Shown: in pieces, positions 1 to 64,000 of the stretch
How positions within the stretch are numbered: the first letter of the stretch is position 1
How the letters are laid out: every line of letters starts with the position of its first letter
Assembly: GCA_017409785.1 (NCBI GenBank)
Contig: JAFQSD010000004.1
Span: forward strand, 48,663-112,662
DNA: 64,000 nt
Reading direction: 5' to 3'
From: Bacilli bacterium
Lineage (GTDB): Bacteria; Bacillota_I; Bacilli_A; RF39; UBA660
The notes under the pieces: model-generated
Seen by the model: only the letters and a program-made list of their open reading frames with translations
Database searches by the model: none
What the model was told of the DNA's origin: nothing
Translations under genes and position numbers: made by a program

Positions 1-863
1 CTTTATTAATTCTTTCTTCCACGCTTCTTATCTGGCAAGGCCATGTTAAATTAGTATTTGGAGATTTAGCCTTACATTCAAAACATTCCTTAAGTTCTGA
101 TAATGTAATTCTTTCATTACGTACAAAAGGCTGGGATAAAATATTTGAACTAATTAAGGCTTATGCCTTACATTTCTTTACGTTCAAAGATAATATAACA
201 AATATTTTTATGTTGATAATAAATGCAGTCTTACTATTATTTTCAGTTACAGAAAAAGATAAAAAAGAACGTAAAAATATTCTTTTATTAACAGGAACTA
301 TGGATATTTTATATTTAATATATTATGGAGTAATAGGAGGAATGTATCTTTTCTCTATGCCATGGGAAGAAGCAATCGTTTTTGCTGGATATGAAAGATA
401 CATGACGACAATAACTCTAATTATAATAGGTATAGTTTTATTATATCTACTAGGTTATAGTGAAAGAAAAAACAATTATAAATTATTAATGATTCCAAGT
501 ATTATATTAATGTTAATACCATTATTTATTTTTAAAGGTAATACTAATGCTCTAATGGGGCAAGATTGGTATCAAGGTACAAAAGTAAATAGATATGATA
601 TGATTTTAGAAGAGTACAATATTAAGAAAACAACAGCCACATATTATATTTATTCACCATCTTCTAAAGATGATTTTAGTTACTTACATTTTGTATCTAA
701 ATATAAATTAAATAGTGGTAACGTAGAAATGATTTATTCTAAAGAAGACTTAAATTTAACAAATCCAGGGATTTTAATATTCTTTGATGAAGATAAAGAA
801 TTAATGAAAGAAGCCAAAGAAAAAGGTTGGATTAATAAAACAGAATTAATATATGAAAAATAG
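1..863 (+). CDS. 5'-truncated membrane protein (polytopic N-terminal region plus soluble C-terminal domain); function unknown
   Basis: Frame 3 is open from the window edge (no stop from nt 3 to the ATG at 210), so the listed 210..863 ORF is probably the 3' part of a longer gene. It has hydrophobic segments and sits next to a glycan locus. Confidence 0.35.
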   Translation, partial: LLILSSTLLIWQGHVKLVFGDLALHSKHSLSSDNVILSLRTKGWDKIFELIKAYALHFFTFKDNITNIFMLIINAVLLLFSVTEKDKKERKNILLLTGTMDILYLIYYGVIGGMYLFSMPWEEAIVFAGYERYMTTITLIIIGIVLLYLLGYSERKNNYKLLMIPSIILMLIPLFIFKGNTNALMGQDWYQGTKVNRYDMILEEYNIKKTTATYYIYSPSSKDDFSYLHFVSKYKLNSGNVEMIYSKEDLNLTNPGILIFFDEDKELMKEAKEKGWINKTELIYEK

Positions 864-877
864 AAATAGGTGATAAA

Positions 878-2158
878 ATGCATAAATATATAAAAGAAAA
901 TATTAGTAAATTATTAACAATATTTATCCTATTACAACCAGTCTTAGACTTAATCACAGGAGTTTGTGTTAATTTATTAAATATTAATATTACATTAGGT
1001 ATAATAATAAGAATTCTATTTCTTGGATTATTAATGTATACAACAGTATTTATTTACAAGAAAAAGTTTTCTTTATATACATATTTGGCTTTAGCCATAT
1101 ATTCAATATTATATTTAATAGGTATTATAATTTATAAAGATGGAGTAGTATTCTATGAACTACAAGGATTATTAAAAGCTATATACTTTCCAATTGTATT
1201 AGTATCTTTATATGATTTAAAAGATGAATATCAAGTATCAAAACAAACTTTATTTAAAACATTATTTATTTACTTAGTATTAATATTAATTCCAAATGCT
1301 TTAGGTTTAGGATTTGAAAGTTATAAAATAACAAAATCCGGAAGTTTAGGATTCTTTAATGCAGCAAATGAAATAAGTGGAATTATTTCTTTATTAACAC
1401 CAATTATGTTTTTAATAATAAAAGATTTAAAAAATAAAATATTAAAAGTTGTTTATGTATTAATCTATTTAATTGTAATATTAACAATAGGAACAAAAAC
1501 TCCTTTATTAACTTTATTAATTACAATAGGATTTACATATCTTTATTATATGATTCATTGTATAAAGAAAAAAACATATAAACCATTAGCAATAACAGGT
1601 ATAGCAATAGTAGTTGCCTTAAGTAGTTTATTATTAATTCTTCCAAAAACAAACTTTTATAAAAATATAAAAGTTCACTTAGACTATTTAGAAGTTGATA
1701 ATGTTTTTGAAATATTTCAAGAATACGAATTAGTTGATCACTTCATTTTTAGTCAACGTCTAACATTTCTAGATAACAAAAGTATCGACTATATAGAATC
1801 ATCAACATATGAAAAAATCTTTGGTATAGGTTATACTGAAAAAGGAGAACAAACAAAACTAATAGAAATGGATTATTTTGATATCTTCTTTAGTCATGGT
1901 ATTGTAGGTGCCATAATTATAATAGGAATATATCTATATATTTTATATAAAGTTCTATCTACCGATAGAAAAATAGATTTTGAAAACTATATGGTAAAAT
2001 TAAGTATTTTCTTAATACTACTTTTATCATTCTTTACTGGACATATCATAACAGCCCCAGCTGTATCCATAATTGCTGTAATATTAATATTAGATAATAT
2101 GAAAGTTCCAAAATTAAAGAAAAAAGGCAAGAAGAAAAAAATAAAAGAGGTGATATAA
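878..2158 (+). CDS. O-antigen ligase/Wzy-like polytopic membrane protein
   Basis: 426 aa with about 10-12 hydrophobic helices and a large loop near the C-terminal third, the typical Wzy_C/O-antigen-ligase architecture. RBS ggtga precedes the ATG. It is embedded among glycosyltransferases. Confidence 0.5.
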   Translation: MHKYIKENISKLLTIFILLQPVLDLITGVCVNLLNINITLGIIIRILFLGLLMYTTVFIYKKKFSLYTYLALAIYSILYLIGIIIYKDGVVFYELQGLLKAIYFPIVLVSLYDLKDEYQVSKQTLFKTLFIYLVLILIPNALGLGFESYKITKSGSLGFFNAANEISGIISLLTPIMFLIIKDLKNKILKVVYVLIYLIVILTIGTKTPLLTLLITIGFTYLYYMIHCIKKKTYKPLAITGIAIVVALSSLLLILPKTNFYKNIKVHLDYLEVDNVFEIFQEYELVDHFIFSQRLTFLDNKSIDYIESSTYEKIFGIGYTEKGEQTKLIEMDYFDIFFSHGIVGAIIIIGIYLYILYKVLSTDRKIDFENYMVKLSIFLILLLSFFTGHIITAPAVSIIAVILILDNMKVPKLKKKGKKKKIKEVI

Positions 2159-3078
2159 TGCCAAAATTTAGTATTATCATTCCTGTCCATAATGTAGAAA
2201 AGTATTTAAAAAAATGCTTAGATAGCGTTATGAGCCAAACATATAAAAATTATGAAGTAATTGTTATTGATGATGGTTCAACTGATGATAGTAAAAAGAT
2301 TGCTAAAAAATATAAAGTAAATCTAATTGAAACAGAATTTGTTGGAGTAAGTGAAGCCAGAAATATGGCTATCAAAAAAGCTAAAGGTGATTACCTAGTA
2401 TTCTTAGATAGTGACGACTGGTGGGATGAAGAACTTTTAGAAAAACTAAATGAAAGTAGCGAAAATAATCCTGATTTAATTCGTTATCAAATGCGAACTG
2501 TAACTGATCAAGGAGAAATACATGATTATGAAGAGGAACCATTTGAAGGAAAAAAAGGAGAAGAAGCTTTCGAACTAGTAACTAAATTTCATTATGTAGA
2601 TGCAGCTTGCTGTTACGCTATAAAAAGAAGTTATTACGAAAAAGAAAACTTCAAATTTGCTAAAGGTAGAATTCACGAAGACTATGGCTTAATGCCATTA
2701 CTAATCATTAAAGCTAAAAAAGTAAATTGTCTTTCATATGTTGGATATAATTATTTCAGAAGAAGTGGAAGTATCATGACAAATGAAAATTATGATTGGA
2801 CAAAGAAAAAAGTAGAAGACTTTTTCTATCACTACAAATTTTTAATTAGTGAAATTAATAAAACAAAAGTTAATAGTAAATGTTTTAAAAGTTTTGCAGC
2901 TAACAGTATGATTTTAAAAATTTGTTCATTAAAAGGAAAAGATTATAAAAACTATAAAAAAGAGTTAAAAAAAGAAAAAGTATTTGATAATATTTTAACT
3001 GATACAACAGCAAGAAAAATAAAGAAAGTATTACTTCAAATATCACCAAAGTTATATTATAAAACTTTAGGAAAGTAG
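2158..3078 (+). CDS. family 2 glycosyltransferase (GT-A)
   Basis: N-terminal FSIIIPVHNVEKYL...YEVIVIDDGSTD and the DXD motif FLDSDD. Its start overlaps the upstream stop (TAATG). Confidence 0.8.
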   Translation: MPKFSIIIPVHNVEKYLKKCLDSVMSQTYKNYEVIVIDDGSTDDSKKIAKKYKVNLIETEFVGVSEARNMAIKKAKGDYLVFLDSDDWWDEELLEKLNESSENNPDLIRYQMRTVTDQGEIHDYEEEPFEGKKGEEAFELVTKFHYVDAACCYAIKRSYYEKENFKFAKGRIHEDYGLMPLLIIKAKKVNCLSYVGYNYFRRSGSIMTNENYDWTKKKVEDFFYHYKFLISEINKTKVNSKCFKSFAANSMILKICSLKGKDYKNYKKELKKEKVFDNILTDTTARKIKKVLLQISPKLYYKTLGK

Positions 3079-3086
3079 GTGCTAAA

Positions 3087-4043
3087 ATGGCAGATATAAG
3101 TATAATAGTTCCAATCTATAATGCAGAAAAATTTATAAAAAAATGTGTTGATTCATTACTAAACCAAACAAAGAAAGAATTAGAATTCATTTTAATTAAT
3201 GATGGTTCTACAGATAAGACTCATGATATTTTAAAAACATATAAAGATAAAAGAATAAAATATTTTAAAAATAAAAATCAAGGAATTGGTAAAACAAGAA
3301 ACTTTGGTATTGAAAAAGCAACTGGAAAATATATTATCTTTATCGATAGTGATGATTATATTGAACCAACAACATGTGAAGAACTATATAATAAAGCTAT
3401 TAAAGAAAAAGCTGACGTAGTAGTTTGTGATTTCTTTAAAGTCTATGATGATGGAAGTATTGAAGATATTAATCTACCAAGTTTTAAAACATCAAAATTA
3501 AAAGATAATCCAAATATTTTAATAGATATTAACTTATCTCCTTGGAATAAAATTTATAGTACAAAACTAATTAAAGATAATAATATTCGTTTTGCTGAAG
3601 GAATAAAATATGAAGATGTTCCATTTGTTTCAGAAGCTCTTGATAGAGCAAATAAAATAGCTAAACTAGATAAGAAATTAAATTATTATGTAATCCATGG
3701 TAATAGTGAAACAACAGTAAGAGATAAAAGAATCTTTGATATTCTAAAAATAGTTGATATGATTAGAAAGTATTTTAAAAATAAAACTTATATGAATGAT
3801 ATTGTAGATAAACTAACAGTTAGAATTGTAACTAATTATAATATCCAACAAAGACAACAAAAAGATATTAAAGTGGGTATGGAATTTATTGATGATGCTT
3901 TTGCTTATTTAAAGAAAGAAGTACCAGACTATAAAGATAATAAATACTATGAAAATAGAAGTTTTTTAAAACGAACAATTGAAAAAAATAAACTATTTTC
4001 AAAACTATATTGTCGTCTATATCACATGATTAAAAAATCATAA
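3087..4043 (+). CDS. family 2 glycosyltransferase (GT-A)
   Basis: ISIIVPIYNAEKFI...FILINDGSTD and the DXD motif FIDSDD. Confidence 0.8.
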   Translation: MADISIIVPIYNAEKFIKKCVDSLLNQTKKELEFILINDGSTDKTHDILKTYKDKRIKYFKNKNQGIGKTRNFGIEKATGKYIIFIDSDDYIEPTTCEELYNKAIKEKADVVVCDFFKVYDDGSIEDINLPSFKTSKLKDNPNILIDINLSPWNKIYSTKLIKDNNIRFAEGIKYEDVPFVSEALDRANKIAKLDKKLNYYVIHGNSETTVRDKRIFDILKIVDMIRKYFKNKTYMNDIVDKLTVRIVTNYNIQQRQQKDIKVGMEFIDDAFAYLKKEVPDYKDNKYYENRSFLKRTIEKNKLFSKLYCRLYHMIKKS

Positions 4044-4045
4044 GG

Positions 4046-4078
4046 TTATAAATTAAAATTTATAGCCTTTTTTTGTTG
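4046..4078 (+). terminator. rho-independent terminator (weak, G-U containing stem)
   Basis: ggttataaa/tttatagcc stem followed by a T7 run. Confidence 0.4.
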
Positions 4079-4202
4079 AAAAATAAGCCAAAAGTTTTAC
4101 AAACATTTTTAGATATGTTAAAATTAAATTGTCTATTATCGATAATTCGTACAAAGGTAAAACTAAGATAATAGTTTTAAATTAGGGAAAGAGGTAGAAA
4201 AA

Positions 4203-5210
4203 ATGAAAAAAGACATATTTAAAGACAAGGTATTATTAATTACAGGAGGTACAGGATCATTTGGTAATGCTGTTTTAAGAAGATTCTTAGACAGTAGTTT
4301 AAAAGAAATTAGAATTTTCTCAAGAGATGAAAAGAAACAAGAAGATATGAGAATTCAATATAATAATGAAAAATTAAAATTCTATATCGGAGATGTTAGA
4401 AACTATAGAAGTATTGAAGATGCAATGGATGGAGTAGACTATGTATTCCATGCAGCAGCGTTAAAACAAGTTCCATCATGTGAATTCTTTCCAATTCAAG
4501 CAGTTGAAACAAACATTTTAGGAACAAACAATGTATTAGAAGCAGCAATTAATCACAATGTTAAAAAAGTTATCGTACTAAGTACAGATAAAGCAGCATA
4601 TCCAATCAATGCTATGGGTATGAGTAAAGCATTAATGGAAAAAGTAGCTGTAGCAAAAGGTAGAAACCTAAGAGATGACCAAACAGTTATTTGTAGAACA
4701 AGATATGGAAATGTTATGGCATCACGTGGTTCAGTAATTCCACTATTCTGTGACCAAATTGCTCAAGGAAAACCGCTAACAATTACAAATCCAGAAATGA
4801 CAAGATTTATGATGACTTTAGAAGATGCTGTAGACTTAGTAATTTACGCATTTGAAAATGGTAATCAAGGAGACTTATTCGTACAAAAAGCACCAGCTGC
4901 TACAATTGATGTATTAGCTCAAGCAGTAAAAGAATTAAAAAATTCAGATGCTCCAATTCAACATATTGGTTCACGTCATGGTGAAAAACTATATGAAGTA
5001 TTAGTAACTAAAGAAGAAATGATTGGTGCAGAAGATTTAGGAGATTATTTCAGAATCCCTGCTGATAACAGAAACTTAAATTACGCTAAATATGAAAACA
5101 ACGGAGATAAAAAGCTAGATACAGTTGAAGAATATAATTCACACAATACTAAGAGATTAGATGTTGAAGGAATGAAAAAACTATTATTAAAATTAGATTT
5201 ATTTAAGTAG
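4203..5210 (+). CDS. fnlA: UDP-N-acetylglucosamine 4,6-dehydratase/5-epimerase (CapE/FnlA/WbjB family), first step to UDP-L-FucNAc
   Basis: LLITGGTGSFGNAVLRRFL extended-SDR Rossmann motif at the N-terminus; 335 aa; followed directly by FnlB and FnlC homologues. Confidence 0.8.
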   Translation: MKKDIFKDKVLLITGGTGSFGNAVLRRFLDSSLKEIRIFSRDEKKQEDMRIQYNNEKLKFYIGDVRNYRSIEDAMDGVDYVFHAAALKQVPSCEFFPIQAVETNILGTNNVLEAAINHNVKKVIVLSTDKAAYPINAMGMSKALMEKVAVAKGRNLRDDQTVICRTRYGNVMASRGSVIPLFCDQIAQGKPLTITNPEMTRFMMTLEDAVDLVIYAFENGNQGDLFVQKAPAATIDVLAQAVKELKNSDAPIQHIGSRHGEKLYEVLVTKEEMIGAEDLGDYFRIPADNRNLNYAKYENNGDKKLDTVEEYNSHNTKRLDVEGMKKLLLKLDLFK

Positions 5211-5217
5211 GTGAAAT

Positions 5218-6318
5218 ATGAAAGTACTAATTACTGGTTCTAATGGATTTATTGGAAAAAACTTAAGAACACATTTACAAGAAAAAGAAAATATTGAAAT
5301 CATCACTTATGATATTGATGATACATTTGAAAAGATTGAAAAAAATATTGATGACATTGAATTTATCTTCCATCTTGCTGGAGTAAATCGTCCTCAAACA
5401 CCAGAAGAGTTCTATCAAGGAAACTCTGATCTTACAAAGAAAATAGTAGATTTAATAAAAGATAAAAATATTCCATTATTAGTAACATCAACTATTCATG
5501 CAGATAAAGACAATGATTATGGAAAAAGCAAGAAAATTGCCGAAGAATATATTAAAGAAAATCTAAAGAATTATTATATTTATAGACTACATAATGTATT
5601 TGGAAAATGGTGTAGACCAAACTACAATTCTGTAGTTGCAACTTTCTGTCATAATATTGCAAATGATTTAGAAATTACAATTAATGATGAATCAACTGCT
5701 CTAGACTTAATTTATATTGATGATATTTGCTATGAATTCGAAAGATTATTAGCAGGTGAGAAACCTGGAGAAAAAGTAAAAGGAATTTGCTATATTAATC
5801 CACGTTACAATGTAACACTTGGATATATTGCAAAAAGATTATATGAATTCAAAGATAGTATGAATTCAATTTATGTTCCAAATACTGGGGATGACTTTAC
5901 TAAAAAGTTATATTCAACATATATTAGTTATTTACCAATGGAGAAAACTTATTGTTCAGCAACAAAGAATGTTGATGAAAGAGGAAGCTTTACAGAATTA
6001 GTAAGAACTAATGAATGTGGACAATTCTCAGTTTCATTTAGTAAACCAGGAATAGTAAGAGGAAATCACTATCACCATACAAAACTAGAAAGATTTATTG
6101 TTATTAAAGGAAAAGCAAAAATTGGTTTTAGAAGTGTAGTAGATGGATCATATTATGAATTTATCGTTGATGATTCAGACATCAAAGTAGTAACAATTCC
6201 AGTAGGATACACACACAATATTGAAAATATTGGTGATGACGAAATGATTTTAGCAATCTGGTGTAATGAATTATTTGATAAAGAAAAACCAGACACATAC
6301 TTTAAACCAGTAGCATAA
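5218..6318 (+). CDS. fnlB: Cap5F/FnlB/WbjC-type reductase (SDR N-domain plus cupin C-domain)
   Basis: N-terminal MKVLITGSNGFIGKNL Rossmann motif, about 366 aa, with a C-terminal His-rich cupin-like segment (GNHYHH). Position between the fnlA-like and 2-epimerase genes matches the cap5EFG/wbjBCD gene order. Confidence 0.7.
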   Translation: MKVLITGSNGFIGKNLRTHLQEKENIEIITYDIDDTFEKIEKNIDDIEFIFHLAGVNRPQTPEEFYQGNSDLTKKIVDLIKDKNIPLLVTSTIHADKDNDYGKSKKIAEEYIKENLKNYYIYRLHNVFGKWCRPNYNSVVATFCHNIANDLEITINDESTALDLIYIDDICYEFERLLAGEKPGEKVKGICYINPRYNVTLGYIAKRLYEFKDSMNSIYVPNTGDDFTKKLYSTYISYLPMEKTYCSATKNVDERGSFTELVRTNECGQFSVSFSKPGIVRGNHYHHTKLERFIVIKGKAKIGFRSVVDGSYYEFIVDDSDIKVVTIPVGYTHNIENIGDDEMILAIWCNELFDKEKPDTYFKPVA

Positions 6319-6339
6319 CAGTAAAAAAGGAGAATGAAC

Positions 6340-7461
6340 ATGGAAAAATTAAAAGTAATGGTTGTTGTAGGAACAAGACCAGAAATTATCAGATTATCAG
6401 AAGTAATCAAAGCAATTGATAAGTATTTTAATCTAGTATTAGTTCATACAGGACAAAACTATGATTATACACTTAATGAAATTTTCTTTAAAGAATTTGG
6501 TTTAAGAAAACCAGATTATTATCTAGATGCTCCTGGTAAGCATTTAGGAGAAACAGTAGGAAATATTATTTCTAAAACTTATGAAGTTATTCAACAAGAA
6601 AAACCAGATGCATTATTAGTATTAGGAGATACAAATAGTTGTTTAGCAGCATATTCTGCAAAAAGATTAAAAGTACCTATATTCCATATGGAAGCTGGTA
6701 ACAGATGTTTTGACTTTAATGTTCCAGAAGAAATTAATAGAAGAGTAGTTGATCATGTAAGTGATGTTAACTTAGCTTACACAGAAAATGCTAGACGTTA
6801 CTTAATTAATGAAGGAATTAAAAATGACTTCTTATATGTAACTGGTTCACCAATGAAAGAAGTTTTATTCAAGAATATGGATGGAATCAAAGCTTCAACT
6901 GCTTTAAAAGACTTAGGAATTGAAAAAGGAAAATACTTTGTAGTAAGTGCTCACAGAGAAGAAAATGTTGATATTCCTAAAAACTTCGAAAGTTTAATGA
7001 ATAGTTTAAATAAAGTTGCAGAAACATATCAAATGCCAATTATTTTCTCAACACATCCAAGAACTGCAAAGAGAATCAAGGAAAGTAAAATTAAACTTAA
7101 TCCATTAATCAGAAACTTAGAACCACTTGGATTCTTTGATTATGTAAATCTTCAAATGAATGCATATTGCGTACTTTCAGATAGTGGAACAATTCCAGAA
7201 GAAAGCGACATTTTAAACTTCCCTGGTATTTCAATGAGAACAAGTACTGAAAGACCAGAAGCATTAGATGCTGGAAGTATTGTACTAGGTGGTATTAATG
7301 AAAGAGACATTCTAAATGCAATTGAACTAGCAGTAAATGCTAAAGAAGAAAGATCAGAAAACCTAGTTAGAGATTATAAAGATACAAACGTATCACTAAA
7401 AGTAGTTAAAATCATTCAAAGCTACTATAATATCGTAAATATCAGAACATGGAAAAAATAA
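6340..7461 (+). CDS. fnlC: UDP-N-acetylglucosamine 2-epimerase (non-hydrolysing; Cap5G/FnlC/WecB family)
   Basis: VMVVVGTRPEIIRLSEVI and DSGTIPEE motifs. The start was moved to ATG 6340 because RBS AAGGAG sits 7 nt upstream. Confidence 0.75.
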   Translation: MEKLKVMVVVGTRPEIIRLSEVIKAIDKYFNLVLVHTGQNYDYTLNEIFFKEFGLRKPDYYLDAPGKHLGETVGNIISKTYEVIQQEKPDALLVLGDTNSCLAAYSAKRLKVPIFHMEAGNRCFDFNVPEEINRRVVDHVSDVNLAYTENARRYLINEGIKNDFLYVTGSPMKEVLFKNMDGIKASTALKDLGIEKGKYFVVSAHREENVDIPKNFESLMNSLNKVAETYQMPIIFSTHPRTAKRIKESKIKLNPLIRNLEPLGFFDYVNLQMNAYCVLSDSGTIPEESDILNFPGISMRTSTERPEALDAGSIVLGGINERDILNAIELAVNAKEERSENLVRDYKDTNVSLKVVKIIQSYYNIVNIRTWKK

Positions 7462-7484
7462 ATACTAAATAAGCGAGGTACATT

Positions 7485-8534
7485 ATGGGAAAATTAAAAG
7501 ACATTGCAAGAAAAATAAAAAATAAAGTATTTTATGCAAGTAAACAAGACTTAATAGATTCAAATAAACAATACCATGACTATATAAAACTATTAGAAAG
7601 AAAGTTATGGGAAAATAATGTAAATACTAATATTCTACTTTATGAATTACATCTTGCAAAAGGTATAAAAAAAGAAAATTTTAACCCTTTAGTTTCAATA
7701 ATAATACCTGTTTATAATGGAAGTAATTATTTAGAAGAAGCAATTAATTGTGCTTTAAACCAAACATATAAAAATATAGAAATCATAGTTGTAAATGATG
7801 GAAGTACAGATGATGGTAAAAGTAGAAGAATTGCTAAGAAATATTCTAAACAAATAAAATATTATGAGAAAGAAAATGGCGGAGTATCAACCGCCTTAAA
7901 CTATGGAATAAAAAAGATGACAGGCGATTATTTCGCCTGGCTTTCTCATGATGATTTAATCGAACCTAATCACATTGAAAAATTAGTAGAATATGTTTCT
8001 ATCAAAGGAAATGAAAAAACTATTCCATATTCAGCTTTCAAAATAATTGATGAAAATGATGTTATTAGAATTGATGAAACTATGTCAGCACAATTACATT
8101 GTTTTGACTACAAAACATCACTTTTAAAAAATGACTATACATTATTAAAAGGAGAAATAAATGGAGGAAGTGTTTTAATTCCAAAAGAAGCATTTGATAA
8201 ACATGGTTTATTTGCAGAAGACCAACGTATAACACAAGAAAGAGATATGTGGTCAAGACTAATTACAGAATATAAATTTGTATGTATTCCATATGATACT
8301 GCTATGATTAGAACACACTCTCAACAAGTAACAAATACTAATCCCAGAATAAAGATAGAATCTGATCAAAAAAATCTAGAAATTATCAAAGGAATTTCAG
8401 ATGAAAGAATAAAAAAACTAGAAATGAATAAACAATCATTTTATCAAGTTCTAAAAGCTCATTATAAAGAAAATTGTAATTATGAAATGGCTGAAGAAAT
8501 TCAAAAATTAATAGATGAAACAACTAACAATTAA
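7485..8534 (+). CDS. family 2 glycosyltransferase
   Basis: VSIIIPVYNGSNYL...IEIIVVNDGSTDD and KENGGVSTALNYGIKKMTGDYFAWLSHDD. It is a paralogue of the first domain of the 10126 gene. Confidence 0.75.
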   Translation: MGKLKDIARKIKNKVFYASKQDLIDSNKQYHDYIKLLERKLWENNVNTNILLYELHLAKGIKKENFNPLVSIIIPVYNGSNYLEEAINCALNQTYKNIEIIVVNDGSTDDGKSRRIAKKYSKQIKYYEKENGGVSTALNYGIKKMTGDYFAWLSHDDLIEPNHIEKLVEYVSIKGNEKTIPYSAFKIIDENDVIRIDETMSAQLHCFDYKTSLLKNDYTLLKGEINGGSVLIPKEAFDKHGLFAEDQRITQERDMWSRLITEYKFVCIPYDTAMIRTHSQQVTNTNPRIKIESDQKNLEIIKGISDERIKKLEMNKQSFYQVLKAHYKENCNYEMAEEIQKLIDETTNN

Positions 8535-8548
8535 ATGGAGGGTTTGAC

Positions 8549-10117
8549 ATGAAAAAAATCAAGGTTCTTGAAGTAAATAACTACGACTTACCTGGAAAAA
8601 GATTTAATGGTTATGATATGATTCAAGATATTGCTGATGAGAATATTGATATAAAACAAGCAGTAATATATAAAGAATCAGATAATAAAAATGTCGTTAA
8701 AATTTTAAATAATCAGAATCATTACATTACTTATGAAACACTTGAAAGTGTTGAAAGAGAACAAGCAATTCATAATGTATTCTCAATTACAACACCATTA
8801 CTACATACAATGAAAGAATATCAAGAAGCAGATATCATTCATTTTCATATGTTTCATAATACAAAGTTATCAATATATGGATTAAAGAAAATTGCTTCAG
8901 AAAAGAAAGTTATTTTATCGATTCATGATCCATGGTTTTTAACAGGACGTTGTGTTCATTTTTATGAATGCAACAAATGGCAAAAAGGTTGTCAAAACTG
9001 CCATAATCTAAATAATATGTTTCCACTATTAAAAGATAATTGTTCCTCACTTTGGAACTTAAAAAAACAAACATTTGCTGATATAGATGTTGACTTAGTA
9101 TGCTCTAGTGATTGGATGCTAGATATGGTTAAATCTTCACCTATATTAAAAAATCAAACTAATCATAAAATTCCTCTAGGAATTGATTATAAAAAATTCT
9201 CATCAATTTCATATAAAGATGCAAGAAAAAAACTAGGTATTGAAGATGAAGAAATAGTTCTATTCTTCAGAGCGCAAAATGAATTTAAAGGAACCCCATA
9301 TATTGTAGAAGCAATGAAAATGCTAAATACAAAAAAGAAGATCACATTAATGACTTGTGATAATGAGGGATTAATAAATGATTTAGAAGGTAAATATAAA
9401 ATCATTGAATTAGGAAAACTAAAAGATAAAGAAATGATTTGTGCTATGAATGCCTGTGATATTTTCTTAATGCCTTCAATAGGAGAAAGTTTTGGTATGA
9501 TGGCTATTGAAGCTATGTCATGTGCTAAACCAGTAATTGTTTTTAATAATTCAGCATTACCTTCAGTAACACATGCACCAAAGTGTGGATATCTTGTAAA
9601 TGATAAAGATTCAACTGATTTAATGAAAGCCATTAAGTATTTATCAGAAAATGAAAAAGAAAGATTATCTCGTGGTAAGTTAGGTCAAAAAATTGTAAAA
9701 GAAGAATATGACATCAACGAGTATAATTCTAAAATAAAAGATTTATATATATCAGTTTCAAAAAGAAAACATAAAGTACCAGAACTACAAAAACTAACTG
9801 AGAATGATAATACAAATAAATTAAAAGCATACTTAAATAAATTAACAATCAGATTATTTGGTAATAATAAAAAAATAACAAAAGGTTTGCTTTATCAAAT
9901 TGATAAAACAAAATTAGATAAAGAACCAATCAAATATGATGATATAAATGTTCATATAATTCTAGAAGACTATATGACTAAATTAGAAAAAATAATAAAT
10001 ACAGAAAAAAACATCGTAAAGAGTAATAGCAAACTTAGAAGAATCGTCTTCTATCTAATACATGATAAACAAGCATTATTAGATAAGTTTTCACAAAGAT
10101 TTAAGAAGAAAGATTGA
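8549..10117 (+). CDS. GT-B fold glycosyltransferase (GT4-like)
   Basis: C-terminal EX7E-type motif IGESFGMMAIEAMSCAKPVIVFN, 522 aa. It also has an unusual Cys cluster, CVHFYECNKWQKGCQNCH. Confidence 0.65.
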   Translation: MKKIKVLEVNNYDLPGKRFNGYDMIQDIADENIDIKQAVIYKESDNKNVVKILNNQNHYITYETLESVEREQAIHNVFSITTPLLHTMKEYQEADIIHFHMFHNTKLSIYGLKKIASEKKVILSIHDPWFLTGRCVHFYECNKWQKGCQNCHNLNNMFPLLKDNCSSLWNLKKQTFADIDVDLVCSSDWMLDMVKSSPILKNQTNHKIPLGIDYKKFSSISYKDARKKLGIEDEEIVLFFRAQNEFKGTPYIVEAMKMLNTKKKITLMTCDNEGLINDLEGKYKIIELGKLKDKEMICAMNACDIFLMPSIGESFGMMAIEAMSCAKPVIVFNNSALPSVTHAPKCGYLVNDKDSTDLMKAIKYLSENEKERLSRGKLGQKIVKEEYDINEYNSKIKDLYISVSKRKHKVPELQKLTENDNTNKLKAYLNKLTIRLFGNNKKITKGLLYQIDKTKLDKEPIKYDDINVHIILEDYMTKLEKIINTEKNIVKSNSKLRRIVFYLIHDKQALLDKFSQRFKKKD

Positions 10118-10125
10118 GGTAAAGT

Positions 10126-11910
10126 ATGAGTACAAAAGTAACAATAATTATACCTGTATATAAAGGTAAAAAATATATGAGAGAAGCAATTGATAGTGCA
10201 CTTGCTCAAACTTATAAAAATCTAGAAATATTAGTTATTAATGATGGTAGTCCTGATAATGGTGCTACTGATAAAATAGCAAGATCTTATGGTGATAAAG
10301 TTCGCTATATTTATAAAGAAAATGGTGGAGTATCAACAGTACTTAACATGGCTTTAAAAGAAATGACAGGAGATTATTTCTCATGGCTTTCCCATGATGA
10401 TGTATATTATCCAGAAAAAATAGAAGAAGAAGTTAAGTATCTAGAAGAACATAACTTAGTTGGTAAGAAAGCCATACTATACTCAGATTACGATTTAATA
10501 GATAAAGATAGCATCTTAATTACAAAATCAATAAAACCACATAAAGAAACAGTTGAAAAACCAGAATATGCCTTATTAAGAGGACATATTAATGGAATAA
10601 CTTTATTAATTCCAAAAAGAGCATTTGATGAATGTGGAAACTTTGATGAAAAACTAAGATGTGCTCAAGATTATGAACTTTGGTATAGAATGATGAAAGC
10701 AGGATATGACTTTATTCATATTCCAAAAATATTAGCTAAATCAAGAGTTCATGAAAATCAAGTAACAAACACTAATCCAAAAGTAGAATCAGAAGGAAAT
10801 AAATTCTGGATTGATATTACAGATGATATTCCTTATGAAAGTAAAGTAAGACTTGAAGGTAGTGAATATAATTACTATAAAGAAATGGAAAAATTCTTAA
10901 GAGAAACTACATATAAAAAAGCAGCAGATCATTGCTTGAAAAAAACACATGAAATGGAAAAACAAGCAGAAAAACAAGTTCCAAAAACTAAAGTATCAGT
11001 AATTTTACCATTTTATAATAATATTGATTTAGTAGTTCGCTCAGTTAATTCAGTACTAGACCAAACACATAAAAACTATGAATTATTATTAATTAATAAT
11101 GGTTCAAAAGATGATATTAGTGAAATTGAAAATTTAATTAAGAAGAATAAACAAATTAAATTAATTAACCTTAAACAAAATAAAGGTGAATCTAATGCTA
11201 AAAATGTAGGTATTGATAATGCAAAAGGAGAATACATTGCATTCTTAGATTGTTATTCAGAATTTCTACCTACAAAACTAGAAGTTCAATTAAAACAAAT
11301 GCTAGCATCAAGTAGTAAAATAGGACATACGTCATACTATAAAACTACTTCAGACAAGAATGAAGTTATTAATACTGGTATAGAAAACGGTGATGTTGTT
11401 TCTAAAATTATTTGGTCATGTGAAATATCTCCATCAACAGTTATGGTTGATAGAAAATATATTGAAGAAAATAATATTCGCTTCGAAACAAAAAATGAAA
11501 CTGCAGGAGATGAATGTTTCTATCTAACAATTCTAGCAAATAATACATTATTAGGAATTGATGAAGCGCTATCAACAGTTCCTTCACAAAAAGAAGAACA
11601 AAGTACAGAAGAACAATTAGATAGACTAAAAAATATTATGCGTTTTGTTTTAAATAATTCAAAACTACAAAAGTATAACTATGAGTTAGCTGGTTTAGCA
11701 AATAATTATATTAAAACAGCAACAGCACTTTCAAAAGAAAATGCTGATGATGAAATTGGAGCATATATTGATAGCCCAACAAGTCAAAAAATAAAGAACT
11801 CTAAATTAGTTAAACTAACTAAAAGAACAATTTCTTCATTTAAAGATGATGGATTTAGAAGTACATTTAAAAAGATTCAAAGAAAAGTAAAAAATAAATT
11901 AAAAAAATAA
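10126..11910 (+). CDS. two-domain family 2 glycosyltransferase
   Basis: Two GT-A N-terminal signatures, VTIIIPVYKGKKYM...ILVINDGSPD and VSVILPFYNN...LLLINNGSKDD, each with a downstream DXD-like motif. Confidence 0.75.
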   Translation: MSTKVTIIIPVYKGKKYMREAIDSALAQTYKNLEILVINDGSPDNGATDKIARSYGDKVRYIYKENGGVSTVLNMALKEMTGDYFSWLSHDDVYYPEKIEEEVKYLEEHNLVGKKAILYSDYDLIDKDSILITKSIKPHKETVEKPEYALLRGHINGITLLIPKRAFDECGNFDEKLRCAQDYELWYRMMKAGYDFIHIPKILAKSRVHENQVTNTNPKVESEGNKFWIDITDDIPYESKVRLEGSEYNYYKEMEKFLRETTYKKAADHCLKKTHEMEKQAEKQVPKTKVSVILPFYNNIDLVVRSVNSVLDQTHKNYELLLINNGSKDDISEIENLIKKNKQIKLINLKQNKGESNAKNVGIDNAKGEYIAFLDCYSEFLPTKLEVQLKQMLASSSKIGHTSYYKTTSDKNEVINTGIENGDVVSKIIWSCEISPSTVMVDRKYIEENNIRFETKNETAGDECFYLTILANNTLLGIDEALSTVPSQKEEQSTEEQLDRLKNIMRFVLNNSKLQKYNYELAGLANNYIKTATALSKENADDEIGAYIDSPTSQKIKNSKLVKLTKRTISSFKDDGFRSTFKKIQRKVKNKLKK

Positions 11911-11919
11911 TACTATGTA

Positions 11920-11946
11920 AAAAAGTACTATTAAGTACTTTTTTAC
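11920..11946 (+). terminator. rho-independent terminator
   Basis: aaaagtact/agtactttt perfect stem with a 4-nt loop and a T-run. Confidence 0.55.
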
Positions 11947-11981
11947 TTGTAAAGTAAAGACCATATATATAGTAACTAAAT

Positions 11982-12019
11982 TAGTCAAATTGACTATAAC
12001 AAACACAATATGATATAAT
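11982..12019 (+). promoter_or_regulatory. sigma-A-type promoter with palindrome over the -35
   Basis: TAGTCAA-T-TTGACTA palindrome (11982-11996) containing TTGACT, then an 18-nt spacer and TATAAT (12014-12019). It lies upstream of the ABC permease. Confidence 0.35.
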
Positions 12020-12053
12020 CAACGAGAGAGAATTTATAAAGAGAGGTATTATA

Positions 12054-12866
12054 ATGACAGCAATAAAGAACATAATGGCTAACTTTAAAAAATATAAATT
12101 TTTGATGGGTCAATTAATATTAAGAGATTTTAAAATAAAATATAAGAGATCAGTTTTAGGAGTTGTTTGGAGTTTATTATATCCAATCCTAATGATGTCT
12201 GTAATGGCATTAGTTTTCTCAAATATGTTTAGATTTCAAGTTGAGGGAACAAGTTATTTAGTATATTTATTAACAGGAATTATTATGTTCCAATACTTTA
12301 GTGAAGCATCAAACTTAGCAATGACATCAGTAGTTTATAACTTCCCATTAATTAATAAAATATATATCCCTAAATATATTTTCCCATTAGCAAAATGTTT
12401 ATTCGTAGGTATTAACTTTGTATTATCATTAATACCATGGTTCTTAATAATAATATTAACTCAATTTGGATTAGGTAATTATCCAGCATCAATTAATTTA
12501 TATTATTTAATATTACCACTTATCTTTTTATGTTTATTACTATTCACAGTAGGAATGGGATTCTTCTTATCATGTGTATCAGTATTCTTAAGAGATGTAT
12601 TTTATATTTATGGAATTGTATTAACAATTTGGCAATATTTCACACCAATATTCTATAGTATTGAAATTATTCCAGCAAAACTACAATTCTTATTTGAATT
12701 TAATCCGTTATATCAATACTTAACTGCAACAAGATCAATAGTATTATATGGACAATGTCCATCTGCATTAAACTTAATTCTATGTGTAGTATATGCATTA
12801 ATCGCAATGCTAGTAGGTTGTATTGTATTTAAGAAAAATCAAGATAAATTCATTTACTATATTTAG
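12054..12866 (+). CDS. ABC-2 type polysaccharide/teichoic acid export permease (Wzm/TagG-like)
   Basis: 270 aa with 6 TM helices, immediately upstream of the cognate ATPase. Confidence 0.75.
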   Translation: MTAIKNIMANFKKYKFLMGQLILRDFKIKYKRSVLGVVWSLLYPILMMSVMALVFSNMFRFQVEGTSYLVYLLTGIIMFQYFSEASNLAMTSVVYNFPLINKIYIPKYIFPLAKCLFVGINFVLSLIPWFLIIILTQFGLGNYPASINLYYLILPLIFLCLLLFTVGMGFFLSCVSVFLRDVFYIYGIVLTIWQYFTPIFYSIEIIPAKLQFLFEFNPLYQYLTATRSIVLYGQCPSALNLILCVVYALIAMLVGCIVFKKNQDKFIYYI

Positions 12867-12881
12867 GAGAGGAGAAATAAT

Positions 12882-13619
12882 ATGATAAAATTAGAAAATA
12901 TTTCCATGAAATTTAATCTAGGAATTGAAAAGAATTATTCAATTAAAGAAGCATTTATTTCTATCTTCGATAAGAAACGTCGTCCAAAGAAAACAGACTT
13001 TTGGGCATTAAATGACGTATCATTTGAAATCAAACAAGGCGAAGTAATTGGACTAATTGGAAGTAACGGAGCTGGTAAAAGTACTCTATTAAAAGTAGTT
13101 AGTGGAGTTATGAAACCAACTAAAGGAAAAGTTACAGTAAATGGTCAAGTATCTCCAATGATTGAATTAGGAGCTGGATTTGACTTTGAACTAACAGCAA
13201 GAGAAAACATCTATTTAAATGGTGCCATTTTAGGATATTCAAAAAAATTCATTGATGAAAAATTTGATGAAATAGTTGAATTCTCTGAATTAAGAGATTT
13301 CTTAGATGCTCCTGTTAAAAACTTCTCATCAGGTATGATTGCAAAACTAGCATTCTCAATCGCAACAGTTGTTGATCCAGAAATCTTAATTGTTGATGAA
13401 ATTCTATCTGTAGGAGATATCAAATTCCAAGAAAAAAGTAAAAATAAAATGATGGAAATGATCAAAGGTGGAACAACAGTACTATACGTATCACACTCAT
13501 TAGAATCAATCGAAGAATTATGTGATAGAGTAGTATGGTTAGAACACGGTAAATTAATTAAGATTGGTAATACCAAAGAAATTTGTAAAGAATACTATAA
13601 AAAACAATTAAATAAATAA
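12882..13619 (+). CDS. ABC transporter ATP-binding protein (Wzt/TagH-like, short form)
   Basis: Walker A GSNGAGKST, signature LSSGM, Walker B ILIVDE. 245 aa, so it lacks a C-terminal glycan-binding domain. Confidence 0.85.
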   Translation: MIKLENISMKFNLGIEKNYSIKEAFISIFDKKRRPKKTDFWALNDVSFEIKQGEVIGLIGSNGAGKSTLLKVVSGVMKPTKGKVTVNGQVSPMIELGAGFDFELTARENIYLNGAILGYSKKFIDEKFDEIVEFSELRDFLDAPVKNFSSGMIAKLAFSIATVVDPEILIVDEILSVGDIKFQEKSKNKMMEMIKGGTTVLYVSHSLESIEELCDRVVWLEHGKLIKIGNTKEICKEYYKKQLNK

Positions 13620-13647
13620 AAGAGAACTAATTTAGTTCTCTTTTTTC
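13618..13647 (+). terminator. rho-independent terminator
   Basis: agagaacta/tagttctct stem followed by tttttt. Confidence 0.65.
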
Positions 13648-13696
13648 AATTATGTGAAAATGTGGTGATATCTAGTAATTTTCACAATTTTGTGGT

Positions 13697-14662
13697 ATGA
13701 TAAGCATATGTCGAGGAGATGATGTAATCTTGAGAAAATGCGTTATTATCATAAATCCCGAAAGTGGAAAGAAGAAAAAATTAAAAAATTATAATATATT
13801 TTATGACACATTAAGAAAATATGGTTACGATACTGAAATAATATTTACCAAAAGAAAAGGTCATGCTACTGAAATTGTTCAAGAATTAGACAAGAATATT
13901 GACCTTGTTATCAGCGCCGGAGGAGACGGAACACTAAATGAAGTTGTAACTGGTAACATGCAAAGAAAACACAAACTATTAATAGCTAATCTACCTTTAG
14001 GTACAACTAATGATGTAGGTAATATGTATGGTTATACAAAAGATATTAAAAGTAATCTAGAAATATTATTAGAAGGAAAACCTAAAAAGATTGATGTTTG
14101 CTATATTAATGATACTGCTTTTGTATATGTAGCTTGTTTAGGAGACTACATTGATATGGCTTACAATACACCACGACAATTAAAGAAAAAATATGGAAAA
14201 CTTGCTTATATTTTATATGGATTAAAACAATTAAGACCTAAAATTCATTCTTATAACATAAAATATAAAGTAAATGGTAGAGAGCATGAAGGAAAATATT
14301 CATTCTTCTTTATCACTAATTCATCACGTGTAGCAGGAGTTTCTGATATTTATTATGATGTTAAACTAGATGATAATAAATTTGAAGTAGCTTTCGCAGA
14401 TGTCAAAAACTACCGAGATTTAGTAAAGATGTTTATATTAATGAATGTTGTAGATATTAAAGATATTCCAGGAATAACATATTACAAAACAAATAATTTA
14501 GAAATTGAATTTTATGATAATCCTAAAACATCATGGTGTGTTGATGGAGAAGAATATACAAATCCAGTACACAAATATAAATTTAGGGTAGAAAAAGACA
14601 TGAAAATGTTAATGCCTAGAAAAAATATTAAAGAATTATTTGAAGAGGAAAATGTTGAGTAA
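13697..14662 (+). CDS. DagK/YegS-family lipid kinase
   Basis: VISAGGDGTLNEVV catalytic motif; 321 aa. The start is uncertain because the RBS is weak. Confidence 0.7.
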   Translation: MISICRGDDVILRKCVIIINPESGKKKKLKNYNIFYDTLRKYGYDTEIIFTKRKGHATEIVQELDKNIDLVISAGGDGTLNEVVTGNMQRKHKLLIANLPLGTTNDVGNMYGYTKDIKSNLEILLEGKPKKIDVCYINDTAFVYVACLGDYIDMAYNTPRQLKKKYGKLAYILYGLKQLRPKIHSYNIKYKVNGREHEGKYSFFFITNSSRVAGVSDIYYDVKLDDNKFEVAFADVKNYRDLVKMFILMNVVDIKDIPGITYYKTNNLEIEFYDNPKTSWCVDGEEYTNPVHKYKFRVEKDMKMLMPRKNIKELFEEENVE

Positions 14663-15476
14663 TATGAAAAAAGTAAAAAAGGAAAAGAAACCAAGTTTTA
14701 CTAAGAGACTATTAGAAGGAAAAGAAAAATCCACAATCATAACTTACTTAGTATTACGTCTATTAGTAATAGTTTGTATGGTTGGACAAGCTATGCATAA
14801 AAACTGGGAAAATGTATTTTTATGTATGTTAACACTAGTAATGTTCACAGTACCAACACTATTAGAAAAAAAACTTAAAATAGATTTTCCATCTACTTTA
14901 GAAATTATTGTATATTTATTCATTTTTGCTGCAGAAATATTAGGTGAAATTCAAAACTTCTATGGAATATTTGAAACATGGGACACAATGCTACATACGT
15001 TAAATGGGTTTCTCTGCGCAGCAGTAGGATTCTCACTTATCGATATAATCAATAGAGAGGAAAGATTTAATATTAAATTATCTCCATTATTTCTATCGTT
15101 AGTAGCATTCTGTTTCTCAATGACAGTAGGAGTTATGTGGGAATTCTTCGAATTCACCGCAGATAGATACTTCTTATTTGATATGCAAAAAGATAGAGTA
15201 GTAGATGTAGTTTCCTCAGTATCATTAAATGATAAAAATGAAAATAAAGTTGAAATAATAGATAATATAGATAAAACAATAATCTATACAAAAGATAATG
15301 AACAAATAGTAATTGAAGATGGCTATTTAGAATTAGGAGTAATTGATACAATGAAAGATTTATTTGTAAACTTCATTGGAGCAGTAGTATTTTCAATATT
15401 TGGTTTTCTCTATGTAATAAATAGAGAAAAATATAAAGGATTAGAGAAAATAATTCCTAGAGTAAAAAGAGATTAA
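14652..15476 (+). CDS. integral membrane protein, function unknown
   Basis: Several TM helices. The track ORF begins with TTG at 14640 inside the upstream gene, so the first ATG was taken as the start. Confidence 0.4.
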   Translation: MLSNMKKVKKEKKPSFTKRLLEGKEKSTIITYLVLRLLVIVCMVGQAMHKNWENVFLCMLTLVMFTVPTLLEKKLKIDFPSTLEIIVYLFIFAAEILGEIQNFYGIFETWDTMLHTLNGFLCAAVGFSLIDIINREERFNIKLSPLFLSLVAFCFSMTVGVMWEFFEFTADRYFLFDMQKDRVVDVVSSVSLNDKNENKVEIIDNIDKTIIYTKDNEQIVIEDGYLELGVIDTMKDLFVNFIGAVVFSIFGFLYVINREKYKGLEKIIPRVKRD

Positions 15477-15536
15477 TATAATTTCTTTTTTTATCAAATG
15501 TGATATCATATTAGATAGAATAAGAGGTAGTTGTAA

Positions 15537-16208
15537 ATGAAGAAAGTAAATAAAGAAAAGACGGAGAAAAAATTAACTATAAAATTAATACTATGTATTG
15601 TATATTTAATAGTTATAACAATTTTATTTGTCTGTTCATACCAACTTTTCCAATCCAAATATAGTGCTAAACCTTGGGGAGAAGTTGAAAGTGTAGATGA
15701 ATATTCATATATCAATGTATCCAGAATGTCAGAAAAATTCGCTTATTATGAAAAAGAAAATATAGGAATTCACTTTGTAATAGAAAAAGAATCAACTGGA
15801 GTATGGCATACATATTTAATCGCAATTGATGAAAATGATTATGATAAATATAAAGAAATAATTGACTATACATATGAACGAACAAAAGAAGAACCAAAAC
15901 CATTAAAAGTATATGGTTATCCAGAAATAATTAAATCAGACCTAAAAGGTTTAGCTATAAAAAATATAGTTAATTTCGTACCAGCAGAAAATGAAGTAAC
16001 CATTACAGAAGATAACTTTGAAACATATTTAACTAATAGTTACTTAGATACAACTAAAGAAAAACAAGATTATTTTAGTATCATTTTATTTATAACACTA
16101 ATCTTATTATTTATTATGATAGCTTTATTCTTATTCACAGTATTTGATAAGAATAAAGTAATAAGTTTACCAAAAGTAAAAAAAGAAAAACTAAATAATA
16201 AAAACTAA
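15537..16208 (+). CDS. membrane-anchored hypothetical protein (N-terminal and C-terminal TM helices)
   Basis: RBS aagaggtag; hydrophobic stretch after a Lys-rich N-terminus and again near the C-terminus. Confidence 0.4.
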   Translation: MKKVNKEKTEKKLTIKLILCIVYLIVITILFVCSYQLFQSKYSAKPWGEVESVDEYSYINVSRMSEKFAYYEKENIGIHFVIEKESTGVWHTYLIAIDENDYDKYKEIIDYTYERTKEEPKPLKVYGYPEIIKSDLKGLAIKNIVNFVPAENEVTITEDNFETYLTNSYLDTTKEKQDYFSIILFITLILLFIMIALFLFTVFDKNKVISLPKVKKEKLNNKN

Positions 16209-16250
16209 TAAATTCCATATATCCTCATATACTACTAAAAGGAGGAATAT

Positions 16251-17489
16251 ATGGAATTTTTTGAATTAACAGAAAAAGAATATCAAAACTACTGGGAAAA
16301 TCATCCATTAAAAACTTTTCTATCTTCTATAGAAATAGGTAAACTAAGACAAAAAAGAAACTGGAATGTTAATTATGTAGGAATAAAAGAAAATAATAAT
16401 ATATATGGCGCAGCCATGCTTTTAAGTAAGAAAAAACATCTTAACAAATACGAATTCTATAGTCCTAGAGGATTCTTAATAGACTATAATAATAAAGAAT
16501 TATTAGACTTCTTTACCAAAGAAATTATTAAATATATAAAAAATAAAAATGGCTATATATTAAGAATAGACCCATATATCATTAATAAAGAAAGAGATAT
16601 AAATGGAGATATAGTTGAAAATGGACAAGACAATAAAATGATTATAGAACACCTAAATAACTTAGGTTTTAATAAAATTAAAACATCCAAGAACGAACAA
16701 GTATCATGGATGTTTTCATTAGATTTAGCTGGTAAAACAGAAGAACAAATTTTAAATGAAATGAAACCAAATACTAGAAATATAATAAAAAAAGTAGAGA
16801 AAAATGGCATTCGAATAAAAGAACTAGAATTTAATGAATTACCAGTATTTAGTGATATTCTAAATAAAACAGCAAAAAGAAAAGATTTTCATCCACGAAG
16901 TATAGAATATTATGAAGATATGTATAATCTTTTTCATCATAAAAATGAAGTTAAGTATTATATAACTGAATTAAATATAAATGAATATGTCGAAATACTA
17001 ACCAAAGATCTAGCAGAAAAACAAGAAAAACTAAAATCTAAAAATATGAAAAAAACTAGAAGAGAAGAATTAGAAAAAGATATCCAAACAATAGAAAGAA
17101 AAATAAAAGAAGCAAAAGATATAAAAGATAAAACAAAAAGTGATATAATAACTTTATCAGGATCTATGTTTATGTTCATTAAACCAGAAATAGTATACTT
17201 ATCAAGTGGTAACTATGAAGAATACTTAAAGTTTAATTCACAGTATCTCTTACAATGGGAAGTAATAAAGTATGGATTAAACAATGGTTATAAAAAACAT
17301 AACTTTTATGGTATCCCAGAAAATATAAATAACCATCCTGATAATTATGGTATTTATGAATTTAAAAAGGGTTTTAATGGATATGTTGAGGAATTAATAG
17401 GAGAGTATGAACTACCAATTACAAATTACTATTACTTACATAAATTATTCCAAAAGCTCAAGGAGGTAAAATATGCATTACACTTATAA
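16251..17489 (+). CDS. FemAB-family aminoacyltransferase (peptidoglycan interpeptide bridge formation)
   Basis: About 410 aa. The N-terminal region resembles FemX/FemA (..TFLSS..WNVNYVGIKENNNIYGAAMLL..), with a central charged coiled-coil insertion as in FemA/FemB. Confidence 0.65.
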   Translation: MEFFELTEKEYQNYWENHPLKTFLSSIEIGKLRQKRNWNVNYVGIKENNNIYGAAMLLSKKKHLNKYEFYSPRGFLIDYNNKELLDFFTKEIIKYIKNKNGYILRIDPYIINKERDINGDIVENGQDNKMIIEHLNNLGFNKIKTSKNEQVSWMFSLDLAGKTEEQILNEMKPNTRNIIKKVEKNGIRIKELEFNELPVFSDILNKTAKRKDFHPRSIEYYEDMYNLFHHKNEVKYYITELNINEYVEILTKDLAEKQEKLKSKNMKKTRREELEKDIQTIERKIKEAKDIKDKTKSDIITLSGSMFMFIKPEIVYLSSGNYEEYLKFNSQYLLQWEVIKYGLNNGYKKHNFYGIPENINNHPDNYGIYEFKKGFNGYVEELIGEYELPITNYYYLHKLFQKLKEVKYALHL

Positions 17490-17721
17490 AACAAAAGGAA
17501 CATGTTCTACACAAATTGATTTCGATATCAAGGATAATAAAATATATAATGTTGAATACACAAGAGGTTGTAATGGGAATCTAAAAGCAATTGCTTCACT
17601 AGTAGAAGGACAAGAAGTAGATGAAGTAATAAAAAAATTAAGTGGTATTACTTGTGGATTTAAAAATACATCTTGTGGTGATCAACTAGCAAAAGCACTA
17701 GAAGAAATAAAAGTAAAATAG
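17473..17721 (+). CDS. TSCPD-domain small protein (TIGR03905-like)
   Basis: 82 aa with motifs TRGCNGNLKA and KNTSCGDQLA. It overlaps the end of the FemAB gene. Confidence 0.55.
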   Translation: MHYTYKTKGTCSTQIDFDIKDNKIYNVEYTRGCNGNLKAIASLVEGQEVDEVIKKLSGITCGFKNTSCGDQLAKALEEIKVK

Positions 17722-17724
17722 TAC

Positions 17725-17752
17725 TTTACACACCACAAATATATGTTATAAT
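17725..17752 (+). promoter_or_regulatory. candidate promoter, TTTACA-16-TGtTATAAT
   Basis: Seen directly; located 4 nt after the upstream stop codon. Confidence 0.35.
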
Positions 17753-17758
17753 GAATTC

Positions 17759-17877
17759 ATCAACGGACTTACCATATGCTGATGAATAGACAATTTGGAC
17801 GATAATTTATATTTTTAGGTAAGAAAAATATATCTATTCGGGAATACTTTGCGAAAGCAAGGTATTCCCTTTTTTTT
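17759..17877 (+). ncRNA. candidate small RNA (about 120 nt) between promoter and terminator
   Basis: Promoter at 17725-17752, an internal hairpin tcatca..tgatga, and a strong terminator. It has no ORF with an RBS. Confidence 0.25.
17840..17877 (+). terminator. strong rho-independent terminator (13-bp stem, GAAA tetraloop, T8)
   Basis: gggaatactttgc GAAA gcaaggtattccc tttttttt. Confidence 0.75.
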
Positions 17878-17965
17878 GTCCCTAAAGGAGGTGTTATCAA
17901 AATAAATATTTAATTAAAACAAAAAAACAATAAACAAAAATAAAAAAAAGGAAGGAGAAAGAAAT

Positions 17966-18901
17966 ATGAAAAATGAAATAATAATATTTGAAGATCAAAA
18001 TGTAAAATTAGAAGTAAATATGAAAGATGAGACAGTATGGTTAAACCAAGAACAAATTAGCATACTTTTTGGTAAGGCAAAATCAACTATAAATGAACAT
18101 ATAAAAAATATTTATAGTGAAGGAGAATTGATAGAAGAAGAAACGTTAAGTAAATTCGGAAATTCCGAATTAAGCACTAAACCAACAAATTATTACAATT
18201 TAGATGTAATTATAAGTGTAGGCTATAGAGTAAAGTCACAACGAGGAATCGCATTTAGAAAATGGGCAACAAAAGTATTAAAAGATTACATGATGAAAGG
18301 ATATGCAGTAAATAAACAACGACTTGAGTATCTAGAAAAAACAGTTAAATTAATAGATATTGCCAATAGAATGGATGATAGGCTAGAAAGTAATGAAGCT
18401 AAAGAAATACTAAGAGTAATTGGTACTTATTCTAAAGCCCTTAATGTCTTAGATGATTATGATCATCGTACTTTACAAAAGTTAAAAGGGAAAAATAGTA
18501 ATCTAAGAATAGAATATAATGAATGTTTAGAGGTAATAAACAAATTACGTTTTAACGAAGAAAGTGATTTATTTGCCTTAGAAAAAAATAAAGGACTTGA
18601 ATCTATAATCAACAATATTTATCAAACTTTTGGTGGACAAGAAGTATATCCATCCATAGAGGAAAAAGCTGCTAATTTTATTTATATGATAGTAAAAAAC
18701 CATGTTTTTATTGATGGAAATAAACGTATAGCAGCAACACTATTTATATATTTTCTACAATTCTATAACATACTTTATATAAATGAAAAACAAGTCATTG
18801 ATAATAATACATTAGTTGCTTTAACACTTTTAATAGCAGAATCAAATCCAAAAGAAAAAGATATAATAGTTGATTTAATAATGAACTTCCTTACAAATTA
18901 A
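17966..18901 (+). CDS. RhuM-family protein with C-terminal Doc/Fic domain
   Basis: The N-terminal region matches the RhuM virulence-protein family. The C-terminal region carries the Doc-type motif HVFIDGNKR. Confidence 0.6.
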   Translation: MKNEIIIFEDQNVKLEVNMKDETVWLNQEQISILFGKAKSTINEHIKNIYSEGELIEEETLSKFGNSELSTKPTNYYNLDVIISVGYRVKSQRGIAFRKWATKVLKDYMMKGYAVNKQRLEYLEKTVKLIDIANRMDDRLESNEAKEILRVIGTYSKALNVLDDYDHRTLQKLKGKNSNLRIEYNECLEVINKLRFNEESDLFALEKNKGLESIINNIYQTFGGQEVYPSIEEKAANFIYMIVKNHVFIDGNKRIAATLFIYFLQFYNILYINEKQVIDNNTLVALTLLIAESNPKEKDIIVDLIMNFLTN

Positions 18902-18972
18902 AAAGAATAGTTTAGTTTTACCAATATTTTTGATATAATTAATTTGAATTATTTTAAAGGTAGGCGAACGAT

Positions 18973-20637
18973 ATGAAATACGATATTTGTGTCTTTGGAG
19001 GATGTGCTCTAGACCAATTTTATTATAAAAGTGAAAAGGGAGAAATCCCAGAATGTCCATCTCTAGTTTTACCAGGTGGAAAAGGTTCTAACCAAGCAGT
19101 AGCAGCAGCTCGTGCAGGAGCTAAAGTTACAATGGTTAGTCGTTTAGGAAAAGATTCAATTGGCCAAAGAATATTAGAAAACCTTGTATACAACAACATT
19201 ACTACAAATAATATTGAAGTAGTAGATGGTTTAAGTAATGATTATGCCAAAATTGTTATTGATGAAAAGACTAAAGATAATGATATTGAAAGATTTGCAG
19301 GAGCAATAGATAGTTTTACTCCAGATATCATTGATCGATATAAAAAAGTATTTCTTCAATCAAAAATGATAGTTGCACAACTAAAAGTACCAAAAGAAGT
19401 AAGTGTTGAATTAATTAACTTCTGCTTTGACAATAATGTCCCATTAATATTAACTCCTTGTCGTCCACAAAGATTAGTAATATCTGAACCAGGAAATAAG
19501 GATTTACTTGATAAGATTACATACATAACTGCTAATAAAAAAGAATGTGAAACAATTTTTGAAACAACAGATATCGATTCTTGTCTAGCAATGTATCCTA
19601 ATAAATTAATCGTAACATTAGGTCCTGATGGAGTAGCATATCATGATGGAGAGAAAGTGGTTAGAATTCCTGCTATTGAAGTTGATAGAGTAGAAGATAC
19701 AACAGGAGCAGGAGATACATTTAATGGAAACTTTGCGGCATCTTTAATTAAAGGATATACAATTTATGAATCAGTAGTAAAAGCTCAATACGCATCAAGT
19801 ATGAAAATTAGAGTAAAAGGTGCTCAAGATGGAATGCCTTATGAAGAAGAATTAGAAAAATACATGATGAATTATTATCTTGATGATCATAATTACACAA
19901 GAGAATTTGATCTAGCATATAATGCTATCGAAGATGCAACATCAACTATTAATAAAAAGAATTTAGTAAAAATTAAATTCCGCGAAAAAGCAGATTCAAC
20001 ATTCGTTACAGAATCAGACCTAATCGTTGAAAAATTATTAATTGACCATATTAGAGATAGTTTCCCTGATGACAATTTTGTTACAGAAGAATTCAATAAC
20101 GAAAATGCAATTCAAAATCGTACATGGATAATTGATCCGATTGATGGAACTGCTCACTATATGAAAAAGTCAATTTTCTGGGGAATTCAATTAGCATTTG
20201 TAGATAAAGGAGAAATTCAATTCTCAATTATGTATTTACCAAAATTAGATGAAATGTTTTATGCAATAAAAGGTAAAGGTGCATATCTAAATCATAAAAA
20301 GATTAACTTGGGAAATACAGTACCACTAAATCAAAGTACAATTGAATTCTGTGGTTCTTGTCATAAAAAGTTCTATGAAAAACAACGTATTTTTGAAAAG
20401 TTATTAAATAACCCAGTTCATCCAGCAAACTTTATGCATATTAACGCATGTTGTTTTGCTTTCTCAAACCTTTTAACAGGAAGAACAAATACTCTTGTGT
20501 TATCTACAACAAAACCATGGGATATTATTCCAGGTGTATTTATGACACAAGAAGCAGGATTAAAACAATTCTCAATTACTGGATTAACTGTATATTCGAA
20601 TACAGAAGATATTGAAAAATTCATTTTAGAAGACTAA
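18973..20637 (+). CDS. fusion protein: PfkB/ribokinase-family sugar kinase plus inositol-monophosphatase (FIG) fold phosphatase domain
   Basis: N-terminal half has GGKGSNQA and DTTGAGDTFNG (ribokinase signatures). C-terminal half has WIIDPIDGT and a WD..G motif (IMPase/CysQ family). Confidence 0.7.
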   Translation: MKYDICVFGGCALDQFYYKSEKGEIPECPSLVLPGGKGSNQAVAAARAGAKVTMVSRLGKDSIGQRILENLVYNNITTNNIEVVDGLSNDYAKIVIDEKTKDNDIERFAGAIDSFTPDIIDRYKKVFLQSKMIVAQLKVPKEVSVELINFCFDNNVPLILTPCRPQRLVISEPGNKDLLDKITYITANKKECETIFETTDIDSCLAMYPNKLIVTLGPDGVAYHDGEKVVRIPAIEVDRVEDTTGAGDTFNGNFAASLIKGYTIYESVVKAQYASSMKIRVKGAQDGMPYEEELEKYMMNYYLDDHNYTREFDLAYNAIEDATSTINKKNLVKIKFREKADSTFVTESDLIVEKLLIDHIRDSFPDDNFVTEEFNNENAIQNRTWIIDPIDGTAHYMKKSIFWGIQLAFVDKGEIQFSIMYLPKLDEMFYAIKGKGAYLNHKKINLGNTVPLNQSTIEFCGSCHKKFYEKQRIFEKLLNNPVHPANFMHINACCFAFSNLLTGRTNTLVLSTTKPWDIIPGVFMTQEAGLKQFSITGLTVYSNTEDIEKFILED

Positions 20638-20653
20638 TATTTGGAGGTAGTGT

Positions 20654-22474
20654 ATGAAAAAATATATCAATGAAGACTTAATTAAAATATTAATAAGTAT
20701 AATCTTATTTATAGTTTCCTTATTTATTGAGGCTGCAGAAGTAAACTTAGCATTACTCGCAATTTCATATGCTATCATAAGTACTGGAATATATATAAAT
20801 GCTTATCACCACGTAAAGAAAAAAATATTCTTTGATGAAAACTTGCTTATGATTATTGCCACACTATGTGCTTTTGCCATCGGTAGTAATGAAGAAGCAG
20901 TAATGGTTATGTTATTATTCCATATTGGAGAATATTTATCTGATTTGGCAGTAAATAACAGTAAAAAATCAATTACAAAATTAATGGACTTAAGAGTAGA
21001 AAAAGCAAATAAATTAATAAATGGTGAAATAGTAGAAGTAGATATTAAAAAAGTTGAAGAAGATGATTTATTACTTGTTAAGCCAGGAGAAAAAATACCA
21101 TTAGATGGTATTGTAATAGAAGGAGAGTCACATCTAGATACATCATCATTAACAGGAGAATCAAAACCAAGAAAAGTATCAATTAATGATAAAGTCATAA
21201 GTGGTTGTATAAATAAAGATAATATTCTAACTATTAAAGCAACATCTACGTATAAAACATCAACAGCATCTAAAATAATAGATATTATTGAAAAATCTTC
21301 TTCTAAGAAAGCTGAAACAGAAAAATTTATTACAAAGTTTTCTAAGGTGTACACACCTATAATAGTTGTATGTGCAATACTTCTTGTAGTAATTCCAACA
21401 CTTCTTGGACAAGAATTTAATACATGGTTATATAGAGCCTTAGTATTCTTAGTAACTTCTTGTCCATGTGCTTTAGTAATTTCTATTCCTCTAGCATATT
21501 TTTGTGGAATAGGTAAGGCATCACGTGAAGGAATATTAATAAAAGGTAGTAAAGAATTAGAAAACTTAGAAAACCTAGATTACATAATTTTTGATAAAAC
21601 AGGTACAATAACAGAAGGCGTGTTCGAAGTAACAGAAATCTATACAGTAGATATAAAAGAAAATAAATTACTTCAAATTGCTGCTTCTGCCGAAGAATAT
21701 TCACTTCATCCAATTGCAACTGCAATAAAAGAAAAAAATGAATCTAAACTTTTACCAGTAGAAAAATATAAAGAAATTAGTGGTAAAGGAATATCCTGCG
21801 AAGTAGATGGAAAAAAAGTATTAATTGGTAATGAACAATTATTAAAAGATAATAAAGTAATGACTCTACCAGTTTCAGAAAACTCATCAATTGTTCATAT
21901 CGCAATTGATAAAGAATATGCAGGATATATTGTAATATCTGATAAAGTTAAGAAGAGTAGTTCACATATTATAAAACTATTAAAATATATAAATAAAGAT
22001 TTAGTAATACTATCTGGAGATATCGAATCAACTGTTAAAAAAGTTGCCAAAAAAGTAGGTATTAATAATTACTTCGCATCACTTCTTCCAGAAGATAAAG
22101 TAAACAAAGTAAAAGAATACAAGAAAGAAGGAAAAGTTCTTTTTGTAGGTGATGGAGTAAATGATGCTCCTGTATTAAAAATATCTGACATTGGTGTATC
22201 TATGGGACAAGTTGGTAGTGATGCTGCAATTGAAGCAAGTGATATGGTTATCATGAAAGATGACTTATCTAAAATAGAAACTGCAATTAAAATCGCAGCT
22301 TATACCAAAAAGAAAGTTAAGCAAACAATGACTTTTGCACTACTAATAAAATTTGTAATATTAATACTTGGTGCTTATGGAATAAGTACTATCTGGATGG
22401 CAGTATTTGCCGATGTAGGAGTAACATTCCTATGTATTTTAAACGTTCTAACTATCATGTGGAAAAAATTTTAA
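20654..22474 (+). CDS. P1B-type heavy-metal translocating P-type ATPase (no N-terminal HMA domain)
   Basis: CPC in a TM helix (SCPCALV), DKTGTIT phosphorylation motif, GDGVNDAP; 606 aa. Confidence 0.8.
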   Translation: MKKYINEDLIKILISIILFIVSLFIEAAEVNLALLAISYAIISTGIYINAYHHVKKKIFFDENLLMIIATLCAFAIGSNEEAVMVMLLFHIGEYLSDLAVNNSKKSITKLMDLRVEKANKLINGEIVEVDIKKVEEDDLLLVKPGEKIPLDGIVIEGESHLDTSSLTGESKPRKVSINDKVISGCINKDNILTIKATSTYKTSTASKIIDIIEKSSSKKAETEKFITKFSKVYTPIIVVCAILLVVIPTLLGQEFNTWLYRALVFLVTSCPCALVISIPLAYFCGIGKASREGILIKGSKELENLENLDYIIFDKTGTITEGVFEVTEIYTVDIKENKLLQIAASAEEYSLHPIATAIKEKNESKLLPVEKYKEISGKGISCEVDGKKVLIGNEQLLKDNKVMTLPVSENSSIVHIAIDKEYAGYIVISDKVKKSSSHIIKLLKYINKDLVILSGDIESTVKKVAKKVGINNYFASLLPEDKVNKVKEYKKEGKVLFVGDGVNDAPVLKISDIGVSMGQVGSDAAIEASDMVIMKDDLSKIETAIKIAAYTKKKVKQTMTFALLIKFVILILGAYGISTIWMAVFADVGVTFLCILNVLTIMWKKF

Positions 22475-22513
22475 AGGAGGAAGAATAATATTTTATTCTT
22501 CTTTGGTGTTTAT

Positions 22514-23704
22514 ATGAAGAAAAAAATAATAATAATTGTCATAATTACATTAGTATTAATTTCCATGATTATAGGTGGTATTTTCTTCTATAATAAATGG
22601 AGAATAGCTAATGCTAAAATATTAGTGGAACTAAATGATAACCTACAAGTTGAAGTATATAGTGAAAGTAAATTATCTGACTTTATAAAATCAATAAATG
22701 GTAAGATTCAAGATGATTTTACTATTAATACTGAAAAGGTAGGGAAGAAACCAATTAATTTTAAATATATAAATGATGATAATATAGAAGTTTCATATTC
22801 ATTTGAAATAGAAGTTGTTGATACAAAAGCTCCATATATTTTCTCTTCAAGTTCATTGTCAGTAACAAAAGGTTATTCTGGAAACTTAGCTGAAGAACTA
22901 TTTTGTGGTGATAATTATGATGATGTACCAGTCTGTGAAATTACGGGAACATATAATGCTAATGTGCCAGGAACATACCCTCTAACATTTACAGGAAAAG
23001 ATTCATCTGGAAATGTTTCAACAACTAATTTTAATTTGATTGTAAAAGAAAAGTCATCAACAACAGCTTCTTCAACATATCAAAACTTTTCCGATATAGT
23101 TGCCAAACATAAAACTGAAAATACTAAGATAGGTTTAGATGTATCTAAATGGCAAGGAGACATAAACTTCCAACAAGTAAAAGACGCTGGAGTAGAATTT
23201 GTTTTTATAAGAATTGGAACTCAAAAAGGAATTGGTGGAGAATATGTTATTGATCCAAAATTTGAACAAAATATAAAAGGATTCCAAAGTGTTGGAATCC
23301 CTGTTGGAGTATATTTTTATACTTATGCTAATAGTAATAAAGCATCACTTGCTGATGCTAAATGGGTTATAGAAAACTTAAAACCATACAAGATAGAATT
23401 ACCAGTAGTATTTGACTGGGAAAACTGGTCTTTCTATCAAGAATTTGATAAAAGTTTCTATAACCTAACACAAATGGCTAATACATTTCTAAGTACTATA
23501 GAAAAAGCAGGCTATAAAGCCATGCTATACAGTAGTAAAAATTATCTAGAAAATGTCTGGTTTGAAACAAACTATCCAGTATGGCTAGCTCATTATACAG
23601 AAAAAACTACATATCAAGGAAAATATGATGTATGGCAATTATGTAGTAATGGAAGAGTTCCAGGAATAAAAGGAAACGTTGATATAAATGTTATGTATAA
23701 TTAA
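22514..23704 (+). CDS. membrane-anchored GH25 muramidase (lysozyme/autolysin)
   Basis: N-terminal TM helix and a C-terminal GH25 signature, GLDVSKWQGDINFQQVK..VEFVFIRIG. Confidence 0.7.
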   Translation: MKKKIIIIVIITLVLISMIIGGIFFYNKWRIANAKILVELNDNLQVEVYSESKLSDFIKSINGKIQDDFTINTEKVGKKPINFKYINDDNIEVSYSFEIEVVDTKAPYIFSSSSLSVTKGYSGNLAEELFCGDNYDDVPVCEITGTYNANVPGTYPLTFTGKDSSGNVSTTNFNLIVKEKSSTTASSTYQNFSDIVAKHKTENTKIGLDVSKWQGDINFQQVKDAGVEFVFIRIGTQKGIGGEYVIDPKFEQNIKGFQSVGIPVGVYFYTYANSNKASLADAKWVIENLKPYKIELPVVFDWENWSFYQEFDKSFYNLTQMANTFLSTIEKAGYKAMLYSSKNYLENVWFETNYPVWLAHYTEKTTYQGKYDVWQLCSNGRVPGIKGNVDINVMYN

Positions 23705-24399
23705 ATATACTTTAATATCTTCACAATATGATTACCACTCTTAGTAGTTTTAATAATTCCAATATATTTAAACTTACCAATCTTTCTTATACTAAAAGTA
23801 TCATTTTCTTTTAACGTATAAGAAAGATTTTTTAATAGTTCATTATTTAATAAAATTTCTTTATCTTTAACTTTCTCCTTAATCACGGCACGACTAGTGC
23901 CAGATAAATGAGATACAATTGTATCTATTCTTTCACTAGATACAATTAATTCAAGTTCTTCATAAGCACGTTCATAATCTTTTAAATAATCAAGATCTAA
24001 TTCAATAAGTTCAATTTTACTATTACGAACTTTAGTAAAATTCATTTCAAAATAATTTTGAAAAAGTTTTAAAATATAAATAAAATATCTACCATCATTA
24101 AGAATAATATCTCCATACATTTCTTTACTAATATTTAAAGAATACATTGTACCTAAAATATCTTGATGACGTAATTCATTAGAACATTTAATTTCATATA
24201 ATAAAACTTCGGGTTCTCGATCTAAATAATAAATTATCTTTTCGCTATCTCGGTTAGGAGAAAAAACATTAAGTCTGTTTTTTCCAAACTTTCTTTTAAC
24301 CTCTTTGGCTTCACTTAAATCTAAAAAGAAAGTTGGTTGACCATTATCAAGTCTAGTTACATTCTTTTGAATCTCATACATAAAATACCTCTTAAACAC
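23701..24399 (-). CDS. S4-domain RNA-binding protein (YlmH-like)
   Basis: 232 aa. The C-terminal S4-like segment and general similarity to YlmH are a weak assignment. Confidence 0.35.
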   Translation of the reverse strand: MFKRYFMYEIQKNVTRLDNGQPTFFLDLSEAKEVKRKFGKNRLNVFSPNRDSEKIIYYLDREPEVLLYEIKCSNELRHQDILGTMYSLNISKEMYGDIILNDGRYFIYILKLFQNYFEMNFTKVRNSKIELIELDLDYLKDYERAYEELELIVSSERIDTIVSHLSGTSRAVIKEKVKDKEILLNNELLKNLSYTLKENDTFSIRKIGKFKYIGIIKTTKSGNHIVKILKYI

Positions 24400-24433
24400 T
24401 CGCTATTATATCAAATAAAATGTTATAATTAAA

Positions 24434-24844
24434 GTGGTGATTATAATGAAAGTAATAACTGTAAAGCAACCATTCGCAACACTTATAGCAGAAGGTCTAA
24501 AAGAATATGAATTTAGAACATGGAGAACTAAATTTAGAGGTGATATTTTAATACATGCCGGTAAGGGAATAGATAAAAAGGCTATGGAAAGATATAAACA
24601 TTTAAATTTAGATTATCCATCAGGAAAAATAATAGCAAAAGCAACTATCACAGACTGTGTTTATGTAGATGATAATTTAAAAGAAGAATTACAAGAAAAA
24701 GATCCATTAGTATATTATGGTATACTTCAAAAAGATAGTGATTGGGATGGTTATGGATTTAAATTAGAAAACATAGAAAAGATAGAACCAATAGAAATAA
24801 ATGGAAAACTAAGTCTATGGGACTATGATTATAAAGACGAGTAA
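24434..24844 (+). CDS. ASCH-domain protein
   Basis: KVITVKQPFATLIAEGLKEYEFRTWRTKFRGDILIHAG is a typical ASCH/PUA-like N-terminus. Confidence 0.55.
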   Translation: MVIIMKVITVKQPFATLIAEGLKEYEFRTWRTKFRGDILIHAGKGIDKKAMERYKHLNLDYPSGKIIAKATITDCVYVDDNLKEELQEKDPLVYYGILQKDSDWDGYGFKLENIEKIEPIEINGKLSLWDYDYKDE

Positions 24845-24858
24845 TCGTCTTTTTTTTG
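24834..24858 (+). terminator. rho-independent terminator
   Basis: agacga gtaa tcgtct followed by a T8 run. Confidence 0.5.
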
Positions 24859-24879
24859 TAAACATAAATTGTGGAAAAC

Positions 24880-24906
24880 TTGACAAAGAGGTGGGGGGGG
24901 TACAAT
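24880..24906 (+). promoter_or_regulatory. promoter TTGACA-15-TACAAT with a G8 homopolymer in the spacer
   Basis: TTGACA at 24880-24885, G8 at 24893-24900 and TACAAT at 24901-24906, about 25 nt upstream of ATG 24932. Confidence 0.45.
24893..24900 (+). repeat. poly-G (G8) homopolymeric tract
   Basis: Seen directly. It is exceptional in a roughly 70% A+T sequence. Confidence 0.9.
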
Positions 24907-24931
24907 TTTACTAGAATAGGAGTTGCAGAAA

Positions 24932-25615
24932 ATGGAAAAATCAAGAAAAACTAAAGTTTTATTAATTATTGCATTAGTATTAGCAATAACAGGAATGTCT
25001 TTAGGATTTGCAGCTTTCTCATCAACTTTAACTATCTCATCAAGTGCGACTGTAACACCTAATAGTGATGATTTTAACCTTACGATATATGGTATTAGTG
25101 ATTATGTGGCTTGGGGAGATTTTCTAAATAGTTTAGACTTTTCACTTCTTTCTACTACAATATCTTCTCCAACACTTAACCCTACATCATCGTCGGCCGA
25201 AACAACTGCTACAACAGCAATTATAAATAATGATACAATGACATTATCAAATATAAGTGTAACATTCTCAAAGCCAAGTATAGAAACAGCTAATTATTAT
25301 TTTGTACTAAAAAACACAGGAAAATATACTGCATATATGAATTTAAATGAAAGTGAAATAGGAGAATTATGTACATGGGAAGAAAATACAACGGAAAGTT
25401 TAGCAGAACAAGCATGTAATTCTATATATTGGAATATATATACCATAGATAATCAGGGAAATCAAATAGAATTCGGCACAAGTCCAATATTACCAAATGA
25501 TTGGCAAATGCTATTGATTGAATTCAAATATCCAGAGGGTTCAGTCTTACCAGATGGAAATATTAAATATGAAGTAAGAGAATTAAAACTCCCATATACG
25601 ACAACACCACAATAA
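24932..25615 (+). CDS. secreted protein with SipW-cognate-like (TasA/camelysin-type) signal peptide
   Basis: N-terminus K-rich, hydrophobic, then G-SLGFAAFSSTLTISSSATV, compared with the TasA/CalY G-GT-AAF-D class. It has a paralogue at 27505. Confidence 0.45.
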   Translation: MEKSRKTKVLLIIALVLAITGMSLGFAAFSSTLTISSSATVTPNSDDFNLTIYGISDYVAWGDFLNSLDFSLLSTTISSPTLNPTSSSAETTATTAIINNDTMTLSNISVTFSKPSIETANYYFVLKNTGKYTAYMNLNESEIGELCTWEENTTESLAEQACNSIYWNIYTIDNQGNQIEFGTSPILPNDWQMLLIEFKYPEGSVLPDGNIKYEVRELKLPYTTTPQ

Positions 25616-25640
25616 AAACACCAATTAGGTGTTTTTATTT
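25616..25640. terminator. bidirectional rho-independent terminator
   Basis: aaaacacc aatta ggtgtttt, flanked by A-runs and T-runs; it sits between convergent genes. Confidence 0.55.
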
Positions 25641-26074
25641 TATAAAAATTCTTTAATTTCTTCTACGTATTCTTCTTGCATATCTACATATTCTTTCATG
25701 ATTTCTTTTACATTAGGATCTTCATCTTTTTGATTAATAAGTCTTCTTCCTTCAATAATTCCCATATTTAATCCCTGAAGTAACATCTCTGCAAGTTTTG
25801 AATCACTTCCATCATTCATAGTTCGCATTTGAATACCAGACCATGTCATAACTTTATTCATCGCATTTGTTTCATGAGGATCATCATCACTATATTTATC
25901 ATATACTTTATTAATTCTTTCTTCTAAGTCCTCATATTCTTCTAGTAAATCTTCACAAACTTTTTTAAATTTTTTATCTTCAATTTTTTCTAAGATAAAT
26001 TTAACTGCATCACTTCCCATACAACAACCTTTATTTAATTCATCTAAAATATCAATATTATTTTCTTCTTTCAT
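25640..26074 (-). CDS. small acidic cytoplasmic protein, function unknown
   Basis: The start was moved to the second ATG, where the GGAGGG RBS is correctly spaced. Confidence 0.4.
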   Translation of the reverse strand: MKEENNIDILDELNKGCCMGSDAVKFILEKIEDKKFKKVCEDLLEEYEDLEERINKVYDKYSDDDPHETNAMNKVMTWSGIQMRTMNDGSDSKLAEMLLQGLNMGIIEGRRLINQKDEDPNVKEIMKEYVDMQEEYVEEIKEFL

Positions 26075-26179
26075 AATTCCCTCCATTTATAGTATTTACA
26101 CAATTTACAAAAAAATACATTTATAAAATATTAAAAAAAAACAATTATGATATACTTAAGTAAAGTAGAGGAGAAGACT

Positions 26180-26638
26180 ATGAAAAAGAAAATATTACTA
26201 GTTTTATTATTAATTGGAACATTATTTATAACAGGATGTACTGCGAAAGAAAAATTAGAACCAAATAATTTTAAAAAAATTATGGAGAAAAAAGAATTTG
26301 TTGTAGTAGATAACACAGGAATTGCTTTATCTGAAATTGGAAATGTTGAATTAAGCTATACCGCATCTCCGCAAGACCAACGATATACAATTGAATATTA
26401 TTCATTTGATGGAGAAGTATCTGCCCAAGGATTCTATGCTAAGAAACAAGCTGAATTAGGTTCAACAGGTTCACAAGTATATACAGAACTAAATCTTGGA
26501 AATTATTCAAAATATACAATGATTTATAATGGAAAATTCACTGCTATATCACGTGTTTCTAACACAGCTGTCTATGTAACAGCCGACAAAATATATGAAG
26601 AAGAAATAAAACAATTATTATTGGATATTGGTTACTAA
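26180..26638 (+). CDS. lipoprotein
   Basis: MKKKILLVLLLIGTLFITGC: signal peptide plus an LITGC lipobox. The start was trimmed to the ATG after RBS gaggag. Confidence 0.6.
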   Translation: MKKKILLVLLLIGTLFITGCTAKEKLEPNNFKKIMEKKEFVVVDNTGIALSEIGNVELSYTASPQDQRYTIEYYSFDGEVSAQGFYAKKQAELGSTGSQVYTELNLGNYSKYTMIYNGKFTAISRVSNTAVYVTADKIYEEEIKQLLLDIGY

Positions 26639-26700
26639 AAAGACTCAACTTGACAAATGTATAAAATACGCATATCATATTAACGAATGGAGTTGATATT

Positions 26701-27375
26701 ATGGAATTAACTAATCCTTTATATAAAAATATGGGAGCACACGTTGTTGATACTATTTTTACAATTGATAAAGGTAGAATTAAAGTCCTTTTAATTAAAA
26801 GAAATAACGAACCATATAGAGGAAGTTGGGCTTTAGTAAGTGGAGCTATGTATAATAATGAACTTATTGAAACTGCAGCTTTACGTGAATTAAAAGAAAA
26901 AACAAATATCTCAGATATTGAATTAACTTTTATAGGGGTAGATGATGATACTGATAGATCACCACTATTAAGAATGTTTGCTTTTATTCATATCGGTCTT
27001 GTTGATTTTCAAAATATAAAATTTTTAAAAGAAACAGAAAAAACAATGGATGCAGATTGGTTTGACATTAATGATATTCCAGAACTTGCTTATGACCACA
27101 ATAAGATTTTAGATTATGCTATTGAAAAATTAAAAACAATGATTAATTCATCAAATATTTTAAAAAGAATTTATCCTAATGGATTTACAATCCCAGAAAT
27201 TCATAAAGTTTATGAATCAACATTAGGAGTAGAAATAGATAGACGTAACTTTAGAAAAAAACTTCTAACTCAAAAAATAATTCTTGATACAAATGAAACA
27301 ATAACTTTTGAAGGTAAGAAGCCAGCCAAAAAATATATATTTAATGATGAATTACCAGATAAAAAATTATTCTAG
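26701..27375 (+). CDS. NUDIX hydrolase with C-terminal extension (possibly NrtR-like)
   Basis: Nudix box GAMYNNELIETAALRELKEKTNI, plus an additional roughly 80-aa C-terminal domain. Confidence 0.65.
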   Translation: MELTNPLYKNMGAHVVDTIFTIDKGRIKVLLIKRNNEPYRGSWALVSGAMYNNELIETAALRELKEKTNISDIELTFIGVDDDTDRSPLLRMFAFIHIGLVDFQNIKFLKETEKTMDADWFDINDIPELAYDHNKILDYAIEKLKTMINSSNILKRIYPNGFTIPEIHKVYESTLGVEIDRRNFRKKLLTQKIILDTNETITFEGKKPAKKYIFNDELPDKKLF

Positions 27376-27405
27376 AGAAGAACTTAAATTGTTCTTCTTT
27401 TTTTG
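27376..27405 (+). terminator. rho-independent terminator
   Basis: gagaagaac ttaaatt gttcttc followed by a T8 run. Confidence 0.55.
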
Positions 27406-27449
27406 ACAAAAACTAATATTAAAATAATGTAAAGTAAGACTAAGGAAAG

Positions 27450-27478
27450 TTGAAAAAAAACGTATAGAAAGGTACAAT
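27450..27478 (+). promoter_or_regulatory. promoter TTGAAA-17-TACAAT (A8 in the spacer)
   Basis: Seen directly. It is homologous to the 24880 promoter but has poly-A instead of poly-G. Confidence 0.35.
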
Positions 27479-27504
27479 TATATTATAGAATTGGGGAAAT
27501 TAAT

Positions 27505-28371
27505 ATGGAAAGAAATAGACAAACAAAAATGATTACCATTATTGCATTAGTGATAGCCGTAGCAGGAATGTCTTTAGGATTTGCAGCATTTTCATCAACA
27601 TTAACTATTTCATCAAGTGCAACAGTTGCACCAGATAGTTCAAACTTTAAAGTTGGATTTTATGCCAGCACAACGTCTACTTTAGCAAGTGAAGCTCAAG
27701 ATCATGTTTATCCAAGTACAAATGGAAGTGCTAGTGCTACTTCACTATATATATCAGAAGGAACTACATCAATTTCTGGATTAAAAGCCAACTTTACCGC
27801 ACCGGGAGAATCAGTTACTTATAGTTTTTATGTTGGGAATAGTGGAGAGTATGATGCTTATTTAAGAGCAATTAACTTTAATAATGTAACTGGAGCAAGT
27901 TCAAATAAAGTTTGTACTGCTGGAACAGATGCAACTGATTCTTTAGTACAAGCTGCATGTAATGATATTTCAATTAGTGTAAATGTTCATGATATAACAG
28001 CAACATCTACAAGTTCCAGTATATCAGGTAAAGTATTATACAAAAAAACATTTGCACCAATTACAATAACTATTGAATATGCTGCAAATGGAAATAGAGC
28101 AGATGGACCATTCTCAGTATCTTTTGGAGATATTTCTATAGATTATAGTACTATTGACAATAATGTAAATACAATAACCTTTACAATTAACGATGAAATA
28201 TATTACGCCGAACAAGGAATGACTCATCTGGATTGGTTTGAAAGTTCATATAATACGTTGTATGATGATATAACAATATTGTTCTGTGATGGTGAAAATA
28301 AAATAATTAATGAAACCGATGTTCTTATAAATAACGAAGAATATTATCTTGGTGATTCATACTGCATTTAA
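27505..28371 (+). CDS. secreted protein with SipW-cognate-like signal peptide (paralogue of 24932)
   Basis: Its N-terminus MERNRQTKMITIIALVIAVAGMSLGFAAFSSTLTISSSATV is almost identical to that of the 24932 protein. The mature parts diverge. Confidence 0.45.
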   Translation: MERNRQTKMITIIALVIAVAGMSLGFAAFSSTLTISSSATVAPDSSNFKVGFYASTTSTLASEAQDHVYPSTNGSASATSLYISEGTTSISGLKANFTAPGESVTYSFYVGNSGEYDAYLRAINFNNVTGASSNKVCTAGTDATDSLVQAACNDISISVNVHDITATSTSSSISGKVLYKKTFAPITITIEYAANGNRADGPFSVSFGDISIDYSTIDNNVNTITFTINDEIYYAEQGMTHLDWFESSYNTLYDDITILFCDGENKIINETDVLINNEEYYLGDSYCI

Positions 28372-28388
28372 AATAAAAAGAATGCTAA

Positions 28389-29639
28389 CTAAGCATTCTT
28401 TTTATTTTGTATAATTGTTACTGTACTATGTGATAGATCTAAAGACTTAATAGTCTCAACAAAATCCTCATAACTAAATTCTTCTATATCACTAACTGTA
28501 TCAGGATATGGATAATTAAACTCTACTATATTACTTACAAAAGGCATAACAGTATCTACTAAATTTTCACTACGAAGTACAATCTTTAAAATAGTATCTT
28601 TTTTATCAATTTCAAATATCTCTTCATTAAAAGTATTAAGTTTCAAACAAGTATCCTTTATACGTTTTTCTAATTCTTTAGAATTATTACTATAAGATCC
28701 AATTGATATTAAAACAAAGCCATCAATCATAAAGTCACTACAAGAAAGAGTAGTAGTAATTATTTTATCTTCAACTAAACTCTTATAAAGTGGAGAAGTC
28801 ATTCCAAAACACATATCAAAGAAATAGTGTAAATAGAAATCTAATTTTAATCTTTCCTTAACAGTAAATTTACTTAGATTAACTTTATAAGTAACTTCAG
28901 TGTAATCTTCTCCAGTAGGAAACTCTAAAATATCTCTTTCTTTAATTACTTCATCTTTTTCATTAACTTGTATTAATTTCATATCACAACTTTTAATATC
29001 TAATTCATTGTAAATATTTTCTATAAGTTTTAACACTTTATCTTTATCAAAACTTCCTGCGATTACAATAAACTGATTACTAGGTTGATAAAATGCTTTA
29101 TAACAAGTCATAACATCTTCTAAAGTAGTATTAGAAACTTCTTCTAATGTTCCCCCAATACTTCTAACTTTAATATTTTCTAAACAGTTATTTAATGTCA
29201 TTTGATTAGAATGATAAAATTTATTATCCATACGTCCTTTTATTTCTTGAAGAATTGGTTTCTTAATTTTTTCTAATCTTTCTTCGTTAAATACAGGAGC
29301 ATAGATTCCTCTAATCATTGTTTCAATTCCAAATTCAACGTCTTCGATTGCTTCAAAATAATACTTGGTCATATTGTAATAAGTTGAAGCATTTGTTGCC
29401 ATTTGTTTTTCTCCAAGTAATTTTAAAAAGTTACCTCTTGCATTTTCTTCAACAATATAATGTTCTAGTATATGAGCAACACCATCTTGTATATGATATT
29501 CTTTACCATCTAATAAAAAATCTTTTGTCTTACCACCAAATAAAGTTACATGTTGAAATAAAGTAGAGTGTCTTCTTTTATCAGAGTACAAATAAATAGT
29601 TAATCCATTATCTAATTTAATAGTTTCTATATTATTCAT
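28389..29639 (-). CDS. M16-family zinc peptidase (catalytic subunit, HxxEH)
   Basis: HILEH inverted zinc-binding motif. The start was set at MNNIETIKLDNGL, which overlaps the upstream stop (ATGAATAA). Confidence 0.7.
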   Translation of the reverse strand: MNNIETIKLDNGLTIYLYSDKRRHSTLFQHVTLFGGKTKDFLLDGKEYHIQDGVAHILEHYIVEENARGNFLKLLGEKQMATNASTYYNMTKYYFEAIEDVEFGIETMIRGIYAPVFNEERLEKIKKPILQEIKGRMDNKFYHSNQMTLNNCLENIKVRSIGGTLEEVSNTTLEDVMTCYKAFYQPSNQFIVIAGSFDKDKVLKLIENIYNELDIKSCDMKLIQVNEKDEVIKERDILEFPTGEDYTEVTYKVNLSKFTVKERLKLDFYLHYFFDMCFGMTSPLYKSLVEDKIITTTLSCSDFMIDGFVLISIGSYSNNSKELEKRIKDTCLKLNTFNEEIFEIDKKDTILKIVLRSENLVDTVMPFVSNIVEFNYPYPDTVSDIEEFSYEDFVETIKSLDLSHSTVTIIQNKKNA

Positions 29640-30897
29640 GATCTTCCTCCTCAATAAAGTAAATTGTATCAAGTTTGAATCTTTCCACAAATTTAGAAAT
29701 ATCTTCAGCACTAACACTTAATGCTTCTTTATAACTATCTTCCATATTTTTATCAATATCTAATGTTTCTAATACAACATCATTTAATAAAGTAAATTTA
29801 TCATCTAAACTCTTAATTAATGAAACACGTCTACGTTCTTTAATGTTTTCTAAATAGTCACGAATCTTATTTGGATCTTTAATATCTTCCATAACTTCTT
29901 TAATCTTCTCAATAACAATATCTTTATTTTTCTTATTGATATAGGCAGTAACTTCAAAAACACCAAATCTTAAATAAGCAAGTGCTTTAGAAGAATAAAC
30001 TAAATCATTTTCATCTCTTAATTTTTTATTAAGCATTCTAGAAGATAGGGAAGTAAGTAGTCCTCTAACTAAACTTAACTTTGTAAAATCATCTTCACTC
30101 ATATCTTTAATCTTATAGTAGAATGAAACAGATGAATCCTTAAAGTTTTTCTTTTCTTCAACATAATTAACATCATTTTCTCCAACACTTAAGAAATGAC
30201 TATATCTTTTTTCTATTACTTCAACATTAGATAAATTTTTATAAAGATACTTATCAGCCAAAGTGTTTATTTTTTTCTCATCAACATTTCCAAAAATAAA
30301 TACTGCAGGATGATATGCATTAATAACTTCTTTATATAATTCATATAAATTTTGTGGATTAATTTCATCTAATTGATATCTATGATTCTCAATAGTCCTT
30401 GATAAAATTCCTTCATCATCAATTAATTCTAATCCTTTAACAGCTTGGTATGGTCTAAGATTCTTCATCGCATTTTCAATACTCATATCAAGATTCTTCT
30501 TTTCGCGTTCCACTTCAAATGCATCAAATCCATTATCAATAACTTTAGGGTTATAAATCATTTCTTGAAAAAACTCAAATTGTTCTTCTAAATTATCAAA
30601 CCCTAATGCTTCTGTATCAGGAATAATCATACTAAAACATAAACACATATTTGTTCCAACAGTCATCTTCGTACAACTAGTATTCAATATGTATTTCTTT
30701 TTTCTATTCTTTTGAAATTCTTCTTCAGTATGATATGTATTATTCATATACATTAATAAATTAGGTAGAATAGAAAACTTAGTTAAATTTTCTTCATCAT
30801 CATAATATGGGAATAATACTCTAACAATTATTGTCTGAAAATCTTTATTCTTAATTATTACCGGTCTTTTAGGTATCTTTAATTCCATATACTTCAC
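29632..30897 (-). CDS. M16-family peptidase-like protein lacking HxxEH (non-catalytic partner)
   Basis: Same size and fold-level similarity; no HxxEH motif; translationally coupled to the downstream catalytic subunit. Confidence 0.55.
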   Translation of the reverse strand: MKYMELKIPKRPVIIKNKDFQTIIVRVLFPYYDDEENLTKFSILPNLLMYMNNTYHTEEEFQKNRKKKYILNTSCTKMTVGTNMCLCFSMIIPDTEALGFDNLEEQFEFFQEMIYNPKVIDNGFDAFEVEREKKNLDMSIENAMKNLRPYQAVKGLELIDDEGILSRTIENHRYQLDEINPQNLYELYKEVINAYHPAVFIFGNVDEKKINTLADKYLYKNLSNVEVIEKRYSHFLSVGENDVNYVEEKKNFKDSSVSFYYKIKDMSEDDFTKLSLVRGLLTSLSSRMLNKKLRDENDLVYSSKALAYLRFGVFEVTAYINKKNKDIVIEKIKEVMEDIKDPNKIRDYLENIKERRRVSLIKSLDDKFTLLNDVVLETLDIDKNMEDSYKEALSVSAEDISKFVERFKLDTIYFIEEEDHE

Positions 30898-30940
30898 CTC
30901 TAATAAAATTATAGCAAAAAGAAAAGGACTAGTAAAAGTC

Positions 30941-32356
30941 CTATTTCTTTAAATCACTAAATAATACCATCATAGGAAGTATCTCTAATCTTCCAAGTAA
31001 CATTCCAATTGATAAAACAATTTTTGATAATATACTAAAGTCTGCAAAATTAGAAATATCAAAGCATAAACCAACGTTAGCAAAAGTAGTAAAAGTAGCA
31101 TTAACAGCTTGACTAAAATTAACCTTATCAAAACTTACTATAAACATTATTACTACTATAAATATTGCATACAGAAGTAAATATAAACATGTACTTCTAA
31201 CTGTATCTTCATCAACTTTCTTACCTTCAAAAGTAATTGTTCTAACACTACTAGGATGAATTGCTTTTAATAATTCACGTTTAATAGTTTTTAATAAAAT
31301 AACAAGTCTTGATATTTTAAATCCTCCACATGTACTACCAGCACAAGCACTTATTAACATCAAAACTAACATTAAAATTCTTGCTGCTGTAGGATAAACA
31401 TTTATATCTCCAACAGCAAAGCCTGTACTTGTCATAATTGAACTTACATGGAAGAATGATTCTGTGAATGCTTGACCTAAATTTTTAAACATACTCATAG
31501 TATTAATAAATATAAACAAAACTGAGAAAACAAATATCATAATATAAGCTTTCAATTCTTCACTTTTTAATGCATTCTTTACATCTTTCATTATAATCAA
31601 GAAATATATATTAAAATTAACTCCAAATAAGAACATAAATATTGCAACTACATATTTATTGAATGTAGAAAAAGTTGCCGCACTTGAATTTAATGTAGCG
31701 AATCCACCAGTACCTGCTGTAGAAAATGCAGTTAATAAACTATCAAAAAATGGTAAACCGCCAATTATTAATAGAATTATTTCTATAACAGTAAGACCGA
31801 TATAAATGCCATATAAATAGAATAATGTTTTTTTTATTCCTGGAACCAATTTTGCAACACTTGGACCAGGCATCTCTGCTTTTAATACATGCATAGACTT
31901 ATCATTATTAGCTAGAGGTATAACAGCCATAACAAAGGCTAAAACTCCCATACCACCAATAAAGTGCATAAATGAACGCCAAAACAAAATGCTTTTATCA
32001 AGAACTTCAACATCTTTAAATATTGTTGCACCTGTTGTTGTTAGCCCTGAAACAGCTTCGAATAATGCATCAATCAAACTAGAAGAATTACTAATCCATA
32101 AAGGAAGTGCACCAATAATACTAATTATTATCCAAGCTAAGGCAACTATAATAAATCCATCTTTAGCATATAATGTTTTATTATTTAATTTAATTGAATT
32201 AAGTAAACTCCCAATTCCTAAACTAATAATAGCTGGAATAAAGAAAGGAATAACGCTTTCTTTATAAATAATTGCAACTATCATTGGTAACATCATTAAT
32301 ACTGCAAATGCAATTAAATCATTAAAAATATATTTATATATTAACTTATTCTTCAT
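30941..32356 (-). CDS. trkH: TrkH/KtrB-family potassium uptake membrane protein
   Basis: 471 aa, polytopic, downstream of trkA on the same strand. Confidence 0.75.
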   Translation of the reverse strand: MKNKLIYKYIFNDLIAFAVLMMLPMIVAIIYKESVIPFFIPAIISLGIGSLLNSIKLNNKTLYAKDGFIIVALAWIIISIIGALPLWISNSSSLIDALFEAVSGLTTTGATIFKDVEVLDKSILFWRSFMHFIGGMGVLAFVMAVIPLANNDKSMHVLKAEMPGPSVAKLVPGIKKTLFYLYGIYIGLTVIEIILLIIGGLPFFDSLLTAFSTAGTGGFATLNSSAATFSTFNKYVVAIFMFLFGVNFNIYFLIIMKDVKNALKSEELKAYIMIFVFSVLFIFINTMSMFKNLGQAFTESFFHVSSIMTSTGFAVGDINVYPTAARILMLVLMLISACAGSTCGGFKISRLVILLKTIKRELLKAIHPSSVRTITFEGKKVDEDTVRSTCLYLLLYAIFIVVIMFIVSFDKVNFSQAVNATFTTFANVGLCFDISNFADFSILSKIVLSIGMLLGRLEILPMMVLFSDLKK

Positions 32357-32359
32357 AAA

Positions 32360-33712
32360 CTACCTCAAAATATCATTGATATCTCTTATCTTGTCATTTG
32401 TATCAATAACAACAATAATATCATTTTCTTTAATTTCATCATTACCAGTAGGGAATATAATATTTCTACCACGCATAATTGCAATAATTAATGCACCATC
32501 TATAAAGTCTATGTCTCTAATTCTTGTATTAAGTGCTTTAAAATCATCTTTAACATTAAATTCTAACATTTCAAATAAGTCACTATTAATTTTATAAATA
32601 GCTTCACAACTACTTCTATCACTATTTTGCATTGCTCTAATATATTTAACAATATGATGAGTAGCAATCTTATGTGGAGTAATAACAGTATCGATATGAG
32701 TCTTCTCAACAATACCATCTAAATTTATATGATTAATCTTTGTAATAATCTTAGGAACATTTTGCATAGCAGCAAACATTGAATATACAATATTTTCTTC
32801 ATCTATACTTGTAAGCGCAACAAATGCATCACAAGATTCAATTCCTTCTTCGAATAATACATTTTGATCAGACACATCACCATTTATAATTAATGCATCT
32901 GGTAATTTTTCACTTAATACCTCACATCTTTCAGGATTAATTTCAATAATCTTTACATGCATTCCCATATCAATTAAACTTTTAGCTAAATAAATTGCAG
33001 TGTTAGAACCACCACTTATAATAACTTTCTTAGTTTTTTCTTGAATTAATTCAGATGATATTAAGAATTTATTAATAGATTTATTAGTTCCACTAACAAA
33101 AATAGTATCATTAGCTTGTAACTTAGTATTACCACTAGGTACAATTACTTTTTTATCTCTTTCAATAGCACTAATAATTAAATCTTTTACTTTTTTAGAT
33201 ATACTATTAACAGTAACCTTATCTAAAGGACTATTTTCTTTTACTTTAAATGACACTAACTGAACTCTTCCTTTTAAAAATGTAGTAGCATCCATAGCAC
33301 TAGGAATACTTAAAGCTCTAGCTATTTGATTAGCAGTTAATGCCTCTGGGTTTATAAGCATTGATAAACCCAACTCATCTTTTAATAAGTTAACTGAATT
33401 TGAATATTCAGGAGTTCTAATTCTAGCAATTGTATTCTTAGCTCCTAATTTTTTACCAAGTAAACTACACATTACATTTTGTTCATCATGTTGCATAACA
33501 CTTATTAATAAATCAGCATCTTTAATTCCAGCTTCAGTTAATACATTAGCATCAAGTCCACTACCTAAAATATAATTAACATCTTCATTATTAATAACAT
33601 CCATACTAGTAGTAAAATCAGTATCAACTAATGTAACTTCATTACCATCTTTTACTAAGTTTTTAACAAGGTATTCTCCTAATTTACCAATACCAACAAT
33701 AATTATCTTCAT
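32360..33712 (-). CDS. trkA: TrkA potassium uptake regulatory protein (tandem RCK)
   Basis: MKIIIVGIGKLGEYL Rossmann motif and a second repeat (KVIISGGSNTAIYLAKSL); 450 aa. Confidence 0.8.
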   Translation of the reverse strand: MKIIIVGIGKLGEYLVKNLVKDGNEVTLVDTDFTTSMDVINNEDVNYILGSGLDANVLTEAGIKDADLLISVMQHDEQNVMCSLLGKKLGAKNTIARIRTPEYSNSVNLLKDELGLSMLINPEALTANQIARALSIPSAMDATTFLKGRVQLVSFKVKENSPLDKVTVNSISKKVKDLIISAIERDKKVIVPSGNTKLQANDTIFVSGTNKSINKFLISSELIQEKTKKVIISGGSNTAIYLAKSLIDMGMHVKIIEINPERCEVLSEKLPDALIINGDVSDQNVLFEEGIESCDAFVALTSIDEENIVYSMFAAMQNVPKIITKINHINLDGIVEKTHIDTVITPHKIATHHIVKYIRAMQNSDRSSCEAIYKINSDLFEMLEFNVKDDFKALNTRIRDIDFIDGALIIAIMRGRNIIFPTGNDEIKENDIIVVIDTNDKIRDINDILR

Positions 33713-33851
33713 TTAATATCACCATAACTAATTATAACAAACATCCAATAATTATTCATTATAAAAAATAATTGTTGTACAAGATAAATATTTTTATTGT
33801 ATAATTAATTAAAGAGTACATTTATATAAGATAACTAAGTAGGTGTAGTAA

Positions 33852-34379
33852 ATGAAAAAAATCTATATTATTTTAACTTATACAGGAACAATCCTTTCTA
33901 AAATAGTAAAGATATATACAAGAAGAGAGTATTCTCATGTATCTATATCTTTAAATGAAGATCTAACTAAAATGTATAGTTTTGGAAGATTAAATCCTTA
34001 TAATCCATTTAGTGGAGGATTTGTTCATGAAGAAATAGATAAAGGAACATTTAAAAGATTTAAGAAAACTAAAACAAAAATTTATTCATTAGAAATATCA
34101 GAAGAACAGTATGAAAAATTAGAAAGTATTATTGAACAAATGCAAGCTAAGAAAAATCTATACAAATTTAATGTTATTGGACTATTAGGAATAATGTTAA
34201 ATGTAAAAATAAAAAGAGAAAAGTATTTCTACTGTGCTGAATTTGTTAAATATGTCTTAGAACAATCACAAGTTTTAGAGTTACCAGAACTAGTAAAACC
34301 AGAAGACTTTGAAAACGTATCTGGTATATCTGAAATATATAGGGGAGTACTAAGAGAATATCGTATTGAAGATAATTAG
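33852..34379 (+). CDS. YiiX-like permuted papain-fold (NlpC/P60 superfamily) protein, putative
   Basis: YSHVSISL (His) and a C-terminal YCAEFVKYVL (Cys) arrangement; 175 aa. The assignment is weak. Confidence 0.3.
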   Translation: MKKIYIILTYTGTILSKIVKIYTRREYSHVSISLNEDLTKMYSFGRLNPYNPFSGGFVHEEIDKGTFKRFKKTKTKIYSLEISEEQYEKLESIIEQMQAKKNLYKFNVIGLLGIMLNVKIKREKYFYCAEFVKYVLEQSQVLELPELVKPEDFENVSGISEIYRGVLREYRIEDN

Positions 34380-34409
34380 AAGATATATAACATATCTTCT
34401 TTTTTTTAC
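34378..34409 (+). terminator. rho-independent terminator
   Basis: agaagatat ataacat atcttct followed by a T8 run. Confidence 0.55.
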
Positions 34410-34460
34410 CTAGATTTGTTATAATAAAATATAGATATATCATTAATAGGAGGATTTATT

Positions 34461-35003
34461 ATGAATGAAAATTACATAATACTACATGGTAGTTTTGGTT
34501 CAGCAACAGGAAATTGGTTTCCCTGGCTAAAAGAGCAACTAGAACTTAAAGGAAAATCAGTTGTTGTACCACAAATGCCAGTAGGAGTAGGAATTCAAAA
34601 TTATGATAACTGGGCAAATGAATTTTCTAAGTTAACAATTAATGAAAATACAACAATTATTGCTCACAGTATTGCACCAATATTTGTCTGTAAATATTTA
34701 ATTTTAAATAAAGTAAAAGTAAAAAAATTAATTTTTGTCTGTGGATTTAATAATTACTTAGGAATAGATAAAGACTTTGATTCAGTAAATGAACCAATGT
34801 ACATTACTAATTATCAAGATATAAAAAATTACTGTAATAATATAGTTTGTTATTATTCGGATAATGATCCATATGTAAAGTTTGAAGTAGAAAAAGAATT
34901 TGCTGATGCAATTGCTAACCAGCAATATGTCATAGCAAACGCTGGTCATATCAATGCAGAAACAGGCTATACAGAGTTTACAGAAATATTAAATGAATTA
35001 TAG
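34461..35003 (+). CDS. YdeN/RBBP9-family serine hydrolase (alpha/beta fold)
   Basis: ILHGSFGS near the N-terminus and IIAHSIAP at the nucleophile elbow; 180 aa. Confidence 0.5.
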   Translation: MNENYIILHGSFGSATGNWFPWLKEQLELKGKSVVVPQMPVGVGIQNYDNWANEFSKLTINENTTIIAHSIAPIFVCKYLILNKVKVKKLIFVCGFNNYLGIDKDFDSVNEPMYITNYQDIKNYCNNIVCYYSDNDPYVKFEVEKEFADAIANQQYVIANAGHINAETGYTEFTEILNEL

Positions 35004-35012
35004 GAGAAACAT

Positions 35013-36035
35013 ATGTTAATTAAAGTTTTAATATTAGTTTTATTGATAGGAATAAATGGAATATTTTCAGCTACAGAAATAGCCTTCTTATCATTAAATA
35101 AATATAAATTAAATAAAGAGGTAAAAAAAGAAAATAAGAAAGCCAAGAAAATAGTAAGTCTACTAAATGACTCATCAACATTCTTATCAGCTATTCAAGT
35201 AGCTATAACTTTATCAGGCTTTCTAGCTAGTGCTTTTGCTGCAGATAGCTTTGCTAGTGAAATAGCAAGTTATATGGAAGTATCATTTATCTCAGAAGCA
35301 GCCCTAACAAATATTTTAATTGTTGTAATTACAATTATTCTTTCATACTTTACTTTAGTATTTGGAGAATTAGTACCTAAAAAGATTGGTTTAGCTAATC
35401 CAGAAAAAATATCATATGCTATGGTAGGTGTAATTTGTTTTGTAATAACATTCTTTAAACCATTCATCTTAATTTTAAAGGCATCAACTAATTTAATTGA
35501 AAAATTACTAAAAATTAAACCTCAAAAAGAAGAAGTAGAAGATGAATTAAAAGATACAATAGTTGATTCTAACTTAGAAGAACTTGAAAAGAAAATGTTA
35601 TTAAAAGTATTTGAGTTTAATGATGTAACTATTAAAGATGTAATGACTAAAAAAGAAAAAGTTGTTTACATCGATGTAAATGATTCAAAAGAAACTGTTG
35701 CTAATAAAGTACGTAAATCTAAATTCACAAGATTCCCTGTTATTAAAGGTGAAAAAGTTCTAGGAATCATCAACATCAAAGATGTAATTTTAGATTCTGA
35801 TCGAGAAAAAGAATATAGTGTTTATAGATACTTAAGAAAAGTAGAAAAATTAGATGCAAAAACTATTATTGATGATGCATTCTTATTATTAAATGGAAAC
35901 TATGAAGCCATGGCTATTGTAAAAGAAAATGGTGAATATATTGGAATTGTTACTGTAGAAGATATACTAGAACACATAGTTGGAAATGTATTTGATGAAT
36001 ATGATATGCAAGAAGAAGTAAAAAAGGATAACTAA
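35013..36035 (+). CDS. DUF21 (CNNM/CorC-family) membrane protein with CBS pair
   Basis: N-terminal 4-TM DUF21-like region followed by two CBS-like segments; 340 aa. Confidence 0.65.
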   Translation: MLIKVLILVLLIGINGIFSATEIAFLSLNKYKLNKEVKKENKKAKKIVSLLNDSSTFLSAIQVAITLSGFLASAFAADSFASEIASYMEVSFISEAALTNILIVVITIILSYFTLVFGELVPKKIGLANPEKISYAMVGVICFVITFFKPFILILKASTNLIEKLLKIKPQKEEVEDELKDTIVDSNLEELEKKMLLKVFEFNDVTIKDVMTKKEKVVYIDVNDSKETVANKVRKSKFTRFPVIKGEKVLGIINIKDVILDSDREKEYSVYRYLRKVEKLDAKTIIDDAFLLLNGNYEAMAIVKENGEYIGIVTVEDILEHIVGNVFDEYDMQEEVKKDN

Positions 36036-36505
36036 TGGATATCTTTGAATTATTAAACGAATTAAATATCAACTATGAAGTAATATCACATCAAGCAGTA
36101 TCTACAGTAGAAGAAGCAAAGCATCTAGAAAATATGATTGAAGGAATAGGTTGTAAAAACTTATTTCTTACAGATAAAAAAGGAAAGTATTTCTTATTTA
36201 CACTTTATGAAGATAAGAAAGCAAATCTAAAGGAACTAGCAAAACAACTAAATGTTTCTAAATTATCATTTGCTAGTTTCGAAGATTTAAAAGAAATTTT
36301 AAATCTAGAACCAGGGAGTGTAACTCCCTTAAGTATCATTAATGATAAAGATAATAAAGTTACATTAGTAATTGATGAAGACATTATTACAGAAAAAATA
36401 TTAGTACATCCAAATACTAATACTAAGACAATGTCTATTAATTTTAAAGATATAGAAAAAATCTTTAACTATACAAACCATAAATACATTATATATAAGG
36501 ACTGA
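36035..36505 (+). CDS. YbaK/ProX-family aminoacyl-tRNA deacylase
   Basis: 156 aa with ..CKNLFL..KK..Y..GSVTPL pattern; overlapping start (TAATG). Confidence 0.55.
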   Translation: MDIFELLNELNINYEVISHQAVSTVEEAKHLENMIEGIGCKNLFLTDKKGKYFLFTLYEDKKANLKELAKQLNVSKLSFASFEDLKEILNLEPGSVTPLSIINDKDNKVTLVIDEDIITEKILVHPNTNTKTMSINFKDIEKIFNYTNHKYIIYKD

Positions 36506-36509
36506 TTAT

Positions 36510-36821
36510 ATGGACTTAAAAGATCAATTTAAATATTTAGTTGGTGGTTATTATGGCATAACATTTATGGATGATTATCCATTAAAAGTTTATGTTTTAA
36601 AGGATATCGAAAACTACATTAAAGATTTTATTGAAATAAACCCAATTGATAATTTTAATTACAAAGAAGAAGCAAAAAAGTATGAAGAAGAATTAACAGA
36701 AATAACTAAGTTACAAGATGCATTATTAGTTCTAAATAAGATAAATGCTTCAATGGAACTAGTCTTACTTGTAAAAAAACGTCTAAAAAAATTAAATCAA
36801 CAAAAAAATAATCTTTTATAG
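36510..36821 (+). CDS. hypothetical protein
   Basis: ORF only. Confidence 0.3.
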   Translation: MDLKDQFKYLVGGYYGITFMDDYPLKVYVLKDIENYIKDFIEINPIDNFNYKEEAKKYEEELTEITKLQDALLVLNKINASMELVLLVKKRLKKLNQQKNNLL

Positions 36822-36870
36822 ATAATAAATATGTGTTAGAATTAAAATGAATAGAATAGGGAGTGATTAT

Positions 36871-37539
36871 ATGACTGAAAATAAATATATATGTTCAAAT
36901 CGTTCAAAAGATTACAAGAAACACATTGAAAAGATAATTCAAGAGTCAAAAAAAGAAATTCTAGATTTTTTTGAAGTTAAAGATGATGGAAGATTTAACT
37001 ATACAATTTATGTATATGATACAATTGAAGCACTAAAAAATGGACTACATGCTAGAGGATTTAAAGATGATCCTGAATATATGTGTGCTTGTTTTAAAGA
37101 TGAAGATAAATCTTTAAATTTTTATGAGCCGGTAGAAGAAGAATCAGAAAATGAATGGACAAAAGAAGAATATGACTTAGTAATATTCCATGAATTAATT
37201 CATGCTGTTGAACACACAATTTATGGTGAACAACCAGAATGGTTAAGTGAGGGAATAGCTAAATACCTAGATGGAACATACTCACAAGGTATTAAGTTCT
37301 TATTACAAAATTATATTAATAATCTTCCAATCCCAGAAATGCGTGAGTTAGAAGAAGAATTTGGCTTCCATGATTATGATAGTTATGACTACGCATACAT
37401 CATGGTAAGTTATTTAATAGAAACTATGGGTAAAAAACGTTTCCTAAAATTCCTACACAATGCTCATGAGGTAACAGAATTAAGTAAAAATCTTCTTGAA
37501 AAATCAATAAAGTATTATGAGGAGTACTTTGCTGAATAA
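36871..37539 (+). CDS. putative HExxH metallopeptidase-like protein
   Basis: FHELIHAVEH motif. The start was set at the ATG preceded by agggagtg. Confidence 0.4.
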   Translation: MTENKYICSNRSKDYKKHIEKIIQESKKEILDFFEVKDDGRFNYTIYVYDTIEALKNGLHARGFKDDPEYMCACFKDEDKSLNFYEPVEEESENEWTKEEYDLVIFHELIHAVEHTIYGEQPEWLSEGIAKYLDGTYSQGIKFLLQNYINNLPIPEMRELEEEFGFHDYDSYDYAYIMVSYLIETMGKKRFLKFLHNAHEVTELSKNLLEKSIKYYEEYFAE

Positions 37540-38222
37540 TGAGTAAAGATAACAAAAAATATCATATCTTTGAATTAAATGTAGGGAAGTTAAATATTGT
37601 ATGTGTAATACTATTTATACTAATGATTATAATATCATCTGTTCTTTATAAAGGTGATTTAGCACAAGACTTCTATGAAGTAAATCTAATGCTATTACTT
37701 GTTGCTGATGTGGCAACAATGTTAATTCATGAACTATTACATAGTCTTTCCTATGTTCTTTGTGGAGGAGACTTTAAAAAAATAGTTTATGGAGCATACC
37801 TAGAAAAAGGTGTATTATACTGCTTATGTAAGCAAAATATATCTAGAAAGAATATTTTAAATTCATTAATGGTTCCATTATTTTATCTTGGTATTATCCC
37901 ATATATAATCGCCATTATATTTGAATTACCATTTTTGCTATTCTTAGCAATACTAAACATTGTTGGTGCAGCAGGAGATATAATGATGTTTATTTATATT
38001 ATACAACTAGATAAATCAATTGAATTCTCAGAATTTGATAATCCAATTAGATTTGCTATTTACACAGATAAAGAAATAAATGTTAAATTCTTTGGACTAG
38101 ATTATATAGAAACAAGTAAAACACTTCCTAGAAAAGAACTAAAAAAATTAACAGTTAGTAAGGGAAGTTATATAGCTTTAGCAGTACTGATAGTATTAAC
38201 AGTATTAAGTATAATTCTATAA
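37539..38222 (+). CDS. DUF3267-like membrane zincin (HExxH in membrane context)
   Basis: IHELLHSL between TM helices; the start overlaps the upstream stop. Confidence 0.4.
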   Translation: MSKDNKKYHIFELNVGKLNIVCVILFILMIIISSVLYKGDLAQDFYEVNLMLLLVADVATMLIHELLHSLSYVLCGGDFKKIVYGAYLEKGVLYCLCKQNISRKNILNSLMVPLFYLGIIPYIIAIIFELPFLLFLAILNIVGAAGDIMMFIYIIQLDKSIEFSEFDNPIRFAIYTDKEINVKFFGLDYIETSKTLPRKELKKLTVSKGSYIALAVLIVLTVLSIIL

Positions 38223-38225
38223 TAA

Positions 38226-38255
38226 AAAGATATCGCATAAGATATCTTTTTTTCT
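38226..38255 (+). terminator. rho-independent terminator
   Basis: aaagatatc gcataa gatatcttt followed by tttttc. Confidence 0.55.
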
Positions 38256-38343
38256 TTAAAAAACAATGTCGAATAGTAGTAAAAAACAAAAAACTATAGT
38301 ATAATTAAAAATGTATAATAGGAATACTATTGGAGGGAAAAAA

Positions 38344-40947
38344 ATGAAAGAATATATGACAGTAGATAGTATTGAAACATTAGAAAATGCTCTTTCAAGA
38401 GTAAGAAAAGCTCAAGAAAAATTTTCTAAGTATTCTCAAGAACAAGTAGATAAAATATTCCAAGCTGCTGCTATAGCTGCTAATAAAGCAAGAATCCCTC
38501 TTGCAAAAATGGCAGTTGAAGAAACTGGTATGGGAGTTATCGAAGATAAAATTATTAAAAATCATTATGCATCAGAATATATTTATAATAAATATCGTAA
38601 TGAAAAAACATGTGGAGTTGTTGAAGAAGATTCTGCTTATGGAATAAAAAAAGTTCTAGAACCAATCGGTTTAATAGGAGCAGTTATTCCAACTACAAAT
38701 CCAACTTCAACTGCCATATTTAAAACATTAATAGCACTAAAAACTAGAAATGGTATTATTATTAGTCCACATCCACGTGCAAAGAATTCAACAATTACTG
38801 CTGCAAAGATTGTATTAGAAGCTGCAGTAGCAGCTGGCGCACCTGAAGATATTATATCTTGGATTGATGTACCATCATTAGAATTAACTAATCATTTAAT
38901 GCACTCAGTTGATACAATTCTAGCAACAGGTGGACCAGGAATGGTAAAATCAGCTTATTCTAGTGGAAAACCAGCTTTAGGTGTAGGTGCAGGAAATACT
39001 CCAGTTATCATAGACACATCAGCAGATATCATTTTAGCAGTAAACTCAATTATTCATTCTAAGACATTTGATAACGGAATGATTTGTGCATCAGAACAAT
39101 CTGTACTTGTTATAGATGATATATATCAAGCAGTAAAAGATGAATTCCAAAAAAGAGGCTGCTATTTCTTAAATGATAATGAACTAGAACGTGTTAGAAA
39201 AACAATCATTATTAATGGTGCTCTTAATGCAAAGATAGTTGGACAAACAGCACATACTATTGCTGAATTAGCAGGAGTAAATGTACCAAAGACAACAAAA
39301 ATATTAATTGGAGAAGTAGAATCAGTTGATTTATCTGAAGAGTTCGCTCATGAAAAACTGTCTCCAGTTCTTGCTATGTATAAAGTAAATGACTTTAACG
39401 AAGCAATAAGAAAAGCAAGAAAACTAATAGATGATGGTGGACTTGGCCACACTTCATCATTATATATAAATACAATAACAGAACCTGAAAAAATAGAAAA
39501 ATTCTATAATAACATGAAAACATGTAGAGTTTTAATTAATACCCCATCATCTCAAGGTGGAATAGGTGACTTATACAACTTTAAACTAACTCCATCATTA
39601 ACCTTAGGATGTGGTTCTTGGGGAGGAAACTCAGTATCAGAAAACGTAGGAATCAAACAATTATTAAACATCAAAACAGTAGCTGAGAGGAGAGAAAATA
39701 TGTTATGGTTTAGAGCACCTGAAAAGGTTTATATAAAAAGAGGTTGCTTACCAGTTGCCTTAGAAGAATTAAAAACAGTATTAAATAAGAAAAAAGTATT
39801 TATTGTAACAGACACATTCTTATTCCAAAATGGTTATACAAAACCAATTACAGATAAATTAGAAGAAATGGGAATTGCTTATGCAACATTCTCTAATGTT
39901 GAACCAGATCCAACATTAGCTTGTGCTATTGAAGGAACTAAAGCAATGAATATGTTTAACCCAGATTGTATTATTGCAATTGGTGGTGGTTCAGCAATGG
40001 ACGCTGCTAAAATTATGTGGGTAATGTACGAACATCCTGAAGTTGATTTCATGGATATGGCCATGAGATTTATGGATATCAGAAAAAGAGTATACACATT
40101 CCCCAAAATGGGTGAAAAAGCATACTTTATTGCTATTCCAACTTCTGCTGGAACAGGTTCTGAAGTTACACCATTCGCAGTAATTACTGATGAAAAAACA
40201 GGAACTAAGTATCCACTTGCAGATTATGAACTTATGCCAAATATGGCTATAGTTGATGCGAATACAATGATGAATGCACCAAAAGGATTAACATCTGCAT
40301 CAGGAATTGACGCTGTTACTCACGCTCTTGAAGCTTATGCTTCAATGATGGCAACAGACTATACAGATAGTCTAGCAATTGGCGCATTAAAAACAATTTT
40401 TGAATATCTACCAAGAGCTTATGATAATGGTCCAAACGATCCTGAAGCAAGAGAAAAAATGGCCAATGCAGCTACGATGGCAGGTATGGCTTTCGCTAAT
40501 GCTTTCTTAGGAGTATGTCACTCAATGGCTCATAAACTTGGAGCATTTCATCATATTCCACATGGTATTGCTAATGCTTTAATGATTGAAGAAGTATTAA
40601 GATTTAATGCCGCAGAAGTTCCAACAAAAATGGGAACATTCCCACAATATGATCATCCACATACATTAAGACGCTATGCAGAAATTGCAGAAGCCCTAAA
40701 CTTAGGTGGAACAACAGATAAAGAAAAACTAGAAAATTTAATTAAAGCTATAAATGCTTTAAAAGAAAGAATAGGCATTAAGAAAACAATTAAAGACTAT
40801 GATGTTGCTGAAAGTGATTTCTTAGAAACATTAGATGAAATGACAGAACAAGCATTTGATGATCAATGTACAGGTGCCAACCCAAGATTACCATTACTAG
40901 AAGAAATTAAGAAAATGTACTTAAATGCTTACTATGGAGGTAAATAA
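38344..40947 (+). CDS. adhE: bifunctional acetaldehyde-CoA/alcohol dehydrogenase
   Basis: About 867 aa with an ALDH N-domain and an Fe-ADH C-domain (GGGSAMDAAK). The start was set at MKEYMTVD with RBS ggaggg. Confidence 0.9.
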   Translation: MKEYMTVDSIETLENALSRVRKAQEKFSKYSQEQVDKIFQAAAIAANKARIPLAKMAVEETGMGVIEDKIIKNHYASEYIYNKYRNEKTCGVVEEDSAYGIKKVLEPIGLIGAVIPTTNPTSTAIFKTLIALKTRNGIIISPHPRAKNSTITAAKIVLEAAVAAGAPEDIISWIDVPSLELTNHLMHSVDTILATGGPGMVKSAYSSGKPALGVGAGNTPVIIDTSADIILAVNSIIHSKTFDNGMICASEQSVLVIDDIYQAVKDEFQKRGCYFLNDNELERVRKTIIINGALNAKIVGQTAHTIAELAGVNVPKTTKILIGEVESVDLSEEFAHEKLSPVLAMYKVNDFNEAIRKARKLIDDGGLGHTSSLYINTITEPEKIEKFYNNMKTCRVLINTPSSQGGIGDLYNFKLTPSLTLGCGSWGGNSVSENVGIKQLLNIKTVAERRENMLWFRAPEKVYIKRGCLPVALEELKTVLNKKKVFIVTDTFLFQNGYTKPITDKLEEMGIAYATFSNVEPDPTLACAIEGTKAMNMFNPDCIIAIGGGSAMDAAKIMWVMYEHPEVDFMDMAMRFMDIRKRVYTFPKMGEKAYFIAIPTSAGTGSEVTPFAVITDEKTGTKYPLADYELMPNMAIVDANTMMNAPKGLTSASGIDAVTHALEAYASMMATDYTDSLAIGALKTIFEYLPRAYDNGPNDPEAREKMANAATMAGMAFANAFLGVCHSMAHKLGAFHHIPHGIANALMIEEVLRFNAAEVPTKMGTFPQYDHPHTLRRYAEIAEALNLGGTTDKEKLENLIKAINALKERIGIKKTIKDYDVAESDFLETLDEMTEQAFDDQCTGANPRLPLLEEIKKMYLNAYYGGK

Positions 40948-40948
40948 T

Positions 40949-41695
40949 ATGGAACTAATTGCTCAAAGAAAAAATAAAGAAATTTATGTAGATAACGATA
41001 AAGTAATAAAATTATTTGTAGAAGACCATTCTCAATCAGATATATTAAATGAAGCTCTAAATCAATCTAGAGTTGATGAATATTCAAATCTTAATGTTCC
41101 AAAACTAATTGAAGTAAGAAAACTTGAAAATCGTTGGGCAATTGTATCTGAAAGAGTTGAAGGAAAAACAATTTCACAAATGATGAAAGAGCAACCAGAA
41201 AAAACAGATGAATATTTAAATTTATTTGTAGATGTTCAATTAACAATTCTTTCTAATGAAGTTCCATTACTAAATAGAATTAAAGAAAAATTCACAAGAA
41301 AACTAGAAAATGCAACAAATATAGATGAAAATACAAAGTATGAATTACTACAAAGATTACAAGGAATGAAAAACCATAATAAACTTTGTCATGGTGATTA
41401 TCATCCAAGTAATGTTATTGTTAAAGAAGATGGAACAGTTTATGTTATTGACTGGGCACACGTTACTCAAGGAAATGCCTCAGCAGATGCTGCAAGAACA
41501 TTCCTTCTATTCTCAATTGATAATAATGAAGAACTTGCTGAAAAGTATTTAAATCTTTTCGCAAATAAAAGTGGCATTGAAAAAAGTCATATTCAACGTT
41601 GGATACCAATTGTTGCTGCCACACAAATGACAAAAAATATCCCTGAAGAGCAAGAGTTCTTAAGTAAATGGATTAACGTAGTAGACTTTGAATAA
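40949..41695 (+). CDS. aminoglycoside-phosphotransferase/choline-kinase-fold kinase
   Basis: CHGDYHPSNVIV catalytic loop and VIDWAH. RBS ggagg lies inside the end of adhE, leaving a 1-nt gap. Confidence 0.6.
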   Translation: MELIAQRKNKEIYVDNDKVIKLFVEDHSQSDILNEALNQSRVDEYSNLNVPKLIEVRKLENRWAIVSERVEGKTISQMMKEQPEKTDEYLNLFVDVQLTILSNEVPLLNRIKEKFTRKLENATNIDENTKYELLQRLQGMKNHNKLCHGDYHPSNVIVKEDGTVYVIDWAHVTQGNASADAARTFLLFSIDNNEELAEKYLNLFANKSGIEKSHIQRWIPIVAATQMTKNIPEEQEFLSKWINVVDFE

Positions 41696-41725
41696 GAAGA
41701 TAGATTTCTATCTTCTTTTTTTTGT
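41694..41725 (+). terminator. rho-independent terminator
   Basis: gaagataga ttt ctatcttc followed by a T9 run. Confidence 0.65.
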
Positions 41726-41801
41726 AAAAAATCTGTCCAATACAAAATTTAGTCTCCATAAATTTTTATTTAATGTTATAATCAAACTATGAGGTGATCG
41801 T

Positions 41802-42200
41802 ATGAAGCAAGTAACAAAGCTGATGATAAAAGACTACAAGATCAAGGAGCTAGGTTACGACTTCATGGGATTTCATTTAAATAAAAAAGATATGGCAACA
41901 TTTCATCACTTAATAATACCGAACCGAAAAGGTGGTCCGTATGCGCGATGGAATGGTGCCATTTTAAATGGAGATACATCTCATCCATACCTACACTTAA
42001 TAGAAGCAGTAGACTATGAAAAATTTTGTTATATTACCAGTGAAATGATTGACATGAATGTCAAAGGTTTTTTAGATCCTGTTAATATCCAACATATTAA
42101 TCTAGTACTACGCCAATTTGAAGAAGAACATGGAAAAGATAGAGGTAAGGGTGGAAAATATTTAATTAAAGAAGAGTACAAAAAGAGAATTCTCCAATGA
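41802..42200 (+). CDS. hypothetical protein (weak HIT-like features)
   Basis: FHHLIIPNRK and SHPYLHLIE histidine-rich segments; unassigned. Confidence 0.3.
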   Translation: MKQVTKLMIKDYKIKELGYDFMGFHLNKKDMATFHHLIIPNRKGGPYARWNGAILNGDTSHPYLHLIEAVDYEKFCYITSEMIDMNVKGFLDPVNIQHINLVLRQFEEEHGKDRGKGGKYLIKEEYKKRILQ

Positions 42201-42293
42201 ATTGTCTTTTTTTGCTGCATACAGGGGAAAGGAGAATAAGTGTAAAACTGTATACAATTAGTAAATAAAAATAATAAAAATATAGGAGTAAAT

Positions 42294-43433
42294 ATGAAAA
42301 AACAAGTAGAAAATAGTGATTTAAGATTAATGATTTTTAAAAGTGCAACAGATTTAGGAAATAAAATAGATGAGCACTTACTTGAAATGTATGGACTTGA
42401 TAAAGATGAATACACCTTTGCTGTACCAATAAAAGAAAACTTTTTTGAAGATGGTCATTTTAAAGTAGAAATAGAAGAAACTGTTAGAGGAAAAGATATG
42501 TTTATGCTAACAGATGTTGGAAATTATTCATTAGAATATAAAATGCATGGTTTTATAAATCATACAAGTCCAAATGATTTACTAATGGAATTAAAAGATG
42601 GAATAGGGGCATGTAATTGTCATGCTAAGAATATAAACATCATCATGCCACTACTTTATGCAGGAAGACAACATAGAAGAAATACTAGAGAAAATTTAAT
42701 GTGTGGAATGATGTTAAGAGAATTAGATTCTATCAGTAGAATAAAAAGCTTTATAACATTTGATGCTCATGATCAAGGTGTAGAACATGCAATTCATAAT
42801 ATGGAATTTGATAATTTCTTCCCAACAAATACAATTCTTGAAAGGTTTATTAATGACATGAGTATGAATAGATTAAAGAAGATTGTCTTTGTGGCTCCAG
42901 ACAATGGTGCCACAGGTAGAAGAAATGTCTATCTAAATTCATTTAACTCTAAATATATTCATCGTGAAGCAGGAAGTTTTATTAAACAAAGAGACTATAA
43001 TAATCTTGTGGATGGAAAATATCCAGTTATAGCCCATGACTACTGTGGAAATGAAGAACTAGATGGCTATACAGCCATAGTTAGTGATGATATGATTTCT
43101 AGTGGTGGCTCAATGTTTGATGTAATTGATGAATTAAAAAAACGTGGAGTAAAATATATTTACCTAATGACAACATATGCATTATTTACTAAAGGTATTG
43201 AAAAGTTTGAACAATATTATAAAGACGGTAAATTTGATGGACTATATACAACAAATTTATCATATATACCAGAAGAGTATAAAACATCAAAATGGTTACA
43301 TGTATGTGACTGCTCAAAAGATGTAGCTGAAATAATCTATAATATTCATAATGACCAATCAATATCATCTATATTAAGAGATAAATCATATCCAGTAAAA
43401 CTAGTAGAAAAGAAATTTGAAAGAGATAAATAG
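42294..43433 (+). CDS. ribose-phosphate pyrophosphokinase (Prs) family protein, long divergent paralogue
   Basis: FEDGHFKVEIEETVRGKDMFML, INIIMPLLYAGRQHRR and IVSDDMISSGGS match conserved Prs blocks. Extra insertions bring it to 379 aa. Confidence 0.6.
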   Translation: MKKQVENSDLRLMIFKSATDLGNKIDEHLLEMYGLDKDEYTFAVPIKENFFEDGHFKVEIEETVRGKDMFMLTDVGNYSLEYKMHGFINHTSPNDLLMELKDGIGACNCHAKNINIIMPLLYAGRQHRRNTRENLMCGMMLRELDSISRIKSFITFDAHDQGVEHAIHNMEFDNFFPTNTILERFINDMSMNRLKKIVFVAPDNGATGRRNVYLNSFNSKYIHREAGSFIKQRDYNNLVDGKYPVIAHDYCGNEELDGYTAIVSDDMISSGGSMFDVIDELKKRGVKYIYLMTTYALFTKGIEKFEQYYKDGKFDGLYTTNLSYIPEEYKTSKWLHVCDCSKDVAEIIYNIHNDQSISSILRDKSYPVKLVEKKFERDK

Positions 43434-43460
43434 GATGTACATTGTACATCTTTTTTTCTT
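43434..43460 (+). terminator. rho-independent terminator
   Basis: ggatgtaca ttg tacatc followed by a T7 run. Confidence 0.5.
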
Positions 43461-43494
43461 ATGTTATAATATATACCACTAGAGGAGGCAGCCT

Positions 43495-44385
43495 ATGTTT
43501 AAAACAGATATTAACTTAAACTTATATAAAACATTCTATGAACTATCAAAATATAAGAGTTTTTCTGAAACCGCAAAACAGACTTATATGTCACAATCAG
43601 CAATTAGCAAATCAATTAAAAAGTTAGAGGAAGAACTAGGAACAACACTTTTTGTCAGAAAGAAAAACGGCGTAGACTTAACAGAAAAAGGTGAAGAACT
43701 TCTTTTCTTCGTAGAACAATCATTTAATAGTTTAGTAACAGCTGAAAGAAGAATGTTAGAAACAAATAATTTAGACCGTGGAAAACTTTCTATTGGTATG
43801 CCTTCAAATATAGGTTCATTCTATTTATTTGATCATATTATTAAATTTCATAATGATTATCCAAATATTGAAGTTACTATAATAACTGGTTCAACTACCA
43901 AACTATTAAGTTTACTAGAGTCACACGAAGTAGACTTTGTAATTGATACACCACCATTTAAAAATTTAGATAAAAATAAAACAATTATTAAATTAGATAC
44001 AGTAAATTATTGTTTTATTTCTAAAGATAAAAGTAATATTACAAGTGTTAAAGACTTAGAAGATAAACAATTAATTCTTCCAATTCCAAAAACAGAAAAT
44101 AGAAATAAACTCGATTTAGTTTTTAAAGAAACAAATACTGAAGTCCAAAACGTTTTAAACATCCACACAACAGAAATGATAATTGCTGCCGTTAAAAGAA
44201 ATTTAGGTATTGGTTACGTTATCGAAGACTTAGTTAAATATGAACTAGAAAATAATGAATTATATAAAGTACCAATTAAAGAAGAATTACAAAAAATAGA
44301 CATCGATTTAATATATGATTATAACTATCTTACAACAGCCTCAATTAAGTTCTTAAAAAACTACATGAATATAGATATGAAATAA
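43495..44385 (+). CDS. LysR-family transcriptional regulator
   Basis: N-terminal HTH (FSETAKQTYMSQSAISKSIKKLEEELG) and a C-terminal substrate-binding domain; 296 aa. Confidence 0.8.
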   Translation: MFKTDINLNLYKTFYELSKYKSFSETAKQTYMSQSAISKSIKKLEEELGTTLFVRKKNGVDLTEKGEELLFFVEQSFNSLVTAERRMLETNNLDRGKLSIGMPSNIGSFYLFDHIIKFHNDYPNIEVTIITGSTTKLLSLLESHEVDFVIDTPPFKNLDKNKTIIKLDTVNYCFISKDKSNITSVKDLEDKQLILPIPKTENRNKLDLVFKETNTEVQNVLNIHTTEMIIAAVKRNLGIGYVIEDLVKYELENNELYKVPIKEELQKIDIDLIYDYNYLTTASIKFLKNYMNIDMK

Positions 44386-44462
44386 AGTCATAATTAGTAT
44401 GAATAAAGGATATTAGACATAATGTCCTTTTTATTTTACACTGAATTTGAGGTGGAAATAAT

Positions 44463-45446
44463 ATGTTTAAAAAAATCGGAGTCTTTAAAGACTTTACTGA
44501 TGGTACTATAAAATGTGTTTATGAAAATAACACAAAGAAAGTGATAGAAATATCACTATTATTTAACAAAGAAGATAAAAATGTAGTGTGTGCACCAACT
44601 CATCATTTTTGTAATATGGGTTGTAAAATGTGTCATCTAACTAATAAAGGATTAAATAAAAAAATGAATCCAATTACACAAGAAGACTTTATGGCTGTCT
44701 TATTAGATGCTCTAAGTTATTTCAATAACTCTAAGAAAAAATTAATAATTTCTTTTATGGGAGTAGGAGAGCCATTACTTAATATAGATTTAATCAAAGA
44801 TATTTATCTAAATGAAAAACAAATTAAAGAAAAATATAATTATAGTGAAATAGGTTATGCTGTATCAACAATGATGCCTAATAGAAATGTTGATAGATTA
44901 ATTCAACTTGTTAATCTTTACAACATTCCATTAAAACTTCATTTCTCATTACATACACCAGACGATAAAAAAAGATATGACCTAATTCCAAATACTAAAG
45001 TAAGTATTGATGAAGCTATGCAACTACTAGAGTCATACAGAAGTGAAGTAATGAAAAACAAAAAAATAATGAAAAAGTATGAAAAACTTCATAGTACTAA
45101 TGATCCGGTTGAAATACATTATACTTTAATCAAAAATGTAAATGATAGTGATGATCTATTGAATAAATTAATTAAAATAGAAAAGAAATATCAAATATGT
45201 ATAAAGTTTATTCGCTTTAATCCAATCAATGAATTGGAAAGAAGTTCATCAGAAGAAAAATGGATAGAAACTTTATCAAAAGAGATACCAAACTTAAGAG
45301 TAAAATCATACTCACCTCCAGGTAGAGAAGTAGGTTCATCTTGTGGAGAATTTACTAAACATTATTATCATCAAGAAATAGAGACAGAAGAAGAATTACA
45401 AGAATTTTTAAAATGGAAAGAAAAACATGAACTAATAGAAGAATAG
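44463..45446 (+). CDS. RlmN/Cfr-family radical SAM enzyme, minimal form lacking the N-terminal accessory domain
   Basis: C-x6-CNMGCKMC (extra Cys plus CxxxCxxC), ISFMGVGEPLLN, HFSLHTPDD, CIKFIRFNP and a C-terminal GSSCGEF all align with RlmN blocks. Only about 43 aa precede the first Cys. Confidence 0.6.
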   Translation: MFKKIGVFKDFTDGTIKCVYENNTKKVIEISLLFNKEDKNVVCAPTHHFCNMGCKMCHLTNKGLNKKMNPITQEDFMAVLLDALSYFNNSKKKLIISFMGVGEPLLNIDLIKDIYLNEKQIKEKYNYSEIGYAVSTMMPNRNVDRLIQLVNLYNIPLKLHFSLHTPDDKKRYDLIPNTKVSIDEAMQLLESYRSEVMKNKKIMKKYEKLHSTNDPVEIHYTLIKNVNDSDDLLNKLIKIEKKYQICIKFIRFNPINELERSSSEEKWIETLSKEIPNLRVKSYSPPGREVGSSCGEFTKHYYHQEIETEEELQEFLKWKEKHELIEE

Positions 45447-45455
45447 GAGAATATT

Positions 45456-45791
45456 ATGCTAGAATTTTTATTTAACACAACAATGTCAGGAACTGCTTTA
45501 GTAGCTCCTCCATTTACAACAACAATGACCATAAGTGAAGATGGAAACAATGATGACTTAGCTACAACAACAGCAGCACTTTATACAACTACATCAGTAG
45601 GAGCAAGTATCTATATGAATATAGATGAGATAAAACAAGTATTTGATGCAATTGCTTGTTTAGAATCATATAGTCAATCTGAATTACAAGAATTAGACAA
45701 TTTACTCCAAGCTAAATCATTGGAATTTGATTTACCAGCACAAGAATTGCTTGATAAACCAAAAGTATTTATGAAAAACTATACAAAATAA
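45456..45791 (+). CDS. small acidic protein with Thr-rich N-terminus, unknown
   Basis: GGAG RBS, 9 nt after the radical SAM stop; 111 aa. Confidence 0.35.
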   Translation: MLEFLFNTTMSGTALVAPPFTTTMTISEDGNNDDLATTTAALYTTTSVGASIYMNIDEIKQVFDAIACLESYSQSELQELDNLLQAKSLEFDLPAQELLDKPKVFMKNYTK

Positions 45792-45836
45792 ATAATTTAT
45801 GTTATAATATGAAAGCGCTTAAGGGAGAGGAATATT

Positions 45837-46352
45837 ATGGCAGATTTAAGAGATATATATTTTGTAGTAGGAAAAAACTTATTTGAAAAAGATTTTGATC
45901 ATCAAACAACTGAACAAAAGAAAAAGTTAGTTGAAGGTTCGTTAAAAACATATGTAGCATCAAAAATAGTAAGAGAAAGTACTGAACAAGCATTTAAACT
46001 AAGTGAAAATCCAAATGTATCTTTAGATGAATTAGTTGAATTACTAGGTGAATTAATTCCTGAAGAAAAACATTTTGATACAATGAGACATTTAACTCAC
46101 TTTATGTTAAATATTGCTGGAGAAATGCAAGGTTGGTCAATTACTTGGTGGGATGAACAATTTATTGATAATCCATTAATTAAGTTTAATGAAGAAGGTA
46201 AAATTGATTCATTAACTACTCATAAATCATCATCATATGTACAAACTTTTAAATTTGTACATGACGTTTTTACAAGTTCATTTATGAATGAAAAAAATCA
46301 AAACAAACAATATACTTTGAAAGATACAAGAAAACAAGAAAGTAACGCTTAG
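45837..46352 (+). CDS. hypothetical protein
   Basis: RBS aagggagagg and its own TGtTATAAT promoter. Confidence 0.35.
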   Translation: MADLRDIYFVVGKNLFEKDFDHQTTEQKKKLVEGSLKTYVASKIVRESTEQAFKLSENPNVSLDELVELLGELIPEEKHFDTMRHLTHFMLNIAGEMQGWSITWWDEQFIDNPLIKFNEEGKIDSLTTHKSSSYVQTFKFVHDVFTSSFMNEKNQNKQYTLKDTRKQESNA

Positions 46353-46423
46353 TTGCTTTCTTTTCTTTTATTGAAAATAAAAGAAAAATATGTTAGTATA
46401 TAAGGCATTTAAGGGGGATATAT

Positions 46424-49354
46424 ATGAACTTTGAAATATTATTAAGTAAATTATTAAGACTGCCACTAAATAAAGCGTTAGATATATATAATGAGTATCT
46501 AAAAAATAATCAAGATAACTTTGCTAATAATTTACGCGCCTCAAACTTACTTATGGAAAAAACACAAACAAGAAAAAGAATTAAAGATGAATGTTTTGAA
46601 ACTGCACTTATGGCTTTGGCTTTCATGTCACAAAAGAAGAACCAATTAGCGGATATGATGCTTGAAGAGACAAAGCCATACCCTATGATTGTTTGGATGG
46701 AAGTAATAGGAGAAATGGATGATGAAGGAATAAAAGGTGTATTAAAAAATTATGCAGATAAATTACCTCCTCCAATAATTGAGACATTAATTTTAAATTT
46801 ATCAGAGTCAAAGCAAGCAGTAGCAATAAATAAGTATAAAAATAGATTGGATTCAAAAAGTGAAATGTTTTATTCATTTTATTTATGTTTATCTAAAGAA
46901 GCACAACAAGAACTTGATAGACTGACTAATAAAGCTGTAAAAGTAAATCCACTACTACAATTGAGTGATCAAGAACCGTCTCAAATAAAAAAAAGCTTAA
47001 TTGTAAATAAAGAATTATATAAAGAGATTCCAATGGATGATATTATTGAAGTTCTTTTATTAAATGTAAATTCATCAGAAGATATTTTTGACATATTAAA
47101 GACTTATGAAGATAGACAAACAGAAATATCTGATATGCGATTTAAATTATTAGTTGGTAGACTAAAAGTATTATTAAATGAAGAAACATATAACCATAGA
47201 TTTGAAAATGCAGAAGAAATATTTAATAAACTAAAATCTCGTTTTAAAAGATTAGGTTTAAAAGACTCACTTGCTATCTTAGATGCCAAAGTAGATGGTT
47301 ATTATTCTTGTGAACATGGTAATGAAATAATTTATGAATTTTTAGATATTGCATATGAAAACGAAAACCTAAGAGACTTTGTAAATGAAAAAACAATCTC
47401 AGCACTGGTTGAAAGATTTGTAAATGATTGCAGAAGTAAAGAATATACAGTTGAAGACTTCCGAAGATTAGTTGAAAAAACTACAACGACTAAGCCTTAT
47501 AAGTTAATAAAAGATGATTATATTGAAGCAATAATTGCCTGTGGTTCATTAATGAAAAACCACATAATATCAGATCAAGATCCTCATTTTTTAGAATTAC
47601 GTAGAAGATTTATTTCTATGCTAAATGATCAAGTAGAAAAAGATGGAACTTTAACAGAAGAAGTTAATTTCAATGGATTATTCTATCGTTTAATAAAAGG
47701 TAGTGTTGATTTTGATAAGGTCTTTAATACTAAAACATATAAAGGCTTAATATATCTAACAAAATCTGGACGAGTATTTAATAATCCAGACTTGATCACA
47801 AAATATTTATCAGACGAGCAAATAAGAAAATTAGATATATCACCAGTTCTACATTTAAAGAAAGAGCTAATTAATGAAGCTAATAGAAAACATAAAGAAG
47901 TAAAGCCTAATAGTGAATTAGATCCTCGCTATGCAGTATCAGATTTTAAAGAAAGAATGATGCTTCAATTACTTTGTTATTTTGGTGAAACTAGAGCAAG
48001 ACATATTATCAAATCAGCTATGAAACCAACTAGAATGGAAAACATTTTTGATAGTCTTAATTACAAAGATATTAAGATTGATGAAAATGGTAAACCAATT
48101 GTAAATCAAGAATTAGTTGATTTCTTATTCGGAAGAGGTAGTGTAGCAGAAAAGAACACAGTTATGAATAGAATAATTCGAGAAGAATTATTAGATTTCG
48201 GAAGATTTGTTCCTGAAATATGTAATAACTACGAAGAGGTAAAAAAAGCTTGTCATGGAATTATAACTGTAAAAAGAGCAATGGCTCATTTTGAAGATAT
48301 AGTTCTTCCTATTGAGTTAAAACCAAATGAACGAGAATTTAAACCGGCATTAAAAGAAATGCGTATTACTAAAGAAGATACTTTAGCCAAGGGAGTTTCC
48401 TTATGTCATGATGCCAAAAAAAGAACATCATCAACTATACCAAAAGTAAAAGGAAAATTAGGAGACTTTACATATGAAATACTAGATGTAAAAGATCCGT
48501 TTGCTTTAGCGGTAGGATACTTATCACATTGTTGTTTTGTTGTTGATGGTATTTCATATTCAGCATTAAAACATTCAATGCAATCTGTAAACGGAAGAAC
48601 ATTTGTTGTTTATCATAAAGGCAAATTTTTAACACAAAGTTGGATGTGGAGAAATGGCGATGTTGTTTGTTTCGACAGTGTTGAATCAGGAAGTAGTATT
48701 CATGGTGCCTACAATGATGATATAAAATTAGTAGATGTCTACAAACATGTCGCGGATGAAATAATGGATATTTCAAAATGTAATGAAACGGATGCAGAAA
48801 GAGTTAAAGTAGTCACAGTAGGGGCATCAGATTATATCTTCAAAGGACTACCACAAGTCGAAGGAAAAGTTCCAAGACCACAAGAAAGAGATGTATATGT
48901 TTACGATTCATCAACGCAAGGAATTCTTGCAGGAGAAATGCCTAAAAAGCCAAATTATGATCCTGTATCAATTAGATACAAAGACCCAAGAAAAAGAGTG
49001 CATAAGTTCTTAAGTATTGAAGAAGCAGATGTTGATGATTTAGATGAAGCATTATTAAAACTACAATCAATTAAATATGAGTCTACTGGTAGTGAAGAAG
49101 TAGAAGATATTACTACAATGAACCAACTATTTGTTGGCCAAGACTGGTATATAAAAACAACAAAAGATGGCACTGTCGAAGTAGAAATATTAGGTGAGGA
49201 AGATGCTTCACTTGAAGAATGTAAACGATATGCTGAACTGTTAGGAATAGAATTTGAAATGGAACACAAAGAATTAAATGATGGTTACCAATTATCAAAA
49301 GACGATGTAGTAAAACAGCTACGAAAGACAAAATTAGAAAGTAGGAGGGGATAA
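46424..49354 (+). CDS. large (976 aa) cytoplasmic protein of unknown function
   Basis: No P-loop or known nuclease motif is visible. The C-terminal third has a Cys/His/Asp-containing segment (..GYLSHCCFVVDG..VVYHKG..RNGDVV..). Strong RBS aaggggga. Confidence 0.5.
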   Translation: MNFEILLSKLLRLPLNKALDIYNEYLKNNQDNFANNLRASNLLMEKTQTRKRIKDECFETALMALAFMSQKKNQLADMMLEETKPYPMIVWMEVIGEMDDEGIKGVLKNYADKLPPPIIETLILNLSESKQAVAINKYKNRLDSKSEMFYSFYLCLSKEAQQELDRLTNKAVKVNPLLQLSDQEPSQIKKSLIVNKELYKEIPMDDIIEVLLLNVNSSEDIFDILKTYEDRQTEISDMRFKLLVGRLKVLLNEETYNHRFENAEEIFNKLKSRFKRLGLKDSLAILDAKVDGYYSCEHGNEIIYEFLDIAYENENLRDFVNEKTISALVERFVNDCRSKEYTVEDFRRLVEKTTTTKPYKLIKDDYIEAIIACGSLMKNHIISDQDPHFLELRRRFISMLNDQVEKDGTLTEEVNFNGLFYRLIKGSVDFDKVFNTKTYKGLIYLTKSGRVFNNPDLITKYLSDEQIRKLDISPVLHLKKELINEANRKHKEVKPNSELDPRYAVSDFKERMMLQLLCYFGETRARHIIKSAMKPTRMENIFDSLNYKDIKIDENGKPIVNQELVDFLFGRGSVAEKNTVMNRIIREELLDFGRFVPEICNNYEEVKKACHGIITVKRAMAHFEDIVLPIELKPNEREFKPALKEMRITKEDTLAKGVSLCHDAKKRTSSTIPKVKGKLGDFTYEILDVKDPFALAVGYLSHCCFVVDGISYSALKHSMQSVNGRTFVVYHKGKFLTQSWMWRNGDVVCFDSVESGSSIHGAYNDDIKLVDVYKHVADEIMDISKCNETDAERVKVVTVGASDYIFKGLPQVEGKVPRPQERDVYVYDSSTQGILAGEMPKKPNYDPVSIRYKDPRKRVHKFLSIEEADVDDLDEALLKLQSIKYESTGSEEVEDITTMNQLFVGQDWYIKTTKDGTVEVEILGEEDASLEECKRYAELLGIEFEMEHKELNDGYQLSKDDVVKQLRKTKLESRRG

Positions 49355-49355
49355 T

Positions 49356-50045
49356 ATGTTAATTGCTGAAAATATAAAACAACATTTAGCAGAAGCAACA
49401 ATATCAGGAAGAAGATATTATGAAGAACATCCTGAATGTCGTATTCATCATGAAGTTGCAGAATTAATCCCTGATGACATAGATGTTGATAATCTAATCA
49501 TTGCTTATAAAATATGTTTAGATAATTATGAAAAACATCAAGGAAACGTTTTACCATTTATTGCAACTATTCCTCAGTATGTTCGTAAAGGTACTACGCA
49601 AGAATTTGCTAAAGAATTTAGAAAAAAATATATTACAGATATTCTTGGACTACCACCACAACCAGAACTAGAAACAGACTATGGCTATGTAGAAACTGAA
49701 CCATATGTAATAGATATTTCTAATAAAAATAAATATGCCGTACTAGCAGCACTATATAACTATTCAACACCTTATGGTATGGGATTTGCTCAATATGATC
49801 CATATGCATGGGATGAAGAAATTGGTAAACTTGCATTTGAAAAATTTGGTGAAGTATTAGCTGACGGTTCTATTTTCTTTGGCTGGGTTCAAGGGCGACT
49901 AATGCGCTGTAAGTTTAAAGATAATTTAGTTTATGTTGAAGCATACAATCGTGAAAACATTGATGGACTAGGTCAATTAGCAGTAAGTTCTGTACCTAAT
50001 CTAAATCAAAAAGAAAAGCCTATTCAAAAAGTAAAAAAAGATTAA
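49356..50045 (+). CDS. hypothetical protein (229 aa)
   Basis: Starts 2 nt after the upstream stop, with RBS aggagggg. Confidence 0.4.
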   Translation: MLIAENIKQHLAEATISGRRYYEEHPECRIHHEVAELIPDDIDVDNLIIAYKICLDNYEKHQGNVLPFIATIPQYVRKGTTQEFAKEFRKKYITDILGLPPQPELETDYGYVETEPYVIDISNKNKYAVLAALYNYSTPYGMGFAQYDPYAWDEEIGKLAFEKFGEVLADGSIFFGWVQGRLMRCKFKDNLVYVEAYNRENIDGLGQLAVSSVPNLNQKEKPIQKVKKD

Positions 50046-50075
50046 TAATATGATATACTAAAAATGGTGAATAAA

Positions 50076-50702
50076 ATGATTAATCAAGACATCAAAAAAT
50101 ATATAGAAAAAAATATCTATCCAGAATATCAAAAAAATGATAGTGGTCATAACATAGACCACATTAAATATGTTTTAGAAAGAAGTTTAAAGTTTGCTAA
50201 AACAGTTCCAGATATTAATCTAGACATGGTATATGTAATTGCAGCATTTCATGATATTGGTCATCATATAGATGCTAAAAACCATGAACAAGTATCTTCA
50301 GAAATACTGGAAAAAGATGAATTCATCAAAGATTATTTTACAAAAGATGAACTTAAAACAATGGTAGAAGCAGTAGTTGATCACAGAGCTAGTTTAGAGT
50401 ATATTCCACGTTCAATTTATGGAAAAATAGTCTCATCAGCAGATAGAAATACTGATATAGATATTCCTCTAAAACGTACATATTCTTATCGTTTAGAGCA
50501 TTTTCCAAATGCTACATTAGATGAAATCATTGAAGAATCACGTCAACATATTATTGATAAGTTTGGTTCAAATGGCTATGCCAAAGATAAAATATATTTT
50601 GAGGATGAAGATTATAATAATTTCTTAAAAGAAGTAGAATTATTCGCAGAAGATAAAGAACTTTTTAGAAAAAGATTTATTGAAGTAAATAATATTAAAT
50701 AA
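50076..50702 (+). CDS. HD-domain phosphohydrolase (YpgQ/YedJ-like small HD protein)
   Basis: H..H...AAFHDIGH...DHR...SSADR motif spacing of the HD superfamily; start taken at the second ATG. Confidence 0.6.
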   Translation: MINQDIKKYIEKNIYPEYQKNDSGHNIDHIKYVLERSLKFAKTVPDINLDMVYVIAAFHDIGHHIDAKNHEQVSSEILEKDEFIKDYFTKDELKTMVEAVVDHRASLEYIPRSIYGKIVSSADRNTDIDIPLKRTYSYRLEHFPNATLDEIIEESRQHIIDKFGSNGYAKDKIYFEDEDYNNFLKEVELFAEDKELFRKRFIEVNNIK

Positions 50703-50718
50703 CAAAGTAGGTGATACA

Positions 50719-51318
50719 ATGTCCAAAATAAGTAATGTCCTAACTTTTATGCAATACTTAAGTACAGGTAAAAAATATAGTATTCAAGAATTATCTGAAA
50801 AATTAGAAGTATCACCACGTATGATTAGAGTCTATAAAGAAGAACTAGAAAAAGCAGGAATTTATGTAGATACAATAATGGGTCCATATGGAGGATATGT
50901 CTTAAATCAATCTATTAGAATGCCTGTTAGAAAATTTAAAAAGAAAGATTATGAACTACTAGAAAAATATATCAGTGAAGAAAAAGATTTAGATAGAAAA
51001 GAAAAATTAATTCTATTAAAAGATAAGATTCAAGGAGTATATGCAGGTAGTAAACAAGAAGCACGTGAGTTAAATCTAAAAGATGAAACTCAAAGTAAAT
51101 ATAATTTACTAACACGTGCCATCAAAGAAAGAAAAAAAGTAAAAATATTATATTATTCTTATAATAAAGGAGAAAATGAAAGAGTCATATGTCCAGCAGA
51201 AATGTTTTTATTTCAAGATGGTTGGTATGTCGCAGCATTCTGTCTTGTAAAGAATGATATCCGTCATTTTGAATTAAAAAGAATAATAAAATATGAATTA
51301 TTAAATGAAACTTTTTAA
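50719..51318 (+). CDS. HTH-WYL domain transcriptional regulator
   Basis: N-terminal HTH (YSIQELSEKLEVSPRMIRVYKEELEKAGI) and C-terminal WYL core (FQDGWYVAAFCLVKNDIRHFELKRI). Confidence 0.6.
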   Translation: MSKISNVLTFMQYLSTGKKYSIQELSEKLEVSPRMIRVYKEELEKAGIYVDTIMGPYGGYVLNQSIRMPVRKFKKKDYELLEKYISEEKDLDRKEKLILLKDKIQGVYAGSKQEARELNLKDETQSKYNLLTRAIKERKKVKILYYSYNKGENERVICPAEMFLFQDGWYVAAFCLVKNDIRHFELKRIIKYELLNETF

Positions 51319-51332
51319 GTAGACTAAATACT

Positions 51333-51376
51333 TCCTACTCAAGTGCTACTATGTACTTGAAAGGAAGTGTTTTTTT
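51333..51376 (+). terminator. compound hairpin terminator
   Basis: acttcc...caagtgctactatgtacttg...ggaagt followed by a T7 run. Confidence 0.45.
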
Positions 51377-52300
51377 ATGAAACCAAACATGCATGATAAT
51401 TTTAAATTACTTGAAGAAAGAGTATTAGACTCTTTAGAAAAAACAGACTTAGAAAGGATTAAATATCATCTAGAAAGAATAAAAACACCAACGATAACAA
51501 CAGGAGTAGGTGGTTCAAGTGTAGCAAGTAATTTTGCAGCTAAAGTACTAAGTACCAAGAATGGTATAATAGCAGAACACCAAGAACCACGTGATATGTT
51601 ATATAAGCCACTACAAGGATATGACAATGTATTAGCTTGTAGTTATGGTGGAAGAAACTATGGAGTAAAAACATCATTTGCCAATGATTTAAATAAGTAC
51701 TTACTATCAAGAAATATATCTGATAATGAAGGAGTAAATAATTTAACTTATGATGCTTCTTTACCGGATGAAGATAGTTTTATCTCATTAGCCGCAACAC
51801 TTATGCCAATGAGTGTAATGCTAGCATATTATAATGATAATGATATTTCAGTAATAAAAGAAATTTTAGAAACAGCAAGAAAATATAATGTTAATATAGA
51901 TAAAGTATATGAAATATTAACTGGCTATGACACATCAACTGCATCAATCTATTTAGATTCAACTTTGGCTGAAGCGGGATTAGCATCACCTGTGGTTCAT
52001 GATAAATATTCAATGTGTCATGGTAGAACAACTCTCTCATACCATCATGACCACTCCTTAATTCATCTAGATAGAGGTACCGAATTAGATAAACTATATA
52101 AAGAGGAACTACCACAATATTACAACGGAGTAATAACTCTTGAGGGTAAGTTTGATGATCCAATAGTGGATGACTTTTATCTAACATATCAAGCAATGCT
52201 TTTATCAAAAGCAATGGCAGAATCTAAGGGTAGAGACCTATCTAGAATGGCATATTCCCCAGCAGTAAAAAAACTATATCGCTATAGTGGCGAAATGTAG
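51377..52300 (+). CDS. SIS-domain-like protein, putative
   Basis: TGVGGSSVASNFAAKVLS resembles the SIS phosphosugar-binding loop (compare GmhA GNGGSAADAQHFAAE). The assignment is weak. Confidence 0.3.
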   Translation: MKPNMHDNFKLLEERVLDSLEKTDLERIKYHLERIKTPTITTGVGGSSVASNFAAKVLSTKNGIIAEHQEPRDMLYKPLQGYDNVLACSYGGRNYGVKTSFANDLNKYLLSRNISDNEGVNNLTYDASLPDEDSFISLAATLMPMSVMLAYYNDNDISVIKEILETARKYNVNIDKVYEILTGYDTSTASIYLDSTLAEAGLASPVVHDKYSMCHGRTTLSYHHDHSLIHLDRGTELDKLYKEELPQYYNGVITLEGKFDDPIVDDFYLTYQAMLLSKAMAESKGRDLSRMAYSPAVKKLYRYSGEM

Positions 52301-52305
52301 TAAAA

Positions 52306-52334
52306 TTGACAATTATACTAAACTATGTTATAAT
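52306..52334 (+). promoter_or_regulatory. consensus sigma-A promoter TTGACA-17-TGtTATAAT
   Basis: Seen directly at 52306-52311 and 52329-52334. Confidence 0.6.
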
Positions 52335-52402
52335 CTAGCCGTAGTAAATCAATTCGACCATTCGCGTTTTACTACCAGACAAACCTAGAGTTTGAAGGAA
52401 TA

Positions 52403-52447
52403 ATGAAGAGCCTTAAGAATCTCCTCATGAATGGCAAAAAACCGTAA
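52403..52447 (+). CDS. candidate leader peptide MKSLKNLLMNGKKP
   Basis: RBS aagga 4 nt upstream; 14 codons; contains the anti-SD-like ctcctc and is followed by hairpin agcaaaa/ttttgct. Confidence 0.3.
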   Translation: MKSLKNLLMNGKKP

Positions 52448-52534
52448 GCAAAATTATGGTTGTTTTTGCTAATTCATGAAAGGAGGTTCTTTTTTTGATA
52501 CAACCAGACAATTATATAAAAAGGAGAGAAGTAT

Positions 52535-54220
52535 ATGAAGTTATTTAAAGAAGTAATAAAAAACAATTTAAAATTAATGATAGTTTATTTTATACTTGGA
52601 ATAACATTTACATTCTTGGGGCTATATGCCACAAATTATTTTCAAGTAATAATTGACTCATTTGGAACAAATGAAATAACACTAGGAATGATAATATTTT
52701 ATGGAATAGTTTTATTAATAAATGCCATCATTGGATACATTGACAACTATCCAGACAGAGTTTTATTTAACAAACTTTATTTAGAATTCAAAAAGCAATC
52801 TATGAAAAAACTAAAGACAATAGATTATCAAGAATATCAAAAAATAGGAACAGGGAGATTATCACAACAAGTAGAAGAGGGTGCAACAGCAGCAAGAGAT
52901 GCAATCTATTTCTTCTGGTTAAAGTTACTAAGGGAACTTTTACCAGGGGCTATTATAAGTTTATTCTTCATAGGTAGAATTGAGTTCAAAGTGTTATTAA
53001 TAGTTTTAATTGGATACATATTTGTAATCATCCTAACAAACATTGTTCTAAAGGTTCTATACAATTTAAAAGAAAAAATAAACATCAATCAAGAGTTATT
53101 AAATAAACATTTAATTCGTGGTTTCATGGAATTAGTAGTTTTTAGAACTAACAAAAAGTATGATGTTGAATTAGAAAAAATAGATCTAGAAATAACTGAC
53201 ATTACTAAAGGAAAAACTAAAATAAAATTAGTTCATGAAATATTTTTCACAGCTTTTGAAATTCTAGTTACAATAATCAAAATAATAATGTTAGTATATG
53301 CAGTTATTTCAAAAAATCTGACAATAGGTGAAATAGTAGTTTTAATAACTCTATTAGGCAAAGCCTATGAACCAATTGCAATATTCAATGTTGAATACAT
53401 AGACTACAAATTAAACATAGTATCATTAAAACGCTATTTAGAATTCTTAGATTTACCAGATGTTTCAAATATGTATGAAGGAAAAACATTAAAAAATATT
53501 TCTGGTAATGTAGTCTTAAATGATGTAACATTTGCCTACAAAGAAAAACAAGTGCTAGAAAATATTAATCTTGAAATAAAAGAAAATTCAACTGTCGCAT
53601 TTGTTGGTGAAACAGGAAGTGGAAAGTCAACAATCATAAAATTAATTGCTGGACTAATAAAACCTCAATCAGGAAATGTATTAATAGATAATAAAGATCT
53701 AACTAAAATAAAATTAGATTCATACTATGATTACTTATCTTATTTATCACAAGATTCACCTATCTTTGACGGAACGCTAAAAGAAAACATTGTTTTTGAC
53801 AAAAATGTATCAGATGAGAAAATAATAGAAGTATTAAAACTTGTTGAATTAGAAAAGTTTTATTCAAAATTAAAAAATGGTTTAGAGACTGAACTAGGAG
53901 AAAAAGGAATCTTAATTTCTGGAGGAGAACGTCAAAGAATAGCTCTTGCGAGACTTTTCTTTGATGATTCAAAAATAATAATTTTAGATGAAGCAACATC
54001 AGCAATGGACAACATAACAGAAGAAAAAGTAATGAATTCAATCATGAAAAAACTAGAAAATAAAACTTTCATCATAATTGCTCATCGACTAAACACAATA
54101 AGGAATGTAGATAAAATCTTTGTTCTAAGAAATGGCTCAATAACTGACACAGGGACATACAAATCATTACAAAAAAATAGTGAATATTTCGAAGAACTAT
54201 CATTGAAAAAAGTAAACTAA
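52535..54220 (+). CDS. ABC exporter, fused permease-ATPase (type I exporter family)
   Basis: 6-TM N-domain, Walker A GETGSGKST, signature LSGGERQRIALAR, Walker B IIILDEATS; 561 aa. Confidence 0.85.
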   Translation: MKLFKEVIKNNLKLMIVYFILGITFTFLGLYATNYFQVIIDSFGTNEITLGMIIFYGIVLLINAIIGYIDNYPDRVLFNKLYLEFKKQSMKKLKTIDYQEYQKIGTGRLSQQVEEGATAARDAIYFFWLKLLRELLPGAIISLFFIGRIEFKVLLIVLIGYIFVIILTNIVLKVLYNLKEKININQELLNKHLIRGFMELVVFRTNKKYDVELEKIDLEITDITKGKTKIKLVHEIFFTAFEILVTIIKIIMLVYAVISKNLTIGEIVVLITLLGKAYEPIAIFNVEYIDYKLNIVSLKRYLEFLDLPDVSNMYEGKTLKNISGNVVLNDVTFAYKEKQVLENINLEIKENSTVAFVGETGSGKSTIIKLIAGLIKPQSGNVLIDNKDLTKIKLDSYYDYLSYLSQDSPIFDGTLKENIVFDKNVSDEKIIEVLKLVELEKFYSKLKNGLETELGEKGILISGGERQRIALARLFFDDSKIIILDEATSAMDNITEEKVMNSIMKKLENKTFIIIAHRLNTIRNVDKIFVLRNGSITDTGTYKSLQKNSEYFEELSLKKVN

Positions 54221-54309
54221 TATGTTACTATTAAATTGCAAGGAAACTTGTACAAAAAAAGGATACATTTGAGTGCCTCAAACGTATTCCTTTCTTGGAA
54301 CATAAGGAT

Positions 54310-54343
54310 GAGTCTAACTTATGTTAGACTCTGTTTTTATTTT
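54310..54343 (+). terminator. rho-independent terminator
   Basis: gagtctaac ttat gttagactc followed by tgtttttatttt. Confidence 0.7.
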
Positions 54344-54382
54344 AGAAGTAATAATATCACAACTAATAATAGAAGGAGTATT

Positions 54383-54463
54383 ATGGAGTATAAAGAACAT
54401 TCTCTTTTACTCATAATAATCACCTCCTTTCTTGAATTTCTCCAAGAAAGAAAACATTCCTAA
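54383..54463 (+). CDS. candidate 26-aa hydrophobic small protein MEYKEHSLLLIIITSFLEFLQERKHS
   Basis: RBS gaaggag 4-5 nt upstream; located after a terminator and before a weak hairpin plus T-run. Confidence 0.25.
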   Translation: MEYKEHSLLLIIITSFLEFLQERKHS

Positions 54464-54680
54464 ATGTATCCGAAAACGTATGTTATCAACCTCAAAATGA
54501 AATGACAAACTGCCAAATATTAAAATTAAGAGAATTATGAATATAGAAAAATCAGTCATATTAGGCTGATTTTTTCTTTCTATAAAAAAACTATCTTTAA
54601 ATAACTAAAATATTAATAAACTAATATTCTAAAATAAACAATTATGATATAATGTAGTCTACTAAGAAAGAGGTGTTCAT

Positions 54681-55625
54681 ATGAAAGTGTTATTATTCAC
54701 TCACAAAAATGATATTGATGGTATGGGAAATGCCATATTAGCTCAACTTGCTTTTGATGAAGTTAATTATGTTTTATGCGGAACATTTGACTTAACAGAT
54801 TTAGTTGAAAAATACTATAAAGATGGAAGTATTTATGATTACGATCGAGTATATGTTACAGATTTATGTTTACAAGATCCAATTCTTTCAAAGATAGCTC
54901 AAGATGAAAAAATATCTAAAAAAATTCAAGTATTTGATCATCACAAAACGTTTGCAGAACCAAAGTATACAAATCATCCATTCATAACAGTGCAATTAGA
55001 AAATGAAAAAGGTCTATGTTGTGGAACAAGTATTTTCTATAATCACTTATTACAAGAAGGACTACTTGCCTCAGACAACCAAGCAATTGCCGAATTTGTT
55101 GAATTAACAAGACAACATGATACATGGGAATGGAGAAATATATATAATAATGAAAAGTCTCGTGAATTATCAATTCTATTTGATGCTCTAGGTTGTGATG
55201 GCTATATTTCATTAATGACTGAAAAATTAAGAAATAAAGAAACAAAAGTTTTTGATTATGATTCTATGGAAAGAACTTTAATTGATAATCGTAAACAGCA
55301 AATAGCTGAGAAATGTAAATTCTATGCAGATAGAATTCATTATAGAGAAATATTAGGAATGAAAGCAGGAATTGTTTTTATAACATATGAATACCGAAAT
55401 GAACTTGCTGAATATTTTAGAGAAAATAAATTTGATATGGACTTTACAATGATGATTGCTTTTGATCCAGGTGTAGTAGCATATAGAAGTGTTAAAGAAG
55501 GAGTACATGTTAGACCAGTAGCTGAACTATTTGGTGGTAAAGGTCATGAAAAAGCAGCTACTAATCCAATAACTGATGAAATGTTAACTGAAATATTAAA
55601 AATATTAACAGAAGAAAAGAAATAA
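54681..55625 (+). CDS. DHH/DHHA1-family phosphoesterase (NrnA-like)
   Basis: DHH motif (QVFDHHKT) and DHHA1 GGKGHEKAA near the C-terminus; 314 aa. Confidence 0.65.
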   Translation: MKVLLFTHKNDIDGMGNAILAQLAFDEVNYVLCGTFDLTDLVEKYYKDGSIYDYDRVYVTDLCLQDPILSKIAQDEKISKKIQVFDHHKTFAEPKYTNHPFITVQLENEKGLCCGTSIFYNHLLQEGLLASDNQAIAEFVELTRQHDTWEWRNIYNNEKSRELSILFDALGCDGYISLMTEKLRNKETKVFDYDSMERTLIDNRKQQIAEKCKFYADRIHYREILGMKAGIVFITYEYRNELAEYFRENKFDMDFTMMIAFDPGVVAYRSVKEGVHVRPVAELFGGKGHEKAATNPITDEMLTEILKILTEEKK

Positions 55626-55660
55626 TAGTGTGATATAATAAAAAAGAATAGAGGTGACTT

Positions 55661-56554
55661 ATGAAAAATATAAATAATGGAGCAGAATTCTTAAACTTAG
55701 TATTTAAGGATATGACTGACTCAATAAAGTCAAAATCAAACGAACCATCAAAAAGAATTACAGAATATTTAGAAAGACTTGAAAGAATCCATGGAGAAGC
55801 ATTAACTGATGAACGTAAACTAGAAGCATTAAAAGCATTCTACTATGACAAATACATAATTAAGTCTTTACCAGAAAGTTACATTAAATATCGTAAGGGA
55901 TATTTTCATGATTTAGGTTTAGTAGACAAAGAAGAATTAACAGAAGAAGATTTAGGCTTAGTATTAGGATGTATAAAATATGAACAAAGAAAGTCATTAG
56001 ATAATTGGTTAGATTATTTGTTTGATCCAAGTAATAATCAACCAACTTGGTTTAAATATTATGTCTTTCAAGGAATATCTAAAGTAGGTGTATTTTATCC
56101 AATATTAGGTGATTTTACAAAAAGAAGTGCTTCAACAACAGCTCCATTTATTCCTGTAGAACCAGAAGTTATTAATAATATGTATTCACTAGTTTCTAAA
56201 GTTTTAGATAGTGAACCTCTTACTCCAGAAGAACAAGAAATAACTGCTCATGGTTTAAACTTTAGAAATCTTTATAGTAATTTATATACAAAAGGAAAGA
56301 AGAAAGTATCACAATCACAACTTATAGATGATGATGTTCCAGTACACGAAGGACCAGCAATACCAGATTATAATTCATCTGATTCAAGTGCTAATGTATA
56401 TCAAAATCATCAAACAGATGAAAATGGAGTACATATAGGTTCTGCCATACCGGATTATAATTCATCAAGTTATGACTTCGATTCAATACCTCAAGAAGAT
56501 GATGATTTTTTTCTACCTCCATTCGAAGAAGAAAAACCAGCATTTAAAAAATAA
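55661..56554 (+). CDS. hypothetical protein with tandem C-terminal IPDYNSS repeats
   Basis: ORF plus RBS; internal duplicated segment (GPAIPDYNSS / GSAIPDYNSS). Confidence 0.35.
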   Translation: MKNINNGAEFLNLVFKDMTDSIKSKSNEPSKRITEYLERLERIHGEALTDERKLEALKAFYYDKYIIKSLPESYIKYRKGYFHDLGLVDKEELTEEDLGLVLGCIKYEQRKSLDNWLDYLFDPSNNQPTWFKYYVFQGISKVGVFYPILGDFTKRSASTTAPFIPVEPEVINNMYSLVSKVLDSEPLTPEEQEITAHGLNFRNLYSNLYTKGKKKVSQSQLIDDDVPVHEGPAIPDYNSSDSSANVYQNHQTDENGVHIGSAIPDYNSSSYDFDSIPQEDDDFFLPPFEEEKPAFKK

Positions 56555-56563
56555 GGAGATAAA

Positions 56564-57436
56564 ATGACAAAAGTATATTTCACAAAAATTTTAGAACCAC
56601 AAAGTTTAGTAAACATATATAATAAATTAGGAGTAGAATTAACTGGTAATGTAGCTGTAAAACTACACTCTGGTGAAGAAGGTAATCAAAACTACTTAAA
56701 ACCAGAATTTGTTAAAGAATTGATTAATTATGTAAATGGTACAGTAGTAGAATGTAACACTGCTTATCCAGGTAAAAGAAATACTACCAAGAAACATGAA
56801 AAATTAATGGAGAAACATGGTTGGAGTAAATACTTCAATGTAGACATTTTAGATAAAGAACAAGAACTGGTTTTATATAATGAAAATGGAAAAATTATTA
56901 AAAAGAACATTGTAGGAAAAAATATGGAAAACTATGATTCAATGCTAGTTCTTTCACATTTTAAAGGACATCCTATGGGAGGCTTTGGAGGAGCATTAAA
57001 AAATATGTCTATTGGTCTTGCCTCAAGTAAAGGAAAAAAATATATCCATACTGGTGGTAAAGAAAAAAGCACTTATTTAGATTTATTTAGTGCAGACCAT
57101 GACTCATTCCTAATGGCTATGGGTGATGCTTGCAAAACAATAACAGATTACTACAAAGATAAGATTATTTATATAAATGTAATGGTAAATATGTCAGTAG
57201 ACTGTGATTGTTGTGCTAAAGCTAAAGATCCATGTATGCAAGATATTGGAATTCTAGCATCAACTGATCCAGTAGCCTTAGACCAAGCTTGTATTGATTT
57301 AGTTTATAATTCTACCGATCCAGGAAGAGATGAACTTGTAGAAAGAATAGAATCAAAAAATGGTTTATTAACTATTAAAGCCTCAGAAGAACAAGGTGTA
57401 GGTTCAAGAGAATATGAACTTATAAATATAGACTAA
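56564..57436 (+). CDS. DUF362-like Cys-rich protein (putative Fe-S protein)
   Basis: 290 aa with a Cys cluster VDCDCCAKAKDPC and general DUF362 resemblance. Confidence 0.45.
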   Translation: MTKVYFTKILEPQSLVNIYNKLGVELTGNVAVKLHSGEEGNQNYLKPEFVKELINYVNGTVVECNTAYPGKRNTTKKHEKLMEKHGWSKYFNVDILDKEQELVLYNENGKIIKKNIVGKNMENYDSMLVLSHFKGHPMGGFGGALKNMSIGLASSKGKKYIHTGGKEKSTYLDLFSADHDSFLMAMGDACKTITDYYKDKIIYINVMVNMSVDCDCCAKAKDPCMQDIGILASTDPVALDQACIDLVYNSTDPGRDELVERIESKNGLLTIKASEEQGVGSREYELINID

Positions 57437-57470
57437 AACAGGAAAAAAATTCCTGTTTTTATATTTTTAT
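57437..57470 (+). terminator. rho-independent terminator
   Basis: aacaggaa aaaaa ttcctgtt followed by tttat. Confidence 0.65.
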
Positions 57471-57502
57471 AGTATAATAAAAATGAATTGTTGGAGGTAC
57501 CT

Positions 57503-58639
57503 ATGAATAAAGAAATATATTTTGATAATAATGCCACAACTAAAGTAGATGAATCAGTACTAAATGAAATGTTACCATATCTAAAAGAACAATATGGTAA
57601 TCCGAGTAGTACATACTCATTTGGCAAAAATATAAAAGATAAAATTACTAATATTAGAAAGAACATTGCCAAACTTATAAACGCAGATTATCAAGAAATA
57701 ATCTTCACAAGTTGTGCAAGTGAAAGTAATACAACTGCAATTATGAATGCAGTAAAATCTAATCCAAATAAAAAACATATTATAACTACTAAAGTAGAGC
57801 ATGCATCTATTCTTGAAACATGTAAACACCTAGAAAAAGAAGGATATAGAATTACTTACTTAAATGTTGATAGTCAAGGAAAATTAGATTTAAAAGAATT
57901 AGAAAGTTCTATTACTGAAGATACATTATTGATTTCAATAATGATGGCCAACAACGAATTAGGTAATATTTACCCAATAAAAGAAATAGGACAAATAGCT
58001 AAAAACAACAATATTTTATTTCATTGTGATGCGGTGCAGGCCATAGGTAAAGTAATAGTTGATGTTAAAGAAATGAATATAGATACTTTATCTTTATCAG
58101 GTCATAAAATTCATGCTCCAAAAGGAATAGGTGTTTTATACGTAAAAAAAGACATAGAATTTAATCCTTTAATATTTGGACATCAAGAAAACAATCGTCG
58201 TGGAGGAACAGAGAATGTTCCATATATCATTGCTATTGGTAAAGCAATAGAAAACATATTAAATGATCCAGAATCAAATATAAACATAAAGAAACTACGA
58301 GATGACTTAGAACAAAAAATTATAACTAATATAGAAGACGTTAAAATATATGGAGATAAAGAAAATAGATTACCCAATACATTAAATGTTGCTTTCAAAG
58401 GAGTAAATGCAGAAGAATTATTATTAATGCTAGAATCATTTAATATTTTTGTTTCAACTGGTTCAGCTTGCAATTCTGAATTAGCAGAACCATCACATGT
58501 ATTAGTTGCATGTAATGCAGACTTAGAAAACTATAGCCCAATTAGAATAAGTTTAGGAAAATATAATACTGAAGAAGAAATTGATTTCTTCTTAAAAAGA
58601 TTAATAACAATAGTAAATATGATTAGAAGGAGAAAATAA
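57503..58639 (+). CDS. cysteine desulfurase (NifS/IscS class V aminotransferase)
   Basis: PLP-lysine motif SLSGHKIHAPKG and a C-terminal SACNS region. The start was trimmed to ATG with RBS ggagg, because the track start is TTG. Confidence 0.8.
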   Translation: MNKEIYFDNNATTKVDESVLNEMLPYLKEQYGNPSSTYSFGKNIKDKITNIRKNIAKLINADYQEIIFTSCASESNTTAIMNAVKSNPNKKHIITTKVEHASILETCKHLEKEGYRITYLNVDSQGKLDLKELESSITEDTLLISIMMANNELGNIYPIKEIGQIAKNNNILFHCDAVQAIGKVIVDVKEMNIDTLSLSGHKIHAPKGIGVLYVKKDIEFNPLIFGHQENNRRGGTENVPYIIAIGKAIENILNDPESNINIKKLRDDLEQKIITNIEDVKIYGDKENRLPNTLNVAFKGVNAEELLLMLESFNIFVSTGSACNSELAEPSHVLVACNADLENYSPIRISLGKYNTEEEIDFFLKRLITIVNMIRRRK

Positions 58640-58640
58640 A

Positions 58641-59246
58641 ATGCCAGTAGTAGTAAATTTTAAAATATGTGATAATGCTAAAGAATGTGGTGGAGTAGCA
58701 GTATGCCCAACAGGAGCCTATACATATGATGAAGAAAAAGAAACAATTGTAATTGATAATGACAAATGCATTTCTTGTGGATTATGTGAAAGAGAATGTC
58801 CAATAGGTGCAATTATGGTTGCAAAGACCAAAGAAGAGTATGAAAAAATAAAAGAAGAAGTGGATAATGATCCACGTACAACAAAAGATTTATTTGTAGA
58901 TCGCTATGGAGCAGCACCACTATCAGAATTCTTTATGATTGAAGAAACCGATATAGAAGAAAAAACTAAAAGTCAAGGACTAACTCTAATAGAATTCTAC
59001 AACGATGATTCAATTCAATGTTTATTAAAATCTATTCCGATTAAAGAACTAACAAATTCTTTCCCAAAAGACACTTTGTTTTATAAAGTTGATGTTACAG
59101 AAGAAACAATGAATAAATATTCTATTGAAGAATTACCTGCATTACTAGTATTTAAAAATAAAGAACTTTTAGGAAAAATTGATGGTTACTTTGAAAATGA
59201 TCATAAAGAAGAATTAATAAGTAAATTAGCTGAATTTATTAAATAA
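58641..59246 (+). CDS. ferredoxin-like (2 x Cys cluster) protein with C-terminal thioredoxin-fold-like domain
   Basis: CDNAKECGGVAVCP and CISCGLCERECP. The C-terminal half lacks CxxC. Confidence 0.5.
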   Translation: MPVVVNFKICDNAKECGGVAVCPTGAYTYDEEKETIVIDNDKCISCGLCERECPIGAIMVAKTKEEYEKIKEEVDNDPRTTKDLFVDRYGAAPLSEFFMIEETDIEEKTKSQGLTLIEFYNDDSIQCLLKSIPIKELTNSFPKDTLFYKVDVTEETMNKYSIEELPALLVFKNKELLGKIDGYFENDHKEELISKLAEFIK

Positions 59247-59280
59247 TATGTTATAATATGAAACATTTAGGGGGATTCAT

Positions 59281-60075
59281 ATGAGCAAATTATATATTCA
59301 AAATTTAGCACCAATAATAACAGAGCGTTGCAATTTAAAATGTATGCATTGTATGCGTGGAACTGCAACATCAAAGGATATGAAAGATGAAGTTATAGAA
59401 CAACTAGGCCAAATAGATTCAATAGGAAATATAACTATCTGTGGAGGAGAACCTACTTTAGCTTTACCTACATTAGAAAAGTTACTAACATTTATTGTGG
59501 ACAATCATATTGGATTAGACACTCTAACAATGACAATAAATGGTACAAACTATAGTGAAGAATTATTAAGATTATTAGATTATATTGATGAATATATTCC
59601 TAAAAGAAAATATGATGTAAACGCTTTCTTTGGTATATCAAAAGATCCATTTCATGTAAGAGAATTAAAAGATAGAGGTCAAATTGATACATATGTAGAT
59701 AATGTAACTAAATATGTTGAAAGTCCACATTTTCTAGAATATCGTGAAATAGATAAAAAACTATTTAGAGAGGGTAGAGCAGAATCACTTGATCCAAGAA
59801 TTACTATACCTCTAAATCCATGGCCAATAATTTATACATATTTAAAAGAACATGATGTAACAGAAGTGGGACCATTAGTAGCAATTAACCCAGATGGAAT
59901 AGTTACTGAATGTGATGCTTCTTTAGAACATCAAAGAACATTATATAATTATGGAAATATTTTAGAAGAAGATTTAGAGTTAATTATAAAAAGAGTAGGA
60001 GAAGAAGTATCTCCAAGAACATGGTATAGAAAAACTGGAAAAATAATAAAAAAACAAATTAATTACAACAAGTAA
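59281..60075 (+). CDS. small radical SAM enzyme (PflA/NrdG-like minimal activase architecture)
   Basis: CNLKCMHC (CxxxCxxC) at residues 17-24 and a GGEP motif (ICGGEPTL); 264 aa. Confidence 0.6.
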   Translation: MSKLYIQNLAPIITERCNLKCMHCMRGTATSKDMKDEVIEQLGQIDSIGNITICGGEPTLALPTLEKLLTFIVDNHIGLDTLTMTINGTNYSEELLRLLDYIDEYIPKRKYDVNAFFGISKDPFHVRELKDRGQIDTYVDNVTKYVESPHFLEYREIDKKLFREGRAESLDPRITIPLNPWPIIYTYLKEHDVTEVGPLVAINPDGIVTECDASLEHQRTLYNYGNILEEDLELIIKRVGEEVSPRTWYRKTGKIIKKQINYNK

Positions 60076-60087
60076 AGATATCAAAAT

Positions 60088-60116
60088 TTGCAAAAACAAT
60101 AAACTTATGTTATAAT
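60088..60116 (+). promoter_or_regulatory. promoter TTGCAA-17-TGtTATAAT
   Basis: Seen directly. Confidence 0.5.
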
Positions 60117-60119
60117 TAA

Positions 60120-60340
60120 GCCAGTTAATTAAAAGACGACTCATTCAAAGTAATTATTTTATAATGTTTTATAGAGAGTTTGTGGTTATGTGGAAACAAA
60201 CAAAAATAAAATAATGAATTACAAGTGATGATTTTAATCGGAGAAGTCCGTTATCAAAATAAGGTAATAAACTATTATTACAAATAAAGGTGGTACCACG
60301 AGCATTTCGTCCTTTTGGATGAAGTGCTCTTTTTATTTTC
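60120..60340 (+). promoter_or_regulatory. T-box riboswitch leader (tyrosine specifier candidate UAC at 60220-60222)
   Basis: AGAGAG stem-I start, T-box core aaaGGTGGTACCacgag with a 7-nt UGGUACC bulge flanked by AAAGG/CCUUU and ACGA/UCGU helices, and an overlapping terminator gagcatttcgtcc/ggatgaagtgctc plus a T-run. It lies upstream of tyrS. Confidence 0.7.
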
Positions 60341-60356
60341 AAAGGAGGTGATTTGT

Positions 60357-60455
60357 ATGGATAGTGACTATTACTATTATTACTTTGATGATTGTAATTT
60401 AATTAACTATACAAATTATTTAGGAGGAAATAAAAATGAAAAAGAAATTATTTGA
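60357..60455 (+). CDS. candidate 32-codon Tyr-rich upstream ORF (MDSDYYYYYFDDCNLINYTNYLGGNKNEKEII)
   Basis: Strong RBS aaaggaggtg 7 nt upstream, directly after the T-box terminator; overlaps the tyrS RBS and start in another frame. Confidence 0.3.
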   Translation: MDSDYYYYYFDDCNLINYTNYLGGNKNEKEII

Positions 60456-61674
60456 TATTCTCAAAGAAAGAGGATACATAAAAGATTTAACACACGAACA
60501 AGAAATTATTGATTTATTGAATGGAGAACCATTTACATTTTACTTAGGAATTGATCCGACAGCAGATAGTCTACATATTGGTCATTTCTTTGCCTTAACA
60601 ATGTTTAGATGGTTACAAGATTTTGGACACAAAGGTATTGTCTTAGTTGGAGGAGCAACAGCCCTAATAGGAGATCCGACTGGAAAAAGTGATATGAGAA
60701 AAATGTTATCAAAAGAAGAAGTTGCTCACAACAAAGCTGAAGTAAAAGAATTAGTAAAACGTTTTGTAAAAACAGATGGAGATAATCCTGCAATTATTGT
60801 AGATAATGCAGATTGGATTTCTGATAAGAATTACATAGACTTTATGAGAGACATTGGAGTACACTTCAATGTCAACAATATGCTCCAAGCAGATTGTTAC
60901 AAAAAACGTCTAGAAAATGGTGGATTAACATTCCTAGAAATGGGCTACATGTTAATGCAAGCATTTGACTTTGTACATCTAAATAAAGAATTTGGTTGTA
61001 AACTACAAATAGGTGGTTCAGACCAATGGGGTAATATTATTGCTGGAGTAGACTTATCTAGAAAAATAGGATTTAGTGAAGGTAAAAAAATAGACCCATT
61101 ATTTGGTTTAGTATGTCCATTACTAATAAAAGCAGATGGAGAAAAAATGGGTAAAACAGCAACAGGTACACTATGGGTATCTAGAGATAAAACATCTACA
61201 TTTGAATTTTTCCAAGCATGGATGAATTCATTTGATGAAGATGTTGAAAGAAGTTTATCTTTCTTCACAAGAATGGAAATAGAAGATATAAAAGAACTTT
61301 GCAAAAAAGATATTAGAGAAGCAAAAAAACTTCTGGCTTTCGAAGTAACAAAATTAGTTCATGGTGAAGATGAAGCTATTAAAGCCAGAAAAACATCAGA
61401 AGAACTATTTAGTAATAAAGGTATTTCTGATAACATGCCAAGTATAACTTTATCTAAAGATAAATTAGATATTAATATAGTCGACTTATTAGTAGAAACA
61501 AATCTAGTAACATCTAAATCTGAAGCAAGAAGACTAATAGAACAAAATGGTATAAGTATAAATCAAATAAAAGTAAATAGTGTTAATGATTTAATAACAA
61601 AAGAAAGTTTAACTGAAAACTTTATAATTATTCAAAAAGGTAAAAAAGTATTTTTAAAAGTTATATTTGAATAA
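60436..61674 (+). CDS. tyrS: tyrosyl-tRNA synthetase
   Basis: HIGH (LHIGHF), KMSKS-like KMGKT, and an N-terminus collinear with TyrS. Confidence 0.9.
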   Translation: MKKKLFDILKERGYIKDLTHEQEIIDLLNGEPFTFYLGIDPTADSLHIGHFFALTMFRWLQDFGHKGIVLVGGATALIGDPTGKSDMRKMLSKEEVAHNKAEVKELVKRFVKTDGDNPAIIVDNADWISDKNYIDFMRDIGVHFNVNNMLQADCYKKRLENGGLTFLEMGYMLMQAFDFVHLNKEFGCKLQIGGSDQWGNIIAGVDLSRKIGFSEGKKIDPLFGLVCPLLIKADGEKMGKTATGTLWVSRDKTSTFEFFQAWMNSFDEDVERSLSFFTRMEIEDIKELCKKDIREAKKLLAFEVTKLVHGEDEAIKARKTSEELFSNKGISDNMPSITLSKDKLDINIVDLLVETNLVTSKSEARRLIEQNGISINQIKVNSVNDLITKESLTENFIIIQKGKKVFLKVIFE

Positions 61675-61716
61675 ATATAAATAATATTGTATGATTATAT
61701 ACAAGGAGGAGATAGT

Positions 61717-61764
61717 ATGAAGAAAACGAACATTTCAATTCAAACTATCTCTTTTATTTTCTAG
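61717..61764 (+). CDS. candidate 15-aa leader peptide MKKTNISIQTISFIF
   Basis: RBS aaggagga 6 nt upstream; the stop codon TAG abuts the 5' arm of the following terminator. Confidence 0.3.
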   Translation: MKKTNISIQTISFIF

Positions 61765-61799
61765 ACTTATTATTCCCTTAGGATAATAAGTCTTTTTTT
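61764..61799 (+). terminator. intrinsic terminator / attenuator upstream of pyrH
   Basis: gacttattat ...loop... ataataagtc followed by a T7 run. Confidence 0.6.
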
Positions 61800-61811
61800 A
61801 TAGGAGGATAT

Positions 61812-62516
61812 ATGAAATATAAAAGAATATTATTAAAATTAAGTGGAGAATCATTAGCTGGTTCTAAAGGAACAGGAATAGATTTTGATAAAGTATTAGA
61901 TGTTTGTAGAGAAATTACTGAAGTTGCTAAAAAAGGAGTAGAAGTAGCTATAGTGGTTGGTGGAGGAAACTTCTGGAGAGGAAGAAGTAATCAACAAATG
62001 GATAGATGTACATCTGACTATATTGGTATGCTAGGAACTACAATGAATGCACTGGCAATAGGAGATGCTTTTAAACAATTAAATCAACCTGTAAGAGTTC
62101 AAACAGGAGTAGAAATGCGACAAATAGCAGAATACTATATCAAAGATAGAGCAATCAAACATCTAACTAATAATAGAGTTGTAGTATTTGGTTGTGGAAC
62201 TGGTTCACCATTCTTTTCAACTGATACAGCAGCTGCCCTAAGAGCGGCAGAAATAAATGCAGATGCCCTTTTAAAAGCAACAAACGTAGATGGAATCTAT
62301 ACAAAAGATCCAAAGAAATATGAAGATGCTGAAAAGATAGATGAAATAACATATATGGAAGTATTAAATAAAAAACTAAATGTCATGGATACAACAGCAA
62401 CATCACTATGTATGGATAATAATATTCCAATCATAGTATTTGATATAAATACAAACGGTAATTTAAAAAAAGTAGTAGAAGGTAAAAAGATAGGAACTAT
62501 TGTAGAAAACAAATAA
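61812..62516 (+). CDS. pyrH: UMP kinase
   Basis: ILLKLSGESL, VVGGGN and the FGCGTGSPFFSTD motif; 234 aa. Confidence 0.9.
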   Translation: MKYKRILLKLSGESLAGSKGTGIDFDKVLDVCREITEVAKKGVEVAIVVGGGNFWRGRSNQQMDRCTSDYIGMLGTTMNALAIGDAFKQLNQPVRVQTGVEMRQIAEYYIKDRAIKHLTNNRVVVFGCGTGSPFFSTDTAAALRAAEINADALLKATNVDGIYTKDPKKYEDAEKIDEITYMEVLNKKLNVMDTTATSLCMDNNIPIIVFDINTNGNLKKVVEGKKIGTIVENK

Positions 62517-62549
62517 CTTTCATGATATATTAAAAACAGGAGTGATACT

Positions 62550-63176
62550 ATGGAAAATAAAAATATATCTGAAACAAAACAAAAAACAAAATTTAATCCA
62601 GGAAGTATCTTATTACTTATAGGATTATTATTAATAGCAGTAGGAGTAGCTTTAACAACCTTTGTACCACAAGAAGAACCAAATACTGAAACACCAAACC
62701 AACCTTCAGAAGAAACTCTTCCAGAAACAGAAACTGAAGTAGGGCAATTAATTGAACTTTCAAAAGAAACTGAAGAAATAACATATGATGAGAATCTACG
62801 TATTAAATTTATTGGAACAAAGAGTTCTGATATGGAAAATGCTTATAAATATAAAGCAGAGATTTATTTAAATGGAGAACTATTAAGTCATAATTTCTAC
62901 ACAGGACAAAATATTTATTCAAGTAATTATGGTGCGTATGTAAAAATTTATAAACTAGAGGGAACATATATTATAAGTTCATTTATTGCTAAACAATGTA
63001 ATGGAAATGATGTTTTAGTATTTACTTCTGATAAAACAGAGATGACTCCATACTTAGATGTGACTTTAGGTGTTGACCAAGAAAATAGTAAATACACTAT
63101 TTCTAAATGTGGTGATTGCATGGATGTAACAACATGCCAAGAAAAGACACTAGAAGTACCAAAATTGACAAAATAA
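62550..63176 (+). CDS. membrane-anchored/secreted hypothetical protein
   Basis: N-terminal TM helix (ILLLIGLLLIAVGVAL), then a Pro/Glu/Thr-rich linker and a Cys-containing domain. Confidence 0.4.
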   Translation: MENKNISETKQKTKFNPGSILLLIGLLLIAVGVALTTFVPQEEPNTETPNQPSEETLPETETEVGQLIELSKETEEITYDENLRIKFIGTKSSDMENAYKYKAEIYLNGELLSHNFYTGQNIYSSNYGAYVKIYKLEGTYIISSFIAKQCNGNDVLVFTSDKTEMTPYLDVTLGVDQENSKYTISKCGDCMDVTTCQEKTLEVPKLTK

Positions 63177-63193
63177 ACAAACTATTATATAAT
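63165..63193 (+). promoter_or_regulatory. consensus promoter TTGACA-17-TATAAT
   Basis: Seen directly; it overlaps the upstream stop codon. Confidence 0.5.
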
Positions 63194-63239
63194 TAGAACC
63201 ATCACAAAACCAGTGCGAGGAAGAAGTAGAAAAGTAAAA

Positions 63240-63484
63240 GCATTTTAGAGAACTCTGTTAGGTGAAAAAGAGGATGTAATGACTTTTTGAACATGGCCCT
63301 CAAGGGTGAATGGCTGAAACTTTAGTAAGTCATTACAGGTGTGCCTGTTACAGCACAAGCCTATAACTATGCAAAAGACATAAGTAGGTTAGCGAGTTTA
63401 GTACAGTAATGCACTATTAAATAAGAGTGGTAGCGTGATATATATTCACCTCTTAGGATTTTTTCCTAAGAGGTTTTTTGTTTA
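63240..63484 (+). promoter_or_regulatory. T-box riboswitch leader (methionine; AUG specifier candidates at 63274-63276 or 63279-63281)
   Basis: AGAGA stem-I start; antiterminator AAGAG-UGGUAGC-GUGA..UCAC-CUCUU with the 7-nt bulge; terminator cctcttagg/cctaagagg plus a T-run; lies upstream of metG. Confidence 0.6.
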
Positions 63485-63503
63485 TAAGAAAGGAAGGGAT
63501 ACA

Positions 63504-64000
63504 ATGAAGAATATATTAATAGGAATATCTTGGCCATTTGCAAACGGAGATTTGCATATAGGCCATGCAGCAAGTAGTTTGCCAGGAGATGTTATCGCAA
63601 GATATCATCGATTAAAAGGAAATAATGTAATATTAGTATCAGGGAGTGATTGCCATGGCACTCCAATTGATGTTAAAGCATTACAAGAAAACAAAAGTGC
63701 CAAAGAAATAGTCGATCTTTGTCATGAAAATTTTACAAGAGACTGGAAAAATCTAGGAGTAAGTTTTGATCTCTATAACAGAACAGATGATGAATACCAT
63801 AAAAACTTTGTAAAAAAACAATTTAAAAAATATTATGAATATGGTTATCTTTATGAACAACAAGAAGAACAACTATTCTGTAGTCATTGTAATTTATTTT
63901 TAGCTGATCGTTACATAGTAGGAGTATGTCCGAAATGTGGTTCTAATATTAAAGGAGATGAATGTGAGAAATGTGGAAGTCTTTTAGAAATAAAAGATGT
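63504..64000 (+). CDS. metG: methionyl-tRNA synthetase (3'-truncated by the window end)
   Basis: HIGH motif (DLHIGHA) and zinc knuckle CPKCGS...CEKCGS; the ORF runs off the window. Confidence 0.8.
   Translation, partial: MKNILIGISWPFANGDLHIGHAASSLPGDVIARYHRLKGNNVILVSGSDCHGTPIDVKALQENKSAKEIVDLCHENFTRDWKNLGVSFDLYNRTDDEYHKNFVKKQFKKYYEYGYLYEQQEEQLFCSHCNLFLADRYIVGVCPKCGSNIKGDECEKCGSLLEIKD

What the first reader, a model, noticed from the sequence alone, without database searches (positions are those of the whole stretch)
61717..61799. pyrBI-style leader-peptide attenuator in front of pyrH
Seen: RBS aaggagga, ATG 61717, a 15-aa ORF MKKTNISIQTISFIF whose 3' half is U-rich (ctatctcttttattttc). Its TAG stop (61762-61764) overlaps the first base of a perfect 10-bp terminator stem (gacttattat/ataataagtc) followed by a T7 run. 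The pyrH ATG follows 12 nt later. Established: E. coli pyrBI and pyrE are controlled by UTP-sensitive attenuation. RNAP pauses in a U-rich leader when UTP is low, the coupled ribosome reaches the terminator's 5' arm and prevents hairpin formation. Inference: the same logic here would make UMP kinase expression respond to UTP. This differs from the PyrR-protein mechanism typical of low-GC Gram-positives, and pyrH is not in its usual tsf-pyrH-frr context.
Basis: partly seen in the sequence, partly recalled or inferred. Interest (0 to 1): 0.6.

Follow-up and report, generated by a model that had tools for sequence, protein, structure and literature searches.

The report
Translated leader attenuator controlling pyrH
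A short, conserved control region in front of the UMP kinase gene of uncultured gut Bacilli combines its own promoter, a tiny translated reading frame and a transcription stop signal, so the gene is probably switched on only when a ribosome follows the polymerase closely; the signal it senses (possibly UTP) is still unproven.

Summary
The SD, the 15-codon ORF (61717-61764), the TAG overlapping a 13-bp terminator hairpin (61763-61793), the U7 run and the pyrH ATG 12 nt later are all present.

It is not the tyrS terminator. The same unit lies directly upstream of pyrH in 26 distinct loci of RF39-like Bacilli. The upstream genes differ, and four are divergent.

The unit consists of:
- a promoter, TTGnnn-17-TAnnAT;
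- SD1 and AUG at the extreme 5' end;
- an open mini-ORF;
- a terminator;
- SD2 and pyrH.

The mini-ORF stays open: 0 in-frame versus 28 off-frame stops in 20 non-redundant leaders (P~3e-7). Its peptide is not conserved. It always ends 1-4 nt before the hairpin or inside it.

Best reading: a ribosome-dependent transcription attenuator gated by a kinetic race between ribosome loading and P1 folding. UTP-dependent pausing fits most leaders (a U-run in 19 of 26) but is not universal and remains untested.

No Rfam family matches, and I found no paper describing it. I rate it a new variant of a known kind, of moderate interest.

The parts
61667..61672 (+). -35 hexamer TTGAAT of the pyrH leader promoter. 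It overlaps the last tyrS codon and the first base of its stop.
   Evidence: Promoter scan, TTGAAT-17-TATGAT. TTGnnn with a 17-nt spacer in 25 of 26 related leaders, whatever gene lies upstream.
61690..61695 (+). -10 hexamer TATGAT. The predicted transcription start is about 61701-61703.
   Evidence: The -10 ends 6-10 nt before SD1 in all 26 leaders, so SD1 sits at the extreme 5' end of the transcript (inference; no 5' end was mapped).
61705..61716 (+). 5' strand of hairpin P1, GGAGGAGAUAGU. It contains the mini-ORF Shine-Dalgarno, SD1 GGAGG 61705-61709.
   Evidence: Folds and covariation counts: 16 pairs, 90% of cells paired, 6 pairs with double changes.
61717..61764 (+). Leader mini-ORF, 15 codons plus TAG (MKKTNISIQTISFIF).
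   Evidence: ATG invariant in 26 of 26. 0 internal in-frame stops against 28 off-frame in 20 non-redundant leaders, P~3e-7. The peptide and its frame over the conserved nucleotides are not conserved.
61744..61755 (+). 3' strand of P1, ACUAUCUCUUUU. This pyrimidine-rich anti-SD strand lies inside the mini-ORF.
   Evidence: Compensatory variants include GUGAUG/CAUCAC (L007, L203), GAUGAAU/AUUCAUC (L130, L159) and AUAAAUAU/AUAUUUGU (L210).
61756..61762 (+). U-rich linker AUUUUCU between P1 and the terminator. Candidate pause site; in the window it can also pair with SD2.
   Evidence: Composition: 52-54% U here against 31% T in the window overall. U-run of at least 4 in 19 of 26 leaders; TTNTTT in 13 of 26 against about 8% expected. 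SD2 pairing in the MFE fold.
61763..61793 (+). Intrinsic terminator hairpin: 13 bp, 5-nt loop, about -13 kcal/mol, only 3 G-C pairs.
   Evidence: 98% of cells paired across 26 leaders, with 5 pairs showing double changes.
61793..61799 (+). U7 tract of the terminator.
   Evidence: Conserved in all aligned leaders.
61803..61807 (+). pyrH Shine-Dalgarno (SD2, GGAGG).
   Evidence: Mean pairing probability 0.35 when P1 is formed and 0.87 when the P1 5' strand is blocked.
61812..62516 (+). pyrH (UMP kinase, 234 aa).
   Evidence: TIGR02075 pyrH_bact, 308.5 bits against a cutoff of 243.9. PF00696 in homologues.

Best explanation
This is a pyrH-specific, ribosome-dependent transcription attenuator.

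Sequence of events proposed:
1. Transcription starts at a dedicated promoter (61667-61695), about 2-4 nt before a strong SD.
2. The first ~100 nt encode a 12-23 codon mini-ORF, followed by a weak, A/U-rich intrinsic terminator 18 nt before the pyrH start.
3. If no ribosome is on the leader when the polymerase reaches the U-tract, the terminator forms and a ~100-nt RNA is released (OFF).
4. If a ribosome has loaded and follows the polymerase, it ends at a stop codon 1-4 nt before the hairpin or inside it. It therefore covers or melts the 5' arm, and the polymerase reads into pyrH (ON).

Loading is gated. As soon as the pyrimidine-rich 3' part of the mini-ORF leaves the polymerase, it pairs with SD1 and the AUG (hairpin P1) and closes the leader RBS. 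The outcome is therefore a race between 30S binding and transcription of the next ~40 nt.

Anything that slows the polymerase in the U-rich P1 3' strand and linker lengthens the loading window. Low UTP is the most likely such condition, and it gives the correct feedback sign for UMP kinase.

After read-through, re-formed P1 keeps the anti-SD strand occupied, which leaves the pyrH SD free.

Shown: conservation, covariation, ORF openness and stop placement. Inferred: the start site, coupling, pausing and the identity of the signal.
For: - The unit is found at pyrH only, in 26 loci. The covariance model scores 60-106 bits there, and the next best hit in the window scores 28 bits.
- Upstream genes differ in nearly every relative, and four are divergent (L203, L206, L210, L212). 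The terminator therefore lies inside the pyrH transcription unit.
- The promoter is conserved at a fixed distance.
- The mini-ORF has 0 in-frame stops against 28 off-frame stops in 20 leaders under 70% identical, P~3e-7. The peptide is not conserved, and all three frames relative to the hairpin are used.
- Among the 23 leaders examined, the stop lies at -4 to -1 of the hairpin in 12 and at +15 to +23 inside it in 11. The three added later (L130, L159, L183) were not tabulated; L130 and L159 end in TAG at the hairpin base.
- In E. coli a terminator within a few nt of a translated stop codon is almost fully repressed, and termination becomes maximal beyond about 27-30 nt (PMC4824070).
- P1 has 90% of cells paired against 44-61% for slid controls. 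Six pairs show double changes, and the AUG is paired in most leaders.
- The region from P1's 3' strand to the terminator's 5' arm is 52-54% U, against 31% T in the window. The P1 loop is 56% A.
- There is a precedent in Bacilli. In the B. subtilis tlrB leader a hairpin that would block leader-peptide translation is outrun thanks to an RNAP pause, and the ribosome near the stop codon interferes with the terminator (PMC6851288).
Against: - There are no expression data. The start site, the terminated RNA and translation of the ORF are all inferred.
- P1 (-8 to -19 kcal/mol) buries SD1 and the AUG, so the loading window is very short unless a pause exists. No pause has been shown.
- Four to seven leaders lack a U-run. 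The U-richness is partly explained by G-U and A-U pairing with SD1.
- Low UTP on its own is expected to increase, not decrease, intrinsic termination.
- In B. subtilis transcription and translation are reported to be largely uncoupled (my own knowledge: Johnson et al. 2020, not readable here). That would disfavour this mechanism if it also holds in RF39.
- Two relatives (L006, L053) keep only the hairpin.
Confidence: 0.55

Rival explanations
1. The hardware is the same, but the input is translational capacity or growth rate rather than UTP. The chance that a 30S subunit captures SD1 before P1 closes scales with the concentration of free initiation-competent ribosomes. pyrH would then be expressed in step with the translation apparatus. 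This resembles the E. coli ampC attenuator (my own knowledge: Jaurin et al. 1981). It would replace the co-regulation lost when pyrH left the rpsB-tsf-pyrH-frr operon.
For: pyrH lies outside tsf/frr in this whole clade, while Clostridia and lactobacilli in the same scan keep tsf upstream. The race between P1 folding and ribosome binding is intrinsic to the structure. Leaders without a U-run keep P1, the ORF and the terminator.
Against: Most leaders keep a U-run or T-rich tract longer than P1 pairing needs, and this model does not require one. There is no direct evidence either way.
Confidence: 0.2
2. Mainly a translational switch. The pyrimidine strand is an anti-SD that can pair with either SD1 (P1) or the pyrH SD2. 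P1 acts as an anti-anti-SD that keeps pyrH translatable, and the terminator is only a constitutive leaky stop.
For: With P1 formed, SD2 is paired with mean probability 0.35. With the P1 5' strand blocked, this rises to 0.87, and it exceeds 0.65 in 23 of 26 leaders.
Against: Any CU-rich strand pairs with any SD, so this complementarity is nearly automatic. No covariation beyond the SD core could be shown for the SD2 pairing. The model does not explain why the mini-ORF must stay open up to the hairpin.
Confidence: 0.1
3. An RNA-only element. P1 is a 5'-terminal stabilising hairpin and the terminator is a fixed partial terminator or insulator. The SD, ATG and ORF are by-products and are not translated.
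For: P1 starts within a few nt of the predicted 5' end and occludes SD1 and the AUG. The peptide sequence is not conserved.
Against: ORF openness: 0 in-frame stops against 14.5 expected. TATG is invariant, with optimal SD spacing. The stop always falls at or inside the hairpin.
Confidence: 0.1
4. A plain intrinsic terminator of tyrS, with pyrH expressed by leakage.
For: The hairpin lies 89 nt after the tyrS stop. Two relatives have the hairpin right after an upstream gene and no mini-ORF (L006, L053).
Against: tyrS is upstream only in the window. The unit follows pyrH behind unrelated genes and behind divergently transcribed genes. A conserved promoter lies between the upstream gene and the hairpin.
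Confidence: 0.03

Closest known systems
E. coli pyrBI leader (UTP-sensitive, leader-peptide-dependent attenuation)
   Same: Own promoter, a translated leader ORF reaching the terminator, a terminator just before the structural gene, a T-rich tract ahead of it, and a pyrimidine-pathway target. A ribosome close behind the polymerase blocks the hairpin.
   Different: There is no sequence relationship. The ORF has 12-23 codons rather than 44. The leader RBS is buried by a covarying hairpin made with the ORF's own 3' part. The U-run is not universal. The organism belongs to the Bacilli, not the enterobacteria. The target is pyrH, which I have not seen reported as attenuated.
E. coli rph-pyrE attenuator
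   Same: [quoted passage not shown] The L006 and L053 variants, where a full-length upstream gene ends 11-13 nt before the same hairpin, look like this arrangement.
   Different: In the window and 25 relatives the upstream frame is a dedicated mini-ORF with its own promoter, not a real gene.
B. subtilis tlrB (yxjB) and bmrCD leader-peptide attenuators (PMC6851288, PMC4191407)
   Same: Bacilli lineage, a leader peptide plus an intrinsic terminator, a hairpin that would shut leader translation, and a need for the ribosome to load during a time window. The ribosome near the stop codon interferes with the terminator.
   Different: Those sense antibiotics through peptide-specific ribosome arrest (for example the RYR motif). 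Here the peptide is not conserved, there is no antiterminator alternative, and the target is a housekeeping nucleotide kinase.
E. coli ampC attenuator (own knowledge)
   Same: Ribosome binding in the leader prevents termination, and the output follows ribosome availability.
   Different: ampC has only a minimal start-stop ORF and no RBS-sequestering hairpin. It was not tested here.
PyrR-dependent pyr attenuators of Bacillota (Rfam RF00515)
   Same: A terminator-based leader in front of a pyrimidine gene in a low-GC Gram-positive lineage.
   Different: No match to RF00515 even at E<=10. There is no antiterminator/anti-antiterminator pair, and a translated ORF is present.

Membership tests
pyrBI-type UTP-sensitive leader-peptide attenuator | Intrinsic terminator between a dedicated promoter and the structural gene | tested here: met
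   Terminator 61763-61799. Promoter conserved in 25 of 26 leaders with a 17-nt spacer. Divergent upstream genes in four loci.
pyrBI-type UTP-sensitive leader-peptide attenuator | Translated leader ORF whose ribosome can reach the terminator's 5' arm | tested here: met
   By comparative inference only. 0 in-frame stops against 28 off-frame, P~3e-7. In the 23 leaders tabulated, the stop lies at -4 to -1 or +15 to +23 of the hairpin start.
pyrBI-type UTP-sensitive leader-peptide attenuator | U-rich pause region just upstream of the terminator | tested here: inconclusive
   U-run of at least 4 in 19 of 26 leaders, and 52-54% U against 31% background. L102, L201, L206 and L212 lack it. The U's also serve P1 pairing.
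pyrBI-type UTP-sensitive leader-peptide attenuator | Read-through rises when UTP falls | not testable with these tools
   Needs in vitro transcription-translation or expression data.
pyrBI-type UTP-sensitive leader-peptide attenuator | Sequence or structure homology to the enterobacterial leader | tested here: not met
   No Rfam family matches 61675-61811 at E<=10. The leader is confined to a clade with PyrH at least ~81% identical.
PyrR binding site (RF00515) | Match to the PyrR-binding anti-antiterminator model | tested here: not met
   cmscan of 59900-64000 at E<=10 and of the whole window at gathering score: no hit.
pyrG-type reiterative-transcription attenuator | Homopolymeric start region whose extension pairs with the terminator's 5' arm | tested here: not met
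   The predicted start region is (A)CAAGGAGG, with no conserved run across leaders. With the 5' strand blocked, the terminator stays intact in all 26 folds.
Antibiotic-sensing leader-peptide attenuators (tlrB, bmrCD, erm-type) | Conserved arrest motif in the leader peptide | tested here: not met
   Peptides share no motif. The frame over the conserved nucleotides differs, for example in L007 and L008.
Antibiotic-sensing leader-peptide attenuators (tlrB, bmrCD, erm-type) | Alternative antiterminator or SD-release structure exposed by a stalled ribosome | tested here: not met
   No competing structure for the terminator in constrained folds.
T-box leader (RF00230) | Match to the T-box model | tested here: not met
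   T-boxes are found only at 60127-60317 (tyrS) and 63204-63456 (metS), not at the pyrH leader.

The most novel reading that the evidence does not exclude
The leader is a nucleotide-sensing, ribosome-coupled attenuator in a Bacilli lineage. One U-rich segment serves two roles. It is the anti-SD that closes the leader RBS, and it is the UTP-dependent pause site that keeps that RBS open. Low UTP would therefore license exactly one pioneering ribosome to carry the polymerase through the terminator. This would imply functional transcription-translation coupling in RF39-type reduced-genome Bacilli. It would also be the first attenuation control reported for pyrH.
Probability: 0.3. Interest if true: 0.7.

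Novelty: new variant of a known kind. Interest (0 to 1): 0.55.

Why it matters
- UMP kinase is essential, and it is usually thought to be controlled allosterically and by co-transcription with translation-factor genes. Here it has a private promoter and attenuator that travel with it through genome rearrangements.
- Ribosome-dependent attenuation of a housekeeping metabolic gene is unusual in Bacillota, where protein-, tRNA- and metabolite-binding leaders dominate and coupling is thought to be weak. A conserved case in abundant, uncultured gut Bacilli would therefore bear on how widespread transcription-translation coupling is in that phylum.
- The self-closing leader RBS is a compact, testable design for a single-ribosome kinetic gate.
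- The 26-sequence alignment and covariance model make it straightforward to annotate.

Tried and rejected
- **Rfam.** Scans at E<=10 around the site and at gathering score over the whole window find nothing at the leader.
- **Metagenome scan.** Most hits were unrelated AT-rich terminators, and only six distinct pyrH leaders came out of it: L089 (also recovered as L122 and L125), L102, L130, L159, L183 and L189.
- **Other copies.** The covariance model found no second copy before any other gene in the window or in 212 loci. The best non-pyrH hits score 25-30 bits and are other terminator-plus-SD sites such as the metS T-box terminator. No regulon could be shown. Whole genomes of relatives could not be fetched.
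- **Antiterminator.** I looked for a structure competing with the terminator (SD1 region against the 5' arm, pyrimidine strand against the 3' arm). None exists; the terminator persists in all constrained folds.
- **Functional small protein.** Rejected, because the peptide is not conserved and the frame shifts.
- **Reiterative transcription.** Rejected for lack of a homopolymer at the predicted start.
- **NusG-type TTNTTT pause motif.** Enriched, 13 of 26 against about 8% expected, but not universal, so not decisive.
- **Literature.** Full-text searches for pyrH attenuation or leaders found nothing relevant. Johnson et al. 2020 could not be read. No open-access paper on the ampC attenuator was found.
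- **Weak model hits at 54217-54595.** These are unrelated hairpins in a long intergenic region.

Full report
**1. The observation**

- AAGGAGGA lies at 61703-61710 and the ATG at 61717.
- The 15-codon ORF is MKKTNISIQTISFIF, ending in TAG at 61762-61764.
- There is an inverted repeat followed by seven T's (61793-61799).
- The pyrH ATG at 61812 is 12 nt further on.

The terminator scan extends the stem to 13 pairs (61763-61793, 5-nt loop), so two bases of the stop codon are inside it. The intergenic RNA folds far better than shuffles (z = -4.5). The downstream gene is a bona fide UMP kinase and the upstream one is tyrS. tyrS has its own T-box. No Rfam family matches the pyrH leader, even at E<=10.

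**2. Whose terminator is it?**

A scan of one genome per species with the PyrH protein places the window in an uncultured Bacilli clade, annotated variously as Bacilli bacterium, Ca. Coprovivens or 'Mycoplasma sp.'. GC content is 27%.

Seven genome relatives with PyrH 84-90% identical to the window's carry the same ~145-nt block directly upstream of pyrH, although the upstream gene differs in each. Twelve more PyrH cluster representatives (88-93% identity) were fetched one by one, and all twelve carry it. In L203, L206, L210 and L212 the upstream gene is on the opposite strand. The hairpin there cannot terminate an upstream gene, and pyrH must be transcribed from within the intergenic region.

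A covariance model built from 23 leaders finds the element once in the window, at 106 bits with the next hit at 28 bits. In total it finds 26 distinct loci, always in front of pyrH.

More distant relatives (PyrH 79% identical or less: L009-L015, L019) have no such leader. Clostridia and lactobacilli in the same scan keep tsf upstream of pyrH, whereas this clade does not. The window's neighbours are unrelated genes.

**3. Promoter**

In 25 of 26 loci a TTGnnn hexamer lies 17 nt upstream of a TAnnAT hexamer. In the window these are TTGAAT at 61667-61672, overlapping the tyrS stop, and TATGAT at 61690-61695. The TAnnAT hexamer ends 6-10 nt before the first G of the leader SD.

The conserved block begins exactly at the -35, and this is where synteny with the upstream gene breaks. 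I infer a start near 61701-61703, which puts the leader SD at the very 5' end of the RNA. No 5' end has been mapped.

**4. The mini-ORF is kept open, but not its peptide**

The TATG is invariant, and SD1 lies 7-8 nt upstream of it.

In the first 23 leaders, the ATG frame has no internal stop between the ATG and the hairpin in 334 codons. The other two frames have 38 and 17. After collapsing the 26 aligned leaders to 20 that are under 70% identical in this region (mean pairwise identity 49%), and after discarding the ATGA overlap, the counts are 0 in frame against 28 off frame. With 14.5 expected, P~3e-7.

The peptides share no motif. The reading frame across the conserved nucleotides CTATCTCTTTT differs in L007 and L008. 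What is selected is therefore translation, not a product.

Among those 23, the stop codon is at -4 to -1 of the first stem base in 12 and at +15 to +23, in the loop or 3' arm, in 11. It is never further upstream and never beyond the hairpin. In E. coli, a terminator within a few nt of a translated stop codon is almost completely repressed, and full termination needs about 27-30 nt (PMC4824070). The geometry here is therefore the one in which a ribosome gives maximal anti-termination.

**5.

SD1, the spacer and usually the AUG itself pair with the pyrimidine-rich 3' part of the mini-ORF. In the window this is 61705-61716 with 61744-61755. Together they form a 5'-terminal hairpin, P1, of -8 to -19 kcal/mol.

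On the model-based alignment of 26 leaders, 90% of P1 cells are standard pairs, against 44-61% when the partner is slid by 1-3 columns. Six of its 16 pairs show changes on both sides, and all five whole-structure measures exceed all 500 shuffles. Because the alignment was fitted to the model, these counts lean towards the structure. The compensatory variants are nonetheless plain in the raw sequences:
- GAUAG/CUAUC
- GUGAUG/CAUCAC (L007, L203)
- GAUGAAU/AUUCAUC (L130, L159)
- AUAAAUAU/AUAUUUGU (L210)
- AGGAGGAAUAGUU/AAUUAUUUUUCCU (L089)

The terminator is 98% paired, with five pairs changed on both sides.

**6. How it most likely works**

No structure competes with the terminator. When the P1 5' strand is blocked in silico, the terminator persists in all 26 leaders. 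The only plausible anti-terminator is the ribosome itself.

P1 closes the leader RBS as soon as its 3' strand leaves the polymerase. This happens when the polymerase is already entering the terminator. A ribosome must therefore load within the time needed to transcribe about 40 nt. If it does, it follows the polymerase, prevents both P1 and the terminator from forming, and pyrH is transcribed. If it does not, P1 and the terminator fold and a ~100-nt RNA is released.

This is the logic demonstrated for the B. subtilis tlrB leader. There, an RNAP pause gives time for leader translation before a hairpin shuts it, and the ribosome near the stop codon interferes with the terminator (PMC6851288).

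After read-through, re-formed P1 keeps the anti-SD strand occupied. The pyrH SD is paired with mean probability 0.35 with P1 formed, but 0.87 when the P1 5' strand is unavailable.

**7. What is sensed?**

The P1 3' strand and linker are 52-54% U, against 31% T in the window overall, and follow a 56%-A loop. A U-run of at least 4 occurs in 19 of 26 leaders, and a TTNTTT motif in 13 of 26 against about 8% expected.

Slow transcription of this tract at low UTP would keep the anti-SD inside the polymerase and so prolong the loading window. That gives more UMP kinase when UTP is scarce.

The support is only partial.
- L102, L201, L206 and L212 have A-rich linkers.
- Part of the U-richness is explained by G-U and A-U pairing with AAGGAGG.
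- Nothing measures UTP dependence.

An equally workable input is the concentration of free ribosomes, giving growth-rate control as proposed for ampC (my own knowledge). That would suit a gene that normally sits in the rpsB-tsf-pyrH-frr operon.

I therefore put about 0.55 on the ribosome-gated attenuator. Within that, roughly 0.3-0.35 overall goes to UTP as the signal and 0.2 to ribosome availability.

**8. Variants**

L006 and L053 keep a clearly homologous hairpin, U-tract and SD2. They lack the promoter, P1 and the mini-ORF. Instead, a full-length upstream gene ends 11-13 nt before the hairpin.

Their PyrH proteins are as close to leader-bearing ones (86-88%) as the leader-bearing ones are to each other (mean 86%, minimum 81%). 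These look like secondary replacements of the 5' half and resemble the rph-pyrE arrangement. With only two cases this is an anecdote.

**9. Specificity control**

A generic scanner looked for an SD'd ATG, 8-35 codons, a stop within -8 nt of or inside a terminator hairpin, and a gene with an SD within 60 nt downstream. It finds only the pyrH leader in the window. In about 225 kb of relatives it finds only pyrH leaders.

**10. Comparison with known systems and novelty**

The element works like the pyrBI and pyrE attenuators and like the tlrB and bmrCD leaders, but it belongs to none of them.
- It has no homology to them and no Rfam match.
- It has no PyrR site.
- It has no arrest peptide.
- It has no antiterminator.
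- It has no reiterative-transcription signature.

Full-text searches found no report of attenuation control of pyrH. In E. coli, PyrH appears in the literature as a regulator of carAB rather than as a regulated gene.

I rate it a new variant of a known kind. It is a ribosome-dependent attenuator with a self-closing leader RBS, on a new target gene, in an uncultured Bacilli clade. Interest is 0.55. The comparative evidence is solid and the element is relevant to the question of coupling in Bacillota. The mechanism class is familiar, however, and the signal is unproven.

Noticed in passing
window 60342-60455: A strongly SD'd 32-codon uORF lies between the tyrS T-box terminator (60300-60329) and the tyrS start (60436). 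Its product is MDSDYYYYYFDDCNLINYTNYLGGNKNEKEII, with five consecutive Tyr codons and eight in all. It runs across the tyrS SD and start in another frame. The region 60330-60470 folds at -31.3 kcal/mol (z = -4.5). The uORF's SD and AUG are paired, and the T-box U-tail pairs with the tyrS SD. It looks like a Tyr-codon leader peptide in tandem with a Tyr T-box, built in the same style as the pyrH leader.
   Followed up: partly
window 63204-63456: A second T-box precedes the metS-like gene (start about 63505). It scores 92.3 bits, just under Rfam's gathering score of 93, so it is missed at the default threshold.
   Followed up: no
L006 3939-4000; L053 3943-4003: Two relatives keep the homologous terminator hairpin, U-tract and pyrH SD. 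They have lost the promoter, P1 and the mini-ORF. A full-length upstream gene ends 11-13 nt before the hairpin, an rph-pyrE-like layout.
   Followed up: partly
window 61660-61680 and the same position in L001-L008, L201-L212: pyrH with its leader has a different upstream neighbour in almost every relative. Synteny breaks right at the -35 hexamer, and the motif TTGAATAA often supplies the stop codon of whatever gene lies upstream. pyrH and its leader seem to move as a cassette.
   Followed up: partly
window 62550-63176: The gene after pyrH encodes a 208-aa protein with an N-terminal hydrophobic segment and no Pfam or NCBIfam match. Downstream neighbours of pyrH also vary among relatives.
   Followed up: no
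window 54221-54680: An unusually long (460-nt) intergenic region with several hairpins gave weak covariance-model hits on both strands (17-21 bits). By eye it is unrelated to the pyrH leader.
   Followed up: partly
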